Shown: positions 1-64,000 of the stretch, one piece after another
Position numbering within the stretch: the first letter of the stretch is position 1
Layout: each line of letters starts with the position of its first letter
Origin: Candidatus Latescibacterota bacterium
GTDB taxonomy: Bacteria; Latescibacterota; UBA2968
Direction: 5' to 3'
Assembly: GCA_965198115.1 (NCBI GenBank)
Contig: OZ240241.1
Span: 1,024,001 to 1,088,000 of the forward strand
DNA length: 64,000 bases
The notes under the pieces: generated by a model
Told to the model about the DNA's origin: nothing
Seen by the model: the letters and a program-made list of their open reading frames with translations, nothing else
Database searches by the model: none
Translations under genes and position numbers: made by a program

Positions 1-3000
1 ACGGCCTCTCACTGAATTCTCAGATTATGCTGAGCCTGACCGCCGGCACCTACCTGATCGGCGTTTCTGCCTTCAGCGGGTCTGGCACCTACGTCCTCCA
101 GGTCATCGAGGACGTTCCCGCAGTGGTCAATTCGATTTCTCTGGGTGAAACGGCTACAGGGTTACTTTCGGCCGGTGGTGCAGTCGATCACTATGTCTTT
201 ACCCTCGGTCAATCCACGACCGTCTCGATCGACCTGATGTCCGAGGAATTCGACGCGACACTCGAGTTGCACGCGACGGATGACCCCAACGCGGTAGATT
301 TTCTCACGTTTGTCGCTTTTAACGATGACGGGGGCGAGGGGCTGAACAGGGATCCTGGGTGCGCTGGCGGCGGGTAGCTATCTGATTCTGGCATCGTCGC
401 TCGACACAGGGGGCGCCTACGACCTGACACTCGCCGAAACGACGATAGAAGTCGGGAGCATTGCCCTTGGCGAGACGGTGATGGGGAGCGTCGCCTCCCC
501 TTCGGACACCCGCTATTTCACGCTGGACCTTGCCGAGGAGGCGACGGTTGTGATCGACCTCGTCGGCGATGAGATCGATGCGTTTCTGACGCTCCACGCA
601 ACGGATGATCCGGCGACAGCCGACTTCACGACGGTGGTCGGCGTGGACGACGACGGCGGTGAAGGGCTCAACTCCAGAATCGTGCAGCCACTTGCCGCTG
701 GAACCTACCTCATCGCCGCCGGCACGATTGGTGGAGGGGGGGCCTTTACACTGAGCGTCCTGCCGGCAGATATCAACGTCTCGTCCATCGGCGTGGGCGA
801 GACGGCGACGGGTGCGTTGGCTTCGTCCTCATCTACAGACTACTACACGCTGACCCTGAGTGAGGCGACGCCCATCGCCATCGACCTGATATCCTCCGAA
901 TTCGACCCTTTGCTCGAGCTGTATGAGACGGACGATCCGGTGGATGCGGACTTTAGGACATTCCTGGCCGTCGATGACGACGGCGGTGGCGGCCTGAATT
1001 CGCGTATCACACGGGTTCTGCCGGCTGGAACCTACCTCATCGCAGCAAAGTCTTTTGGCGGATTCGGCGCGTATGATCTCACGGTCTCCGAGGAGACGTT
1101 CGAAACACTGGCGATCTCTGTCGGCGAATCGGCTCCAGGCACGCTTCCCACACCGGCCGACGTCAATTTCTACACGCTCACGCTTTCAAATGACCTGACT
1201 GTCGCGATCGACCTCAGATCCGAGGCGTTCGACGCTTTTCTCGAAGTGTTCGAAACAGACACGCCACTGGGGGCCGATTTTTCGACGCTCGTCGCATCCG
1301 ACGACGATGGTGGGTTCGGGTTCGATTCTCGGATCGTCCGCGCCCTGACTGCCGGGACCTACCTGGTGGGGGTCTCCGCCTTCAGCGGTGCCGGAGACTA
1401 TGTGCTGGAGGTTGCGGAGGAGGTCATCGAGGTCGACGCCATCGCCTTGGGCGAGTCTCGCTCGGGCACCCTCGAATCGTCGAGTGACACGCATTACTTC
1501 ACGCTCGACCTGCCCGAGGGCGCGGCGATCGCGATCGATGCGATTTCAGACGAGATGGATCCTTTTCTCGATCTTTTCGACACGGACAATCCGCTCGAGG
1601 CCAACTTTTTCACGCAGTTGTCCGCCGACGACGACGGTGGCGAGGGCCTCAATTCGAGGATCGAGGTGGCGCTCCCGCCTGGCATTTACCTTGTCGGTGT
1701 TTCGCCGATCGGTTCGGGCGGTGCCTATACCCTTTCCGTCTCTGAATTCGACATCGAGGTTGCCTCCATTTCGGTCGGCGAGTCGGTGACGGGTTCACTC
1801 TCCAGCTCCGAGGAGGTCCTCTATTTTGCGCTGAGAGTCGAGACGGCCGCAGCAGTGACGATCGATATGACGTCGGACGAGTTCGACACGTTCCTCCAGG
1901 TCTTCGACGCGGACAATCCTGCCGACGCGGGCTTCTTCAACCTTCTGGCCGAAGATGACGACGGCGGCGAAGGTCTGAACTCCAGGACGGCGTTGCCGCT
2001 GGCCCCAGGGACCTACCTGATCGCGGCTCAAGCTTTCGGGGGCGCGGGCGCCTTCAGTCTGAGCGTGACGGAAGAGGTCCAGCAACTCAGTTCTATCTCG
2101 GTGGGTGAGTCGCGGACGGGGGAACTACTCGCCGATCTGGATCGGGATTTCTACACGCTGACGCTGACCGACAAGACGACGGTGTCGATCAGCCTGACCT
2201 CCGACGCGTTCGACGCCTTCCTCGAGCTCTACGACGCGGACAACGCGCTGGCAGCCGATTCGTCGACGCTCCTGGCGGTGGACGATGATGGCGGCGAAGG
2301 GCTGAATTCACAGTTAATGTTTTCCCTGTCAGAGGGGACCTATCTGATCGGTGCCTTATCGTTCAGCGGCATCGGCGTCTATGATCTCTCGGTCACCGAA
2401 GCCGAGAGCGAGTTGCTGACGGTCGCGCTAGGGGGAACAGAGAGCGGGGAATTGTCTTCGCTCACGTCCGTTGACTTCTATCTGCTCTCGCTGGACGAGG
2501 GCACGAGCGTGGTCATCGATCTCACGTCGGACGCGTTCGACACCTTCCTCGAGCTCTACGCGGCTGACAATCTGTTCGACGCCACGGACGTCAATTTCAT
2601 CACGCTCGACGATGACGGCGGCGTGGACTTCAACTCGCAGATCCAGACGGCACTGGGTGCCGGTGCCTACGTCATCGCCGTGTCTTCCCTGGACGCGCCT
2701 GGCGGCTACACGCTGAGCGTGACTGGCGGGGGGTCCCTGCCCGTTACCCCGATCGCTCTGGGTGAGACAGCTTCGTCCTCACTGGTTTCCGAAACGGATG
2801 TGGCTTTCTTCACGTTCAGCCTCGACTCGGAAACCGCGGTGACGGTCGACCTCACGTCGGACGAATTCGACGCGTTCCTTGAACTCGCCCGGGGTGACAA
2901 TCCCTTCCAGGTGGATATCGATGACCTCCTGGCTCTGGATGACGATGGGGGCGAGGGCCTGAACTCCCGGATTGACCTCGCGTTGGAAGCGGGCACGTAT

Positions 3001-4526
3001 CTGCTCGCGGTGACCTCCTTCTCCGGCGCGGGGGCTTTTGACATCCAGCTCGTCGGTGGGACGAGCGCGGTCGGGCCGAATGCCCGTGCCTCGGTGACGC
3101 TCGATTTCGAGGCGTCCGGGTCTGTCAACCTGATCGACGATGCCGTCACCACCGGTTCCGTGACTGGCGGGGGGACGGAGATCGTTTTCGAGGTGTTCGT
3201 GAATCCGGTCGGTAGAAGCATATCGGGCGGCTCCTTCGCCCTCGAAATCGATGCGGACCTTCTCGAGCTGACCGATTTCAAGCCCGCGACGGGTCTGTCC
3301 GCTGAAATTCTCTCTGTTGCCGGCGATGTCCTGATTTCGAGCACGGAAGGTGGTGTGCTGCTCGATGAGGGCTTCTTCGGATCGGCCACGCTGACGACAC
3401 TCTCGGACGTGACCGGACGGCAGCTGGGAGTAGGGGTCCGGGAGTTCACGCTGACGGATGAAGCCACCGGGACAACGGATGAGATTCGCACGCGTGGCGG
3501 GCTGAGATTCAACGCCCTTTCTCCAACCACCGTGGTTTCGGGCGAAGGACCCGTCGGTCCGGTGGCCCTGGATCTCGATCTCGCTGCGGGGGACCAGGGT
3601 CAGAGGGCGTCATCGGGAAGACCCGCCATCGGTGACATCATCACGGTGGAACTGGCTGCGACCGAGGGCGCTCTTGCCGCAGTCGGTTTACTGGCTGAGC
3701 TCACCTTCGACGGAAAGGCGCTGACCTTCCAGAGCTTCGCCCCGGCCGATGTGTTCGAAGGGGCTCTGCTGATTCCGAAGGCTCAGGAGGGGTCGGTCGA
3801 GATCAACCTCGCGCTGATCGGGGGCAATGCCGCACCGGCCGACGCAGGGAGCATCGGGACGTTCACGTTCGAGGTTCAGGAAGGATTCACGGACAGCTCC
3901 GTCGTGCAGATTACGTCCGGCCGGTATGCGCGCTCCTCTGGACAGGAGGAAATGCAGATCGGTTCGGGGGGCGCGTTTGTCGTAATCGGCGGAGCGAGCG
4001 AGGCGGCGGCCGGTGAGGGGCCCGTTGGACCTATCGCGTTGGACGGTGATCCCGCAGCGGGCGACCAGGGGAGCAGGTCCCTGCCGGCGACGGCCGTGGG
4101 TGGCAACGTGACGATCGACCTCGTGGCCACGGAAGGTGCTCAGAACGCATCGGGTGCTCTGGTTACGTTCAGATACGACGACAAGGCTTTCTCGTTCGTG
4201 TCCTTCACGACTTCCGATATCTTCGCCGGTGCGCTCGTGATTCCCAAAACGTCGCCCGGGTCCGTCGAACTGAACATCGCCCTGACCGGGCAAACCAAGG
4301 TGGAAAACGACGCCGGTAGCATCGGGACCATCACGCTCAACGTGCTCGACGGATTCGAGGGAAGCAGTGCTGTTGAATTGACCCAGGGTTCCTTCGCCTT
4401 GCCGGAAGGGGTCTCACCCGTGACGATTGGTGCAGGCGGTGCGACGCTGGTCGTCGGAGGCGACGGTGCGGCACCGCTTACACCGGACTTCGACGGAGAT
4501 GGAACGGTTGGCTTCGCTGATTTCCT

Positions 4527-5944
4527 GGCTATATCCGGATCTCTCAACGAGATGAAGTGGGTGAAGGTGCCGTGGTTCCTGGCATGGGGGCGCGGTTAGC
4601 GTGTGCGGAACCTCTTCGGAATCTGCTCAGGGATGTTTATGTCTCCGACGGTAAGGAAGATCATATCGTTGAATGCGTCGAGTGTGCGGAATCCGCTGGC
4701 TCGGTTCTTGACGATTTGGACGATTCGGTTGAGGCCTTCGGCGATGGCGTTGGTAAGACGCGTGTTCACGAATGCGAGGACGCCGAAGAAGTGCTGTCGC
4801 AGGGTCCTGACGAACTTTCGCAGGGGTTCAAGTCGACTTCTGAGTGCGGACGTCGTCCAGCATTTCAGGAAGCGTTCGGCAGCCCAGGGCGCTTTGTATT
4901 CCCAGAACTGCTCGAACTCGTCCTTGAGTCTCCAGGCTCTATAGATTCGGTAGTTCGCCTTCTCCAGTGCTTTGAGATCCCCTCTGGAGCGTGTCGCTGA
5001 GTGCCGGTAGAGGAGCCATCGGAGGCCCTTCATGGCTTTGCGCTCATCCGGGGCAGCTTTACGCCACTGGTCCTTACGGACCTCGTCAACGGCGGCATTG
5101 AGAGCCTTGACGATGTGAAAGCGATCGAGGACCAGCTTGGCATTCGGACAGTGTTCCTGGATGGCTCCGATGTAAGCTTCAAGCTTCGCTCATGTCGCAG
5201 CAGGCCCACTCGATCTTGGATCTCCGGTAGGGACTGAGAGCCTCTGTGAAGAACCGATCGATCGTTTTACGCGCCCTGCCGCGGCCAACCCACACCACGC
5301 AGGAGCGGTCCAGATCGTAAACGAGCGTGGCGTACCTGTGACGCTTGGCGTAGGAGATCTCGTCGATCCCGATGGTTTTGAGCCCTCGGATACGATGACC
5401 TTCACGAAGCCGCGTGATGGATCGGTGAAGGAGATCCGACAGCGTCGAGGCAGAGATGCGCAGTAACTCGGACGCCGCCTTCTGCGTCATGGTCTGGCAG
5501 TAGCGCAGCATGGCATACTCGAAGCGATACGTCACCCGAGAGAACCGCTCCGCCCACGGAATCTCCTCGACCACACGACCGTGGGTAGGACACCGAATCT
5601 CCCGAGGATGGTAGAGAAGCCAGACCCTCCACCCGCACACCGGAATGTCACGCCACCGACGCGGATGGGGCATTGTGCGGACGATTTTACCTCGACGGCC
5701 GCACTCCGGACAACAACAACCATTCTTATGTGGCTTTACGGCGATGACGAAACAGCTTCTCCCCTCAAACCACCAGCTGACAACACGGAACCCCTTGAAT
5801 CTCAGCAGTTTCGATAGTAATCTGCTCCCGGTCATAGGTCGCACCCCCTTCGCTTTGATTGTCCTACACACACAACCAAGCGTAGGGAACGATCTATGAC
5901 CTTGTCATTCTATAGTTTCACCGTTGAGAAACCCGGATAGAGCC
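4527..5944 (-). mobile_element. ISL3-family insertion sequence, copy 1 (1418 bp, transposase frameshifted)
   Basis: IRs GGCTATATCCGGATCTCTCAACG / GGCTCTATCCGGGTTTCTCAACG; 8-bp TSD GATTTCCT (4519-4526, 5945-5952). Relative to copy 2 it has a 9-bp deletion near 4976 and a 7-bp duplication at 5174-5187. Confidence 0.95.
4596..5871 (-). pseudogene. ISL3 transposase, disrupted
   Basis: Zn-finger CPECG...CPTHG, IGIDE, CCDM and NAIAEGLN motifs split over two ORFs. Confidence 0.9.
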
Positions 5945-6105
5945 GATTTCCTGACTCTGGCCGGCAAATTCGGTTCGTCGGCCGGCGACGGTATCTACGA
6001 AGCCCGGGTCGACCTCGACGGAGACGGTTCCATCGGGTTCGGTGATTTCCTCGAACTCGCGGGGTCGTTCGGGTCCAGCTTTTAGTCAACGACTGGGAAA
6101 CTACA

Positions 6106-6147
6106 GCGGGCCTGCTTCGTCGGGAGACGGGGTGGGCCCGTTCTTTT
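6106..6147 (+). terminator. Probable intrinsic terminator between convergent genes
   Basis: GCGGGCCTGC...GTGGGCCCGT stem followed by TCTTTT. Confidence 0.55.
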
Positions 6148-6158
6148 GCTGATGTCGC

Positions 6159-7180
6159 TTACCAAATCGTCTGCAGCGCGGTACCCTCGATTAGGTTCTC
6201 GATGTGGGGCTGGAGCAGTGGGAAAAGTCCAACCCGGTCCTTTCTTCGATGTCGTCGATCGCCACGATGAATTCTGTCAAGGCACGGTCCTGATCGGGGA
6301 TCGAGAAGTCCAGGAGGGGAACACCCGGGCTGTGATCGCCCGTCTTTGTATGCGGTTGCTCGAAAACATAGCCCCGGGCCTGAAACCTCGCATCCGCATC
6401 GAACCAGCCAACGATTTTATAGGTTGCGTCGGGGATGCCGTGCCCGTTGACCCGAATGACATCCACAAAGTCGTCCTCTGGAGACTCGGTCGATGGATTG
6501 GTTTCGTTTCTGAAAATGGCGCCGCTGATGGTCCACACAGTTGTGATGTAGGCAGGTTCATTGAAAACGACCTTGACGACCGCGTTTTCGAGATCCCACC
6601 ACGCCCCGTGTGAATTGATGCTCCCGTGCTGGGGCACGGAGTTGCTCATCAGGCACCCCCAGACGGATCCGTCCCATCCCCACGCTCTATTTTGAACGTG
6701 CATCGCCAGGTGACCACGCTCCAGACGTGTCGTCCCCCACGCGTAGGAGTCTCCGCGATGCGTGTAGGTGGGGAGATCAGGATCCTCTTTCCACCTTCGA
6801 TCGAGCGTGTAGAGCCGATTCTTGTCGAAGTATTCATCCACTGACCAGCGTTGGCACTGCCACACGGGAGCACTCATCCGGTCGAAGTGCCCGAGCACGA
6901 AGGCCTCTCTGACCAGTACTGCTCGGCACCGATACCCTCTGGCGTGTAGTTATGACGAAGGTCGGTCAGTTCGGGCATCCCGAAAATGAAGTGGCGCGAC
7001 CTGACAGCGAAGCCCCTGTTCGTGTTATACGCGCCTACATCCATCTTGGCTCTCTCCAGGGCTTCGACCTCTTCGGAAAGCTCAACGTCTTCAGCCAGCT
7101 CCCTGTTTTCCTGATTGAAGGTGTTGGCAAAAATCGCCTGGGGAGACCAGCAGCGTCGTGACGAGAATGGAGAAAATCAC
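6159..7180 (-). CDS. Secreted DNA/RNA non-specific endonuclease (NucA/His-Me family), apparent frameshifts
   Basis: RGHLA catalytic motif, 'SNSVPQ...N...W..LE', 'IPDATYKIV', 'IEERTGLDF'; GGAGG RBS before GTG at 7180 and a hydrophobic N-terminus; the frame shifts 2-3 times. Confidence 0.8.
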
Positions 7181-7363
7181 GAAAACCTCCTCAGAAAAGC
7201 AGACGGGGACACCCGTCGGTGCCCCCTGAGTCCAGTCAAGAAAGACGGTTGGCCTACGGTGTCAAGCGTCCATCTCCTGACGTTGCGACCCGCTCGACAG
7301 AGGCAGGAGACCGGAGTACCTTCCTGGAACCAACTGAAGGCCTATCAATCGTGGAGCGACTCG

Positions 7364-8142
7364 ATGATGCGTGACCTGACAGACAAAGTCGCCTGGATTA
7401 CGGGTGGTGGCACGGGCATTGGCGAGGCTGGCGCGGAGTCGCTGTCAGAGCTGGGTATGAACATTGTCCTATCCGGACGCCGATCGGAGCCGCTTCAGAA
7501 AGTGGCTGACGCAATCGGTGATCGCGCCTCGGTTCAGCCGATGGACGTCGTGGACAAGGAGGCAGTGAACCGGGTGGCCGCGGAAATCATCAACCGTTTC
7601 GGTCGTTGTGACGTTCTGGTCAACAGTGCGGGGCTGAATGCGTCGAAGGACCGTCACTGGCACAACTTCAAGCTCGAAGGCTGGGACGAGGTGATCGACG
7701 TCGACCTGAACGGAGCGTTCTACTGCACCAAAGCCGTTCTGCAGGCGATGATCGAGCAAAGGGACGGGCTGATCATCAACATCTCCTCCTGGGCGGGAAA
7801 GTACACCAGTATGCTGACCGGCCCGCCTACAGTGCCGCCAAGCACGCGATGATTTCGATGACAGAAAGCTTCAATATGGAAAACGGGATTCACGGGGTTC
7901 GAGCGTGCGCGATCTGCCCGGGGGAGGTGAGTACGCCGATTCTGGACAACCGCCCGGTACCGGTTACCGCAGAAGATCGTGCTAAAATGGTCCAATCCGA
8001 GGACTGTGGAGAGATCATTGCGTTCATAGCACGTCTACCCGCGCACGTCTGCGTCAACGAACTAACCGTGAGCCCCACCTGGAACCGAAGCTTCGTCGCC
8101 CGCGCTCAGGCCCTCGCCGACGGCGACAGCGGCGTGCCGTGA
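7364..8142 (+). CDS. SDR family oxidoreductase (frameshift ~7825)
   Basis: TGGGTGIG, NSAG; YxxxK (YSAAK) is recovered across the frameshift. Confidence 0.85.
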
Positions 8143-8233
8143 CCAGCTTCAATTCTAGATCTGATTGCCGACCTTACCGTTTTCCGTCCACTGTCCACCG
8201 CCCACCGTCCACCAATTCATTTCCCGATCCGAG

Positions 8234-9145
8234 ATGCCAATGCCCTCTCCTACGCAAGTGCCGAAACAGCCCCCGTTACCATTCGTCTTCTCCCGTGAGC
8301 AGATGGTCCAATACACGAACCTGTATGAAGGAGACCGGTTCCCCGATGGCCGGCCGAGGGTGCCCGATGCCATCCTCGAACGTATGAAAAGGGTGACGTG
8401 CGAGCAGGCCTGGACCGTACTCAGAGAACACGGCTACGATTGCCAGTATCAGGGCAAATGGGTGATGACCCACCGGGATCCGGTTCTCGTCGGCAGAGCA
8501 GTGACCTGCAACTTCATTCCCTACAGACCGGATGTGGCGGATGTCGTCGTCGGGGCAGCAACCGAGCAGGGCCTCGAAGGCAGGGACAAGCATTGGGTGA
8601 TGGATGGGCTGGTGGAGGACGACGTGATGGTTGCCGACCTGCAGGACAAGCAGATCGGCGGCGGGTTCATCGGCGACAACCTGGCGAATCTGCTCAACGA
8701 GAGGACGGGAACGGGGTGTGTGGTTTGGGGTGGGACCCGTGATCTTGCCGGCGTGCTGGAGCTCGAGGACTTCGTCGTCTTCAATCGCAACTGGGATCCT
8801 TCGACGTCGAGCGCTTACGACCGAACGATGATCATCGGCTTCAACACGCCTATCTCCATCGGTCGGGCATCGGTGATGCCGGGCGATGTCGTGCTCGGCC
8901 TGCGCGAGGGCGTAGTGTTCGTTCCCGCTCACCTCGCGCTCGAGGTCGTCGAGACGTCCGAACTGATCGCGCTGAAGGATCTGTTTGGTTACGAGCGGCT
9001 GAAGGCAGGCATTTACACCGCCGGACAGATCGACGCGGCGTGGACCGACGAGATCACCGAAGACTTTCAAACCTGGGTGCGGCCAAAAATCGACACGCTG
9101 CCACCCGAACAGCAGGAGATGTTGCGAAGTCAATCGTGGTGGTAA
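8234..9145 (+). CDS. RraA/HMG-aldolase-like family protein
   Basis: 'GRAVT', 'GDNLA', 'GGTRD', 'VMPGDVVLG..EGVVFVP'. Confidence 0.85.
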   Translation: MPMPSPTQVPKQPPLPFVFSREQMVQYTNLYEGDRFPDGRPRVPDAILERMKRVTCEQAWTVLREHGYDCQYQGKWVMTHRDPVLVGRAVTCNFIPYRPDVADVVVGAATEQGLEGRDKHWVMDGLVEDDVMVADLQDKQIGGGFIGDNLANLLNERTGTGCVVWGGTRDLAGVLELEDFVVFNRNWDPSTSSAYDRTMIIGFNTPISIGRASVMPGDVVLGLREGVVFVPAHLALEVVETSELIALKDLFGYERLKAGIYTAGQIDAAWTDEITEDFQTWVRPKIDTLPPEQQEMLRSQSWW

Positions 9146-9242
9146 GCGGAGGGAGAAGTAAGAAGTAGAGAAGTGAGAAGGGGACATTGTCCCAGCGGCC
9201 CCACCAGAAGGCGAAATCTTCCCGCGGAGAGCTACCAGGGTT

Positions 9243-9291
9243 CCCAGCCCTGAAAGGGCGACATACATTAGCCCGGCGCGCCAGCCCCGGG
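9243..9291. repeat. REP-like double hairpin (GCCCTGAAAGGGC type)
   Basis: AGCCCTGAAAGGGCGACATACATTAGCCCGG...CCCGGGC, intergenic. Confidence 0.55.
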
Positions 9292-9477
9292 CATCAGACG
9301 TGGACAGCCACACGCCGCTGTTACACCAAACATCATCACAGAATCTGACCTCCTCGGCGCACGATCACGTACCCAGTTCGCGCACTCATTTGCAGAACGA
9401 TTCACCAGCCCGACATCGTCTACGCGCTGAGCCTTGCGTGTGTTCGATCCCGTTTTGCCGAGTTCGAGAGGCGAAAA

Positions 9478-10572
9478 CTACGTCGGCGTAGCCAGTGTCG
9501 GTAGCTCCGGCGTGAACTGGTAATCCGGATCTTCTTCTTGTCTCCGCTGAATCTCCGCAATATGAGTCCACGTCTCCCAAAGTCCGTTTGGACACCAAGG
9601 AAGGTCGTGCTTGATTCTCCGGTGGAGCTTGCCCAGACGGTAACACGGAACCGCCGCGTACATATGGTGTTCGATGTGATAATTCATGTGCCAATAAAGA
9701 AACTGGACGATCGGATTCAGGTAAATCGTTCGGGAGTTCAGCCTGAAGTCAGGAACGTTGTCCGTCAGGCCGACGTGCTGGGCCGAATTGCACATCGATT
9801 GCAACCATTTGCCGAATGTTTTTGGGAAAGTGACGACGAGAAGCGTGATCCAGTGTCCGTATGCGATAGCCGTTCCGGCGATGATCAGGTGTCCGATCAG
9901 GACGACGCGTTCCCAGCGCAGGTAAGCCTGGCGACGGGCCGAATCGCTTTCAGGCAGGATGGCCCGGGTCCAATCATCCTGCGGCAATCGACCGACGAAG
10001 TGCTGAAGCTTCCCCTTTAGAGTGTCGTAAGGATACTTGACGTTCACGATTCCGATCTTCCAAAAGCTGTCCAGTTTGATCGGGAACGGGAACACGACTT
10101 CCTGGTCGTCGGGAGGGTGGAGTGCGTATTTGTGATGCTCCGTGTGGCTCGCCCAGAAGTGATGGTGGTTGTGCCAGCCCAGGAAGGAAAAAACGCGCAG
10201 GAAGACGCGATTCAGCCAGCGGGGTCGAAAAACGGAGTCGTGAACCAGTTCGTGGAAGGCATTGACGGAAAATTGCCAGGTATGCCCGTTCACGAACACG
10301 AGCAAGACGGTCACGTACCAGGGCCAGTGATTCGAGCTGTAGATGGCGGCACCAGCTCCCAATGCCAGAAAGCCGAGGTATCCGACCGTTTGAATGAACC
10401 CGAGCAGATTGCTGCGTCTGTTGAACTGCGCCAGCTCCTCGCGGGATAGCGGGGAGCGATACCACTTCACCCGATTGGTTTGACGGGGTTCGTTATAGAC
10501 AGGCCCTTGTGTCAGGACCTCATCGTCCCTGAAAGTTTCTATCGCGTCGGTGGTATTCGATTCAGTGGACAT
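9478..10572 (-). CDS. Fatty acid desaturase family (MocD-like) membrane di-iron protein
   Basis: His boxes HELVH, HTEHH, HIEHH. Confidence 0.85.
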   Translation of the reverse strand: MSTESNTTDAIETFRDDEVLTQGPVYNEPRQTNRVKWYRSPLSREELAQFNRRSNLLGFIQTVGYLGFLALGAGAAIYSSNHWPWYVTVLLVFVNGHTWQFSVNAFHELVHDSVFRPRWLNRVFLRVFSFLGWHNHHHFWASHTEHHKYALHPPDDQEVVFPFPIKLDSFWKIGIVNVKYPYDTLKGKLQHFVGRLPQDDWTRAILPESDSARRQAYLRWERVVLIGHLIIAGTAIAYGHWITLLVVTFPKTFGKWLQSMCNSAQHVGLTDNVPDFRLNSRTIYLNPIVQFLYWHMNYHIEHHMYAAVPCYRLGKLHRRIKHDLPWCPNGLWETWTHIAEIQRRQEEDPDYQFTPELPTLATPT

Positions 10573-10667
10573 CGTGATTCTTACGTTCGTGGCGTTATAA
10601 TCGTCGAACCCGCTATTGGGGATGATAATTCATTTCAGGCGATGAGTCTGCAGGTTGCACGATGGTC

Positions 10668-13273
10668 CTACGATGAGTCCTGTACCTCGCGGTGGTAGTG
10701 AACCATCAACCCTTGATGTGTAAGCACCCCGACCAGCTTCATACTCTCCTCGTTCTCCACAACAGGCAGGGTCGAAACGTCTCCTTCTGCCAGGAGGGCG
10801 AGCGCTTCGGAAAGCGGTGCGTCCACTTCGATGTGAGGAGGATTTGACGACATCATATCCTCGGCGATAAAGAGCGTGAACAAATCATCCTGAAACACAA
10901 CCGGTTTGATGTCGGACAGTGGGATGATGCCTTTTAGACGGTCCGTGTCGTCGACGACCGGAAAATCAACGAGGGTACTGTTCTGGAAGACTGCAGAAAT
11001 CTCTCCGAGAGGGGTGTGCGTTCGCACGAACTCGTAGCCCGTCGACATCGCCTCTCCGACAGTAAGGCGATTGAGGACGTTCAGGTCAAAGCCCTGAGAG
11101 ATCCTCAAGCCCCTCCGGGCGAGCTTCATGTTACGGCTTACGATAAATTCCCGCCCAGATTACGCTATTCGCATTCTCACGCATCAAGAACTGACGACCG
11201 GAGATAAGAACTCTCTGGGCGTTCCGATGTAGACCGCGTCCTGTTCATTCCCACACGCCCGAGAAATAGGCTCTCGAACCGAGAAAATAGCGCGTTTCGA
11301 CCGATTAGGCTCAAGACGTGGCCAGGCCAGGTCCCAGCGGGCATAGGGGGGTGCGCGGTGTTGGCCCTGGGCGCGTCGCTGGCCCGAGGCCCGCACCAGG
11401 GGGGTAGGGGGGGTGGAAACGGTCAGCTCTCTTTTGGACACCGGTCATGTCCCCATTCTTTTACTAATCCGTCCTAATTTTCGTTCCGGAGGGCGCATCG
11501 CGGCCGTTGTCGACGAAAGGGGGTTTTTTCAGGTGTCGGAAACACTTAAACCAGTGCAAAAACAAGAGCTTGCGTCTGTCGACAAGGCGGCTTTGAAGGT
11601 GCTTCCCGAAAATGGCGAAGCGGGGTAGAAAATCGGCCGTCTCCCTGGCGGTGCTGCCGGTCGTGGACCCGTCGGAGGTCGAGAGCGTTTCGCGTCCCGA
11701 TCCCCCGGAATGTGCCAAACGCGTTCGCGTAAAGAAAGGGACAGCGTAGGTCCGACAACCGCTTTTGGCCGTTGCGCCTTGTAAGTACTCCTATGGCACT
11801 ATGTCGCATGGCCGCCAGATCTTAGGTGACCCTCATTAGGGAACGGTTTCCACTGTTAACCGTATTGAAACGATTCTGCCTATTTTGCGAATAGCTTAAG
11901 CCGGGCGGAGAATTATCGCAAGGCGTCACAAGCTTCAACGTGTAGATCGACTCTCGTTCGAGATAGCGGGCGAACAAGGAGCTGATGACGGTTCCGAGGA
12001 TCAGCGGGAGGATGATTTCGTAGTCGTCGGTCAGCTCGAACAGAATCAGCATTGCCGTCAGGGGCGCGTGCGTCGTTCCCGCGACGAGCGCCCCCATCCC
12101 GACGAGGGCGTAAGCGCCCGGTGGAGACGTGAAGTCGGGGAAGACCGCATTCACGAGGAACCCGAATGCGCCCCCGACCGACGCACCAATGAACAAAGAT
12201 GGCGCAAAGATGCCCCCGGACCCGCCTGCGCCCAGGGTGATGGACGTGGCGAGGAGTTTCACGGCGAGTAGACCCAGGATCAGCGTCACGTCGATCTGAT
12301 TGACGAGGATGCCCGTAATGGTGTCGTAACCGACCCCGAGGATCTGCGGAAACAGAAGCCCGATACCTCCGACCACGAGGCCACCCAATCCTGCCTTCAG
12401 ATAACTGGAGACCGGGAACTTTTCGAAGAGATCCTCGAAGGCGTAGAGCGTCTTCATGAAAAAGACAGCCAGCGTGCCGCTGAGGAAACCGAGCACCACG
12501 TAGAATAGGAGCTCGTAAAGGCTCGAAAGCTCGTATTCCGGGATGACGAAGGCCGTCTGGTTGCCCGATGCGTAACGGCTTACGGCGTTTGCGACGACCG
12601 AGGCGAACAGAATCGGGCTGAAGGTGCTGATGCTGAAGTCGCCGAGGATGACCTCCAGCGCAAAAAAACCGCCTGCGATCGGAGCGTTGAAGGTGGCGGA
12701 AATACCCGCCGCGGCCCCGCATCCGACGAGGACCTTGAGACGCTCGCCCGAAAGCCCGAACATTTGTCCGACCGCAGAGCCTGTGGCGGAACCGATCTGA
12801 ACGATCGGACCCTCTCGTCCGACTGATCCGCCCGAGCCGATGCAGAGCGCCGACGCCAGGGTTTTGATCAACGCAACGCGAGGACGGATGACACCGTTGT
12901 TCGTCGCTACCGCCGCCATCACCTCAGGAATGCCGGCGCCCTTGGCCTCTTTCGCCCATAGGTTGACGAGGAGAGTGACCAGAAGAAAACCGAACACGGT
13001 GACCGAAACCTGAGCATAGTTGGAACCGAGAATGGTCGGGACGTCCACGAGGAGTGATCGGGTGAAAAACTCGATCAGCCACTTGAAGACGAGGGAACCC
13101 ACACCGCAGGCAGCGCCGATCCCGACGGAGAGGATGATCAGGAACGGCGTCCCGGCGATACCCACGACGGCGAGCTTCCGCATCGCGTAGCGTCGCACGG
13201 CCTCCAGCCTCCGTTGCAGGCACATCCAAACCGATCCTGGCTCTGGATCAGTTGGTTCCATTTGCACGTTCAT
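10668..13273 (-). pseudogene. ClC chloride channel/antiporter with C-terminal CBS pair, split by an 802-bp element
   Basis: GAGIPE, GREGP and GIFAP motifs; excising the insert restores the in-frame linker ESIYTLKLARRGLRI joining to the CBS domains (10668-11129). Confidence 0.92.
11129..11930. mobile_element. Non-autonomous 802-bp element (MITE-like) with IS21-like TGT...ACA ends
   Basis: ~45-bp imperfect IRs TGTTACGGCTTACGATAAATTCCCGCCCAGATTTACGCTATTCGCA / TGTGACGCCTTGCGATAATTCTCCGCCCGGCTTAAGCTATTCGCA; 7-bp TSD AGCTTCA (11122-11128, 11931-11937); no transposase ORF. Confidence 0.92.
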
Positions 13274-13456
13274 CCTTTAGAGGTTCCCGGTGTCCAATGA
13301 GTCGCAATAGCGCTTGATCTACTCGATTGTGCGACTCGACCTTCTCGCTTTCACAGACGTTTGCTTGACTACTGAACGCCGCTCGTCCTGAGCGTGTCCA
13401 GAGATGCAGGTAAGCGCCCGAACGGGTAGTGGCAGCGGACCGCGCACGTTTTCCAC

Positions 13457-14488
13457 CTACCACTCGGTCGCCTCCTCCGTCCATCGTCGCCCGTGTCCAG
13501 CCGCCACGATCTCACGGTTGAGGTAGTGCCCGTTTCGCGCAATCGTAACCGGATCGCTCTCCCCAGGTAAATAAATGATGTCGGCCAAGTAACGATCGTA
13601 TAGGTCTATCTTGGTCGTCGAAACGATGACGTGATCGACCGAAGACAGGGTTCCCACGACAAAATCTCGTGCCCGAACACCTGCGGGTGTCTGTCGTTCG
13701 GGGCTGTCGATGCCGCGGAGTCGAACCTTCTGGTCGCACAACGTTCCGAACCCACAATCGATCGCGACCCATAGCGTGTCGGCATCGATGATCGATGCGA
13801 CGGAAGCGAGGTAGCTGTAAATACGTCGGCGATGTTCATAAGGCACGATCGTGTAACGTCCATCTTCATCCCGTCGGGCTCTGACGAGGGCACCCGCATC
13901 CAGACCGGCGTCGTCGTGTTCGGAAAGACGTTCGAAGACACGAAAGCCAAGGTCCAGGACCCGGCCGATGTCGGGCCTCTCGGTCAGGCGGTAGATCCAC
14001 GGTTCGCCACGCTTGGCAACGAGCTGAGCGGCCTCCGATTCCGCCACCGACTCAGCGTCGGGAAGGGAATCCGCCAACGCACCGTCGGAAATCTGCGCCT
14101 CGAGCTGCCGAACACTCCAACCGTGGGCGATGGCAGCCTCCAAATACCGGTTCCGGACTGTGGAATCGCCGATTCGGATGAGCCGCCGGTAGTGGCTCCA
14201 GGACAAATGTGGCCCCGGGGCCACTTTTTCGATTCGGCGCCGAAATTCGACGATTTCGTAGAGCAGCCGTTGGTCGATGCCGACGTCTGCCGCCAGACGC
14301 GTGATCGTCTGGTCACCGTAGCTCCGATCGATGGCGTCGAGGTAGGCGCGGACCCGGGTGCCGACGGTCCAATACGTTTGGAGACGCGCCGATTCGACAG
14401 CCTTGCGGGCCTGGTCGCGGCCTTCTTCGAGAGCGGCTGCAACGTCGGATCTGAGCTGTGGGTAGTCGGGGGCGTGTTCGAGTGTCAA
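13457..14488 (-). CDS. DUF1016 (YhcG) N-terminal domain fused to a thermonuclease (SNase) domain
   Basis: N-terminal 'YWTVG...YG..TI.RLA.D...LSWSHY..L......R..Y...A...GWSVRQL'; C-terminal 'IIDADT...VRLRGIDSPE...DLYDRYLA'. Confidence 0.8.
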   Translation of the reverse strand: MTLEHAPDYPQLRSDVAAALEEGRDQARKAVESARLQTYWTVGTRVRAYLDAIDRSYGDQTITRLAADVGIDQRLLYEIVEFRRRIEKVAPGPHLSWSHYRRLIRIGDSTVRNRYLEAAIAHGWSVRQLEAQISDGALADSLPDAESVAESEAAQLVAKRGEPWIYRLTERPDIGRVLDLGFRVFERLSEHDDAGLDAGALVRARRDEDGRYTIVPYEHRRRIYSYLASVASIIDADTLWVAIDCGFGTLCDQKVRLRGIDSPERQTPAGVRARDFVVGTLSSVDHVIVSTTKIDLYDRYLADIIYLPGESDPVTIARNGHYLNREIVAAGHGRRWTEEATEW

Positions 14489-14676
14489 GCTTCCTCCTCA
14501 TCCAGAACATGGCGGGGGGACGGCGAGGTCGTATTGGGACGATACCAAAAACCAACACGATGACCAAAACAATTGGTGCAGGCGGACCCGCGGATTTGCA
14601 CTTTGCCTTTTTAGGAGTTTGGCGTTCCCTTAAGATCTCACGCTGAACAACCATCTCAACAGTGACAGAGGAGTCT

Positions 14677-15741
14677 ATGCCCACTGTTCAACACCAGGAG
14701 CTCCGACGATACGGACACGAGGTTTTCAAGGCGGCCGGTATTCCGGAGGAAGACGCACGGATCGTGAGCGAGCATCTTGTCAACAGCAACCTGTATGGTC
14801 ACGACTCCCACGGGGTCGCGCACATTCCGCACTACGCGGAGGGGATGAGGCGTAACTACGCGTCCTGGGAAAACCGCGTGGTGGTCAAGGAAACGGCGTG
14901 TCTGCAAGTGATCGACGGAAGAGGCGCGAACGGGATCGTAGCTGTGACCAAGGCGGTCGACATCGCGATCGAAAAGGCCCGACAATCGACCTTTGGGTTC
15001 GTCGGGCTCAACCACGTGACCCATATCGGTCGCTTGGGCGATTTTCCGCCGCGGATCGCCGAACAGGGGATGGTCGGGATCGTCTGGCTGAACGGGGGCG
15101 GGCTGTTTATGACGCCGTTCGGCAGCGCCGACAGAAGACTGCGCCCGGAGCCGATGGCGTTTTCTGCCCCCCGAAAGAACGGGCCCCCCTTTATGCTCGA
15201 TATGACAATGTGCACGGTGGCGGGCGGGAAGATCGAGCAGAAGCGGGTGCGGAATCAGCCGATGCCGGACGGATGGGTGATCGACCGGCAAGGCAAGTGG
15301 GTGACCGATCCGAACGTCTACCGTGACGACCCTGACAATACCGGCGTTCCACCCATTGGTGGGATGCAGTTCGGACACAAAGGGTTCGGCCTCGGGATGA
15401 TGGCCGAAATGCTCGTCGGACCGCTCACGGGCGCCGGCTGCACCCACGCGAACGGACGCGGCGTCGAGCGCAACGGGAACGGCACGATGGTCCTGGCCAT
15501 CGACATCGAATCGTTCACCGAGCTGGACACCTACAGGGATGACGTCGAGGGTCTTGCCGAGTGGGTCTGCGGGTCACAGCCCCTTCCGGGATTCGACAGG
15601 ATTTATGCGCCCGGGGAAATCGAACAGGCCAAATGGTCGACGCTGATCGAAGACGGTATCGATCTCCCGGACGGGACGTGGGAAGAATTCGAAAAAACGA
15701 GCGAGGAATTCGGCGTCCCAATGCCGAAAGCGGAAAGCTGA
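14677..15741 (+). CDS. Ldh_2 (malate/L-lactate/sulfolactate dehydrogenase) family oxidoreductase
   Basis: GHDSHG, HIGRLG, LDM, GHKGFGL, PGE motifs. Confidence 0.9.
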   Translation: MPTVQHQELRRYGHEVFKAAGIPEEDARIVSEHLVNSNLYGHDSHGVAHIPHYAEGMRRNYASWENRVVVKETACLQVIDGRGANGIVAVTKAVDIAIEKARQSTFGFVGLNHVTHIGRLGDFPPRIAEQGMVGIVWLNGGGLFMTPFGSADRRLRPEPMAFSAPRKNGPPFMLDMTMCTVAGGKIEQKRVRNQPMPDGWVIDRQGKWVTDPNVYRDDPDNTGVPPIGGMQFGHKGFGLGMMAEMLVGPLTGAGCTHANGRGVERNGNGTMVLAIDIESFTELDTYRDDVEGLAEWVCGSQPLPGFDRIYAPGEIEQAKWSTLIEDGIDLPDGTWEEFEKTSEEFGVPMPKAES

Positions 15742-15865
15742 ATTGTACCCAAGCAGAGGACGACGAGATTCAGGATAAGGGTGCCGGGCTCGAGTCTACT
15801 TGAAACTGCACTCAGCCAGGACTCTGGGCCCTTGTCAGCCCGCTTAAGCGGGCTTCGGTATCTTA

Positions 15866-17127
15866 GTGCATGGTTTCATAAACATTATTACGTATGTTCT
15901 GAACATTATTTGTAGCTTATGTTCTCCTTCAAAAGGAGGAGAACAATGCCAAGACGTTCGCCTTATGTGGTGCTACTGTCTGAGAAGGAACGGGTCGACC
16001 TCGAGCGAATGGCTGGACAATATACGTTACCGTATTATCAAGTGATCCGATCGAAAATCGTGCTTCTCGCCGCCGAGGGATTATCCAACAAGATTATCGC
16101 CCAACGGTTGGATGTCCCGCGTCCGATCGTAAGCAAATGGCGTAAGCGCTTTTTCGAAGAGCGTCTTTCGGGACTCGAAGATAGATCTCGTCCCGGGCGC
16201 CCGCCCGGTTTTCCCCCCTCAGGTGGTCGTTCAGATCAAGGCGCTGGCGTGTGAACTACCGAGCGAGAGCGGGATACCGCTCTCGCGGTTCAGCTGTTCC
16301 GAGATTGCCGCCGAGGCAGTGCAAAGGGGCTTCGTTGCCAAGATCAGCGGCGCCACTGTCTGGCGCTGGTTGAACGAGGACGCGATTCGTCCTTGGTATC
16401 ATCGCTCCTGGATTTTCCCACGGGACCCGGACTTCCAAACCAAAGCAGGTAGAGTCCTTGATCTGTATCACCGCCAATGGCAAGGAAAGCCTTTAGGGCC
16501 GAGGGAATATGTACTTTCTGCCGACGAAAAGACCAGTATTCAAGCACGAGCTCGCAAGCACGTTACCCTACCGCCAGCCTCGAACAGAGCGGCACGCGTT
16601 GAAACACGAATACGAGCGGAAAGGAGCCCTGGCCTATCTGGCTGCTCTCGACGTGCACAATGGTCGAATCTTCGGTCTCTGTGAGTCTTCTTCGGGTATC
16701 GAGCCCTTCAACCGGCTCCTGAGCCTGATCATGAGCCGGAAACCCTATTGCTCGGCAAAGAAAGTCTACCTCATCGTGGATAATGGCTCCTCGCACCGAG
16801 GGCAAACATGCATCGACCGTATCCAGGGGAAGTGGCCAAACATCCACCCCGTTCACCTTCCGATCCACGCAAGCTGGCTCAATCAGATCGAGATCTACTT
16901 CTCGATCCTCAAACGCAAGGCTCTGACACCTATCGAATTTGCATCGCTCGAAGAGCTTGAGGCAAGAATCCTCGGTTTTCAGGAACGCTACGGACGTATC
17001 GCCACACCCTTCAAATGGAAGTTCACACGAACAGATCTCGCGGAGATGATCGACAAACTCAGGTTCTACGATACGCCCTTGGCAAAGTCTGCTTAGAATA
17101 CGTCACCGTATTTGAGAACAGGAGTAC
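15866..17127 (+). mobile_element. IS630-family insertion sequence (ends approximate)
   Basis: HTH orf (15946-16254) plus DDE part (SADEKT, IVDNGSSH, ASWLNQIE); imperfect IRs sharing AGT.C....TTC..AAA.A...T.ACGTAT; inserted in a REP copy; no clean TSD. Confidence 0.85.
15946..17096 (+). CDS. IS630 transposase, two frameshifts (~16215 possibly programmed, ~16603 probably an indel)
   Basis: Three overlapping ORFs form a continuous IS630 transposase. Confidence 0.85.
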
Positions 17128-17175
17128 TCATCGTGGGACTTCAGTCCCTCGTGCCTTTTGGCGTAGCCGAATCGA

Positions 17176-18147
17176 ATGAACCAAACTCTCCCAAAACGAA
17201 AGCTCGGTAACACCGACATCCACCTTACAGAGTTCGGCGTAGGTGGATTCCTCGGACTGCTCGTCGAGGATGGCTCAACGAAGGAAGACTGCGAACAGGC
17301 GGCCATCGACACGGTGCGTCGCGCTTTCGATCTCGGCGTGCGTTACATCGATACGGCGCCGGGCTACGGCGGCGGTAAAACGGAACGACACTTGGGACTG
17401 GGACTACGGGAACTGTCGGATGAAGAACGCGCCGAGCTCCGTGTGTCGAGCAAAGTCGGGACTCATCCCGAGAAGCGGCATCAATACGATGCCGACTCGA
17501 TCCGGTGGTCGCTTGAGAAGACGCTCGATCGGCTATACTGCGACCGACTCGACATCGTCTATATCCACGACCCTGGAGAGGACGCGCACGTCGATCAGAT
17601 TTTCGCCGATAGTGGCGCGCTGCCGACGCTCGAGGCTTTACGTGAAGAGAACGTGATCGGCGCGACCGGGCTCGGGAATCGCACGCATCGTTACCTGAGA
17701 CGTGCGATTGAGAGCGGCAGGTTCGACGCCATTCTCCCATCCTATGACTTCCATCCGCTGCGGGACTCGGTCCGCGGTGTGATTGAAGAAGCGGCAGAGG
17801 CCGGTGTCGGGGTGGTGAACGGGTCACCTTACAATGCCGGACTGTTGGCTGGCCGGGACCTGGATGAAGCACTCAGGAAACGCGGTGCCCCGGAGGCGGA
17901 TGTCGAACGGGCACGCGTCCTTCGTGCGTGGTGCGATGAACGGGGGCTCGATTCCGGGGCGCTGGCGATGCAGTACAGTCTGCGAAACCCGGCGATCACG
18001 TGTACGCTGGCCGGGCCTCGAACGGTCGACGAAATCGAGACGAACATTCTACACGCGACAACCGAGCTGCCCGATCAGGTCTGGGGCGAGCTCTCCCAAT
18101 TCGTGAAGACGTTAGGACCAGCGCCGCCGGGAGGCGAGTCACAGTAG
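17176..18147 (+). CDS. Aldo/keto reductase
   Basis: IDTAPGYGGG, SKVG, LDIVYIHDP. Confidence 0.9.
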   Translation: MNQTLPKRKLGNTDIHLTEFGVGGFLGLLVEDGSTKEDCEQAAIDTVRRAFDLGVRYIDTAPGYGGGKTERHLGLGLRELSDEERAELRVSSKVGTHPEKRHQYDADSIRWSLEKTLDRLYCDRLDIVYIHDPGEDAHVDQIFADSGALPTLEALREENVIGATGLGNRTHRYLRRAIESGRFDAILPSYDFHPLRDSVRGVIEEAAEAGVGVVNGSPYNAGLLAGRDLDEALRKRGAPEADVERARVLRAWCDERGLDSGALAMQYSLRNPAITCTLAGPRTVDEIETNILHATTELPDQVWGELSQFVKTLGPAPPGGESQ

Positions 18148-18157
18148 GAGAAAACGA

Positions 18158-19688
18158 ATGTTTCGAAGATGGATGATCGTTGTTGTGGTGACGGTGTGGG
18201 CGAGCCCTGCAGGTGGGGAACCTCCTGCACCCGGATCTTTCATTCTGTATCCGGAACGAATCCGCTTGAAAGACGGGGGATTCCACGAAGCCGAGCGCGG
18301 AGTCCTCTTCGCGCCAGCAAATCGCAATAACCCTGACGGTGGCGTCGTCACGGTCGAGGTGTATCGGTTCAAGGCAACCGAGAAGGCGGATCCCAATACA
18401 CCGCCACTGTTCAGGCTACCCGGGGGTCCCCGCTTCGACGGTTTGGCCGGACCCCTGAGTGAACCCGGCTACTTCGAATCGTGATACCTGCCCTACCTGG
18501 ATCACGCTGACGTGGTCGTCGTGAGTCAGCGAGGTATCGGACCCTCACAGCCCTCTACGATCATCGAAACGACGACGCCAACCACACCGCTCGACCAACC
18601 TTACGATGATGCTGTCGCAGGAGAGGCCTTTCGAAGCGGCCTCGCTCGCGAGAGAGCACTCTGGGAGTCCCACGGTGTCGATCTGAGCGGGTTCACGGTG
18701 GTCGAAGCGGCCGCAGACGTGAACGACGTTCGAGCGGCCCTCGGATACGACAAGATCGTCGTATGGGGTGTGAGCTTCGGAAGTCATTGGGGGATGTCCG
18801 TATTACGGTATCATCCCGAGATCGTCGAACGTGCCGTCCTGACGGGGATGGAAGGCCCTGATCACACCTACGATCATCCCGGGCACATCTGGAACGTCTA
18901 CAAGCGTGTGGCCGAAGAGGCGGAAGTCGCTCCGGAGTTTTGAGGACTACATCCCCCAAGGCGGTCTGATCGCAGCCATCGAGAAATTGGCCGCGACGCT
19001 CGCCATCGTTCCTGCCCGTGTCACGGTTTGGATACCGGACGTCGGTGCGCAAACCGTCCTCATCGACGGCCCCGTCATTCGACAGCTCGCCCAGGGTTAT
19101 TCAGGAAACCTCGCGTCCTGGCCGGCCGACATCATTTCCCTGTACACGGGAAGCTACGGCAGGGCGGCTGTGAGCCTGGTCAAGGCGCGTCAAGCCACGA
19201 CCGGGGAGTTGGGCAGCTACCACGACGAGGACCGATTCAACCACGAGGGGAGAACCTTCCTCACGGCGAGCTACTTCTCCCTCGATTGCGGATCGGGGAT
19301 TACGGCAGAAAGACTGGCCGCCTACGATGCCGACCCGGCGAACCAGGTCATCGGAGAGCTCAACTGGAAGTACAAGAATGGATGTTCCGAATTCGAGAGC
19401 GATCTGGGGGATGCGTTCCGTCAGAACTTCGACACGGACATTCCCACCGTCATCGTCCAGGGAACGTGGGATCTCTTCACGCCTTACGAGAATGCCGTCG
19501 AACTGGCCCCGCACTTCAAGAATAGCAAGTTCGTCACGGTCAAAAGAGGCGGCCACGGAGCTCTGGGGCAGGCTCTCCGTGCGTCGAAACCCTTCGAGGC
19601 GGCCATCTGGGCCTTCATCACGACCGGCGATATGTCAGGCCTGCCCGACGAGGTCGAGATCCCCGTCGAGTGGGTCGCTCCGCGTTGA
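18158..19688 (+). CDS. Secreted alpha/beta hydrolase (TAP-like peptidase), frameshifts ~18482 and ~18940
   Basis: Signal peptide, LPGGP, SQRGIG.S, GVSFGS nucleophile, GTWDLFTP, GGH. Confidence 0.8.
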
Positions 19689-19730
19689 GTGTTCAGTGGT
19701 TCGGTGTTCAGTGTTCAGTAAACCGGGCAA

Positions 19731-19772
19731 CGTAGGCTGAAGCCCTACGCTGATGCAACGAAGCCGGCTGAG
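19731..19772 (+). repeat. Degenerate GCTGAAGC-loop REP element
   Basis: CGTAGGCTGAAGCCCTACGCTGATGCAACGAAGCCGGCTGAG, similar to 21062-21112. Confidence 0.65.
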
Positions 19773-19801
19773 ACAGTCCGAAGCTGCGACATCAAAGAAA
19801 C

Positions 19802-19834
19802 AGAGGCTACGCCCGTTATAGGCGTAGCCTCTTT
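19802..19834. terminator. Hairpin terminator between convergent genes
   Basis: AGAGGCTACGCC-CGTTATA-GGCGTAGCCTCT TTC. Confidence 0.7.
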
Positions 19835-19927
19835 CGCATTGGCTCGTTGTTCCCCGAATCTCTTCCCGACTCGGGCCTGGAAGTCAGAAAATACTCCTCA
19901 GTGTTCATCTGAGGTTCCAGTCTTTCT

Positions 19928-21034
19928 TCAGACCGCTTCTGCCAGATACTCCTCACTCAGATCGTGCCCCAGGCCTGGTCGATCCGAGACGTGGAAAATC
20001 CCGTTTCGCACATCGAGCGGTGGATCCAATGCTTTGTTGTATTGGGGCAGCTCGGAGTAGGCAATTTCGAGCCGATAGAAATTAGGAACGGACATCACCG
20101 TCTGAGCACCGGCAATCATCGTAATCGGACCGGTCGCATCGTGGGGGCTGATCGGAACAAAGTAAGGTTCGGCCATCACGGCGATCTTCTTCAGCTCGCT
20201 GATGCCGCCGGTGCGCACGACATCGGGCATCAGATGGTTGCACAGTCCCTGCTCGAGGATCGGTCGGAAATCGTAGCGTCCGATCAGTCTCTCACCCACG
20301 CATAGCGGAATCGAAATCTGCTCCTTGACCTGTCTGAGGGCGTCGACGTTTTCGGGCGGGACAGGCTCCTCGAACCAGCCGATGATGGACGGTTCAAATG
20401 ACTTCGCGAGGCGAACAGCCGTTGGAACGTCGAACTTCCCGTGCGCGTCGATCAGGATTTCCACATCGGGGCCCACAGATTCGCGGAGGCCCTGAATGAT
20501 TGCCGTCCCGCGTGCTTCACCAGCTGTCGAAATGCCCCCGCCGTGCTGCCGGGGGGTGTCATCGAGCTTGTAAGGATCGAGCTTGATGGCCGTGTGACCC
20601 TCGTCGACCGTTTTCTTCGCAGCAGCTGCGTACTCCTCCGGTGTGTCACACCCCCGGAACCAACCGTTCGAATAGAACTGAAGGTTGTCACGAAATCGTC
20701 CACCCAGCAGGTCGTAGATCGGCAGACCCAGTTGTTTGCCGCGGATGTCCCACAGTGCGATGTCGACCCCGCTGATCAGCGCGCTGATGAATCCACGACT
20801 GCCGATCGAGCTGAACAGCTTGTAGAGTTTAATGTTAAGGTGTTCGATCCTGGACGGATCCTCCCCGATAAGCCACTGATCGAGCTTCCGAGCCGCGGCA
20901 GCAACCATCGCGCTCCCGGGACCACTCGATGCCTGTCCCACACCGTAGAGCCCTTCGTCGGTGTGGATCCGGAGGAACACCCAGTTGTACCGGGTGCCCG
21001 GGCATTCGAATACGTCAATTGACGTGATTTTCAT
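19928..21034 (-). CDS. Mandelate racemase/galactonate dehydratase-like enolase-superfamily enzyme
   Basis: SGVDIALWDI.GK..G.PIY.LLGG, KLD, IDAHG, WFEEP, GER, GGISE.KK, PH. Confidence 0.9.
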   Translation of the reverse strand: MKITSIDVFECPGTRYNWVFLRIHTDEGLYGVGQASSGPGSAMVAAAARKLDQWLIGEDPSRIEHLNIKLYKLFSSIGSRGFISALISGVDIALWDIRGKQLGLPIYDLLGGRFRDNLQFYSNGWFRGCDTPEEYAAAAKKTVDEGHTAIKLDPYKLDDTPRQHGGGISTAGEARGTAIIQGLRESVGPDVEILIDAHGKFDVPTAVRLAKSFEPSIIGWFEEPVPPENVDALRQVKEQISIPLCVGERLIGRYDFRPILEQGLCNHLMPDVVRTGGISELKKIAVMAEPYFVPISPHDATGPITMIAGAQTVMSVPNFYRLEIAYSELPQYNKALDPPLDVRNGIFHVSDRPGLGHDLSEEYLAEAV

Positions 21035-21061
21035 CGTTAGCCTCGTTTTGCGCGAACGGTA

Positions 21062-21228
21062 CGTGGGGGCTGAAGCCCCACGCTAAGAGCGCGAAGCCGG
21101 CTGAAGCCGGCTAAGGTGGATCTGACTTGCGCGTCCATTCGTCAAACAGAGGTGGATCGGTGTTTGGGCACTCATCAGTCCGCTTCGCCGGGCTTTGTAC
21201 TTCCACCGTGGGGATTCATCCCCGCGCC
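21062..21228. repeat. Inverted pair of REP elements (REPIN-like)
   Basis: CGTGGGGGCTGAAGCCCCACG-CTAAGAGCGCGA-AGCCGGCTGAAGCCGGCT, with a degenerate opposite-orientation copy at ~21176-21228. Confidence 0.7.
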
Positions 21229-21273
21229 AGTCTCTGACGGATGACAACTGCATTAGCTGCGACTCCGGCACAG

Positions 21274-22003
21274 CTAAAACTCAGCTTCCTCCCAAAAGAT
21301 CGTCACTCCCAGACCCTGCCACTTGTCCCGCTCTTCTCTGGGAACCGCGGTTGCCAGGCACCGGGGGATACCGACTGGATCCAACTGGTCGGCCACATTC
21401 TGGAAGCACGCTTCGACCGTCGACAGGGGCGGATCCGTGTGTCGTTCGATGTTGAAACGCATATCGTTCGGGCCGAAAGCGACATAGTCGATCCCCGGTC
21501 GATCGGCGAATCGTCTGGCGTGAGCGACCGCCTCGAGGGACTCGAACTGAAGGACGAGCACGGCGTGATTGTTCCACCATTCGGCGTATTCGAGCCGGTC
21601 CGGATTCCCGCCCGATGGCCCGAGCCCGACCCGATTGGGCCCGCCCCAACTTCGTCTGCCGATCGGGCCATACCAGAAGAATTCCACCGCATCCGCAACT
21701 GTCTCCTCTGTCATCACCTCCGGAACCATGATTGAAGACAGTCCAAAATCGCAAAAACGCCCAGCCAGGTAGGCCTGCCGAGTGTGGGGGAGTCGCATCT
21801 GTACAGGCATTCCGAGGTCTTCGGCCGCCGCGCAGAATGCGACGATTTCTTTTTCGGAAATCGGCCGATGCTGGCCGTCGAAATAGACGCAGTCGTAATC
21901 CCCTTTCCCGAGTGCAACCTCCATCTGACTCTTGGTGATATCGATCGGACAGGTCATCAGGACAGCGGCCTTCGTGTCTTACGGTCTGTTTGAACGGTTT
22001 CAC
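21274..22003 (-). CDS. HpcH/HpaI aldolase family protein (probable indel near the N-terminus)
   Basis: DGQH, IMVPEV, PIGRRSWG, LQFES.EAV, FGPND; AAGAGG RBS before GTG 22003. Confidence 0.8.
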
Positions 22004-22233
22004 GATAAGAATCCTCTTTCTTTGGACGGATGTGGTGATGCGCGCAGCGGGCAGTGTAACGAAAAATCTGCACGTGGACAAAGAGTGGGTTAGACCTCGT
22101 TGGAAAGGCTTTGGTTCGGGGAGGTATGCGAGCCATTTTCTGACACACTTCCCTCCTGGCGAAACCCTACCCGGCCGCCGTGTCGTCTCACAGTATACCG
22201 GGCAATCACAGAAGCATTTCTGAGGCGAGCTGA

Positions 22234-24682
22234 ATGATCCAGAACTACTGTCTCACAGCGATCCGCAATCTCCTCAAACACAAAGTCTATTCCTGTATCA
22301 ACATCGCTGGACTCGCTCTCGGCCTGACCTGTACGATTCTCATTCTCCTTTTCATCCGAAACGAATTCTCGTTCGATCAGCATCACTCGAAGAGCGATCG
22401 AATCCACAAGGTGCTACGGGAATCGGAGCTGGGTGATCAGGTGGAAGTTTCTCCGATGACCTCCGGAGCCCTTGCCCCCGCAATGCGAGACGAGATTCCG
22501 GAGGTGGAGTACGCGATCCGCTACTTCAGCAACGGGATGTGGACCCGCTACCGTGGAAAAGGCTTCAACGAGAATATCTGTCTCGCGGAACCGGAGATTT
22601 TCGACATCTTCGATATCCCGTTCGCGGTGGGAGACCCGGCGAGTCTCGCGGAGCACGGGTCGATCGTGATCTCGGAACGGATGGCGAACCGGTTCTTCGG
22701 CGACGAAAGCCCGATCGGGAAGACCATCGCCGTCGAGCACCACGAGATGGGTGGCGATTTCACGATCACAGACATATTCGCCATACTGCCGAATCGCTCC
22801 ACGATCTGGTTCGACGCGCTGACGACAACACCGACAGGGACGAAGATTCGAAGCTGGAACTGGTGGAGCGCCGAGGGCCAGTATCGAGGCTACACGACCT
22901 ACTTCGTGCACCGCGAAGGGGCCGACATCGACGTGGTCGAGGCCAAGCTCAACGAGCTGATGCGTGGGTATATGGGAGAGGCGACGGCAGAGCGCAGCAA
23001 GTATATTGTCCAGCCGCTTCTGGACGTCTATCTCTACTCGATGTCTCACTACGGGATGGAGTGGGGGTGGAGTGACATTCGACAGGTCTACACGATCGCT
23101 ATCGTCGGTGTCTTCATTCTGATCATCGCTCTGGTGAATTACACGAATCTCGCGACGGCCCGATCGGCGGGGCGGGCGCGCGAGATTGGGATGCGCAAGG
23201 TCGAGGGGGCAACGCGAAATCAGCTCGTGGGCCAACTGCTCTCCGAATCCGTTTTGACCGCGCTGATCTGCGTCGTCGTGGCATTGGGGGTCGTGTGGCA
23301 GCTGTTACCGACGTTCAATCAGATGGCCGGCCGAAATCTGGCGTTCTCCTTCGAGTGGATGGACGGTGTGGGGTTGGCCGGTCTGGCGTGGTGGCAGGCT
23401 TGCTCGGGGGGCTCTATCCCGCGCTCTATCTGTCACGATTCGAATCCGTGGAAGTCATCAAGGGGAACGTCAAGACAGGTCGTGGTGCGAGTCTCAGGAA
23501 GATTCTGGTGGTCACCCAGTTTGTGGTGTCGACGGCATTCATCATCGGGACCTTCGTCGTCTACGACCAGCTCAGCTACATCCGATCGAAGGATCTGGGG
23601 TTCGAGAAAGACCGAACGCTGGCGATGCCAATCTGGTTCCAGTCCAGAAAGGTTCATAATGATGGCGACGCCGACCTCCGGTTCCGACACCGCGAGGTCA
23701 AGACGCGGTTCGAGCAGCATTCGAACGTCCTCGCTTCGACGTCGAACCGATTCTATCAGGGTGCCTTCGTGACGACCGGTGTGTTCCAACCGGAGGGGTC
23801 GACGGAAAAGGTGAGGATCGGTTACACGGACGTGGACGAGGACTTCGTCGATTTCTTCGGGCTGGAGCTCCTGGCGGGAAGAGCGCTGCGCTACGAGGAT
23901 CTCGAGCGCCAGGAGGAGAACGGCCGGGCGCTGCTCATCAACGAATCCGCGATGCGACACTTGGTTGGGCGGATCCGGGGTCGGGATCCTCCAAAGACCC
24001 CATCGGAAAGCAGCTTCACGACAGTCGGGGGAATCGGGGTCAGGGTACCCGGAGTGTCGTCGTGGGTGTCCTGAAGGACTATCATACTCATTCCCTCAGG
24101 GATCCGATACGCCCCGTGGCGATCGGTCTGCGTCCCTACAGCTTCAAATATCTCTATCTGAAACTTGGCGATGGGGACCAGGATGACACACTGGCGTTCA
24201 TCGAACGGACGTGGAACGCGCTGCTGCCTCAACGGCCGTTCGAGTTCGTGTTTATGGAGGACCAGCTCAACGACTTTCTCTACAATCGGGAGCAGCAGCT
24301 GGGCCGAATGTTCAGGGTCTTCGCGATCCTGGCAATCCTCGTCGCGTGTCTTGGCCTGTTCGGCTTGACCGCCTTTATGACCGAGCAACGAACCAAGGAG
24401 ATCGGCATCCGGAAAGTTCTTGCGGCCTCCGTGCCCGACATCGTGCTCCTGATGTCCAGGGATTTCCTGTTCCTCGTCCTGATCGGAAACGTGATCGCCT
24501 GTCCCTTCGCGTTCTTCGGAATGCGGCGATGGCTCGAGGACTTTGCCTATCACGTCGATCTCGGGATCGGGACGTTTCTTCTCGGAGTGAGCGCAACCCT
24601 GGTTCTTGCTGTCATCACGGTGAGCGCGCAGGCCTACAAAGCCGCTGTCGTCGATCCGGTGCGATCGATTCGGACTGAATGA
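22234..24682 (+). CDS. ABC transporter permease, MacB/FtsX family (two frameshifts)
   Basis: 'RNLLKHK.YS.INI.GLA.G', 'RAREIGMRKV.GA', 'LVVTQF', 'EQRTKEIGIRKVL'. Confidence 0.88.
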
Positions 24683-24702
24683 AGCAATGAAAGGGACAGT
24701 CG

Positions 24703-25416
24703 ATGGCTGAAGAGGGACGTGTCGCCCTGATCGTCGGAGCGAGCAGCGGAATGGGACGGGCAACGGCCAAAGCCTACGCCGATGCCGGGTTGCGGGTAGC
24801 GGTCGCCGCGCGCAGCGAGGACAAGCTGAAAACACTCGCCCAGGAGATCGGGCAGGGTGCGGTAGCGGCTCCCTGCGACGTCACCTTGCCGGATACGGTG
24901 AACAGGGCAGTCGAAGGAGTGATCGACGCATTCGGCAGGATCGACATCCTGGTCTACGCGACGGGGACGAACATTCCCGAACGGAGCCTGGACGTGCTGA
25001 CGGGAGAGACCTGGGAAATGATGATGGCGACGAACCTGAGCGGCGCGTTCTACTGCACCCGGGCGGTGGTGCCGCGGATGAGGGAACAAGGAAGCGGGCT
25101 GATCATCTATTTATCGACGGGAGCCGTGCAATCGCCCGATCTCTCCGGAGTTTCCTATCAGGCCAGCAAGCACGGGATGACCGGACTCGCTCACGGAACG
25201 TTCAACGAAGAGCGCGAGAACGGAATCCGGACCACGATTATTTTTCCGGGGTTGTGCGACACCCCGTTGGTCCTCAAGCGGCCGACCCCGACACCACCCG
25301 AGGTGATGGCTAAAGCATTGAAGCCCGAGGATGTGGCGGAGGCCTGTCTGTTCGTGGCGTCTCTCCCGTCGCGAACACGGATTCCCGAACTCCAGCTGCT
25401 TCCGTCCGGACTTTGA
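24703..25416 (+). CDS. SDR family oxidoreductase
   Basis: GASSGMG, YQASK. Confidence 0.88.
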   Translation: MAEEGRVALIVGASSGMGRATAKAYADAGLRVAVAARSEDKLKTLAQEIGQGAVAAPCDVTLPDTVNRAVEGVIDAFGRIDILVYATGTNIPERSLDVLTGETWEMMMATNLSGAFYCTRAVVPRMREQGSGLIIYLSTGAVQSPDLSGVSYQASKHGMTGLAHGTFNEERENGIRTTIIFPGLCDTPLVLKRPTPTPPEVMAKALKPEDVAEACLFVASLPSRTRIPELQLLPSGL

Positions 25417-25459
25417 GTTATAGCCATAAATGGTTGTCCTGGAGCTTATTGAGACAAGA

Positions 25460-25816
25460 TTAGGGAGGGATTAGACGCTGGGAAAGGTCTTTGACGTCGC
25501 TTGCCGAAAAGGGCTTTTGGAGAAAGCCAGCCACACCCAGTTTCTCCAGCTCTTCCACCAGATCTTCCGTGAGGTGGGCAGAAACGGCGACGACCGGGCT
25601 GGTGACCTCGTTCCGAAGCACGGCAATGGTGTCTACGCCGTCCATTTTGTCCATCACCATATCGACCAAAACGAGGTCGAAGGTCTCAGAATGGGTCAAT
25701 TTCAGGGCCTCCACCCCGTTGGCAGCCTCGAAAACCGTGTGGCCCTCCCTCTCGAACAAGCGTGTCAGAACCCGGCGGACGTCGGGCTCATCGTCGATGA
25801 CCAATATGCAAGCCAA
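25460..25816 (-). CDS. Single-domain response regulator (CheY-like)
   Basis: IDDE, DLVLVDMVM..MDG, VSA, KPF. Confidence 0.88.
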   Translation of the reverse strand: MACILVIDDEPDVRRVLTRLFEREGHTVFEAANGVEALKLTHSETFDLVLVDMVMDKMDGVDTIAVLRNEVTSPVVAVSAHLTEDLVEELEKLGVAGFLQKPFSASDVKDLSQRLIPP

Positions 25817-25932
25817 ATAAGGTCTCCTTCTGCCCTGATAAACTGCTTGGATACCGGAGATTCGTCCGTATCATAAGCTTCCAAGGTGCATTTTGAAACG
25901 ATTATGTGCCCAAAACCCACGATACAATTGGG

Positions 25933-25961
25933 TTGACACGCCATATGGGATTCCATAGACT
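25933..25961 (+). promoter_or_regulatory. Sigma70-type promoter
   Basis: TTGACA-17nt-TAGACT upstream of 26029. Confidence 0.55.
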
Positions 25962-26028
25962 TAGGCAAGTGTAGAATTAATAAGCAGTTTCGTGTATTCC
26001 CACGGCTTCACCAGGCGTTGGGTCCCCA

Positions 26029-28006
26029 ATGTTATTTGGTAACCTATTCAAGAACGACAAACGGATTTCCGTCGGGCGTGGTCGAAAGCGCAAGCTGACG
26101 ATCAAGGATGTGATCGAGAACCTCGATGGCCTTGACCTGACGACGGCCAACTGTACCCTCATCAGGGACCACCTCGGCAACGACAAAGTCGAGGACTACG
26201 GGGATGTCGATGTCTATCGCGTGAACGACGAACAGCTGTTTGTCGTTGACAACGGCTTCTTCATCACGACGCCGAGCGGAATGAAGCTCGAGTCCTCCGT
26301 CCGTGATGAAGACGTTGCCGAAATCGTTTCAGAAGAGGAAGATCGGCCCGAGGCCGCAGCTGGTGATGAAGATGACATCGATCCGGACTCGATGACGGAC
26401 GACGACGAGGACGAAGAGGCGGGCGACGCTTTCAGTGGTGGTGGAGGGCGGCGTAAGCGACGTCGGCAAGAGCCCGAACCCCCCGAAGAGCAGGCCCTCG
26501 GAATCGGACAGGTCATTCGGCTTCGCTTTTTCTTCCGACGCATTCCCTACGAAATCGATTGCCAGATCCTCGATCGTTTCAATCCCACGCGATATCGCAA
26601 CGTCGACCTCACGCCCAAGTGGGGTGTAGGCTATCGGGTTCGCCCCCTGAGCGACGCCCGAAAGCGCGATCAGCGGCGCTATGTCCGCTACACGCATCGT
26701 CTGGGCTTCGGTCATCTTCGTTTGAGAAGCGAGATCCAGTTCAACGTCTTCGCCCACAAGACCAATCTCGAAATCCCGGAAAAGGGCGCTCTAAAGCAAA
26801 CGATCTCGGACGAGGACTTCGAGGTTAGTCCATTCGGCAAGCAGGACGTCGACGAACTGAAGGACGCAGATCGCATCGAAGACATCGTCGAGTTCTTCAT
26901 GGCTTGCATGGTTCAGAATCCGACAGAGCGTCGCCACATCTACGCCAGCAAAGCGTATCTGGACAGGCTCAACCGATCGAGTCTGGAGGGACTGGGCTAT
27001 TTCAATGTCGTCGGTGCCCAGCAGACGACGGTTCTTCCCAAAATCTTCGTAAAGCGGCAGGCCAAGGGCGAGAGTGTACTCGACAAGCAGCTTGCGGGGA
27101 AGAGCCACGCCAAGCGCGACGCCAGGAAGATGCGCGCGATCGAAGAGATGTACGATCGGTTTCAGATGCTCACACGCGAGCACTATCTGGCAGCAGCGGA
27201 GGATGGGAAAGTCGGTCGTCGGCGATTTCCAAAACGACATCGTGCTCGTCGGGTTCTCGTCTCCCCACGGTCTTCAGGCCGAAGATCACGCAACCTCGCG
27301 CCAGCTCGTCATGCCCGCCGAGGTGACGGACATCGGCGTGGAAAACATCACGCTCAAACCTACGGCGTTCGAAGATGCCAGGTCCCGCGAATTAGAGATC
27401 AAAGAATTCGTTCGCCAGGACGATGGGTTTCAGATCGATTTGCTGAATTTCAGCGTCGGAGGCACCCAGCTGCGGGGGGCAGAAACGGCCGAAGGATGCG
27501 AGGCGTTCCTGCAATACCTGATCGGGGATGGGGCCGAGGACATGCCGCTGGCCGAACGGGTCGAGGCGCTGCAAAAGCAGGCCATCCTGCTGAACCTCTA
27601 CCCTGTGTTGAATTTCACGCGTGCCCAGATTTCCGACTACAAACCCTACTTACCCTACCGGATTCCGGTGATCGCACGTGTCGCTCGTTTTTCGACTGAA
27701 CGAGCGAAGGAGAACGAAGAGCCGACGATTGCATCGCTGGGGTTGGAATTCATCTACAACCCGATCCACGACAGCTATTCTCGGGACATCAACGAATTCG
27801 ATCAGTGGGAGCAGGTCACGCCGTATACCGAGAGTCAGAACTTTATCGAAATTCACAAGTCCCTTCAGCTTCTGTTCGGGTTCGACCGGGCGCTCGACGA
27901 AAGTCTCAGAGAAGACAGGAGCAGCACCAAACAGAAAGAAGTCATCGACGAGGACGAGGAGTCCGCCGAGCCCGCCGAGGAGGAGGCGCCCGCCAAAGCC
28001 GAATGA
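26029..28006 (+). CDS. Large uncharacterised protein with PilZ/YcgR-like motifs (frameshift ~27200)
   Basis: QRRYVR (RxxxR) and NFSVGG (D/NxSxxG), acidic low-complexity stretches; two overlapping ORFs. Confidence 0.65.
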
Positions 28007-28088
28007 GCGGGACACCGGTCTGCATCGGGGGGTACGGGACTTTCCGTGCGCCCCGATTTGTGTTGGTGCCCATCGATAAGGCGGTTCG

Positions 28089-28117
28089 TTGACAGCTGCT
28101 GGGGCTTAACCTAAGAT
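28089..28117 (+). promoter_or_regulatory. Sigma70-type promoter
   Basis: TTGACA-17nt-TAAGAT. Confidence 0.55.
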
Positions 28118-28166
28118 GAACTTTCTAGGTGCGCTGGACGGCCAGACGCCATAGGCGAGACAGCCG

Positions 28167-28517
28167 ATGAATCAGGAAAAGATCGACTACACCGAAGACG
28201 ACAGGATCCTGGCGCAGCTCGAAGATCCGACCGATATCGAGGCGTTTACCAACCTGATGGAGAACGCCCATCGGGAAGGGCTGAGCGCGGCCGATCTGAT
28301 CCGCGAGGAGCCCAAACGGACGTCTCGAAGCGCCATTCGATGCATCTGTTTGAAGGATCGAAAACGGTCGATTCGGGCCATGGTGTCGGCCGTCGTCAGA
28401 TCGATGTGGGACAGGCCTGTTCAGAACCCCGAAGATGCGCTCGTACAGGGCCTGTTCGGTGCAACGACACGCCCACCCCGCTTCCGCGAGAACAAGAAGA
28501 ACGGTGGGGAATCCTGA
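28167..28517 (+). CDS. Hypothetical protein
   Basis: ATG ORF downstream of a promoter, TGATG-coupled to the next ORF. Confidence 0.6.
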   Translation: MNQEKIDYTEDDRILAQLEDPTDIEAFTNLMENAHREGLSAADLIREEPKRTSRSAIRCICLKDRKRSIRAMVSAVVRSMWDRPVQNPEDALVQGLFGATTRPPRFRENKKNGGES

Positions 28518-28690
28518 TGCTCCAAAGTCAGCTCCTCAGGGCCCACATAAACGAAATCGAAGAGCTGATCAGTAACCTACTTCCCGCCGCGAAGGCAGGG
28601 TGCACATCCTCCCGCGATCAGGTTGTCTCTCTCCAAAAGCAGGTCTTCGCCAAGCGGCGACGACTGCGTGCTCTCCCCGACGAAGGCTGA
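28517..28690 (+). CDS. Small hypothetical helical protein (57 aa)
   Basis: TGATG overlap; MLQSQLLRAHINEIEELISNLL... Confidence 0.5.
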   Translation: MLQSQLLRAHINEIEELISNLLPAAKAGCTSSRDQVVSLQKQVFAKRRRLRALPDEG

Positions 28691-28738
28691 CCGGGGCCCC
28701 AAACGACCGAATCCACACCCGACTCTGCCGATAAGCGG

Positions 28739-29140
28739 ATGCTGGGCATCGACTACGGCAGGCGTCGCATCGGTGTCGCGATCAGCGATGCGCTCGGCGT
28801 GACTGCCCAGGCGCTCACGACCCTCGACGTGAAGGGTCGCCGCGATGCGTGCCGGCAGATCGCCGACCTCGTGGAATCGAACAAGGTGGGCACGATCGTC
28901 GTGGGACTCCCGCTGAACATGGATGGTTCCCGGAGCGAAATGGTCGACGAAGTTGAACAACTGGCCTCGCGGCTGACGGCAAGCACGGGTTGTCCCGTCG
29001 TGTTCTGGGATGAGAGGATGACCAGCCAGGCGGCTACACGGGCCATTCAGGCTTCCGGACGCAGGGCACCCCGTGGTTCGGTCGACCGAATCGCTGCTTG
29101 CCTGATTCTCGAAGGTTACCTGAACACCAGACGGCCGTGA
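28739..29140 (+). CDS. ruvX: Holliday junction resolvase-like pre-16S rRNA nuclease RuvX/YqgF
   Basis: LGIDYG.RRIGVAISD, VGLPLNMDG, DERMTS, D.IAA.LIL. Confidence 0.95.
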   Translation: MLGIDYGRRRIGVAISDALGVTAQALTTLDVKGRRDACRQIADLVESNKVGTIVVGLPLNMDGSRSEMVDEVEQLASRLTASTGCPVVFWDERMTSQAATRAIQASGRRAPRGSVDRIAACLILEGYLNTRRP

Positions 29141-30189
29141 ACGAACTTCCCAGACGCGTGACCGAATGGATCCGCACACGCTTGCTCGTGGTCGTCGTCA
29201 CGGCTACGACCTGCGTCGGCATCGGCTTTGGCGTCACCCTTTCCTTCTACCTTTTGAATCGTCCGACGGGCATTCCGCCCCGGATCGTGGTCGTTCAGGC
29301 GGGGGCGTCGGTCCATTCGATCGCTACCCAGCTTAAGGAAGAACGCCTGATCCGAAGCCCACGGTTTTTCCGCGTGCTCTCGATCATCGGCTCAATCAGC
29401 ACGGAACTCACGGCCGGACCCCACCCTCTCCACGGCCGAATGACTACCTGGGACATCCTCCAGGAACTCCGGATTCCACGCGACGAATCGATCAGCGTGA
29501 CCATCCCGGAAGGGCTTCGTAAGTCATCGACGTTCGAGATTCTTGCTCGCGCCCTTGATCTCGATACGGACACGTTCGAACGGTTGGCTTCAGATTCGCG
29601 GTTTTGCCAGGATCTCGGGATCGACTTGGCCGATCTGGAGGGCTATCTCTTTCCCGAAACCTACCGGCTCTCACGTTTTGCGTCAGAGGAGCAAGTACTC
29701 CGAATCTTGGTGACGCACTTTCACAAGGCCTACGAGGGCGATGTGGCAGAAGAAGGCGAGGGTCGTGGGATGACGAGGCACGAAGTCGTGACGATGGCTT
29801 CGATCATCGAGGAGGAAACACGCGTGGCCGAAGAACGCCCGATCGTGTCTGCCGTCTACCACAACCGGCTGCGCCGACGGATGCGTCTTCAAGCCGACCC
29901 GACGGTGCAGTTCGCACTGCCTGACGGGCCACGTCGACTGTTCAACAAGGACTACGCATATCCCTCGCCTTATAACACCTACCTGCACGGTGGTTTGCCA
30001 CCCGGGCCCATCGGCAGCCCGGGCAAGGCGGCGCTCGAGGCGGCCGTGGCTCCGGCCGATGTGAACTACCTCTACTTCGTAGCCAAGGGCGACGGCTCCC
30101 ACATTTTTACACGAACGCCACGGGAACACGAGGCAGCCAAGCGTCTGACGCGTGATTCTCGTCGAAAAACCTGGAGAAAGCCCAAGTAA
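29137..30189 (+). CDS. mltG: Endolytic transglycosylase MltG
   Basis: TIPEG, LEGYLFPETY, ASIIEEE, LQADPTV, SPYNTY..GLPPGPI. Confidence 0.95.
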   Translation: MNELPRRVTEWIRTRLLVVVVTATTCVGIGFGVTLSFYLLNRPTGIPPRIVVVQAGASVHSIATQLKEERLIRSPRFFRVLSIIGSISTELTAGPHPLHGRMTTWDILQELRIPRDESISVTIPEGLRKSSTFEILARALDLDTDTFERLASDSRFCQDLGIDLADLEGYLFPETYRLSRFASEEQVLRILVTHFHKAYEGDVAEEGEGRGMTRHEVVTMASIIEEETRVAEERPIVSAVYHNRLRRRMRLQADPTVQFALPDGPRRLFNKDYAYPSPYNTYLHGGLPPGPIGSPGKAALEAAVAPADVNYLYFVAKGDGSHIFTRTPREHEAAKRLTRDSRRKTWRKPK

Positions 30190-30190
30190 C

Positions 30191-32461
30191 GTGTCGACCG
30201 TTTTAGAATCGACTTCCGTCCTCGCCGGCCTGAACGAGCCTCAACTCGAGGCGGTCGAAGTGATTGACGGTCCTCTCCTGATCCTCGCGGGGGCGGGATC
30301 GGGGAAGACGCGCGTACTCACGCGTCGCATTGCTTATCTCATCGGCGAGATCGGTGTGCCCCCGTGGCGCATTCTGGCAATGACGTTCACGAACAAGGCG
30401 GCCGGCGAGATGCGGGATCGCGTCGAGGAGCTGCTCGATCGTCCGAGTCGGGGAATGTGGATCGGCACGTTTCACTCGATCTGCGCCCGGCTGTTGCGGG
30501 TCGAACACGAAGGAGCCGGGCTAGGTGCGAATTTCTCCATCTACGACACCACGGACCAGCTTGCCGTCGTGAGGAAAGTGCTCAAAGCGCGCGGCGTGTC
30601 GGACAAGACCTATCCGCCCAAGCAGGTGCTCGGGCGGATAGGCCAGGCTAAAAACCAGATGTCCGATCCCGACGGGTTTCTTCGGACCGCCGACGGATTC
30701 TACGAACAGCAGATTGCCAACCTTTACCGCGCCTACCAGGCCGAGCTCGACGACGCGAACGCGGTCGACTTCGACGATCTGCTGATGAAGAGCGTCCGTT
30801 TGCTGGCCGACAACGAAGCGGTGCTGGGGAAGTACCAGGAGCGATTTCAGTATATCCTGATCGACGAATACCAGGACACCAACCGCCCGCAGTATCTCCT
30901 CACGCGCCATCTGGCAGAGACGCACCAGAATCTGTGCGTCGTCGGCGACGACGACCAGAGCATCTACGCCTGGCGCGGCGCCGACATCCGAAACATTCTC
31001 GATTTCGAACAGGACTATCCCAAAACGACCGTCATCCGGCTCGAACAGAACTATCGCTCGACCCAGACAATCCTCGACGCAGGCAATGCGGTCATTGCTC
31101 ACAACCTGGATCGAAAAGGAAAACAGCTCTGGACCGACCGGCAGGGAGGCGAGCCGATTCGGCTTCGACGTACGTTCGACGAGCAGGACGAGGCCCGTTG
31201 GCTGGTGACGACGATCCAGGAGCTGAAGGGCGTGGGGAACCTGGCCTTACGCGACCAGGCCATTCTCTACCGAACGAACGCTCAGTCACGGGCCATCGAG
31301 GAACAACTCGTTCGGGCAAATGTCCCCTACGTCATCGTCGGGGACGTCAAGTTTTACGAGCGTCGCGAAATCAAGGACGTGCTCGGCTATCTCCGGCTGA
31401 TCGACAACCCGCGCGACACGGTCTGTCTGACTCGGGTGATCAACACGCCACGCCGAGGCATCGGGGACACCTCCTTCAATCGGATGATGGACTTTGCCGC
31501 CGCCTCGGGCGCCGCCCCCTATGGAGTGCTGGCGCGGGCGAGCGACATACCCGACCTCAGTCGTGCGGCAGCATCGAAGATGAAGGCCTTCCACGCGATG
31601 GTTGAACGGTTTCGGACTCGTTCGAGCGAAATCGATGCAGCCACGTTGGCCGTCGAAGTCCTGAAGGAGGCGGACTACGCACAAAGTCTGGGCGCCGTGG
31701 GTGTGGCCGAGGCGGATGGCCGGCGCGAGAACGTAGAGGAGTTGCTGGCCAACATCGAAGGGTTCGTCGACCGGGCGGAAGACACGTCGATAGGCGCTTT
31801 CCTCCGGGAGGTGTCGTTAATGACCGATGTCGACGAATGGGACGATCGGTCCGACGCGGTGACACTGATGACCCTCCACAGCGCCAAGGGTCTCGAATTC
31901 GGGGCGATTTACATCACCGGTATGGAGGAGGGACTGTTCCCGATCGTGCGCGCGTGGGAAGAGGAGGACGAGGACGGCACGGAGGAAGAGCGCCGGCTGT
32001 TCTACGTCGGAATTACACGGGCGAAGGATCGGCTCTTCTTGAGCCACGCTCGCCAGCGCAGACGATACGGAGGCATCCAGGCCGGGATGCCATCCCGGTT
32101 TCTGAGCGAGATTCCAGAAAGCCTGATCGAGGAGGGTTTGAGACTCCGAGAAGTGCCCGTCGATGAACCGGACGGTGAACGTTCTGGTGAACGGGCGCGA
32201 CGACCGGCCGTCGAGAGGGCCGTAGGTACGGTCGACCCGGCACCGCGTACAGGGTCGCCCGACGCTATCGAGCTCGCTGCGGAGGCGGGAGAGGGTCGCG
32301 ATCTGTCGACCGAGGTGGGTGATTGGGTGATCCACCCCTACTGGGGCCGAGGCGTGATCGAAGCGCGGTCAGGGAGCGACGAGGATACGAAACTGAGCGT
32401 TCGATTCCAGGGGGTCACGAAGAAAATCGTCGTGCGCTACGCACGATTGTTGCCCGGTTGA
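30191..32461 (+). CDS. pcrA: ATP-dependent DNA helicase PcrA/UvrD
   Basis: AGAGSGKT, TFTNKAA, DEYQDTN, VGDDDQSIY, LEQNYRS, TLHSAKGLEF, EERRLFYVGITRA. Confidence 0.95.
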   Translation: MSTVLESTSVLAGLNEPQLEAVEVIDGPLLILAGAGSGKTRVLTRRIAYLIGEIGVPPWRILAMTFTNKAAGEMRDRVEELLDRPSRGMWIGTFHSICARLLRVEHEGAGLGANFSIYDTTDQLAVVRKVLKARGVSDKTYPPKQVLGRIGQAKNQMSDPDGFLRTADGFYEQQIANLYRAYQAELDDANAVDFDDLLMKSVRLLADNEAVLGKYQERFQYILIDEYQDTNRPQYLLTRHLAETHQNLCVVGDDDQSIYAWRGADIRNILDFEQDYPKTTVIRLEQNYRSTQTILDAGNAVIAHNLDRKGKQLWTDRQGGEPIRLRRTFDEQDEARWLVTTIQELKGVGNLALRDQAILYRTNAQSRAIEEQLVRANVPYVIVGDVKFYERREIKDVLGYLRLIDNPRDTVCLTRVINTPRRGIGDTSFNRMMDFAAASGAAPYGVLARASDIPDLSRAAASKMKAFHAMVERFRTRSSEIDAATLAVEVLKEADYAQSLGAVGVAEADGRRENVEELLANIEGFVDRAEDTSIGAFLREVSLMTDVDEWDDRSDAVTLMTLHSAKGLEFGAIYITGMEEGLFPIVRAWEEEDEDGTEEERRLFYVGITRAKDRLFLSHARQRRRYGGIQAGMPSRFLSEIPESLIEEGLRLREVPVDEPDGERSGERARRPAVERAVGTVDPAPRTGSPDAIELAAEAGEGRDLSTEVGDWVIHPYWGRGVIEARSGSDEDTKLSVRFQGVTKKIVVRYARLLPG

Positions 32462-32542
32462 GCCGATAGCTCTTGATTTGGTTAGGCCCTTTTCTGATAT
32501 TGACAAAGTTGTGACAGACCCAACCCTCTATCGGGGCGGTGT

Positions 32543-34693
<2,151 letters not shown>

Positions 34694-34694
<1 letters not shown>

Positions 34695-35245
34695 TGCGTT
34701 TCGGCCGAGCTGCAACAGTCCGTCTTCTCGTGCTGGGGCTCGGAGTCGGCTGTGCTCAGGTCGACGAGGAACCACGAACCCAACCCGAAGCCGCTGACGA
34801 CACACCCGACCAGATTGCCCACGACGTCTCCCAGGTAGTTACACGCGACGGACGCAAACGGGCGGAGATTGTGGCTTCCCGTCTTCTCAAATACGAGGGG
34901 CAGCGACGGTCGGATCTGGAGGGAGGTGTCACGGTTCGGTTCTACTCGGGGAACGGGCGTTTGGTTTCGACCCTCGAAAGCCGGCGCGCGGTGATCGATG
35001 AGGGGGAGCGCGTGTTCACCGCAGTGGACAGTGTCGTTCTCGTCAGTCAGGACGGGACGGTACTGCATACCGACACCCTGCGCTGGGAAGAAGGAACCGA
35101 GAAGGTTTTCGGGCCGGGCCGTGTCACGATCGACCGGAAAGAAGGTCGGGAGGAGGGTGTCGGATTCGTTGCCGAATCGGATCTCTCGACCTGGACCCTC
35201 ACGGAAGTCGTGACGACGCTCGTTCCTGCGGACTCTGCGAGATAG
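34694..35245 (+). CDS. lptC: LPS export protein LptC
   Basis: N-terminal membrane/lipoprotein anchor, 'LHTDTLRW', position upstream of lptA/lptB. Confidence 0.85.
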
Positions 35246-35250
35246 AGGCC

Positions 35251-36525
35251 ATGCGTGCAAATATCCGATGCGAGACCGCCCTGATTTTCGTGGCGGTCTT
35301 TTTTTTGTTGGCGACGGCGCAGACCGCAGACGCCGACCGGCTCATTTCCGCCAAGAACAGTCGCACCACCCAAACGGCGATCGGCATCGAACGCATCTAC
35401 ACCGACAGCGTCCGCGCGGCGTTCGGAGCCATACGGGTCAGCGCGGATTCCGCCGTCGTTCGAACAGACGGAGATGACTACCTCTTTTTGTGGGGCGTTC
35501 GGCTTCGAGATGAGGAGCGTAGGATCCGTGCGGACGCCCTGACGTATGCGGCGGACGATTCGACCGCTCACTTCCGCGGCAACGTCCGGATCGAGGATGC
35601 TGGTCGGTCGGTGTTCGCCGAGCGGATCGATTACGACCTGGCGCGTCAGGTGTTGACCGCCACCTCAGGGGTCCGGCTTCTGCTTCGCGACCTTCGCTTG
35701 ACAGCGGAACGATGGTTTCACGACGCGAAGGTCGACACGGGTAGGCTCGAGCGGACAGTGGAGGTGCGACACGGATCGGGGCCCGATCCGATCTACCTGC
35801 GGGCGAATCGAGCGCGTCTGTCCACGCGGGCAGACACCGTCGACTTCGCCGGGGCCTGTCTGCTCACGGTGGGTGCCTATTCTGCTACGGGTGATAGTCT
35901 GACCTACGCGGCCGACAGGGGTTCGGCACGGCTGGCTGGATCGGCCCGCGTTGAATGGTCCACCGAAGGAAACGCGACGGACACGCACGTAGAGGGGCGG
36001 GAGATTCTGATCTCGCTGGATGGCGGGCGTCCGACGGGATTGACCGTCGACGGCCGGGCATCGATCCACTCGTCGAGAACGGCATCGGATTCGACGCGGC
36101 ACTTTCAGCTTCAGTCGGTTCGCGCAGAGATGGACTTCGCCGATGACCAGATGGCAATGATTCGGGCCGAGGATGATTGCGAGATGATGTTTCTGGGCGG
36201 GTCGGGTGACAGCACGTCGATGCGCGCAAAACGAGCAGACCTCGCGTTCGAGGTGGGGCAACTGACCCGGATCGACCTGACGATCGGAGTCGTGTCCCAT
36301 CACGCAAAAAAGCGGGCTCACCAGGTCGAAGGCGAGTATGTCACTCTCTTGTTTGAGCGGGAGCACATTCGGTCCGTGCAGGCCGATTCGTCCGCGACCT
36401 TTCGAGACCTCGACGGGGCCACCCATATCGTCTCCGATCGTCTCGAGTTGACCTTCGAGAACGGCGACCTAGCCTCGGCCCGGGCGGTGGGTGGTGTTTC
36501 TGGAGAAGTGGAGGAAGCCCCGTGA
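35251..36525 (+). CDS. Extended LptA/OstA-like beta-jellyroll protein
   Basis: Signal peptide, repeated 'IRADALTY...AHFRGNV'-type units; lies between lptC and lptB. Confidence 0.75.
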
Positions 36526-37244
36526 CGATCCAGGCGCTCCAGCTAGTCAAGGACTACGACCGTCGACGCGTCGTCGATCACCTCGATTTGGAGGTGTCGG
36601 CCGGTGAGATCGTCGGTTTACTGGGCCCGAACGGAGCGGGAAAGACGACGACCTTCCACATGATCGTAGGCCTGATCGCCCCCCGATCAGGCCGCATCCT
36701 GCTCGGAGACGAGGATATCACCCAGATGCCGATGTATCGGCGAGCGCGCGCCGGGATCGGGTATCTCTCCCAGGAGCCTTCTGTTTTCCGAAAACTGACC
36801 GTGCGCCAGAATCTGCTCGCTGTGCTCGAAACGCTGTCCCTGGACGACGAAGAACGGCTAGCACGGTCCGACCGTCTGCTCGAGGAGTTGGGACTCCTGC
36901 ACCTCGGTGGGGCCCAAGCCGATCAGCTTTCCGGGGGCGAGGGGCGACGGCTCGAGATCTGTCGTGCGCTGGCTCGTGACCCGCGCTTCCTGCTGCTTGA
37001 CGAGCCATTTTCGGGGATCGATCCCAAAGCCGTCGAAGACATCCAGACGATCGTATCGGACCTGAAGGTGAGAGACATCGGCGTTCTGATCACGGATCAC
37101 AACGTCCGGGAAACGCTGGCCATTACCGATCGGAGCTACATCCTGTCGGAAGGAAGGATTCTGGCGTCGGGGACCGCTGTGGACCTGGCATCGGATCCCG
37201 AGGTTCGACGGGTCTACCTGGGTGAGCGATTTCGGCTCGATTGA
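36522..37244 (+). CDS. lptB: LPS export ABC transporter ATP-binding protein
   Basis: [44 protein letters not shown]. Confidence 0.96.
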
Positions 37245-37463
37245 CGTCTGATTTTCGCCCTCACGTGTACAAAAGCGGTTGTGAATCCACCAACTTTGTT
37301 TATTCTATACTCGTTGGAACGATTTTTGTTGGGAACCCTTGGTCGATTCGAGCCGGAGGAGTCTGATCCGGGATACAGATCAGAGGACAGATGGGCCCGA
37401 ATATGCTGCACGGTGGAAACGATGATCCGTCCGGCTACGAGTAGAAAACCATAGAAACGAACG

Positions 37464-38960
37464 ATGATTCGTCTGACCCAGACAGCCTCTCTGCATCAAA
37501 AAATGGCTCCGCAGCTGATCCAGTCCCTGCGGCTGCTGCAGATGCCAACGCTGGAATTGGAGCAACTCATCCAGCAGGAGCTCGAAATCAACCCGCTCCT
37601 CGAACTGAACGAAGAGCAGGACGAGGATCAGGAGGAGTCGGAGGCGGAGCCTGAGGAAGAGACCGAAACCGAATCTACGGAGACAGAAGCGAGCGCCGAA
37701 GAGGAACAGCCTGAGGAAAACCCTGAGGACGAGAAGCTCGAAGAACTGGAGTTCGACGATTCCGACATGGCGGACGACAAGTTCGACGAGGAGGACTGGA
37801 ACGAGTATCTGAACGACTCGGGCTACGTGAGCACGCGCGAGGAGTTCGACCCCAATGTCGAGGAGTGGGACAATCAGGGGGCTTCCCAGATCAGCCTCGA
37901 AGCCTCACTCAGGGAACAGTTCCTGCTAACGGAACTCACGGCCGACGAACGTCAGATCGGTGAATACATCATCGGGAACATCGACGAAGATGGATTCCTG
38001 CACACACCGGTCGAGGATATCGCCGATGTGCTCGACGTCGAGGTCGAGCTGGTCGAGAAGGTCTTGTCCGTGATTCATACGTTCGAGCCGTCGGGGGTGG
38101 GCGCCAGAGATCTCAGAGAGTGCCTCCTCATCCAACTCGAGGAGCAGGGCTACGAGGGCGACCTGTCGATGATCATCGTTCAAGATCATCTTGACGACTG
38201 GATCAATCGTCGCTACAGTCGGGTCTGCCGGGCGCTCGGCATCGACAAAGAAGAATTGACGGAGGTCCAGGAAATCATCGCGGGGCTTGACCCCAAACCG
38301 GGTTTCACACCGGAGCCACGGGTCAACTTTAACCTTGTCGTACCCGACCTCGAAGTGACCAAAGTCGGCGAGGAGTACGTCGTCACCCTCACAGACCGGA
38401 ACGCACCCACCCTTCGTGTGAGTCCGATCTACAGGGAGCTCCTGAGCGGATCGGAGAAGTCGGGCAAAGAGGCGAAGAAGTTCGTCGTCGATCGGCTGAA
38501 TTCGGCACGATGGTTCATCCAGGCCATCAACCAGCGGCGCACGACCATGGTTCGAGTCATGCGCTGTATCGTTCAGAATCAACGTGAATTCTTCGACCAC
38601 GGTGTGGGCCATCTCCGACCGATGGTTTTGCAAGAAGTGGCCGATAAGGTGGGGATGCACGTCTCTACGATCAGCCGCGTCAGCAACGGGAAGTATGTTC
38701 AGACGCCGCACGGCGTCTTCGAGCTGAAGTATTTCTTCGACGGAGGGCTGAGCACCGAGGAAGGCGAGGACATCTCTGCCAAGACGGTCAAGGACAAGAT
38801 CAGCACCCTCATTCAGGACGAAGACGCACGAAGTCCTCTAAGTGACCAGAAAATTGCCGATATCTTGAAGAAAGAAGGAATCGATATCGCACGACGCACG
38901 GTCGCCAAGTATCGTGCTCAACTGAACATCAACCCTGCACGCTACCGGAAAACGATTTAG
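37464..38960 (+). CDS. rpoN: RNA polymerase sigma-54 factor
   Basis: Q/L-rich region I, HVSTISR, RpoN box ARRTVAKYR. Confidence 0.98.
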   Translation: MIRLTQTASLHQKMAPQLIQSLRLLQMPTLELEQLIQQELEINPLLELNEEQDEDQEESEAEPEEETETESTETEASAEEEQPEENPEDEKLEELEFDDSDMADDKFDEEDWNEYLNDSGYVSTREEFDPNVEEWDNQGASQISLEASLREQFLLTELTADERQIGEYIIGNIDEDGFLHTPVEDIADVLDVEVELVEKVLSVIHTFEPSGVGARDLRECLLIQLEEQGYEGDLSMIIVQDHLDDWINRRYSRVCRALGIDKEELTEVQEIIAGLDPKPGFTPEPRVNFNLVVPDLEVTKVGEEYVVTLTDRNAPTLRVSPIYRELLSGSEKSGKEAKKFVVDRLNSARWFIQAINQRRTTMVRVMRCIVQNQREFFDHGVGHLRPMVLQEVADKVGMHVSTISRVSNGKYVQTPHGVFELKYFFDGGLSTEEGEDISAKTVKDKISTLIQDEDARSPLSDQKIADILKKEGIDIARRTVAKYRAQLNINPARYRKTI

Positions 38961-38981
38961 ACGGATCAAAGGCGGACATCT

Positions 38982-39305
38982 ATGGACTTCATATTCATCG
39001 GGCTTTCGTTGGGTTGCGCTGGCTTCCTTGCCAAGATCGTCCTGGACTACCTCAATGAGGTGCCCGTGTGGAAAGATAAAATCCACACAGCCGACATGGA
39101 GATCGAGCACTTCACGTCTCAACTCCAGGCGCTGACTCAGGAAAAGGAGAGCACGGCCGCGCAATCCAAAACGATCGACGATGACATCAAGAAAATGGAA
39201 TCAATGGCAACCGAACTGAAGGTGGAAATCGAAAAGACGAAAAAGGAAATGGCGCGGAAGGGTAAAATCATCATGCGCCGCCAGCCCGACGAAGAGCAAC
39301 GGTAG
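38982..39305 (+). CDS. Hypothetical membrane-anchored coiled-coil protein
   Basis: N-terminal TM segment then heptad-rich helix. Confidence 0.7.
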   Translation: MDFIFIGLSLGCAGFLAKIVLDYLNEVPVWKDKIHTADMEIEHFTSQLQALTQEKESTAAQSKTIDDDIKKMESMATELKVEIEKTKKEMARKGKIIMRRQPDEEQR

Positions 39306-39327
39306 TTCCCCGCTCGACCTTCTTCTG

Positions 39328-40158
39328 GTGTCCCGGTCTCTCGTCCTTGGTTTGATCCTGCTGTGCAGCTGTGGCGATGCCCGCTATCGCCTCGATGGAA
39401 GAATCCCTCCCACATCTGGCCGCGTCGCCCTACTCGACAGCGCTGCGACAGGCAAAGTCGAGCGACTCCACCTTCTTTTTTCCTCCGCGCAGGACTCTAC
39501 TGAGCGAATCGCCGAACGGGAAATCGCCGACATCCTTAGCCGTCTGAGCGAATCCGAAGACGATCTCCGCTCTTCCCGACGCAGGCTGAACGATGCGTCG
39601 ACACGCTATCGCAAGACCTTCGAACGAATCAAGGGTTTCGAATCCTTCGGCGGCAATCGGATCTTCACCGATGCGGACCAGCGGGTTTCTACGAAGAACC
39701 TGCTATCGGAGATCGCAGACCGATTCTACAAGGGGAAGGCTTTTTCGCTCGAAACCGGCGGAGAGATACGCACCTTTATCAGGGAGTCGTTGGTTCCGGC
39801 TGAACGAAGGGTGACGCGGGCGCGACGTGCCCTTAAGCGCGTCGAGGCGGGTAGGCAGGACGACGAGGCTACGATCGTGAAGCGACGTGAGACACTGAAG
39901 GATGAGCGAGCCGGGTTGGTCGTCATCTACAACCAGCGAATCCTCGATACGCTGACGGGCGCTGTGCTCGCGGTCGCTCCTGCCGACTCGAGCGGTTACT
40001 ACCGGTTCGACACCCTGTCACCGGCCCGATACCATCTCTACCTCGAATCACCCGGCCACGTTCTGACGACGATTGACCTCCGCACGCACAGTCGTCGTGA
40101 TCTGTCTGCCGGACCAGAGCACTCGCCCTTGCTCGGGGGAGCGAATCAGGCGCTCTGA
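39328..40158 (+). CDS. Hypothetical lipoprotein (coiled coil plus carboxypeptidase-regulatory-like C-terminus)
   Basis: Lipobox-like LLCSC; 'DSSGYYRFDTLSPARYHL'. Confidence 0.6.
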   Translation: MSRSLVLGLILLCSCGDARYRLDGRIPPTSGRVALLDSAATGKVERLHLLFSSAQDSTERIAEREIADILSRLSESEDDLRSSRRRLNDASTRYRKTFERIKGFESFGGNRIFTDADQRVSTKNLLSEIADRFYKGKAFSLETGGEIRTFIRESLVPAERRVTRARRALKRVEAGRQDDEATIVKRRETLKDERAGLVVIYNQRILDTLTGAVLAVAPADSSGYYRFDTLSPARYHLYLESPGHVLTTIDLRTHSRRDLSAGPEHSPLLGGANQAL

Positions 40159-40928
40159 ACGGTGCTGATCTCGTCCTCGGAAATCTTGTGGACGCTCTTG
40201 GGATTGAACGTTTGCTGCGTATCCACACGAATGGCCACTTCGATACGCCCTCCGGTCAGGACAAAGAACTGGATGAGAAACCCGCCGCCCTGCATGGTCT
40301 CGACCAGGTAGTCGTCCTCGTCCAACCCCGCCATCCAACCTTTCAGCTTCACGTCGAACTCGGGATCGTCCACGACCTCGGGCGGTAAAGCGGCGATCAG
40401 CGTACCTGGCTGTTCACCGATGGCGGCGCCGATCCGGTTCCGCGCGTCGATCGCGAAAGGGATCAGACGAGTGGCATAGTCGACGTTGTCGTCCCCGTTG
40501 CGTTCGGGGGGAACGACGCCCCAGGTCAGGTGGTGGATGAACGGATTGCCGTAACCCTGGCTGAGCATCTGTTCGCGTGCCGGCTCGTCGACGGGGTGGA
40601 CCACGGCCACGTATCGGAACCACCCCTTGTCTGCCGCGGGATGACCGTCGGGCAAGCCCGATGGCACGTTGATGTAGTCCTGACCGTCGACAGGTGAGGG
40701 ATAGCAGCGCGAATCCCAGCCGGCCACGTAACCGACGGATTTGAGCGGTCCCGCGAGCAGATGGGGAGGATCGACGAAGATCGCGGCGTGATCCATGTTC
40801 GGAAACAGGGCGATCCCTCCCTTCGACACGCAGTCTGCAACGTGGACGGCCTCTTTGAACCGTTCCTCGGCATTCTGGATCTGCAAATAGTCGGAAAAAT
40901 CCGCGGGCAAACGGGGCTGTTCAGACAT
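40146..40928 (-). CDS. Hypothetical protein, possible VOC-fold (HPPD/DUF1338-like) metalloenzyme
   Basis: GGAGG RBS; DHAAI, IHHLTWG, LIQFF...IEVAIR motifs. Confidence 0.65.
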   Translation of the reverse strand: MSEQPRLPADFSDYLQIQNAEERFKEAVHVADCVSKGGIALFPNMDHAAIFVDPPHLLAGPLKSVGYVAGWDSRCYPSPVDGQDYINVPSGLPDGHPAADKGWFRYVAVVHPVDEPAREQMLSQGYGNPFIHHLTWGVVPPERNGDDNVDYATRLIPFAIDARNRIGAAIGEQPGTLIAALPPEVVDDPEFDVKLKGWMAGLDEDDYLVETMQGGGFLIQFFVLTGGRIEVAIRVDTQQTFNPKSVHKISEDEISTVQSA

Positions 40929-41141
40929 TTGTAGCCTCCATGCGTGAGTCTATCGACTCTTCATAGAATCAGTCGCGGGTCTACCCTGTCAAGGGGTTCG
41001 TGTCCGAAGACAACCACGACACGGGAGGATTTCCGCCAAGGCCAAACCCCACATCGACCATCCATCTGGGAATCGCAAAGGTAAGTTGTTTTAAAACAAA
41101 ATTTGTGTAATATTCAGGGCCGGTGTCAATCCCAAGTCTTT

Positions 41142-41156
41142 TGGCACGCATTCTGC
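41142..41156 (+). promoter_or_regulatory. Sigma54 -24/-12 promoter
   Basis: TGGCACGCATTCTGC with canonical GG-N10-GC spacing, AT-rich upstream, 17 bp before ATG 41174. Confidence 0.7.
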
Positions 41157-41173
41157 GATATTTAGATACCCGT

Positions 41174-43400
41174 ATGGCCTCTTCGACCCAAAACGGTAAA
41201 TCTGCGAAGCGCGTTCTGGCGCTCGACGACGACGGGACCATCCTCAAGGTCATGGAGAGCGCCCTGACGATGGAGGGCTACGAATCCGTCACGGCCTCAC
41301 AGTGGGTCGAAGCTCTCGACGCTATCGAGGAGCGACAGCCGGATTTACTTCTCCTCGACCTCCAGATGCCCCACGTGGACGGGATCTTTCTGCTCGAGTG
41401 GATGAGAGAGCAGAAAATGGATGTCCCCGTGATCGTCGTGTCGGCCTACCTCGACGACGACTCGGTCGCCCGGTTTAAAGAACTCGGCGTCAAGCGACTG
41501 ATCTGGAAACCCTTCAACGTGGCCAACCTGATCGAGGAAGTCGAAGCCTGCATCGGTCCATCCGGCAGGGAAACTCCGCAGCCGGTCACTGAAGAAGCCG
41601 TTGCGATCGAGCCGCCCCCCCGAGATCCCCGAACCCGACGGCGAGAGCAGACTACTGGGCCGACGCCGAAGGCGTCGCCGATCCGGCCGTTCTCGCCGTT
41701 CCAAGCGTGTCGAACGACGGCGAACCGTCAAGTATCTGACGGTCGTCGCGGTACTCTGTCTGCTCGTTTCGGCCATAACCGTCGTGGCACGTCATATGGC
41801 CAGCAGCCTGACCGAAATCGTCGACACGGGCACCTCGGATCCGCGTGGATCGCGCGACGTGATCCAGGAGTTGATCCGTGCGCAGGTCCGGGCGCAGATC
41901 AAAGAAGACATGAGCAAGCGTGCGGCCCCGCCCAAGCCCGTTGAACTCAAGCTCCAGAAGAAAAAGGCTATATCCGGATCTCTCAACGAGATGAAGTGGG
42001 TGAAGGTGCCGTGGTTCCTGGCATGGGGGCGCGGTTAGAGTGTGCGGAACCTCTTCGGAATCTGCTCAGGGATGTTTATGTCTCCGACGGTAAGGAAGAT
42101 CATATCGTTGAATGCGTCGAGTGTGCGGAATCCGCTGGCTCGGTTCTTGACGATTTGGACGATTCGGTTGAGGCCTTCGGCGATGGCGTTGGTAAGACGC
42201 GTGTTCACGAATGCGAGGACGCCGAAGAAGTGCTGTCGCAGGGTCCTGACGAACTTTCGCAGGGGTTCAAGTCGACTTCTGAGTGCGGACGTCGTCCAGC
42301 ATTTCAGGAAGCGTTCGGCAGCCCAGGGCGCTTTGTATTCCCAGAACTGCTCGAACTCGTCCTTGAGTCTCCAGGCTCTATAGATTCGGTAGTTCGCCTT
42401 CTCCAGTGCTTTGAGTGTCCGAGTATCCCCTCTGGAGCGTGTCGCTGAGTGCCGGTAGAGGAGCCATCGGAGGCCCTTCATGGCTTTGCGCTCATCCGGG
42501 GCAGCTTTACGCCACTGGTCCTTACGGACCTCGTCAACGGCGGCATTGAGAGCCTTGACGATGTGAAAGCGATCGAGGACCAGCTTGGCATTCGGACAGT
42601 GTTCCTGGATGGCTCCGATGTAAGCTTCGCTCATGTCGCAGCAGGCCCACTCGATCTTGGATCTCCGGTAGGGACTGAGAGCCTCTGTGAAGAACCGATC
42701 GATCGTTTTACGCGCCCTGCCGCGGCCAACCCACACCACGCAGGAGCGGTCCAGATCGTAAACGAGCGTGGCGTACCTGTGACGCTTGGCGTAGGAGATC
42801 TCGTCGATCCCGATGGTTTTGAGCCCTCGGATACGATGACCTTCACGAAGCCGCGTGATGGATCGGTGAAGGAGATCCGACAGCGTCGAGGCAGAGATGC
42901 GCAGTAACTCGGACGCCGCCTTCTGCGTCATGGTCTGGCAGTAGCGCAGCATGGCATACTCGAAGCGATACGTCACCCGAGAGAACCGCTCCGCCCACGG
43001 AATCTCCTCGACCACACGACCGTGGGTAGGACACCGAATCTCCCGAGGATGGTAGAGAAGCCAGACCCTCCACCCGCACACCGGAATGTCACGCCACCGA
43101 CGCGGATGGGGCATTGTGCGGACGATTTTACCTCGACGGCCGCACTCCGGACAACAACAACCATTCTTATGTGGCTTTACGGCGATGACGAAACAGCTTC
43201 TCCCCTCAAACCACCAGCTGACAACACGGAACCCCTTGAATCTCAGCAGTTTCGATAGTAATCTGCTCCCGGTCATAGGTCGCACCCCCTTCGCTTTGAT
43301 TGTCCTACACACACAACCAAGCGTAGGGAACGATCTATGACCTTGTCATTCTATAGTTTCACCGTTGAGAAACCCGGATAGAGCCAAGAAAAAGAAGTAG
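41174..43400 (+). CDS. Receiver domain - Arg-rich linker - TM protein; frameshift ~41615; last codons displaced by ISL3 copy 2
   Basis: LDDD, LLDLQMPHVDG, KPF; the native end ...LQKKKK* (TAG 43398-43400) is restored on IS removal. Confidence 0.75.
41966..43385 (-). mobile_element. ISL3-family IS, copy 2 (1420 bp)
   Basis: Same IRs as copy 1; TSD AAGAAAAA (41958-41965, 43386-43393). Confidence 0.97.
42035..43312 (-). CDS. ISL3 transposase (intact)
   Basis: Uninterrupted 425-aa ORF with zf-ISL3, HTH and DDE motifs. Confidence 0.95.
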   Translation of the reverse strand: MCRTIKAKGVRPMTGSRLLSKLLRFKGFRVVSWWFEGRSCFVIAVKPHKNGCCCPECGRRGKIVRTMPHPRRWRDIPVCGWRVWLLYHPREIRCPTHGRVVEEIPWAERFSRVTYRFEYAMLRYCQTMTQKAASELLRISASTLSDLLHRSITRLREGHRIRGLKTIGIDEISYAKRHRYATLVYDLDRSCVVWVGRGRARKTIDRFFTEALSPYRRSKIEWACCDMSEAYIGAIQEHCPNAKLVLDRFHIVKALNAAVDEVRKDQWRKAAPDERKAMKGLRWLLYRHSATRSRGDTRTLKALEKANYRIYRAWRLKDEFEQFWEYKAPWAAERFLKCWTTSALRSRLEPLRKFVRTLRQHFFGVLAFVNTRLTNAIAEGLNRIVQIVKNRASGFRTLDAFNDMIFLTVGDINIPEQIPKRFRTL

Positions 43401-43404
43401 CCGC

Positions 43405-44088
43405 ATGACGGAGACGCAGGCAGACCTGCCCTCACAGGTCGCTGGGACGGTTCTCGTCGTCGATGACGATCCCCTCGTTCTTCTTCAGGCCCTTCAGCAT
43501 CTGCTGTCGCGAATGGGGCTCAACGGTGTCTGTGCGAGCCAGTGGGCGACGGCTATGGAGGCGATCGAACGTGAAAACCCGGACCTGATTCTCCTGGACG
43601 TTCGAATGCCCACTGTCGACGGCCCCACCATGCTGTCTTTCCTTCGGGAGCAGGGTGTCGACGCTCCGGTGTTCATCGTTTCGGCCTCTTTAGACGAAAT
43701 CGACCTGAACGACATGCGTGCTCTGGGTGTACTCCAGTTTGTGCCCAAACCGTTCTCGGTCGAGCGTCTCAAAACCCTGATTGAAGAGGAATTGCGGAAC
43801 GCGTGTGTATCCGAGTCCGTCGGCGTCGGGACTTCGAGACGATCCGGATCCAAACCAGGCCACCGCCCGGTCTCATCCAGTCGATCGGTCATGGGCAGAC
43901 GCTGGAAGCCGAAGTGGGGGAGGCGCAAGCAAACGCTTCGTCATCTCCTCGTCGTCGGCATCGCGTGCCTGTCGATGTCGATCGTGTTTCTGTTCGTGCA
44001 TTTCGTGTTTAACTCCGGCGCGATCCTCGCGCTGAGGGAGGCCATCCACCAGAATCTCAGAGCACAGACAGAGATGGTCCAGGAATAA
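43405..44088 (+). CDS. Receiver domain - basic linker - TM protein (paralog of 41174)
   Basis: VDDD, ASQW..A..AIE...PDL.LLD..MP.VDG shared with the upstream paralog; C-terminal TM helix. Confidence 0.8.
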   Translation: MTETQADLPSQVAGTVLVVDDDPLVLLQALQHLLSRMGLNGVCASQWATAMEAIERENPDLILLDVRMPTVDGPTMLSFLREQGVDAPVFIVSASLDEIDLNDMRALGVLQFVPKPFSVERLKTLIEEELRNACVSESVGVGTSRRSGSKPGHRPVSSSRSVMGRRWKPKWGRRKQTLRHLLVVGIACLSMSIVFLFVHFVFNSGAILALREAIHQNLRAQTEMVQE

Positions 44089-44114
44089 GGCAGACGACGA
44101 GACGATGGCTTTAC

Positions 44115-44143
44115 GCCTCTCCGCTGAGCGGGGAGGCTTTTTT
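44115..44143 (+). terminator. Intrinsic terminator (its T-tract is the ISL3 target)
   Basis: GCCTCTCCGCTGAGCGGGGAGGC-TTTTTT. Confidence 0.8.
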
Positions 44144-44145
44144 AT

Positions 44146-45565
44146 GGCTATATCCGGATCTCTCAACGAGCTGAAGTGGGTGAAGGTGCCGTGGTTCCTG
44201 GCATGGGGGCGCGGTTAGAGTGTGCGGAACCTCTTCGGAATCTGCTCAGGGATGTTTATGTCTCCGACGGTAAGGAAGATCATATCGTTGAATGCGTCGA
44301 GTGTGCGGAATCCGCTGGCTCGGTTCTTGACGATTTGGACGATTCGGTTGAGGCCTTCGGCGATGGCGTTGGTAAGACGCGTGTTCACGAATGCGAGGAC
44401 GCCGAAGAAGTGCTGTCGCAGGGTCCTGACGAACTTTCGCAGGGGTTCAAGTCGACTTCTGAGTGCGGACGTCGTCCAGCATTTCAGGAAGCGTTCGGCA
44501 GCCCAGGGCGCTTTGTATTCCCAGAACTGCTCGAACTCGTCCTTGAGTCTCCAGGCTCTATAGATTCGGTAGTTCGCCTTCTCCAGTGCTTTGAGTGTCC
44601 GGGTATCCCCTCCGGAGCGTGTCGCTGAGTGCCGGTAGAGGAGCCATCGGAGGCCCTTCATGGCTTTGCGCTCATCCGGGGCAGCTTTACGCCACTGGTC
44701 CTTACGGACCTCGTCAACGGCGGCATTGAGAGCCTTGACGATGTGAAAGCGATCGAGGACCAGCTTGGCATTCGGACAGTGTTCCTGGATGGCTCCGATG
44801 TAAGCTTCGCTCATGTCGCAGCAGGCCCACTCGATCTTGGATCTCCGGTAGGGACTGAGAGCCTCTGTGAAGAACCGATCGATCGTTTTACGCGCCCTGC
44901 CGCGGCCAACCCACACCACGCAGGAGCGGTCCAGATCGTAAACGAGCGTGGCGTACCTGTGACGCTTGGCGTAGGAGATCTCGTCGATCCCGATGGTTTT
45001 GAGCCCTCGGATACGATGACCTTCACGAAGCCGCGTGATGGATCGGTGAAGGAGATCCGACAGCGTCGAGGCAGAGATGCGCAGTAACTCGGACGCCGCC
45101 TTCTGCGTCATGGTCTGGCAGTAGCGCAGCATGGCATACTCGAAGCGATACGTCACCCGAGAGAACCGCTCCGCCCACGGAATCTCCTCGACCACACGAC
45201 CGTGGGTAGGACACCGAATCTCCCGAGGATGGTAGAGAAGCCAGACCCTCCACCCGCACACCGGAATGTCACGCCACCGACGCGGATGGGGCATTGTGCG
45301 GACGATTTTACCTCGACGGCCGCACTCCGGACAACAACAACCATTCTTATGTGGCTTTACGGCGATGACGAAGCAGCTTCTCCCCTCAAACCACCAGCTG
45401 ACAACACGGAACCCCTTGAATCTCAGCAGTTTCGATAGTAATCTGCTCCCGGTCATAGGTCGCACCCCCTTCGCTTTGATTGTCCTACACACACAACCAA
45501 GCGTAGGGAACGATCTATGACCTTGTCATTCTATAGTTTCACCGTTGAGAAACCCGGATAGAGCC
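44146..45565 (-). mobile_element. ISL3-family IS, copy 3 (1420 bp)
   Basis: Same IRs; TSD TTTTTTAT (44138-44145, 45566-45573); a few SNPs versus copy 2. Confidence 0.97.
44215..45492 (-). CDS. ISL3 transposase (intact)
   Basis: 425-aa ORF near-identical to 42035-43312. Confidence 0.95.
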   Translation of the reverse strand: MCRTIKAKGVRPMTGSRLLSKLLRFKGFRVVSWWFEGRSCFVIAVKPHKNGCCCPECGRRGKIVRTMPHPRRWRDIPVCGWRVWLLYHPREIRCPTHGRVVEEIPWAERFSRVTYRFEYAMLRYCQTMTQKAASELLRISASTLSDLLHRSITRLREGHRIRGLKTIGIDEISYAKRHRYATLVYDLDRSCVVWVGRGRARKTIDRFFTEALSPYRRSKIEWACCDMSEAYIGAIQEHCPNAKLVLDRFHIVKALNAAVDEVRKDQWRKAAPDERKAMKGLRWLLYRHSATRSGGDTRTLKALEKANYRIYRAWRLKDEFEQFWEYKAPWAAERFLKCWTTSALRSRLEPLRKFVRTLRQHFFGVLAFVNTRLTNAIAEGLNRIVQIVKNRASGFRTLDAFNDMIFLTVGDINIPEQIPKRFRTL

Positions 45566-45695
45566 TTTTTTATGCAAGGTAGGATCAGGTCCGTGCCCGA
45601 ATGGAAAAGACTCTTCAATATTCGTGGGGGAGCAGGAACGGATAGGATCGCCACTGTTCATTCTGACACAATAAGTTGTACGGATTGGATACGGG

Positions 45696-45710
45696 TGGCA
45701 CTCCACTTGC
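45696..45710 (+). promoter_or_regulatory. Sigma54 -24/-12 promoter of the lamin-tail operon (now separated by IS256)
   Basis: TGGCAC-TCCAC-TTGC, an exact TGGCAC-N5-TTGC match 14 bp before the duplicated ATG (45725). Confidence 0.75.
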
Positions 45711-45727
45711 CAGACCATCCGGCCATG

Positions 45728-47088
45728 GGTCAAGTCCCATAGTCAGTTGAAAACTCATCGGGCCCCGTAGTTTGGTCAGGCTCTCTTTTGAGCATTCTGT
45801 TCGTTGTCGAGATTCAGATCTTTGTTCAGTGCTTGCCTGAGTAGGGGAAGATGTTTGTATCCGCTCACGCGTCGCAGGCGAGGTTCGATGTCGAGGAGTG
45901 CGGCAGCCACCCATCTGTGTCTCTGGGGAGAGTTGTTCCAGCGTCTGACCTTCCGAGTGAGCTCGCCGGTCCTGCTGTTGAGGGCTTCGATGCAGTTGGT
46001 GGTTCGGAAGCTTCGTTTCAGGAATGGGAGCATACCCAGCCGGTGGAGGGTCAGGGTTTCCTCCAGGCCTTCCTCGAGGCTCGTTACGGCAGACTGATTC
46101 ATCAGCTTCAGTTCGGGTTTAAGTGATTCGAGTGCGGCCTTTGCCTCCTCGTAGGTGTCGCAGTCATAGGCTTTCTGGAGCTTCCGTCGAACTCTTGGAC
46201 GTTCCCTCTCCGGGAGATAGCTGACGACATTCTCGCGCTTGTGCCACTGACAGCGATGAACGCGCACATACCCTTTGAGGGCTTTGGTGACAGCACTGCG
46301 GAGTCCCTTTGAGCCGTCAAGCACAACGAGAAGGCCCTGGTCGTAGCACAGGCCTCTCCGGATGAGGTCCTGGATCAGCTGGCGGCAGATCCGTTCGTTC
46401 TCCGTCGCCGATTCGACGAAGCCCAGGGGGATCTTCTGGCCGTCCATCGTGACCCCCGGAGCGATCACGATCTCTTCGTCGGCAAAGCTCTTTCCGTCAA
46501 TGAACAGGGTCACGAAGCCGTAGTCGTCGAGGGGACGCTCCTGGAACTGCTTCAGCTTCTTCGCGGTGGCTTTGATGAACCGCCGCGAGACGGAGGACGC
46601 TGAGATACCAAACGCTTCTGGAACCGATTCGGCACAGGCCTTGTAGTTGCGGCACGAGATCCCCTTGAGAACACGAAGCAACAGCCCCTCGTCCGTCTTC
46701 TTGGGCGTCTGTAGAGCCCGGTATGCAGCCAGGGAAACCTCTGCGTCGGCCTCGACGTCGCGCACCCGGGGAACGTCTAACGGGAGCTTCTGGCTTCCCC
46801 ACCGACGATGCGCCTGCTCCGAACCTTTGCGCGCATACCGAACGCCTGCGAGCTGCTCGACCTCCTGCTGGAGGAGGTCTGCCACTGCCTCCAGACCCAA
46901 CGGGATCAACGCCTGGATCACCGACAAACGCGTCTCCAAATCGATGACATCGCCCTCAACCTTGACTTCACCATCGCCTGCAAATAGCTTCTCCATCTGG
47001 GCTCCTTTCTTACGGGTATACGCTCCTACACGTCTACCCAACGTAAGTTTGGAGCCCTCTAAGTTTCAACTACGATAGGCACAACACC
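45728..47088 (-). mobile_element. IS256-family insertion sequence
   Basis: IRs GGTCAAGTCCCATAGTCAGTTGAAA / GGTGTTGTGCCTATCGTAGTTGAAA; 8-bp TSD CGGCCATG (45720-45727, 47089-47096). Confidence 0.9.
45776..47041 (-). CDS. IS256 (Mutator) transposase
   Basis: VPRVR, GIS.R, LFIDG, LDGSKGL, RCQWHK.EN, TTNCIE.LN; the true start may be downstream. Confidence 0.92.
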   Translation of the reverse strand: MGRRVGAYTRKKGAQMEKLFAGDGEVKVEGDVIDLETRLSVIQALIPLGLEAVADLLQQEVEQLAGVRYARKGSEQAHRRWGSQKLPLDVPRVRDVEADAEVSLAAYRALQTPKKTDEGLLLRVLKGISCRNYKACAESVPEAFGISASSVSRRFIKATAKKLKQFQERPLDDYGFVTLFIDGKSFADEEIVIAPGVTMDGQKIPLGFVESATENERICRQLIQDLIRRGLCYDQGLLVVLDGSKGLRSAVTKALKGYVRVHRCQWHKRENVVSYLPERERPRVRRKLQKAYDCDTYEEAKAALESLKPELKLMNQSAVTSLEEGLEETLTLHRLGMLPFLKRSFRTTNCIEALNSRTGELTRKVRRWNNSPQRHRWVAAALLDIEPRLRRVSGYKHLPLLRQALNKDLNLDNEQNAQKRA

Positions 47089-47093
47089 CGGCC

Positions 47094-49211
47094 ATGAACG
47101 GATTCCTGACCTGCGCTCTGTTCGTGGCGACGAGCCTGCATACGCCGCTTCTGGGACAGCTGATCCACGTCCCGGAGCGTGTCGAATTCGGCCCCACCCG
47201 CGTGGGCTCGACGGCCGGCGATACCCTGCGCTTCATCAACAACAGTGCACACTCCCACCTGATCGATCGTGTCGATTTACCTGAGCCCGCCTTTTCTGCC
47301 ACACCCGTCGGCGTCACGACTGCCTCGATTCAGCTCGAGACCGGAGATACGCTCCGCCTCGCCATCATTTTCGCGCCCACTGCGGTCGTGTCCTATGCGA
47401 ACGTCCTCCACCTCGACGGGACCGATGGTTCGCGCGTCACCGTCCCTCTGCTGGGGGAAGGTGTGGCATCTGTGCTGGTGATCGATGAGGTTCTGGCCGA
47501 TCCGCCCACCGGGTTGGAGGGAGATAGCAACGGTGATGGCGTACGCCACAGTTCTGAGGACGAGTTTGTGGAGATCCTGAACATCAGCACGAGACCCGCG
47601 GATCTTACGGAGCTGGTACTGACCGATTTGGGTACCGAAAGCGGAGCGTTTCGATTCCCCGACGGTACCGTGCTTCCGCCGGGGGAACGCGCCGTCCTTT
47701 TCGGTGGGGGGCAGCCGATGGGACTTCCGGGCACCGTATTCGTCGACGATGGCAAGATCGGGAAAGGCTTGACCAATTCGGGGGATGGCGTCGTGCTTTT
47801 GCACGGAGTAGGAGGGGATACCCTCGACGCCATGACCTACGGCAGTGAAGGGGGCCGCGACCAGTCCCTCGTTCGTGAACCGCAAGGAACCGGCGCGTGG
47901 GTGAAACATTCGGATCCGCCAGGCCAGGGCCGCTTTTCACCCGGCACGGCACGGCCTTCGATGATCGGCGCGCACTTCAGCCAGGATAACATCACGATTG
48001 CCCCGGGAGAATCGTCGGTGCTCGATCCGGTCGGGTTTTTTGCCGACGGGGGCGTCGTCAACCTGGCAGGGCTCGTGAGCTACGTGAGTTCACCGACGGG
48101 CATCGTGGAGATGCACGGTGACACGGCGGTCGCGATTGCTGCCGGGCATGCCGACCTGACGGGGTCCCTTGCCGGGTTCGAATGGCGAGCGATCGTGAAC
48201 GTTACATCGGGTCCAATCGATGGCCTCAGGCTCCTACCCGCCGACACCCTCGTCGTGCTCGGGCAGTCCGTTCGATACACTGCGCTGGGCGTTGTCGAGG
48301 ACGATTTGACCCCGATTGGCGGAGTCCTTTTATCCGCCGATCCCGATTCGGTCGCAGTCGTCGTAGGCGACTCCGTACGGATGATCGGTGCGGGCTCGGG
48401 AACCGTTGTCGCCCAGTGGGAAGACTTCGTGACCGAAGCGACGATTCGATCGGCCTCCGCAGGCGACCTCGATGGCGATGGCCGATTCACGCTCACGGAC
48501 ATTGTTCGGATCATCGACCTGATCCTGACCATCGGTCAGAGCCCAACGCCATTCGAGTCAGCATCGGCCGACCTCACCCACGACGGTTCGATCGACCTGC
48601 TCGATCTGACGGCGGTTGTCGTCAAAATGCTGGGAGGACCGGTACGCTCGACGAAACCCGGTCTCCCACAGTGGCGGGCAGTGAGAAAGGGGAGAACGCT
48701 GGAAATAGCCGAAGAACTTTCCGGACTCATCGTTGCGTCGAGGGATCTTTCGAGTTTCACGGCGAACTGGGGAGGCACCATCAGCCGGCGCACGGCCGCA
48801 GATGGTCGTACGATCGTCGTGCTGATCGCCCAGCAAAAGATCGATGGCGTGAAGATCGAGGTCGGCTACGGCACCATCGACAGGGCCATTGGCTTCGACC
48901 GACAAGGTCAGCCCCGACGAATCCAGATCGGAGAGAACAGAAACCGACTTGTATGCTATCCGAATCCGTTCAAGTCTTCGACGGTCCTGGAGTTCCGACT
49001 TGGTATGAGGGGATACGTCGATGTGAGTGTCTTCTCGGCGATCGGCCAGCGTGTCGCTCACCTACGCAGCGCCGTCTTCGACGAGGGTCGGCATCGACTC
49101 GTGTGGGAAGGGCTCGATCGATCGGGACGGAGGCTGGCAAGCGGCGTTTACGTCATCACCCTCACAGCGGCGGAGAGACGCGATGTGGCGAAGATGGTTC
49201 TGCTTCAGTAG
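47094..49211 (+). CDS. Secreted protein: ASH/choice-of-anchor-D, lamin-tail domain, Ig-like, dockerin-like, FlgD/T9SS-like C-terminal domain
   Basis: Signal peptide; 'IDEVLADPP...GDSNGDG....DEFVEILN'; GDLDGDG...ADLTHDGSIDLLD; YPNPF...W.G.D..G..LASGVY. Confidence 0.8.
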   Translation: MNGFLTCALFVATSLHTPLLGQLIHVPERVEFGPTRVGSTAGDTLRFINNSAHSHLIDRVDLPEPAFSATPVGVTTASIQLETGDTLRLAIIFAPTAVVSYANVLHLDGTDGSRVTVPLLGEGVASVLVIDEVLADPPTGLEGDSNGDGVRHSSEDEFVEILNISTRPADLTELVLTDLGTESGAFRFPDGTVLPPGERAVLFGGGQPMGLPGTVFVDDGKIGKGLTNSGDGVVLLHGVGGDTLDAMTYGSEGGRDQSLVREPQGTGAWVKHSDPPGQGRFSPGTARPSMIGAHFSQDNITIAPGESSVLDPVGFFADGGVVNLAGLVSYVSSPTGIVEMHGDTAVAIAAGHADLTGSLAGFEWRAIVNVTSGPIDGLRLLPADTLVVLGQSVRYTALGVVEDDLTPIGGVLLSADPDSVAVVVGDSVRMIGAGSGTVVAQWEDFVTEATIRSASAGDLDGDGRFTLTDIVRIIDLILTIGQSPTPFESASADLTHDGSIDLLDLTAVVVKMLGGPVRSTKPGLPQWRAVRKGRTLEIAEELSGLIVASRDLSSFTANWGGTISRRTAADGRTIVVLIAQQKIDGVKIEVGYGTIDRAIGFDRQGQPRRIQIGENRNRLVCYPNPFKSSTVLEFRLGMRGYVDVSVFSAIGQRVAHLRSAVFDEGRHRLVWEGLDRSGRRLASGVYVITLTAAERRDVAKMVLLQ

Positions 49212-52123
49212 CTGGCTGGTCGTCCGTCTGTTGACGGCCGAGAGCCGTGCATCTGCCGAAGCGCTTGGGATGACCGCTACCGTCGCAGACGGCGATCCGG
49301 GCGACCTCGTGTCGGTGGATTTGGCCCTTTCTGCGTCCGAACCCTTGTCCGCTCTTCGAATGGACTTGCTCGTACCCGACGTGTTGATGTCCGATCCGGA
49401 AGCTGCCGTAGTCATAGGGGAAGCACCCTTCGTTTCATTCTTCAGAGCCGCCGCAGACACGCTCCGCGTCGTTGCCGTCGACTCGACAGGTTTGTCGGCA
49501 TCCAATGAGCTGAGGGTCCACATCGATTTGAGGGCCGGGTCCGATGTCGGCTCGGGTCTGGTCCGAATCATCGAATCCGAGGCCGTCACAGTCTCTGACC
49601 GGTCAGTCATCCGTGGGGTGCCCGTCGAGCTTCCGGTCGTGATCAGCTCCAACGTCCTGGCGATAGGAAATGGAGCAGGTTTGCAGGGCGAGACGGTGTC
49701 GGTCACTGTCTCACTGTCGACGGAAGCGCCCCTTGCCGGAATCCAGATAAGTTGGGGCAGCGACGATCTTCACGTTCACGGGGCGGGTCCAGTGAATCGT
49801 GCCACACACCTTCCTCTCTACCTGTCGGATGGTCGGATTCTCCTATTGACGGATCCAACCGGTCAGACCTCCCTGCCGGCTGGGTCAACGGACGTGCTCG
49901 CTCTGGAGGTCGGGATTCCCCGAAACCAGCCTACTGGACCCTACATCCTCCGGCCTACTGAGGTCGTGGCGACGGGGCTCGATGGGAGTCGTGTGATGAT
50001 TCGGGCAATTCCGGGCTCGTTCGACGTTCACAGGCGCCCGAACGAACCCCCCGCCCTCACACTCCCGGACACGCTTCATTTTATGGAGGACGAGGAGACA
50101 CGCTGGACGATTCCGGGCCAGGACCCGGACGGCGACCCGCTCGACTACCACCTCGAGGATAGTCCTGGGTGGCTACGGATATCGGGAAACGTCCTGCTGG
50201 GCAGCGCGGAGGATGTCGATGTGGGCCCACATCGTGTCGTGATTCGTGTGTCCGATGGGCTGGTCGAGGTCGCGGACACGCTGACGCTGTCCGTCGCCAA
50301 CGTGGCCCCCCGAATTCCGACGCAGGAACAAACGGTTCGCGTGGGAAAGCCGCTCGTGTTCGAGGTCACGATCCACAACCTGGACGGAGGTGACATCGCG
50401 TTCGATGGCCAGAATGGAATGAGTTTCGAAGGGAAGACGGTTCGATGGACGCCTGGGGCGATCGGTAGGTTTCTGCTCCGTGTAACCGCCGTCGATCCGC
50501 ACGGGATGATTGGGATGGGAGACGTGTGGGTTCGGGTGGAACCGCGGCCGGCAGTGAAGATCGCAGAAGTCCTGGCCGACCCGCCGGAGGGGGCGAGCGG
50601 GGACACCAACGGGGATGGGATCAGGGAAACCAACGGCGATGAGTATGTGGAAATTGTAAACGAGGGAAGGACTCCCGTGACGATCGGAGGATGGGTGCTG
50701 GCAGACGACGACACACGGCTGGACGCGTCATTCCGATTTCCGGGTGGAACGGTACTCATCCCCGGTGAAAGAGTCGTGGTCTACGGTCGCCCCCCGGGCC
50801 CGAGTGTCCCTCACCTCGCGTTCGGGGACGATGGCAAGATCGGCAATGGTCTGGCAAACCGGTCGGAGAAGGTGCTTCTCCTGGATCCTATCTACGATGA
50901 CACCGTTGATGTCTTCGCATACACGCTCGATAAGAGCCCCAAGGCGTCCCTCGTTCGCACGTCCAGAGGAATCGAGAGGCACGACGCGTTCCCGGGCTAC
51001 GAAAAGATGTCTCCGGGCGAACCCCGAGCGGTCGCTGCCGCCCTTGACCTGATTGTGCCCGGGCAACTGACTCTGGGAGATCGCGATACGGCAGTTGCCC
51101 GCGTCGTTTACAGCGATGGACACGTCACATCGATCGAGGAAGAGGTGAGTTGGATCGCGGGTGGCCCCGGCCTGCACCTGGGGCCTGAAGGATTGCTCAG
51201 GGCCCTCCGGCCCGGCACTTTCAGGATTTTTGCTCTCTGGCATGGCTATGTGGCCACGGCCGATGTGTCTGTCGTCGGTCCGCCTCCTCTTCCACCCATG
51301 CATCTTGAGTCGGACCCACCGGAGGAGGCGAGAGTTGGCGCGTGGTTCCGATATACACCGAGAATTAGCGACGACGAAGGTGCCGAAATTCGCTTCACGG
51401 TCGAGGGTCGAGACGTTCAGCGTGAGGGTGGAACCTTCTGGTGGCGGCCGAAAGAGCCCGGGCCCGTGACGATGAGGCTTCGGGCGATCAGGGAGGACGG
51501 AGATACACTGACGCACACGACGCAACGTGTCGTCGAGCCCCGCCCGGACCTGATTCTGAGTGAAATTCTTGCGGATCCCCTTCCCGGAAGTGCAGGGGAC
51601 GCGAACAGAGACGGCGTTCGCGAGAGCCTGGGCGACGAGTTCTTGGAGATCGTGAACCGCTCGAGTTTTCCAGTCAGCCTGGAAGGCTGGGTACTCAAAG
51701 ACGACGACGTTGCCCTGACAGAGACTCCACCGCTGCCGGCCCGATTCCTCGACCCAGGTGACTTTCTGATTCTATTCGTGAGCGACCGCCCGAGTGGCCG
51801 CCTGGGAAACGGCCTCAGCAACGCGGGAGATCGTCTACTACTGATCGACACGACCTTCGGTGATACGTTGATCGACGTCACCTATCGCGTAGTCGGTGAC
51901 CTCAATCGCTCGGTCGTGCCGTCCGTAAACGGCTGGGTTCCGCACGAAGGTCCTCCCTTCTCCCCGGGTTGGATCGAGACTCCTGAAGAGACGGATGCGG
52001 CATCGGAAGAGCACGAGAGTGAGGGATTGGCATCCTTGCCAGATAGAGGTGCTCTACGTGTCGAGGAAGTGCTGTCGGACCCACCGGCTGGACCGATGGG
52101 GGATGCGAACCGCGATGGCATTA

Positions 52124-53754
52124 GCCTGAATCATGCATGAATTTGAGTTTAGGTTGTTTTGGAGTGATGTGATCACGCACAGGATTTGTTCTCGGCTTCT
52201 TCGGATGTCCAAGGTCCCGTAAGCGGTCTCTACGAGTCGCAAGAGTCACGATTTTCGTCCGGAACAGGTGTTGTTTTGCGACGTGTACATAGCTGTCCCC
52301 GGTATAGATCGGCGTTGTTACTGCGTGTTCGTTTCGAGCCTGGTGATGATTGACACCAAGACGTTTTTGAGTGGATACGATGTTGGAAAATGGAATCGGA
52401 TTCTTCGTGCGCTTTCAATGACTCTCGCGCCGATTTTGAGGAAACGGTTCTGTATCGTGTTGACCTGAGGTTTGGTCCACGCGGTGCCCTTGAGTCCCTG
52501 TGATCGGAGTGCGTGAAGCAAGGCGTATGCAGCACTGTGTAGAAAGAGTCGGAACTGGTTGGCTTCAAACTTGTGGCACGATGTTCGATCGGAGTGAAGG
52601 AATGTTTTGTGGTCCTTGATGAAGCCTTCCGTGCGTCCCCTTGCGCAGTAGATACGATCATAGATAAAGCCGTCTCGATTACTCTGTAAATTGGTCACGC
52701 GGTATCTTGGATTTGCTTCGCCGTTTGTGACTTCAGCCTTGTGAATGATCCGGCGAGGCTGCCGGTAGGTGCCAGCCTGATATGAGAAGGATGAGAACAA
52801 GCGAATCGTCTCCTTATGCTCGCTCAGACGTAGCGCTTGGTCCATCAGGTTTTGTCCAGCCGCTTTGAGCTTGGAGTTGGCGCCCTGGCCCAGAACGTAG
52901 TAGATACCGTTGTCTTCGCAGAAATCGTGCATCTCTGGTGAGCTGAACTTTGAGTCTGCGCGAACGATGATCTCCACGTTTGGCCAAGATCCGCGTAGGT
53001 GTTCCACCAAGCGCTTGAGAATAGAAACGACCTGTTTACCGTTCGTCGGATGCCCGGGTCTCAAGATCGTCGTAATGAGCTTGCCGCTTTGGCCTTCATA
53101 GATATGTAGCGGCATATAGCAGTGTTCATTGTAATACGCGTTGAAGAGTGAAAATTGTTGCGCACCGTGCGTTGGGTCATCCGTGTCGTCGATATCGAGA
53201 ATGATGCTTGGGGGTGCCTGGTCATACGATGCGATGAACCCGTCTACAAAAGCCCGTGCGAGCCGATACAAATCCGAGCGTCGCACATCATTCTCAAGTC
53301 GTGTCATCGTTGATTGGCTCCCGAGATCAGGACCGGAAAGAGGAAGCCGATCGCAGGCAGCCTTGACGCCCGGATCGTGGCGCAAATCATCACAATCGAT
53401 GGCATCTTCATAGCCGCAAGCGATCTGAAAAACACGCTGCTTCACAAGATCCAAAAGCGTGTGATCGATATAGCTTGGGTGACGACGATCTCGCAAAGCA
53501 TCTACCATTCTGGCGATCAATCCCATCTGAGACTCAAGGGCGCGAAGCAACAGAACTCCACCGTCACTCCTGACGGCGCCACCGGCAAAATCAGCCTCAA
53601 CTACCTTGCCCGAAATGCTTGCGAATGGTAACCGGATCTGACTAGGTTCTATCACGGTAGTTCCTTCCAAGTGTTGTTTTGATGTGTCAGCCCTAATGTA
53701 GGGAAAAACAAACACTTGTACAAGGAGACTACCTTTTTTATGCATAATTCAGGC
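52124..53754 (-). mobile_element. IS1380-family insertion sequence
   Basis: IRs GCCTGAATCATGCATGAA / GCCTGAATTATGCATAAA, flanked by TA on both sides; lower GC than surroundings. Confidence 0.9.
52318..53745 (-). CDS. IS1380 transposase (DDE_Tnp_1_4)
   Basis: SDGG.LLL, IACGYED..D, LDID.TDD..HG.Q, VRADS.F, Y.ARG..E..IK, ANQFRL.L; start uncertain. Confidence 0.93.
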   Translation of the reverse strand: MHKKGSLLVQVFVFPYIRADTSKQHLEGTTVIEPSQIRLPFASISGKVVEADFAGGAVRSDGGVLLLRALESQMGLIARMVDALRDRRHPSYIDHTLLDLVKQRVFQIACGYEDAIDCDDLRHDPGVKAACDRLPLSGPDLGSQSTMTRLENDVRRSDLYRLARAFVDGFIASYDQAPPSIILDIDDTDDPTHGAQQFSLFNAYYNEHCYMPLHIYEGQSGKLITTILRPGHPTNGKQVVSILKRLVEHLRGSWPNVEIIVRADSKFSSPEMHDFCEDNGIYYVLGQGANSKLKAAGQNLMDQALRLSEHKETIRLFSSFSYQAGTYRQPRRIIHKAEVTNGEANPRYRVTNLQSNRDGFIYDRIYCARGRTEGFIKDHKTFLHSDRTSCHKFEANQFRLFLHSAAYALLHALRSQGLKGTAWTKPQVNTIQNRFLKIGARVIESARRIRFHFPTSYPLKNVLVSIITRLETNTQ

Positions 53755-55643
53755 TAATGGACAATTCGCCGACGAGTTCGTCGAACTTCGCAACACAGCT
53801 TCCGACACGGTTGATCTGAGTGGATGTCTGATTGGTGACGATGACACTCGTCGCCTCTTTCGCGTCGCCGAGGGCACCAAGCTGCCACCCGATGGACGAT
53901 TCGTACTTTCGGGGGCGGTCAGGTGCCTGCCATTCCTGGAGCAGTCGTCTTTGCGGACGACGGACGCATCGGGGACGGTTTATCGAACGCAGGTGATCGC
54001 GTTCTTGTCTTGGCACCGAACGGTGAAGATACCCTCAGTGAGGCATCATTCGGTACCTCTGATGGTCTCGGTTCATGGGTGTTTTTGGAGCCCGGCCAAC
54101 CTGCACGATCCCACGCCAATCTGCCATTGAGAGGTCCTCATTCCGCTGGTCTGGCGTCACCGACCCTTCTGTCTCTTTTCCTCGAGGTTGTCATCGCTGA
54201 GGATTCAACGCGCACACTGCGTGCGACGGTGGTTGGGACCTTCAGCGATGGGTCGCTCCAGGAGGTGACGAGGCAGACTGACATCGATCCTTCTCCCGAT
54301 GACCCTGCGGTTCTCGGTGCCGGCGAGATCACTTTCGTCGCCCGCTGGGAGGCTTACGAAGCGACAGCCACGGTGAGGATCGAAGATCGCGAGGATGTCG
54401 AATCACCCAGCAACCACCTGCCGGTGGTGGTATCTGACGGTGAGGTGGTGGTCGTTGTCGGACATCCGTTCCGCCACACGATCGTGATCGAGGACCTGGA
54501 CAGGGATCCTCTGACCACGCGAATCGTGAGCGCACCGGCCTGGGTTCGGTTGGAGGGAAACGATCTGACGGGTACGCCCCCGATCGAAGCATTCTGGCCC
54601 ATTCTGATTCAGCTGGACGACTCTCACGACCGGGTCGATTGGTCGATCGAAGTCCGTGCCGTCGATCCGGTGAAATCTTTGGAGACGGTGAAACCCGCTT
54701 CTGTAGGCCTGACCTGGATACACCCTCTGGCCATACCCGACGGGTTTGAGGTTCAGATCGACCGGGGCCCGGACTACGACTCGGACCGCCAAGAGATCGT
54801 TTGGGTTCCCGAAGAGTCCGATCTCGGATCGTCAGAGATCGTTGCCCTGGTCCGTGGTCCATCGACAGACCTCTTTTTAATGCGGTTTCGCGTGGAGGTC
54901 AGGTCCAGACCCGAGGTCAGGGTGGTGGAAATCCTGGCGGACCCGAGAACGGACACGAACGGTGACGGCCACATCGACCCGGAACAAGACGAGTACATCA
55001 CCATCCTGAACGATGGGGACAGACCTTTAGATCTGTCTGGCTGGTGGTTAGGTGATGACGACGGGAAACCTGCCGTGTTGCCACGGGGTACGGTCGTTGC
55101 GCAGGGAGAGCGTTTGCGGCTGGTGGGCGAATCAGGAACCCTGGCGTCTGACGCCGTGGGTGCCCAGGGCAGGATCGGGAACGGTCTTGCTGGCCGCGAC
55201 CGGCTCCTCCTGATCCATCCAGACGGTCCCGACACCGTCCTCAGCGTCGTCTACGACAACGGGAACGTCGGAGAGGCTCTCGTTTTCTCGACCACGTCTA
55301 ATGCGTGGGTACCGCGAAGTGAGACAGAGACCATTGAGACGAGTGAGGACGCGAGAGACTTCGAATGGACCAGGCGGCCGCACCCCAACCCGTTTCGGTC
55401 ATGTGTCAGGATTCCGATCCAGACCACGGGGCCGGGTTACCTGTCGATCCTGAATGTATTGGGCCAACCGGTTCTGCGGGCGTCCGTTCGTGGACGGGAG
55501 ATCTTCGAATGGTGCGGACACGCATCTGATGGAACACCGATGGCGCGTGGCGTCTATCTCCTGCAACTGAGCAACGCCGAGGACCATCGAGCGACTAAAG
55601 TGCTTTACCTGAAGTGATTCCACGACGAAAGGAGGTGATTTCC

Positions 55644-55904
55644 GTGTCTCAGCCAGAAATCGTATTTCGCCACGGCTCGTGCAGCGCATCGATCTTCGAA
55701 AACGAGTATCAACGAGGCGACGATTCGTTCGCGGTCAAGTCCGTGAATTTCCAGCGCGCGTATCTCGATCGTCACGGGAAGTGGCAGCACTCGAGCAGCT
55801 TGAAGCTCAACGACATTCCCAAGGCGGTGTTGGTGTTGAACAAGGCGTATGAGTATCTGACGTCGAACGGCCGCGCGGAAGAGGAACCAGCAGAAGAGGA
55901 GTAG
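55644..55904 (+). CDS. Small conserved protein, possible PC4/Whirly-like ssDNA-binding fold
   Basis: Strong RBS AAAGGAGGTGA; 'ASIFEN...SVNFQRAYLD..GKW..SSSL..NDIPKA.L.L.KAYEY' and an acidic tail. Confidence 0.75.
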   Translation: MSQPEIVFRHGSCSASIFENEYQRGDDSFAVKSVNFQRAYLDRHGKWQHSSSLKLNDIPKAVLVLNKAYEYLTSNGRAEEEPAEEE

Positions 55905-55973
55905 AAGAACAAAGACGTGAGCGACAGGGACCGGCGTGCAGGGGACGCGGGTCCCTTCGTCTTGCGAGGATGT

Positions 55974-56835
55974 TTAGTTCGCGAGGCTGCTGAGGAACTC
56001 GAAGATGCGCTCCTTCTCGTCGACGAGTTCGTCTCGAACATCGACGAGCTGGTCGCCCGTGATGGAGAGATGGGCCTTGAGCAAAGCGCTGGAGTCCGGC
56101 ACGTTGGCTTCGAAGGCAAGACCGAGGTCGGCTTTTTTGATCAGGAAATCGGCCAGGTGGACTACGAGCGTAATCGGCAGATACTGTTTTTTGACGGATC
56201 TCAATGTGTGGTGATTGGCGATCGGGGTGACCAGAATCTCTGGGAATTTCCACCGAGAAGTTAGGATGCCACCGACTTCGGCGTGATCGTTCCAACCGGT
56301 CACGCTCGACCATGAAGGTTGGCCGATGGTCGTGCTCGAGTTCGGCGATCACGCCGTGATACCGTTCGTGGAAGAACGTGTCCAGAATGACCTTGCCGAG
56401 ATCGTGGAAGAGACCCGCGACAAAGAAAGTCTCGTGGTCGGGCAGACTCAGGGTTTTGGCGATGAGGCGGGAGGCTGTCCCACACCCGATTGAATGAATC
56501 CAGAACGCCTCTCGATCGAAGCTGGCTTTACCGTTGCTCTCCGAAAGTGTGTCGAAGACGGAAACGCTGAGCGCTAGGGAGCGAACGGTGTCGAACCCGA
56601 GCACGACGACGGCTTGTTGAATCGTCGTGATCCGGCGGGAAAACCCGTAGAAGGCAGAATTGGCGAGGCTGAGGATCTTGGCGGATACCGAAACGTCCTG
56701 GGCGACGATTTCTCCCAGTTCGACAGCCGATGTCTCCTGGCTGTTCGCGGCTTCGAGCACCCGGCTGACGACGACGGGCAACGTCGGAATGTCACGAATC
56801 TGCCTAAGACTTAAACGGATGTCTTCACGATCCAC
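55974..56835 (-). CDS. HDOD domain protein (frameshift ~56303)
   Basis: IPTLP, D....KIL.LANSAFYG, A.VVLG, FWIHS, AGLFHDLGK, HAEVG..L..RW.FP. Confidence 0.88.
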
Positions 56836-57028
56836 GAAATCCCCCGAAACAGTTCGCCAGAGTCACGATCCAGGCGGACCGGCTGAAACTTTAATTTGCA
56901 CCTTTGTTGAACTTTACGCAACCCCCTCAACTGGATAGGCCGAACCCAAGTTGAGGCCAGGGTAATCCTGGGAACTGTTTATTTTCAGAGGTTTACGGAA
57001 AGATCAGGGTGTTGCGTCGGAGGGGAGA

Positions 57029-57457
57029 CTAAATTTGCTGAGTGGGAGAACCGTCACCAGTCGCTGTGGGAGATCCTTCGACAGGACGGATTCCCGGTGG
57101 TGGTGAGGTCACCGCCGTCGTTCCGTCGGAGCCGCTCGCGCTCTCTTGAGACGCCGTGGGATCGCTCTCGAGAGGCTCGTGAAGCGCTTTCTTGATGAGC
57201 ACGCCAGCTTTGAAGTAACTTTTCTTTCTGGCTGGCACGTAAACGATTTCACCCGTTCTCGGATTCCGTGCCGCCGGCTTGGGCTTGGTGTCTTTGACTC
57301 CCAAAACTCCGAACCCACGGATCTCGATACGGTTGCCGTCGATCAGGCTTTCACGCATCGCTCTGAAGAGAGTGTCGACAACCTCATAGGCGAGTTGTTT
57401 CTTGACACCCAGCTTTTCGGAAATTCTGAGTGCAAGATCCTTTTTGGTTGTGGTCAT
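57029..57457 (-). CDS. Integration host factor/HU family DNA-binding protein with a low-complexity tail
   Basis: RIEIRGFG, ARNPRTGE, FKAG. Confidence 0.92.
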   Translation of the reverse strand: MTTTKKDLALRISEKLGVKKQLAYEVVDTLFRAMRESLIDGNRIEIRGFGVLGVKDTKPKPAARNPRTGEIVYVPARKKSYFKAGVLIKKALHEPLESDPTASQESASGSDGTTAVTSPPPGIRPVEGSPTATGDGSPTQQI

Positions 57458-57730
57458 TCCTTCCTCCGAACGGGTTAAACCATCCAGTTCGCGATAATAT
57501 AGACCGGGGCACCAGATTGACGCAAAATAAAAATTTACTATGGTCTACACCGATTTTGGTCAAAAAGTGCTCAAAAACCAATAAAACACCTAAACAGAAA
57601 CAGTAGAGCATCCATTCTATTGATTTTTCTGCAATTACAAAAGTGCCTCGATCGCTTGACCCAGCCAAACCGGATTCGTTAGTTTAGGGTTGTTCTTATC
57701 TGCCGACAACCCGAGCGACGGAAAAATCTC

Positions 57731-59066
57731 TTGGTCATTCTTCTCGTCTGGGACGGTCTTCGCCCTGATTTCGTCCGTCCTGACCTGACACCCGTTCTCT
57801 GCGAATGGGCCCGTCGCGGCGTGCAGTTTGGTCGGCATCGCTCGGTGTTTCCGTCCGAGACACGCGTGAATTCCTCGTCGATCGCGACAGGATGCTACCC
57901 GGAACGCCACGGGATCGTCGCGAACCGGTTCTATTCACGAGATTTTGACGCGCTCATAGACACCGGAAATCACGAGGATCTGGAACGGCTGCGTGGATCG
58001 GCCGGGTCGATTCTGGGAGCTCCAACCGTCGCTGCACGATTGAGGGTTGCCGGCAGGAAGGTCGTCGTGGTCGGAGCGGGATCCCCTGGATCAACGCTCC
58101 TCCAGGATCCCGATGGTCCATCCTGGCTCGTGAACACGAGGGGTGTCGTCTACCCGCCTACTCTGGCGGCTGCAGTCGGAGTTCTGCCCGGGAGCGAGGC
58201 GAGTGCCGATGATTGGAACGATAAGGCCTGCTCGATCTTCCACTCAGAAATTGCTCAAAAACACGTGGATTTCGGCGTTTTGTGGCTGTGTGATCCTGAT
58301 TTCACCCAACATCACGCCGGACTGGGGGCGGGACCCTCCCTCGATGCCATTCGACGAAACGACGCCCGGTTCGCTGAGCTCATCCGCGTTCTGCCGCGGG
58401 ATGCGACACTCTTTGTCGCATCCGACCACGGATTCTCCACCGTCAGCGGAGACCCAATCGAGGGGACCTGGATCACGGATTCGGTCACTGGTGGAGCCAC
58501 ACCAGTTCCTAACGGGGCCCTTTTCGATGTCTCCACTGACGCCGCAGCGGCGGCGGAGACGCTCTTGCCCGATCGACGTATTGGCGCGCTGCTCGCCCGC
58601 CACGCAGTTGGCGGTACCTTCGGGTTCGATGAGGTTCGACTCTTTCACGCATCTCGATCGCCCGATCTTTACTTCTCGTCCGCGTGGGACCGAGAGGTGA
58701 ACGAGCACGGCATCGACGGTCGTGTCTTCGGCCCCCGTTCGTTGGCGACACACGGTTCGCTCAGTCCGTTCGATCTCCATTCAGTCCTGATCGCTGTGTC
58801 CGGGTCTGCGAGAGGGCCTGATAACGCAAAAGCCGAGCGGCGTCGTTGATATCGCTCCCACGGTGTTGACCCTTCTGGGACACACCGCCGATGGAGTTGA
58901 TGGCCGGGTTCTGACAGAGGCCTTTGACACGGGCCCCGATCCTGATGGGATCGAGGTCGAGTATTGTCGCGTGGTAACGAGCGGGGGCGGGGTGGCCCGT
59001 TACCTCGAGTTCGCCGACGTCGCCGGCTACCGCTACCTGATGGAGGGGGGCATTCAGTCTACCTGA
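57731..59066 (+). CDS. Alkaline phosphatase superfamily / nucleotide pyrophosphatase (frameshift ~58810)
   Basis: DGLRPD, FPSETRVN...TG.YP..HGIV.N, DPD.TQH, SDHG, HG. Confidence 0.8.
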
Positions 59067-59087
59067 CGGTGTACACGTGCTGATGGC

Positions 59088-59870
59088 ATGAAAATCAAAG
59101 GGTTCATCGTAGACCTGGACGGAACGGTCTATCTGGGCGATGCATTGATACCGGGCTCTGCGGAAACCATCGCCTGGATGCGCAGACGGGGGCGGGTGAT
59201 CTTTCTCTCGAACAAGCCGACCGACTCGCCCGCGGCTTACGCAGCGAAACTCTGTGGTCTCGGTGTCCCGACGGAGGACGAGGAGGTCATCACCTCCGTC
59301 GCGATTGCAATCCAATACCTTCGGGAAAACCGGCCTGGGGCTCGGTTCCATCTCATCGGCGAATCCTTCGTCGAGTCGCGACTCCTGGATGCCGGGTTGA
59401 TCGTCGGTCGGACACCAGACGAAACGGATATCGTCGTTGTTTCTCTCGATCGTGGGCTGACCTATGCGAAGCTGCATCACGCGTACCTCGCGGCTCGTGC
59501 GGGGGCCGAGGTTTACGCGACGAACCCTGACCTGGTCTGCCCGACCGATCGTGGCGGCATCATCGATGCGGGTGCCAGCATCGCCGCGCTCGAAGCCCTG
59601 ATGGGGCGGCCAGTCGACAAGGTATTCGGAAAACCTTCTCCCGAAATGGCCCACGCCGCACGTCGTCTGGCGGGCTCAACCACCGAGGAGACGTTGGTCA
59701 TCGGAGACCGAGTGGAAACGGACATCGCCATGGGGATCGAAGCCGGAATGCGAACCGCCCTCGTCCTCTCCGGAGCAACCGACTCGCAAAGCGTCGAGCG
59801 CGCATCTTTCCGTCCGGATGTGACGGTCTCCTCGCTCGCCGACTTGCCACAAGCACTGGGGGAGGGATGA
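59088..59870 (+). CDS. HAD-IIA (NagD-like) hydrolase
   Basis: DLDGT, LSN, TNPD, GKP, IGDRVETDI. Confidence 0.9.
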   Translation: MKIKGFIVDLDGTVYLGDALIPGSAETIAWMRRRGRVIFLSNKPTDSPAAYAAKLCGLGVPTEDEEVITSVAIAIQYLRENRPGARFHLIGESFVESRLLDAGLIVGRTPDETDIVVVSLDRGLTYAKLHHAYLAARAGAEVYATNPDLVCPTDRGGIIDAGASIAALEALMGRPVDKVFGKPSPEMAHAARRLAGSTTEETLVIGDRVETDIAMGIEAGMRTALVLSGATDSQSVERASFRPDVTVSSLADLPQALGEG

Positions 59871-61366
59871 CGCAAAGTCTGGCATCCGAGCTGTGGCGTG
59901 CCGCACGACAGCATCCTCACATTGCCGCGATCAGAGAACCGAATCGGGTGATGACCTACCACCGTCTGTGGACGGCTGTGAGCGCTTGTGTTGCCGATCT
60001 GGAGGGACACGGGGTGGGTCCCGGGAAACGCGTCGCTCTGATGATGCCAAATTGCCCGGAGTTCACGATTGTCTATTACGCAACGCTGGCCCTCGGGGCG
60101 GTGGTGGTCCCGCTCAACGCCTCGCTGACGGAATCTGAATCCGTCGTGCTGCTCCGTCATGCAGGTCCACACATTTTCGTGGGAGACGAGGAGCGACTGC
60201 CGCACGCTTCGGCAGCGGGGATTCCCGTTCTCCGATCGGGAGACTGGTGTGAGCGTATTGCTGAGCCAAGCAGCCCGGCGCCTGTCGATCCTTCCGAAAC
60301 GGCAGTCATTCTGTATACCTCAGGGACGACAGGCCACCCGAAGGGCGTCGAACTGACGCACCGGAATCTGACGAGGAATGCACTGTGGGTGGGGCAGTCG
60401 AGTCTCGACGGAGCACAGTGGGGGAGCACGGACACGGTTCTCGCGGCGCTACCGCTGTCTCACAGTTTTGGTCAGACATGCCTTCAGAATGCTCCCCTTC
60501 TCCACGGGGCGTCGGTTATCTATGTCGCGCGTTTCGATCCTGACCACGCCCTCGACATTCTGGTGAAGGAGAACGTGACGATCTTGGCTGCCGTTCCTCA
60601 GATGGCGCGCCTGGTCATGGAGAGCGGGAGGGAGCGAGACCTCAGACCGACGACTCTTAGATGGTGTCTGATCGGGGGGGCGCCCATACCGACAACGTTG
60701 ATCGACGCATTCGAGAAGTGGTCAGGGGCATCGGTTCTTGAGGGCTACGGCCTGTCTGAAACATCACCCGTTTGTGTTTTCAGGACACCCCAGACACCCC
60801 GGCGTCCTGGCAGCGTCGGACGTGCGATCGAGGGCGTGGAGTTGCGGTTGGCGCTACCTTCTGGTGACTCCACCGACGTTGGTGGACCGGGGGAACTTCT
60901 GGTTCGTGGGCACGTGGTGATGAAAGGCTATTTTAGACAGCCGTCAGAAACGCAGGAGGTGATACAGGAGGGCTGGCTCCGCACGGGAGATGTCGCTCGT
61001 ATCGACGAAGATGGTCTGATCTATATCGTAGATCGATTGAAGGATGTCATTCTCAGGAATGGGTACAGCGTTTACCCATCCGAAGTCGAAGCCGTCGTGG
61101 CGCGGCACCCATTGGTCGAGGACGTCGCAGTCTTTGGAGTCGCCGACGACCGGGTGGGTGAAGAGGTGGCCGCGATGGTCGTCTCCACCGGTCCGTCCCT
61201 GAGCCCCGATGCCCTCCGAGCCCACTGCGAGGCACACTTGGCTCCCTACAAGAGACCCCGGCGGATGGCATTCGTGAAGCACATCCCTCGTGGATCGAAA
61301 GGCCAGGTTCTGAGAGGACTCCTCATCGGGAATCTTGACACATCGCGCCAGGGCGCGATATATTAG
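59867..61366 (+). CDS. Long-chain acyl-CoA ligase / AMP-binding enzyme
   Basis: YTSGTTGHPKG, EGYGLSE, GWLRTGD, DRLKD. Confidence 0.92.
   Translation: MTQSLASELWRAARQHPHIAAIREPNRVMTYHRLWTAVSACVADLEGHGVGPGKRVALMMPNCPEFTIVYYATLALGAVVVPLNASLTESESVVLLRHAGPHIFVGDEERLPHASAAGIPVLRSGDWCERIAEPSSPAPVDPSETAVILYTSGTTGHPKGVELTHRNLTRNALWVGQSSLDGAQWGSTDTVLAALPLSHSFGQTCLQNAPLLHGASVIYVARFDPDHALDILVKENVTILAAVPQMARLVMESGRERDLRPTTLRWCLIGGAPIPTTLIDAFEKWSGASVLEGYGLSETSPVCVFRTPQTPRRPGSVGRAIEGVELRLALPSGDSTDVGGPGELLVRGHVVMKGYFRQPSETQEVIQEGWLRTGDVARIDEDGLIYIVDRLKDVILRNGYSVYPSEVEAVVARHPLVEDVAVFGVADDRVGEEVAAMVVSTGPSLSPDALRAHCEAHLAPYKRPRRMAFVKHIPRGSKGQVLRGLLIGNLDTSRQGAIY
61335..61364 (+). promoter_or_regulatory. Sigma70-type promoter for the STAS gene
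   Basis: TTGACA-18nt-TATATT. Confidence 0.5.
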
Positions 61367-61421
61367 GGATGGAACTGCTTGATTTTCAGTCGAATATCCA
61401 TCGATCCCCTGGGGGACCTCA

Positions 61422-61790
61422 ATGAAGATTGATGAAGAAATCCGGGGTGACGTCGCGCTCCTGTCAGTGTCCGGGGCGCTGATGTCCGGCCCCGAGGTGT
61501 CGGAGTTTCACGAACACATCAAGAGGCTTGTCAAGGACGGCATTGTCAATGTCGTGGCCGACTTTTCCAAGGTAAAGTGGTTCGGGAGTTCAATGCTCGG
61601 CGTGATGACCGCCAGCCTGACGACCCTGCGCAACGAGGGCGGGGATCTCCGTTTGACGGGCGTGACGAAAAAGATCGAGAGCATCCTGATGGTCACTCAA
61701 CTGGCGTCGATCTTCCGGACGATCGACAGCCCGGAACGGGCGATCGCCAGTTTTGCCACACAGCCGCCCGATCCCAAGCCGGAATCCTGA
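61422..61790 (+). CDS. STAS domain anti-sigma factor antagonist
   Basis: DFSKVKWFGSSMLG, GGDLRL, T.L..IF. Confidence 0.88.
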   Translation: MKIDEEIRGDVALLSVSGALMSGPEVSEFHEHIKRLVKDGIVNVVADFSKVKWFGSSMLGVMTASLTTLRNEGGDLRLTGVTKKIESILMVTQLASIFRTIDSPERAIASFATQPPDPKPES

Positions 61791-61812
61791 TTCCCAGAAC
61801 CCGATTTCCTTC

Positions 61813-61848
61813 GCCACCCTTGGGCATTGCCGAAGGGTGGCTTTTTTT
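61813..61848 (+). terminator. Intrinsic terminator
   Basis: GCCACCCTT...AAGGGTGGC-TTTTTT. Confidence 0.75.
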
Positions 61849-61859
61849 CTGGATGATCC

Positions 61860-63533
61860 GTGACCAACGACCAAATCATCGCCAGGTGGCGCGACGAGCC
61901 GGCGCCTCTGCTTTCAGTGCTTCACGCGATTCACGATCGCGATGGTCAACTTTCGGATGACGCACTCCGCGACGTCGCGGCGGGGTTGCGAATTCCGTTG
62001 GCCGACCTCTACGGGACGGTGACCTTCTATCATCATTTCTCACGTGCGCCCAGGACGATCCAAACGCCCCGTGTCTGCACGGGCCCCGTGTGTCGAACCC
62101 GTGGGGCCGACGGCATCCTGGCCGGACTCGAAGGCGCATTAGGCATGCCGTGCCCGGGACGGTGCGACGATCCCGTTCCCGTGCTGATGGCTGCCCGTGT
62201 TGAGACCCATCAGGGAAGCGACGACGTGGTCGCCCGACCTTCTGCTCTGCCTGTTCCGAACCCGGGGGGATTGGACGAATGCGTATTCCGTCACATCCGA
62301 GAGCCAGAAAGGTCCAGCCTGGCCGGATACCGACGATCGGAGGGGTATCAGGGACTCGAATCTGCCAGAGAGATAGGGCCCGAAGGGATACGCGCACTTG
62401 TCGCTGAGTCTGGTCTCGTCGGTCGGGGCGGCGCTGGATTCCCAACCGGCACAAAATGGAATGCAGTCGCGGAGGCGGATGGAGAGCCAAAAACGATCGT
62501 CTGTAACGCTGATGAAGGTGAGCCGGGCTGTTTTCAAGACCGTGCCATCATGGACTACGATCCACACGCGCTGATCGAGGGTATCCTGATTGCGGGTCTG
62601 GCCACTGGAGCCGAACGGGGCATCATCTATCTCCGTTACGAGTATCCGGACACCTTACGCACTTTGGAAAACGCGATCCTGGAAGCTCAAGAGGCGGGGT
62701 TGCTCGGGCCGGAGGCGTTCGGACCGGGGCATCCGTTCCATCTTTGTGTACGGCGCGGCGCCGGGGCATACATCTGCGGAGAAGAGACCGCCCTGCTCAA
62801 CAGTCTCGAGGGGAAGCATCCGTATCCACGCAACAGACCCCCTTACCCGGTCACGAACGGTTTCGAAGATCTCCCAACAGTGGTGAACAACGTCGAAACC
62901 CTCTCTGTCGTACCAAAGGTTATGGTTAAAGGCTCTGAGTGGTACCAGAGTCTTGGTCGAGGATCCTTCGCAGGGACCAAGGTCATCAGCGTAAGTGGCG
63001 ATGTTGAGCGGCCGGGTAACTACGAGGTACCGATCGGTTTCAGCCTGCAAGAGTTGTTACAGGAATGGGCGGGTGGCGCCCCCGACGGCGGATCGATTCA
63101 GGCGGTGACGATGGCCGGACTCTCGGGAGGTTTCCTGGCCGACGCGGACCTCGACGTGACGCTCGACGAACCAGCTATTCGCGAAAAGGGCGGCGCTATG
63201 GGAGCCGCGGGGATCATGGTGTTCGACGATCGACGGGACATGGTCGAAGTCACCCGTGATGCCATCCACTTTTTCGCCGACGAGTCGTGTGGGAAGTGCT
63301 TCCCCTGTCGAATCGGCACGCAGCGACTGTTGGAAAGACTCGACGGAAGCCACGGCCCCAAAACGTCCGAAGTCTGGCGTCGCGAGGTCGACGACATCGC
63401 GACGGTTATGAAAGCCACGAGCGCGTGTGGATTGGGCCAGGCCGCACCGCTGATCGTAGAAAGTTGTGTCCGGTATTTTCCAGAAGACATCGACGCCCAC
63501 ATTAGCCGAGGTGGAGGAACTCAGCATGCGTGA
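61860..63533 (+). CDS. NuoE-NuoF fused NAD(H)-binding flavin/Fe-S subunit (formate dehydrogenase/Hox diaphorase type)
   Basis: CTGPVC...CPGRC (2Fe-2S), GRGGAGFPTG.KW, CNADEGEPG, GAGAYICGEETAL, ESCGKCFPCR. Confidence 0.9.
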   Translation: MTNDQIIARWRDEPAPLLSVLHAIHDRDGQLSDDALRDVAAGLRIPLADLYGTVTFYHHFSRAPRTIQTPRVCTGPVCRTRGADGILAGLEGALGMPCPGRCDDPVPVLMAARVETHQGSDDVVARPSALPVPNPGGLDECVFRHIREPERSSLAGYRRSEGYQGLESAREIGPEGIRALVAESGLVGRGGAGFPTGTKWNAVAEADGEPKTIVCNADEGEPGCFQDRAIMDYDPHALIEGILIAGLATGAERGIIYLRYEYPDTLRTLENAILEAQEAGLLGPEAFGPGHPFHLCVRRGAGAYICGEETALLNSLEGKHPYPRNRPPYPVTNGFEDLPTVVNNVETLSVVPKVMVKGSEWYQSLGRGSFAGTKVISVSGDVERPGNYEVPIGFSLQELLQEWAGGAPDGGSIQAVTMAGLSGGFLADADLDVTLDEPAIREKGGAMGAAGIMVFDDRRDMVEVTRDAIHFFADESCGKCFPCRIGTQRLLERLDGSHGPKTSEVWRREVDDIATVMKATSACGLGQAAPLIVESCVRYFPEDIDAHISRGGGTQHA

Positions 63534-64000
63534 TCAACCGACGCTCACCCTCGATGGAGAAGTCGTCGCATTCTCGCCAGGCCAAACCCTCTACGAAGTG
63601 GCAGGAGCGGAGCAGCGAGAGGTGCCGACACTGTGCTATGATCCACGGCTCGAACCGTTCGGGAGTTGCCGGCTCTGCATCGTAGATGTTGAAGGGATCA
63701 GGAATCCTGTGGCTTCGTGCACGATGCGAGCACAGCCCGGCCTGGTCGTTCGCACCACCACGGAGGTCTTGGAGAAGCACCGCAGGACGCTCCTCGAAAT
63801 GGTTGTGTCAGAGAACAGGGAGGTGGAGGTCGACCCACTTCGGGGTTACGCCTCTCAGGAGCTAACGGACCTTGTCGAGCGTTACGATGTCGATCGTGGA
63901 CGTTTCGACGGAGCACATTCCGGCCAGACTTTCGAGGACGATGACAATCCGTTCATTCTGAGGGACTACGACCTCTGTATTTCCTGTAATCGATGTGTGC
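63526..64000 (+). CDS. 2Fe-2S/4Fe-4S subunit (NuoG/HoxU/FdhA N-terminal type), runs off the window
   Basis: VPTLC......GSCRLCIV...ASCT, RDYDLCISCNRCV; GGAGG RBS. Confidence 0.85.
   Translation, partial: MRDQPTLTLDGEVVAFSPGQTLYEVAGAEQREVPTLCYDPRLEPFGSCRLCIVDVEGIRNPVASCTMRAQPGLVVRTTTEVLEKHRRTLLEMVVSENREVEVDPLRGYASQELTDLVERYDVDRGRFDGAHSGQTFEDDDNPFILRDYDLCISCNRCV

Follow-up and report, generated by a model that had tools for sequence, protein, structure and literature searches.

What is the 802-bp sequence that interrupts a host gene in this contig, and by what means could a sequence resembling phage packaging DNA spread through a bacterial genome? The window, that is, the whole stretch of DNA analysed here, comprises 64,000 nt (contig OZ240241.1, positions 1,024,001-1,088,000), and coordinates refer to it unless they are given as genome positions. 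The element occupies 11129-11930 on the forward strand and is flanked by an exact 7-bp target duplication, AGCTTCA, which the initial annotation had reported and which is read in the sequence at 11122-11128 and 11931-11937 (both forward strand). The TGT…ACA ends and inverted repeats of about 45 bp described there are likewise present: the left end (11129-11173, forward strand) starts with TGT and contains two predicted transposase-binding repeats 22 bp apart, and the right end (11886-11930, reverse strand) is 80% complementary to it when the 45-nt arms are compared. Insertion into a conserved gene had also been claimed, and the target is indeed a ClC chloride channel-CBS gene (10668-13273, reverse strand), which matches Pfam families PF00654 (E 2.6e-106) and PF00571 and is split by the insertion. 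Removal of the element together with one duplication leaves a single open frame of 598 codons.

The element contains no full gene, and to that extent the statement that it has no credible open reading frame is borne out; it does hold the 5' stub of a terminase small-subunit (terS) gene, the first 34 codons of which were recognized by protein comparison at 11612-11713 (forward strand). The stub frame continues into unrelated sequence up to a stop at 11749. A promoter scan of the element gave no sites, and three matches to Rfam all fall far under the gathering cut-off. Neither an integrase, nor an att site, nor a replication module of the kind found in phage-inducible chromosomal islands (PICIs) is present in the 802 bp, and insertion is random, with duplication of the target. 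The element is thus a gene-free, multi-copy transposon, in which Mu-like ends surround two tandem cos-like sites and a terS stub.

The 8.43-Mb genome contains 18 two-ended copies, of which the window copy is one, and a further copy truncated after the second cos-like site, 19 in total; the proposal of a non-coding element that has spread therefore holds, with the element being non-autonomous. Seventeen of the two-ended copies measure 751-823 bp, and one of 3,598 bp contains two insertion sequences (IS). Two fragments complete the set, a nested right-end piece and a lone right end. Target duplications are exact over 7 bp in 12 of the 18 two-ended copies, carry one mismatch in another and are absent from five. 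Two of these five are identical, lie as direct repeats enclosing 9.8 kb, and share one 7-bp duplication that flanks the whole 11.3 kb, as replicative or composite transposition would leave. This composite (genome 1426120-1437467) encloses genes for a DUF3102 protein, a Mu-type transposase, an ECF sigma factor and a 1,069-aa protein in which the beta and beta-prime domains of RNA polymerase share a single frame. When the empty sites of the 18 copies were rebuilt, eight had a frame open through all 197 codons tested.

Bacterial miniature inverted-repeat elements (MITEs) have terminal inverted repeats, a target duplication, no transposase and many copies. The element shares these traits, its copies being dispersed; unlike MITEs, it has ends that match a transposable phage and not an IS, and phage packaging DNA inside. 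We would file it as a non-autonomous terminal-inverted-repeat element with phage ends and cos cargo. Its abundance has to be seen against a genome in which repeats make up 16.6% of the sequence and single IS families exceed 200 copies; in a genome so flooded with IS copies, the copy number of the element needs no selection. Sequencing run X3 covers the element at a short-read depth of 140-270, compared with 13.5 in the flank, but may be the source material of the assembly, so that the depth serves as a check on the assembly only. A nearly complete copy also occurs in run X2, where it is flanked by sequence identical to a flank in this genome. Contigs of runs X5-X7 contain interior pieces and no element end, which is no proof of absence. 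Among the runs, which consist of contigs, neither a cut or packaged molecule nor a virion read appeared.

The initial annotation assigned transposition to an IS21-type partner. Target duplications of IS21 elements range from 4 to 8 bp, a range with which the 7-bp duplication is compatible, as are the TG…CA ends and the repeated subterminal sites. The genome contains four istA and 18 istB matches over cut-off, and the lone right end is found close to a scrap of istA/istB (genome 25.5 kb). However, 88 bp of another repeat separate that end from the scrap, the IS21 elements examined are broken, and those IS21 ends that can be read differ from the ends of the element. No transposase-bearing element with these ends occurs in the genome, and collection scans for an istA-istB partner sharing them found none. 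The ends instead match a Mu-like prophage in genome G105, and an IS21 partner is therefore unsupported. We consider it very improbable that the element is a non-autonomous IS21 derivative with one cos site.

The left end is identical to end A of the G105 prophage at 25 of 40 positions and to end B at 27 of 40; for the right end the values are 24 of 40 (end B) and 19 of 40. By chance, about 1-2 of 16.85 million genome positions reach 25 of 40, a level that also argues against the IS21 derivation. With a profile made from the two phage ends alone, 16 left ends of the element top the genome ranking. The homology of the ends is drawn from this one prophage, in which end A was located by a scan with the element ends. 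End A in turn led to end B, the position of which was set by the point at which two copies of the prophage diverge. End B begins with TA, a start known in some Leptospira prophages (PMC8705779). The prophage itself (C1:1-33336 and both ends of C2) occurs there more than once; it has a TG end and a TA end, and its terminase matches PHROG 675 and 15. None of its three ends pair around a target duplication, and a prophage in G051 runs off its contig. Genome G004 carries a 154-bp repeat at two places (C1:364609 and 2568124), with a TA-type end like the left end of the element and no cos score.

A candidate source of transposase is found in the genome itself, where one element copy is followed, after 100 bp, by a DUF3102 gene and an open gene for a 460-aa Mu-type DDE transposase (genome 1,434,296-1,436,575). 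The best match of this transposase among 167 other genomes is the full Mu-like prophage of G105 (41%). It is about 75 aa short at the C-terminus, 15 of 16 relatives having 523-550 aa, and no MuB-type gene lies beside it; the element family may now be stranded. Seven distant transposase loci have no matching ends, and no viral contigs with the transposase alone, or with the public protein P0023, were confirmed. A 40% transposase match at genome 541 kb was set aside, as it lies among host genes and does not represent a Mu remnant. Duplications measure 5 bp in Mu and 6 bp in B3 (PMC8705779), and the 7 bp of the element agree with neither. The element resembles Mu/B3-like phages in end sequence, repeat spacing, TG/TA start and its candidate DUF3102-DDE transposase partner (PHROG 310). 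In contrast to these phages, which are 36-39 kb long with 5- or 6-bp duplications (PMC8705779), it measures 0.8 kb, makes 7-bp duplications and has no phage genes, and cos-like sites take the place of Mu-type packaging from the host flank.

The cos likeness had been put forward for one site, at 11399-11483, and the sequence quoted for it matches the window as written. We searched IMG/VR with the large terminase subunit (TerL) of the resident prophage, which led to 54 viral contigs, and the region upstream of terS was read in the 41 with enough flank. From 17 unrelated phage HNH-terS spacers (IMG/VR) we built a three-block cos profile, leaving out near-duplicates and spacers without a visible motif and picking the anchors by eye, so that the profile leans toward the motif and not toward the element. 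It replaced an earlier local nhmmer cos model, which was dropped as useless because its positive control gave E 120. When each lineage was left out in turn, the true site was recovered in 16 of 17 cases and missed by one base in the remaining one. Held-out scores were 29.5 for HK97, 41.6 for SfV, 16.2 for AH07, 28.8 for PAJU2 and 30.4 for KpF5; in the first four the best match runs across the record junction, and in KpF5 it lies in the endonuclease-terS spacer.

The profile detects not only the site described earlier (site B, forward strand) but also a second one that had been overlooked, site A, at 11191-11273 on the same strand. Among its ten best of 16.85 million genome positions are eight copies of site A, the HNH-terS spacer of the resident prophage (rank 3) and a site in a decayed island; outside element, island and prophage, no position reaches a score of 27, three reach 21, 23 reach 17 and 530 reach 12. 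Site A scores 12.9-29.6 over 18 copies, the window copy being the weakest (12.9) with an 8-bp deletion in the G-run. The site is split by an IS in one other copy and damaged in 2 of 19 overall. Its left arm is identical to the prophage cos at 17 of 19 positions in 11 copies, with no other such matches in the genome, and most copies share 12 bases with PAJU2 across its genome junction. Site B scores 6.8-21.9 over 18 copies and 17.2 in the window, a value reached by 11 of 1,000 shuffles and, at about 17, by the 23 other genome sites counted above. None of 24,074 other 700-nt genome windows contains both scores of the window copy on the same strand.

Over 84 columns, site B aligns with the cos region of KpF5 (equalled by 1 of 300 shuffles), and it also aligns with that of the resident prophage (0 of 300); the match to HK97 is weak (7 of 300) and there is none to SfV (88 of 300). 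BLASTN of the element against phages and plasmids gave short matches at chance level, none covering more than 7% of the query. Both the independent profile and the direct comparison with PAJU2, KpF5 and the resident prophage thus support the cos likeness. Judged by sequence, the motif of an HK97/PAJU2-type HNH-terS spacer is strong in site A and moderate in site B. In common with the cos regions of HK97, PAJU2 and KpF5 are the G-run, AAA, spacer, ACCG core, overhang, T-run and CG…AAA arm, as well as, for site B, a position ahead of the start of a terS gene belonging to the same family; in contrast to them, the element has no upstream HNH gene, a terS gene cut to 34 codons, and tandem sites within a transposon. 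The predicted cut and overhang stretch of site B, in register with HK97, AH07 and PAJU2, lies at 11443-11454 (forward strand).

The terS stub is located about 130 bp downstream of site B, and no such stub is seen after site A. The frame at 11612 has one PHROG match, to a terminase small subunit (E 0.18), and a word-index protein search with the stub returned nothing. A full phmmer scan yielded eight proteins, of which three are similar short stubs and five are longer and 71-76% identical to the stub over the 34 N-terminal residues. These five match PHROG 12559 (terminase small subunit) with E values from 2e-5 to 2.5e-17, and one of them leads to the terS genes of PAJU2 and KpF5. Site B and the stub thus arrived together as one block, with the cos-terS region of a PAJU2/KpF5-type phage or satellite as its source. 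The public proteins P0019-P0024 have a common terS N-terminus and unrelated, differing C-termini, and it may be common for related elements elsewhere to carry broken terS copies.

Near-identical versions of site B and the terS stub are also found in the decayed island (genome 8.397-8.403 Mb), which contains three cos regions of the site-B type that lack element ends. The island is likely what is left of cos-type satellites, and the likely donor of the element interior. It also holds parA and a toxin-antitoxin-like pair (genome 8395000-8404000), and two copies of an ORF of about 190 aa resembling replication initiators, one of which lies upstream of a cos-like site and is noted as a lead.

Passive capture is a strong rival to any functional reading of these sites. 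According to this view, Mu-like ends closed on scraps of cos DNA from a phage or satellite, and the resulting MITE multiplied in an IS bloom while the sites stayed idle. The bloom itself, the copies without ends in the island, a stub that is a dead gene, the damage to site A, the absence of any useful spacing and the existence of the 154-bp G004 repeat with a similar end and no cos all speak for it. But it needs two separate captures in the same orientation, with nothing else of note captured, although outside the element the 8.4 Mb contain the signal just four times (once in the prophage, three times in the island). Deletions of 29 and about 60 bp, moreover, map between sites A and B.

Variation among the copies bears on the same choice. 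It had been suggested that the cos segment would be more conserved than the rest of the element, and the opposite is observed: site B is the least conserved part, although its motif is kept in all 19 copies, including those with a non-homologous left arm. Diversity is 0.14-0.22 at 11388-11463, 0.10 in the adjoining interval and 0-0.08 elsewhere in the element. Within site B it is 0.31 in the left arm and 0.34 in the overhang stretch, compared with 0.075 in the core and 0.08 in the equivalent of the TerS site; the rest of the interior has 0.03, against the 0.34 of the predicted overhang. For HK97, which sets the register, PMC11331095 gives a 10-nt 3' overhang and a TerS site at +15 to +29. Two unrelated left arms combine with three main overhang types, and five of the six combinations occur. 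Runs X2, X5 and X7 provide further site-B variants as loose ends.

Recombination is element-wide, with at least 18 events and 1,115 of 2,278 site pairs incompatible, and the mosaic of site B is therefore no proof of cutting. Since recombination extends beyond site B, plain gene conversion with the three island sites could produce the mosaic, which is how passive capture would account for it. However, several site-B alleles of the element copies are absent from the island, and site B persists in copies whose left arm has been replaced. Taken jointly, idle captured sites and a mosaic made by gene conversion with island copies seem to us rather unlikely.

Could the sites be used? A helper phage had been postulated, and a possible one is resident: the only terminase module of the genome lies in a 42.8-kb HK97-type prophage at tRNA-Pro (genome 641601-684468), with genes for integrase, HNH, terS, terL, portal, protease and capsid. 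The prophage has a 47-bp att repeat, its head and packaging genes are open, and a gene pair between HNH and cos is, we presume, hicAB-like. Its overhang equivalent equals no allele of site A or B, its TerS matches PHROG 83 while the stub family is PHROG 12559, and no element copy lies inside it. The idea that copies might be spaced one headful apart, and so mobilise host DNA, is not supported in the present genome, with no same-strand pairs at 33-52 kb (0.6 expected by chance); the nearest same-strand pair is 31.2 kb apart, 73% of the prophage length. Cos terminases require a second site. Generalised transduction of host DNA by cos phages is assumed not to take place, since it would need a pair of cos-like sites one headful apart, too improbable an arrangement (PMC6687093).

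We hypothesize that the element is a hitch-hiker on two helpers, which would spread by Mu-type transposition and be cut and packaged by a cos-type terminase; the chances for and against this reading seem to us about evenly balanced. A Mu-type transposase acting in trans, from the resident DUF3102-transposase pair or from a full parent prophage, would move the element, and the HK97/PAJU2-type terminase of an incoming or induced cos phage would cut site A or B. Being cut by such terminases is likely what would allow the element to persist. Two compatible sites would come to lie about one phage length from each other through a burst of transposition, or because the element travels on the replicon of a phage or satellite. 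The piece between them would be packaged and circularised through its sticky ends in the next cell, where transposition or recombination with a resident copy would rescue it. At the cut site, satellites and phages would contribute new site-B alleles, which would widen the range of helpers.

In favour of the hitch-hiker reading we count the copies and their duplications, the cos likeness, the Mu-like ends, the terS stub and the retention of the site-B motif, as well as the concentration of diversity in the left arm and overhang stretch and not in the core or TerS-site equivalent. Against it stand the spacing and the need for a second site, the mismatch of overhang and TerS with the prophage, the absence of a copy from that prophage, element-wide recombination, the damaged site A, the modest site B and the IS flood, together with the 7-bp duplication, the short transposase without MuB and the absence of a whole element from 167 other genomes of the phylum.

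Dispersed copies, two types of site and a diversity of overhang alleles fit equally well with a packaging decoy, for which the absence of phage-length spacing is no obstacle. Some 40 chromosomal cos-like sites of several alleles would sequester or divert the terminase of infecting cos phages, or lead to cutting of the chromosome; phage yield would fall, and the host lineage would keep the element as a defence. The copies break host genes, however, as the eight open empty sites indicate, and 40 sites are presumably few compared with a replicating phage concatemer. We regard host defence of this kind as improbable, well behind passive capture.

The hitch-hiker reading has a close counterpart in a laboratory construct. 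Groisman and Casadaban reportedly made, in 1987 (Gene 51:77, a reference listed in PMC2865507), a mini-Mu replicon cosmid with a plasmid origin and a marker, which used lambda as helper. As in that construct, Mu-like ends surround the cos of an unrelated phage, and a Mu helper and a cos helper are predicted for the element. In contrast to it, the element is natural, 0.8 kb long and without origin or gene, and has two HK97/PAJU2-type cos-like sites and 7-bp duplications. We tentatively suggest, while inclining somewhat against it, that the element acts as a natural gene-free "mini-Mu cosmid", with swappable cos sites that would make cos phages carry the element, along with host DNA lying between two copies.

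PICIs are 10-15 kb long, use an integrase to enter a single att site, replicate, and code for interference proteins. The element, without gene or origin, differs from them in occupying many insertion sites through transposition. Cos-type PICIs, namely EcCICFT073 and SaPIbov5/SaPIbov4, have a helper-type cos and need the helper terminase, and EcCICFT073 has two cos sites, both functional (PMC6092414); the element resembles them in its helper-type sites, two of them cos-like. A full-text literature search, which mostly covered papers outside subscription and main texts, found no natural transposon-borne cos element.

The whole element is found in none of 167 other genomes of the phylum and 40 relatives, which gave only two matches of 28-36 bp. 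Patterns of site B had one chance match in viral contigs and afterwards none in viral, genome or metagenome contigs. Patterns of the ends had none in genome contigs and 18 in metagenomes, all by chance, and against plasmids one end gave one chance match and the other none. A site-B model, run over 131 other genomes of the class, matched once, in a stretch that resembles a terminator and has no cos score.

If the hitch-hiker reading is correct, a transposon that scatters cos sites would lift the limit on transduction by cos phages, as the laboratory mini-Mu cosmid was designed to, and the element would be about the smallest possible phage satellite, with zero genes and two different helpers. 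Even with idle sites, it is a miniature, naturally occurring derivative of a transposable phage, and one whose 7-bp duplication is unusual. The series of predicted overhang alleles provides a ready test set for terminase specificity.

Elsewhere in the window, pieces of IS are present at 4557-5871 and 15919-17096, and a 1,373-aa ORF with tandem acidic repeats (478-4599, forward strand) has a C-terminus that was apparently cut by an IS.
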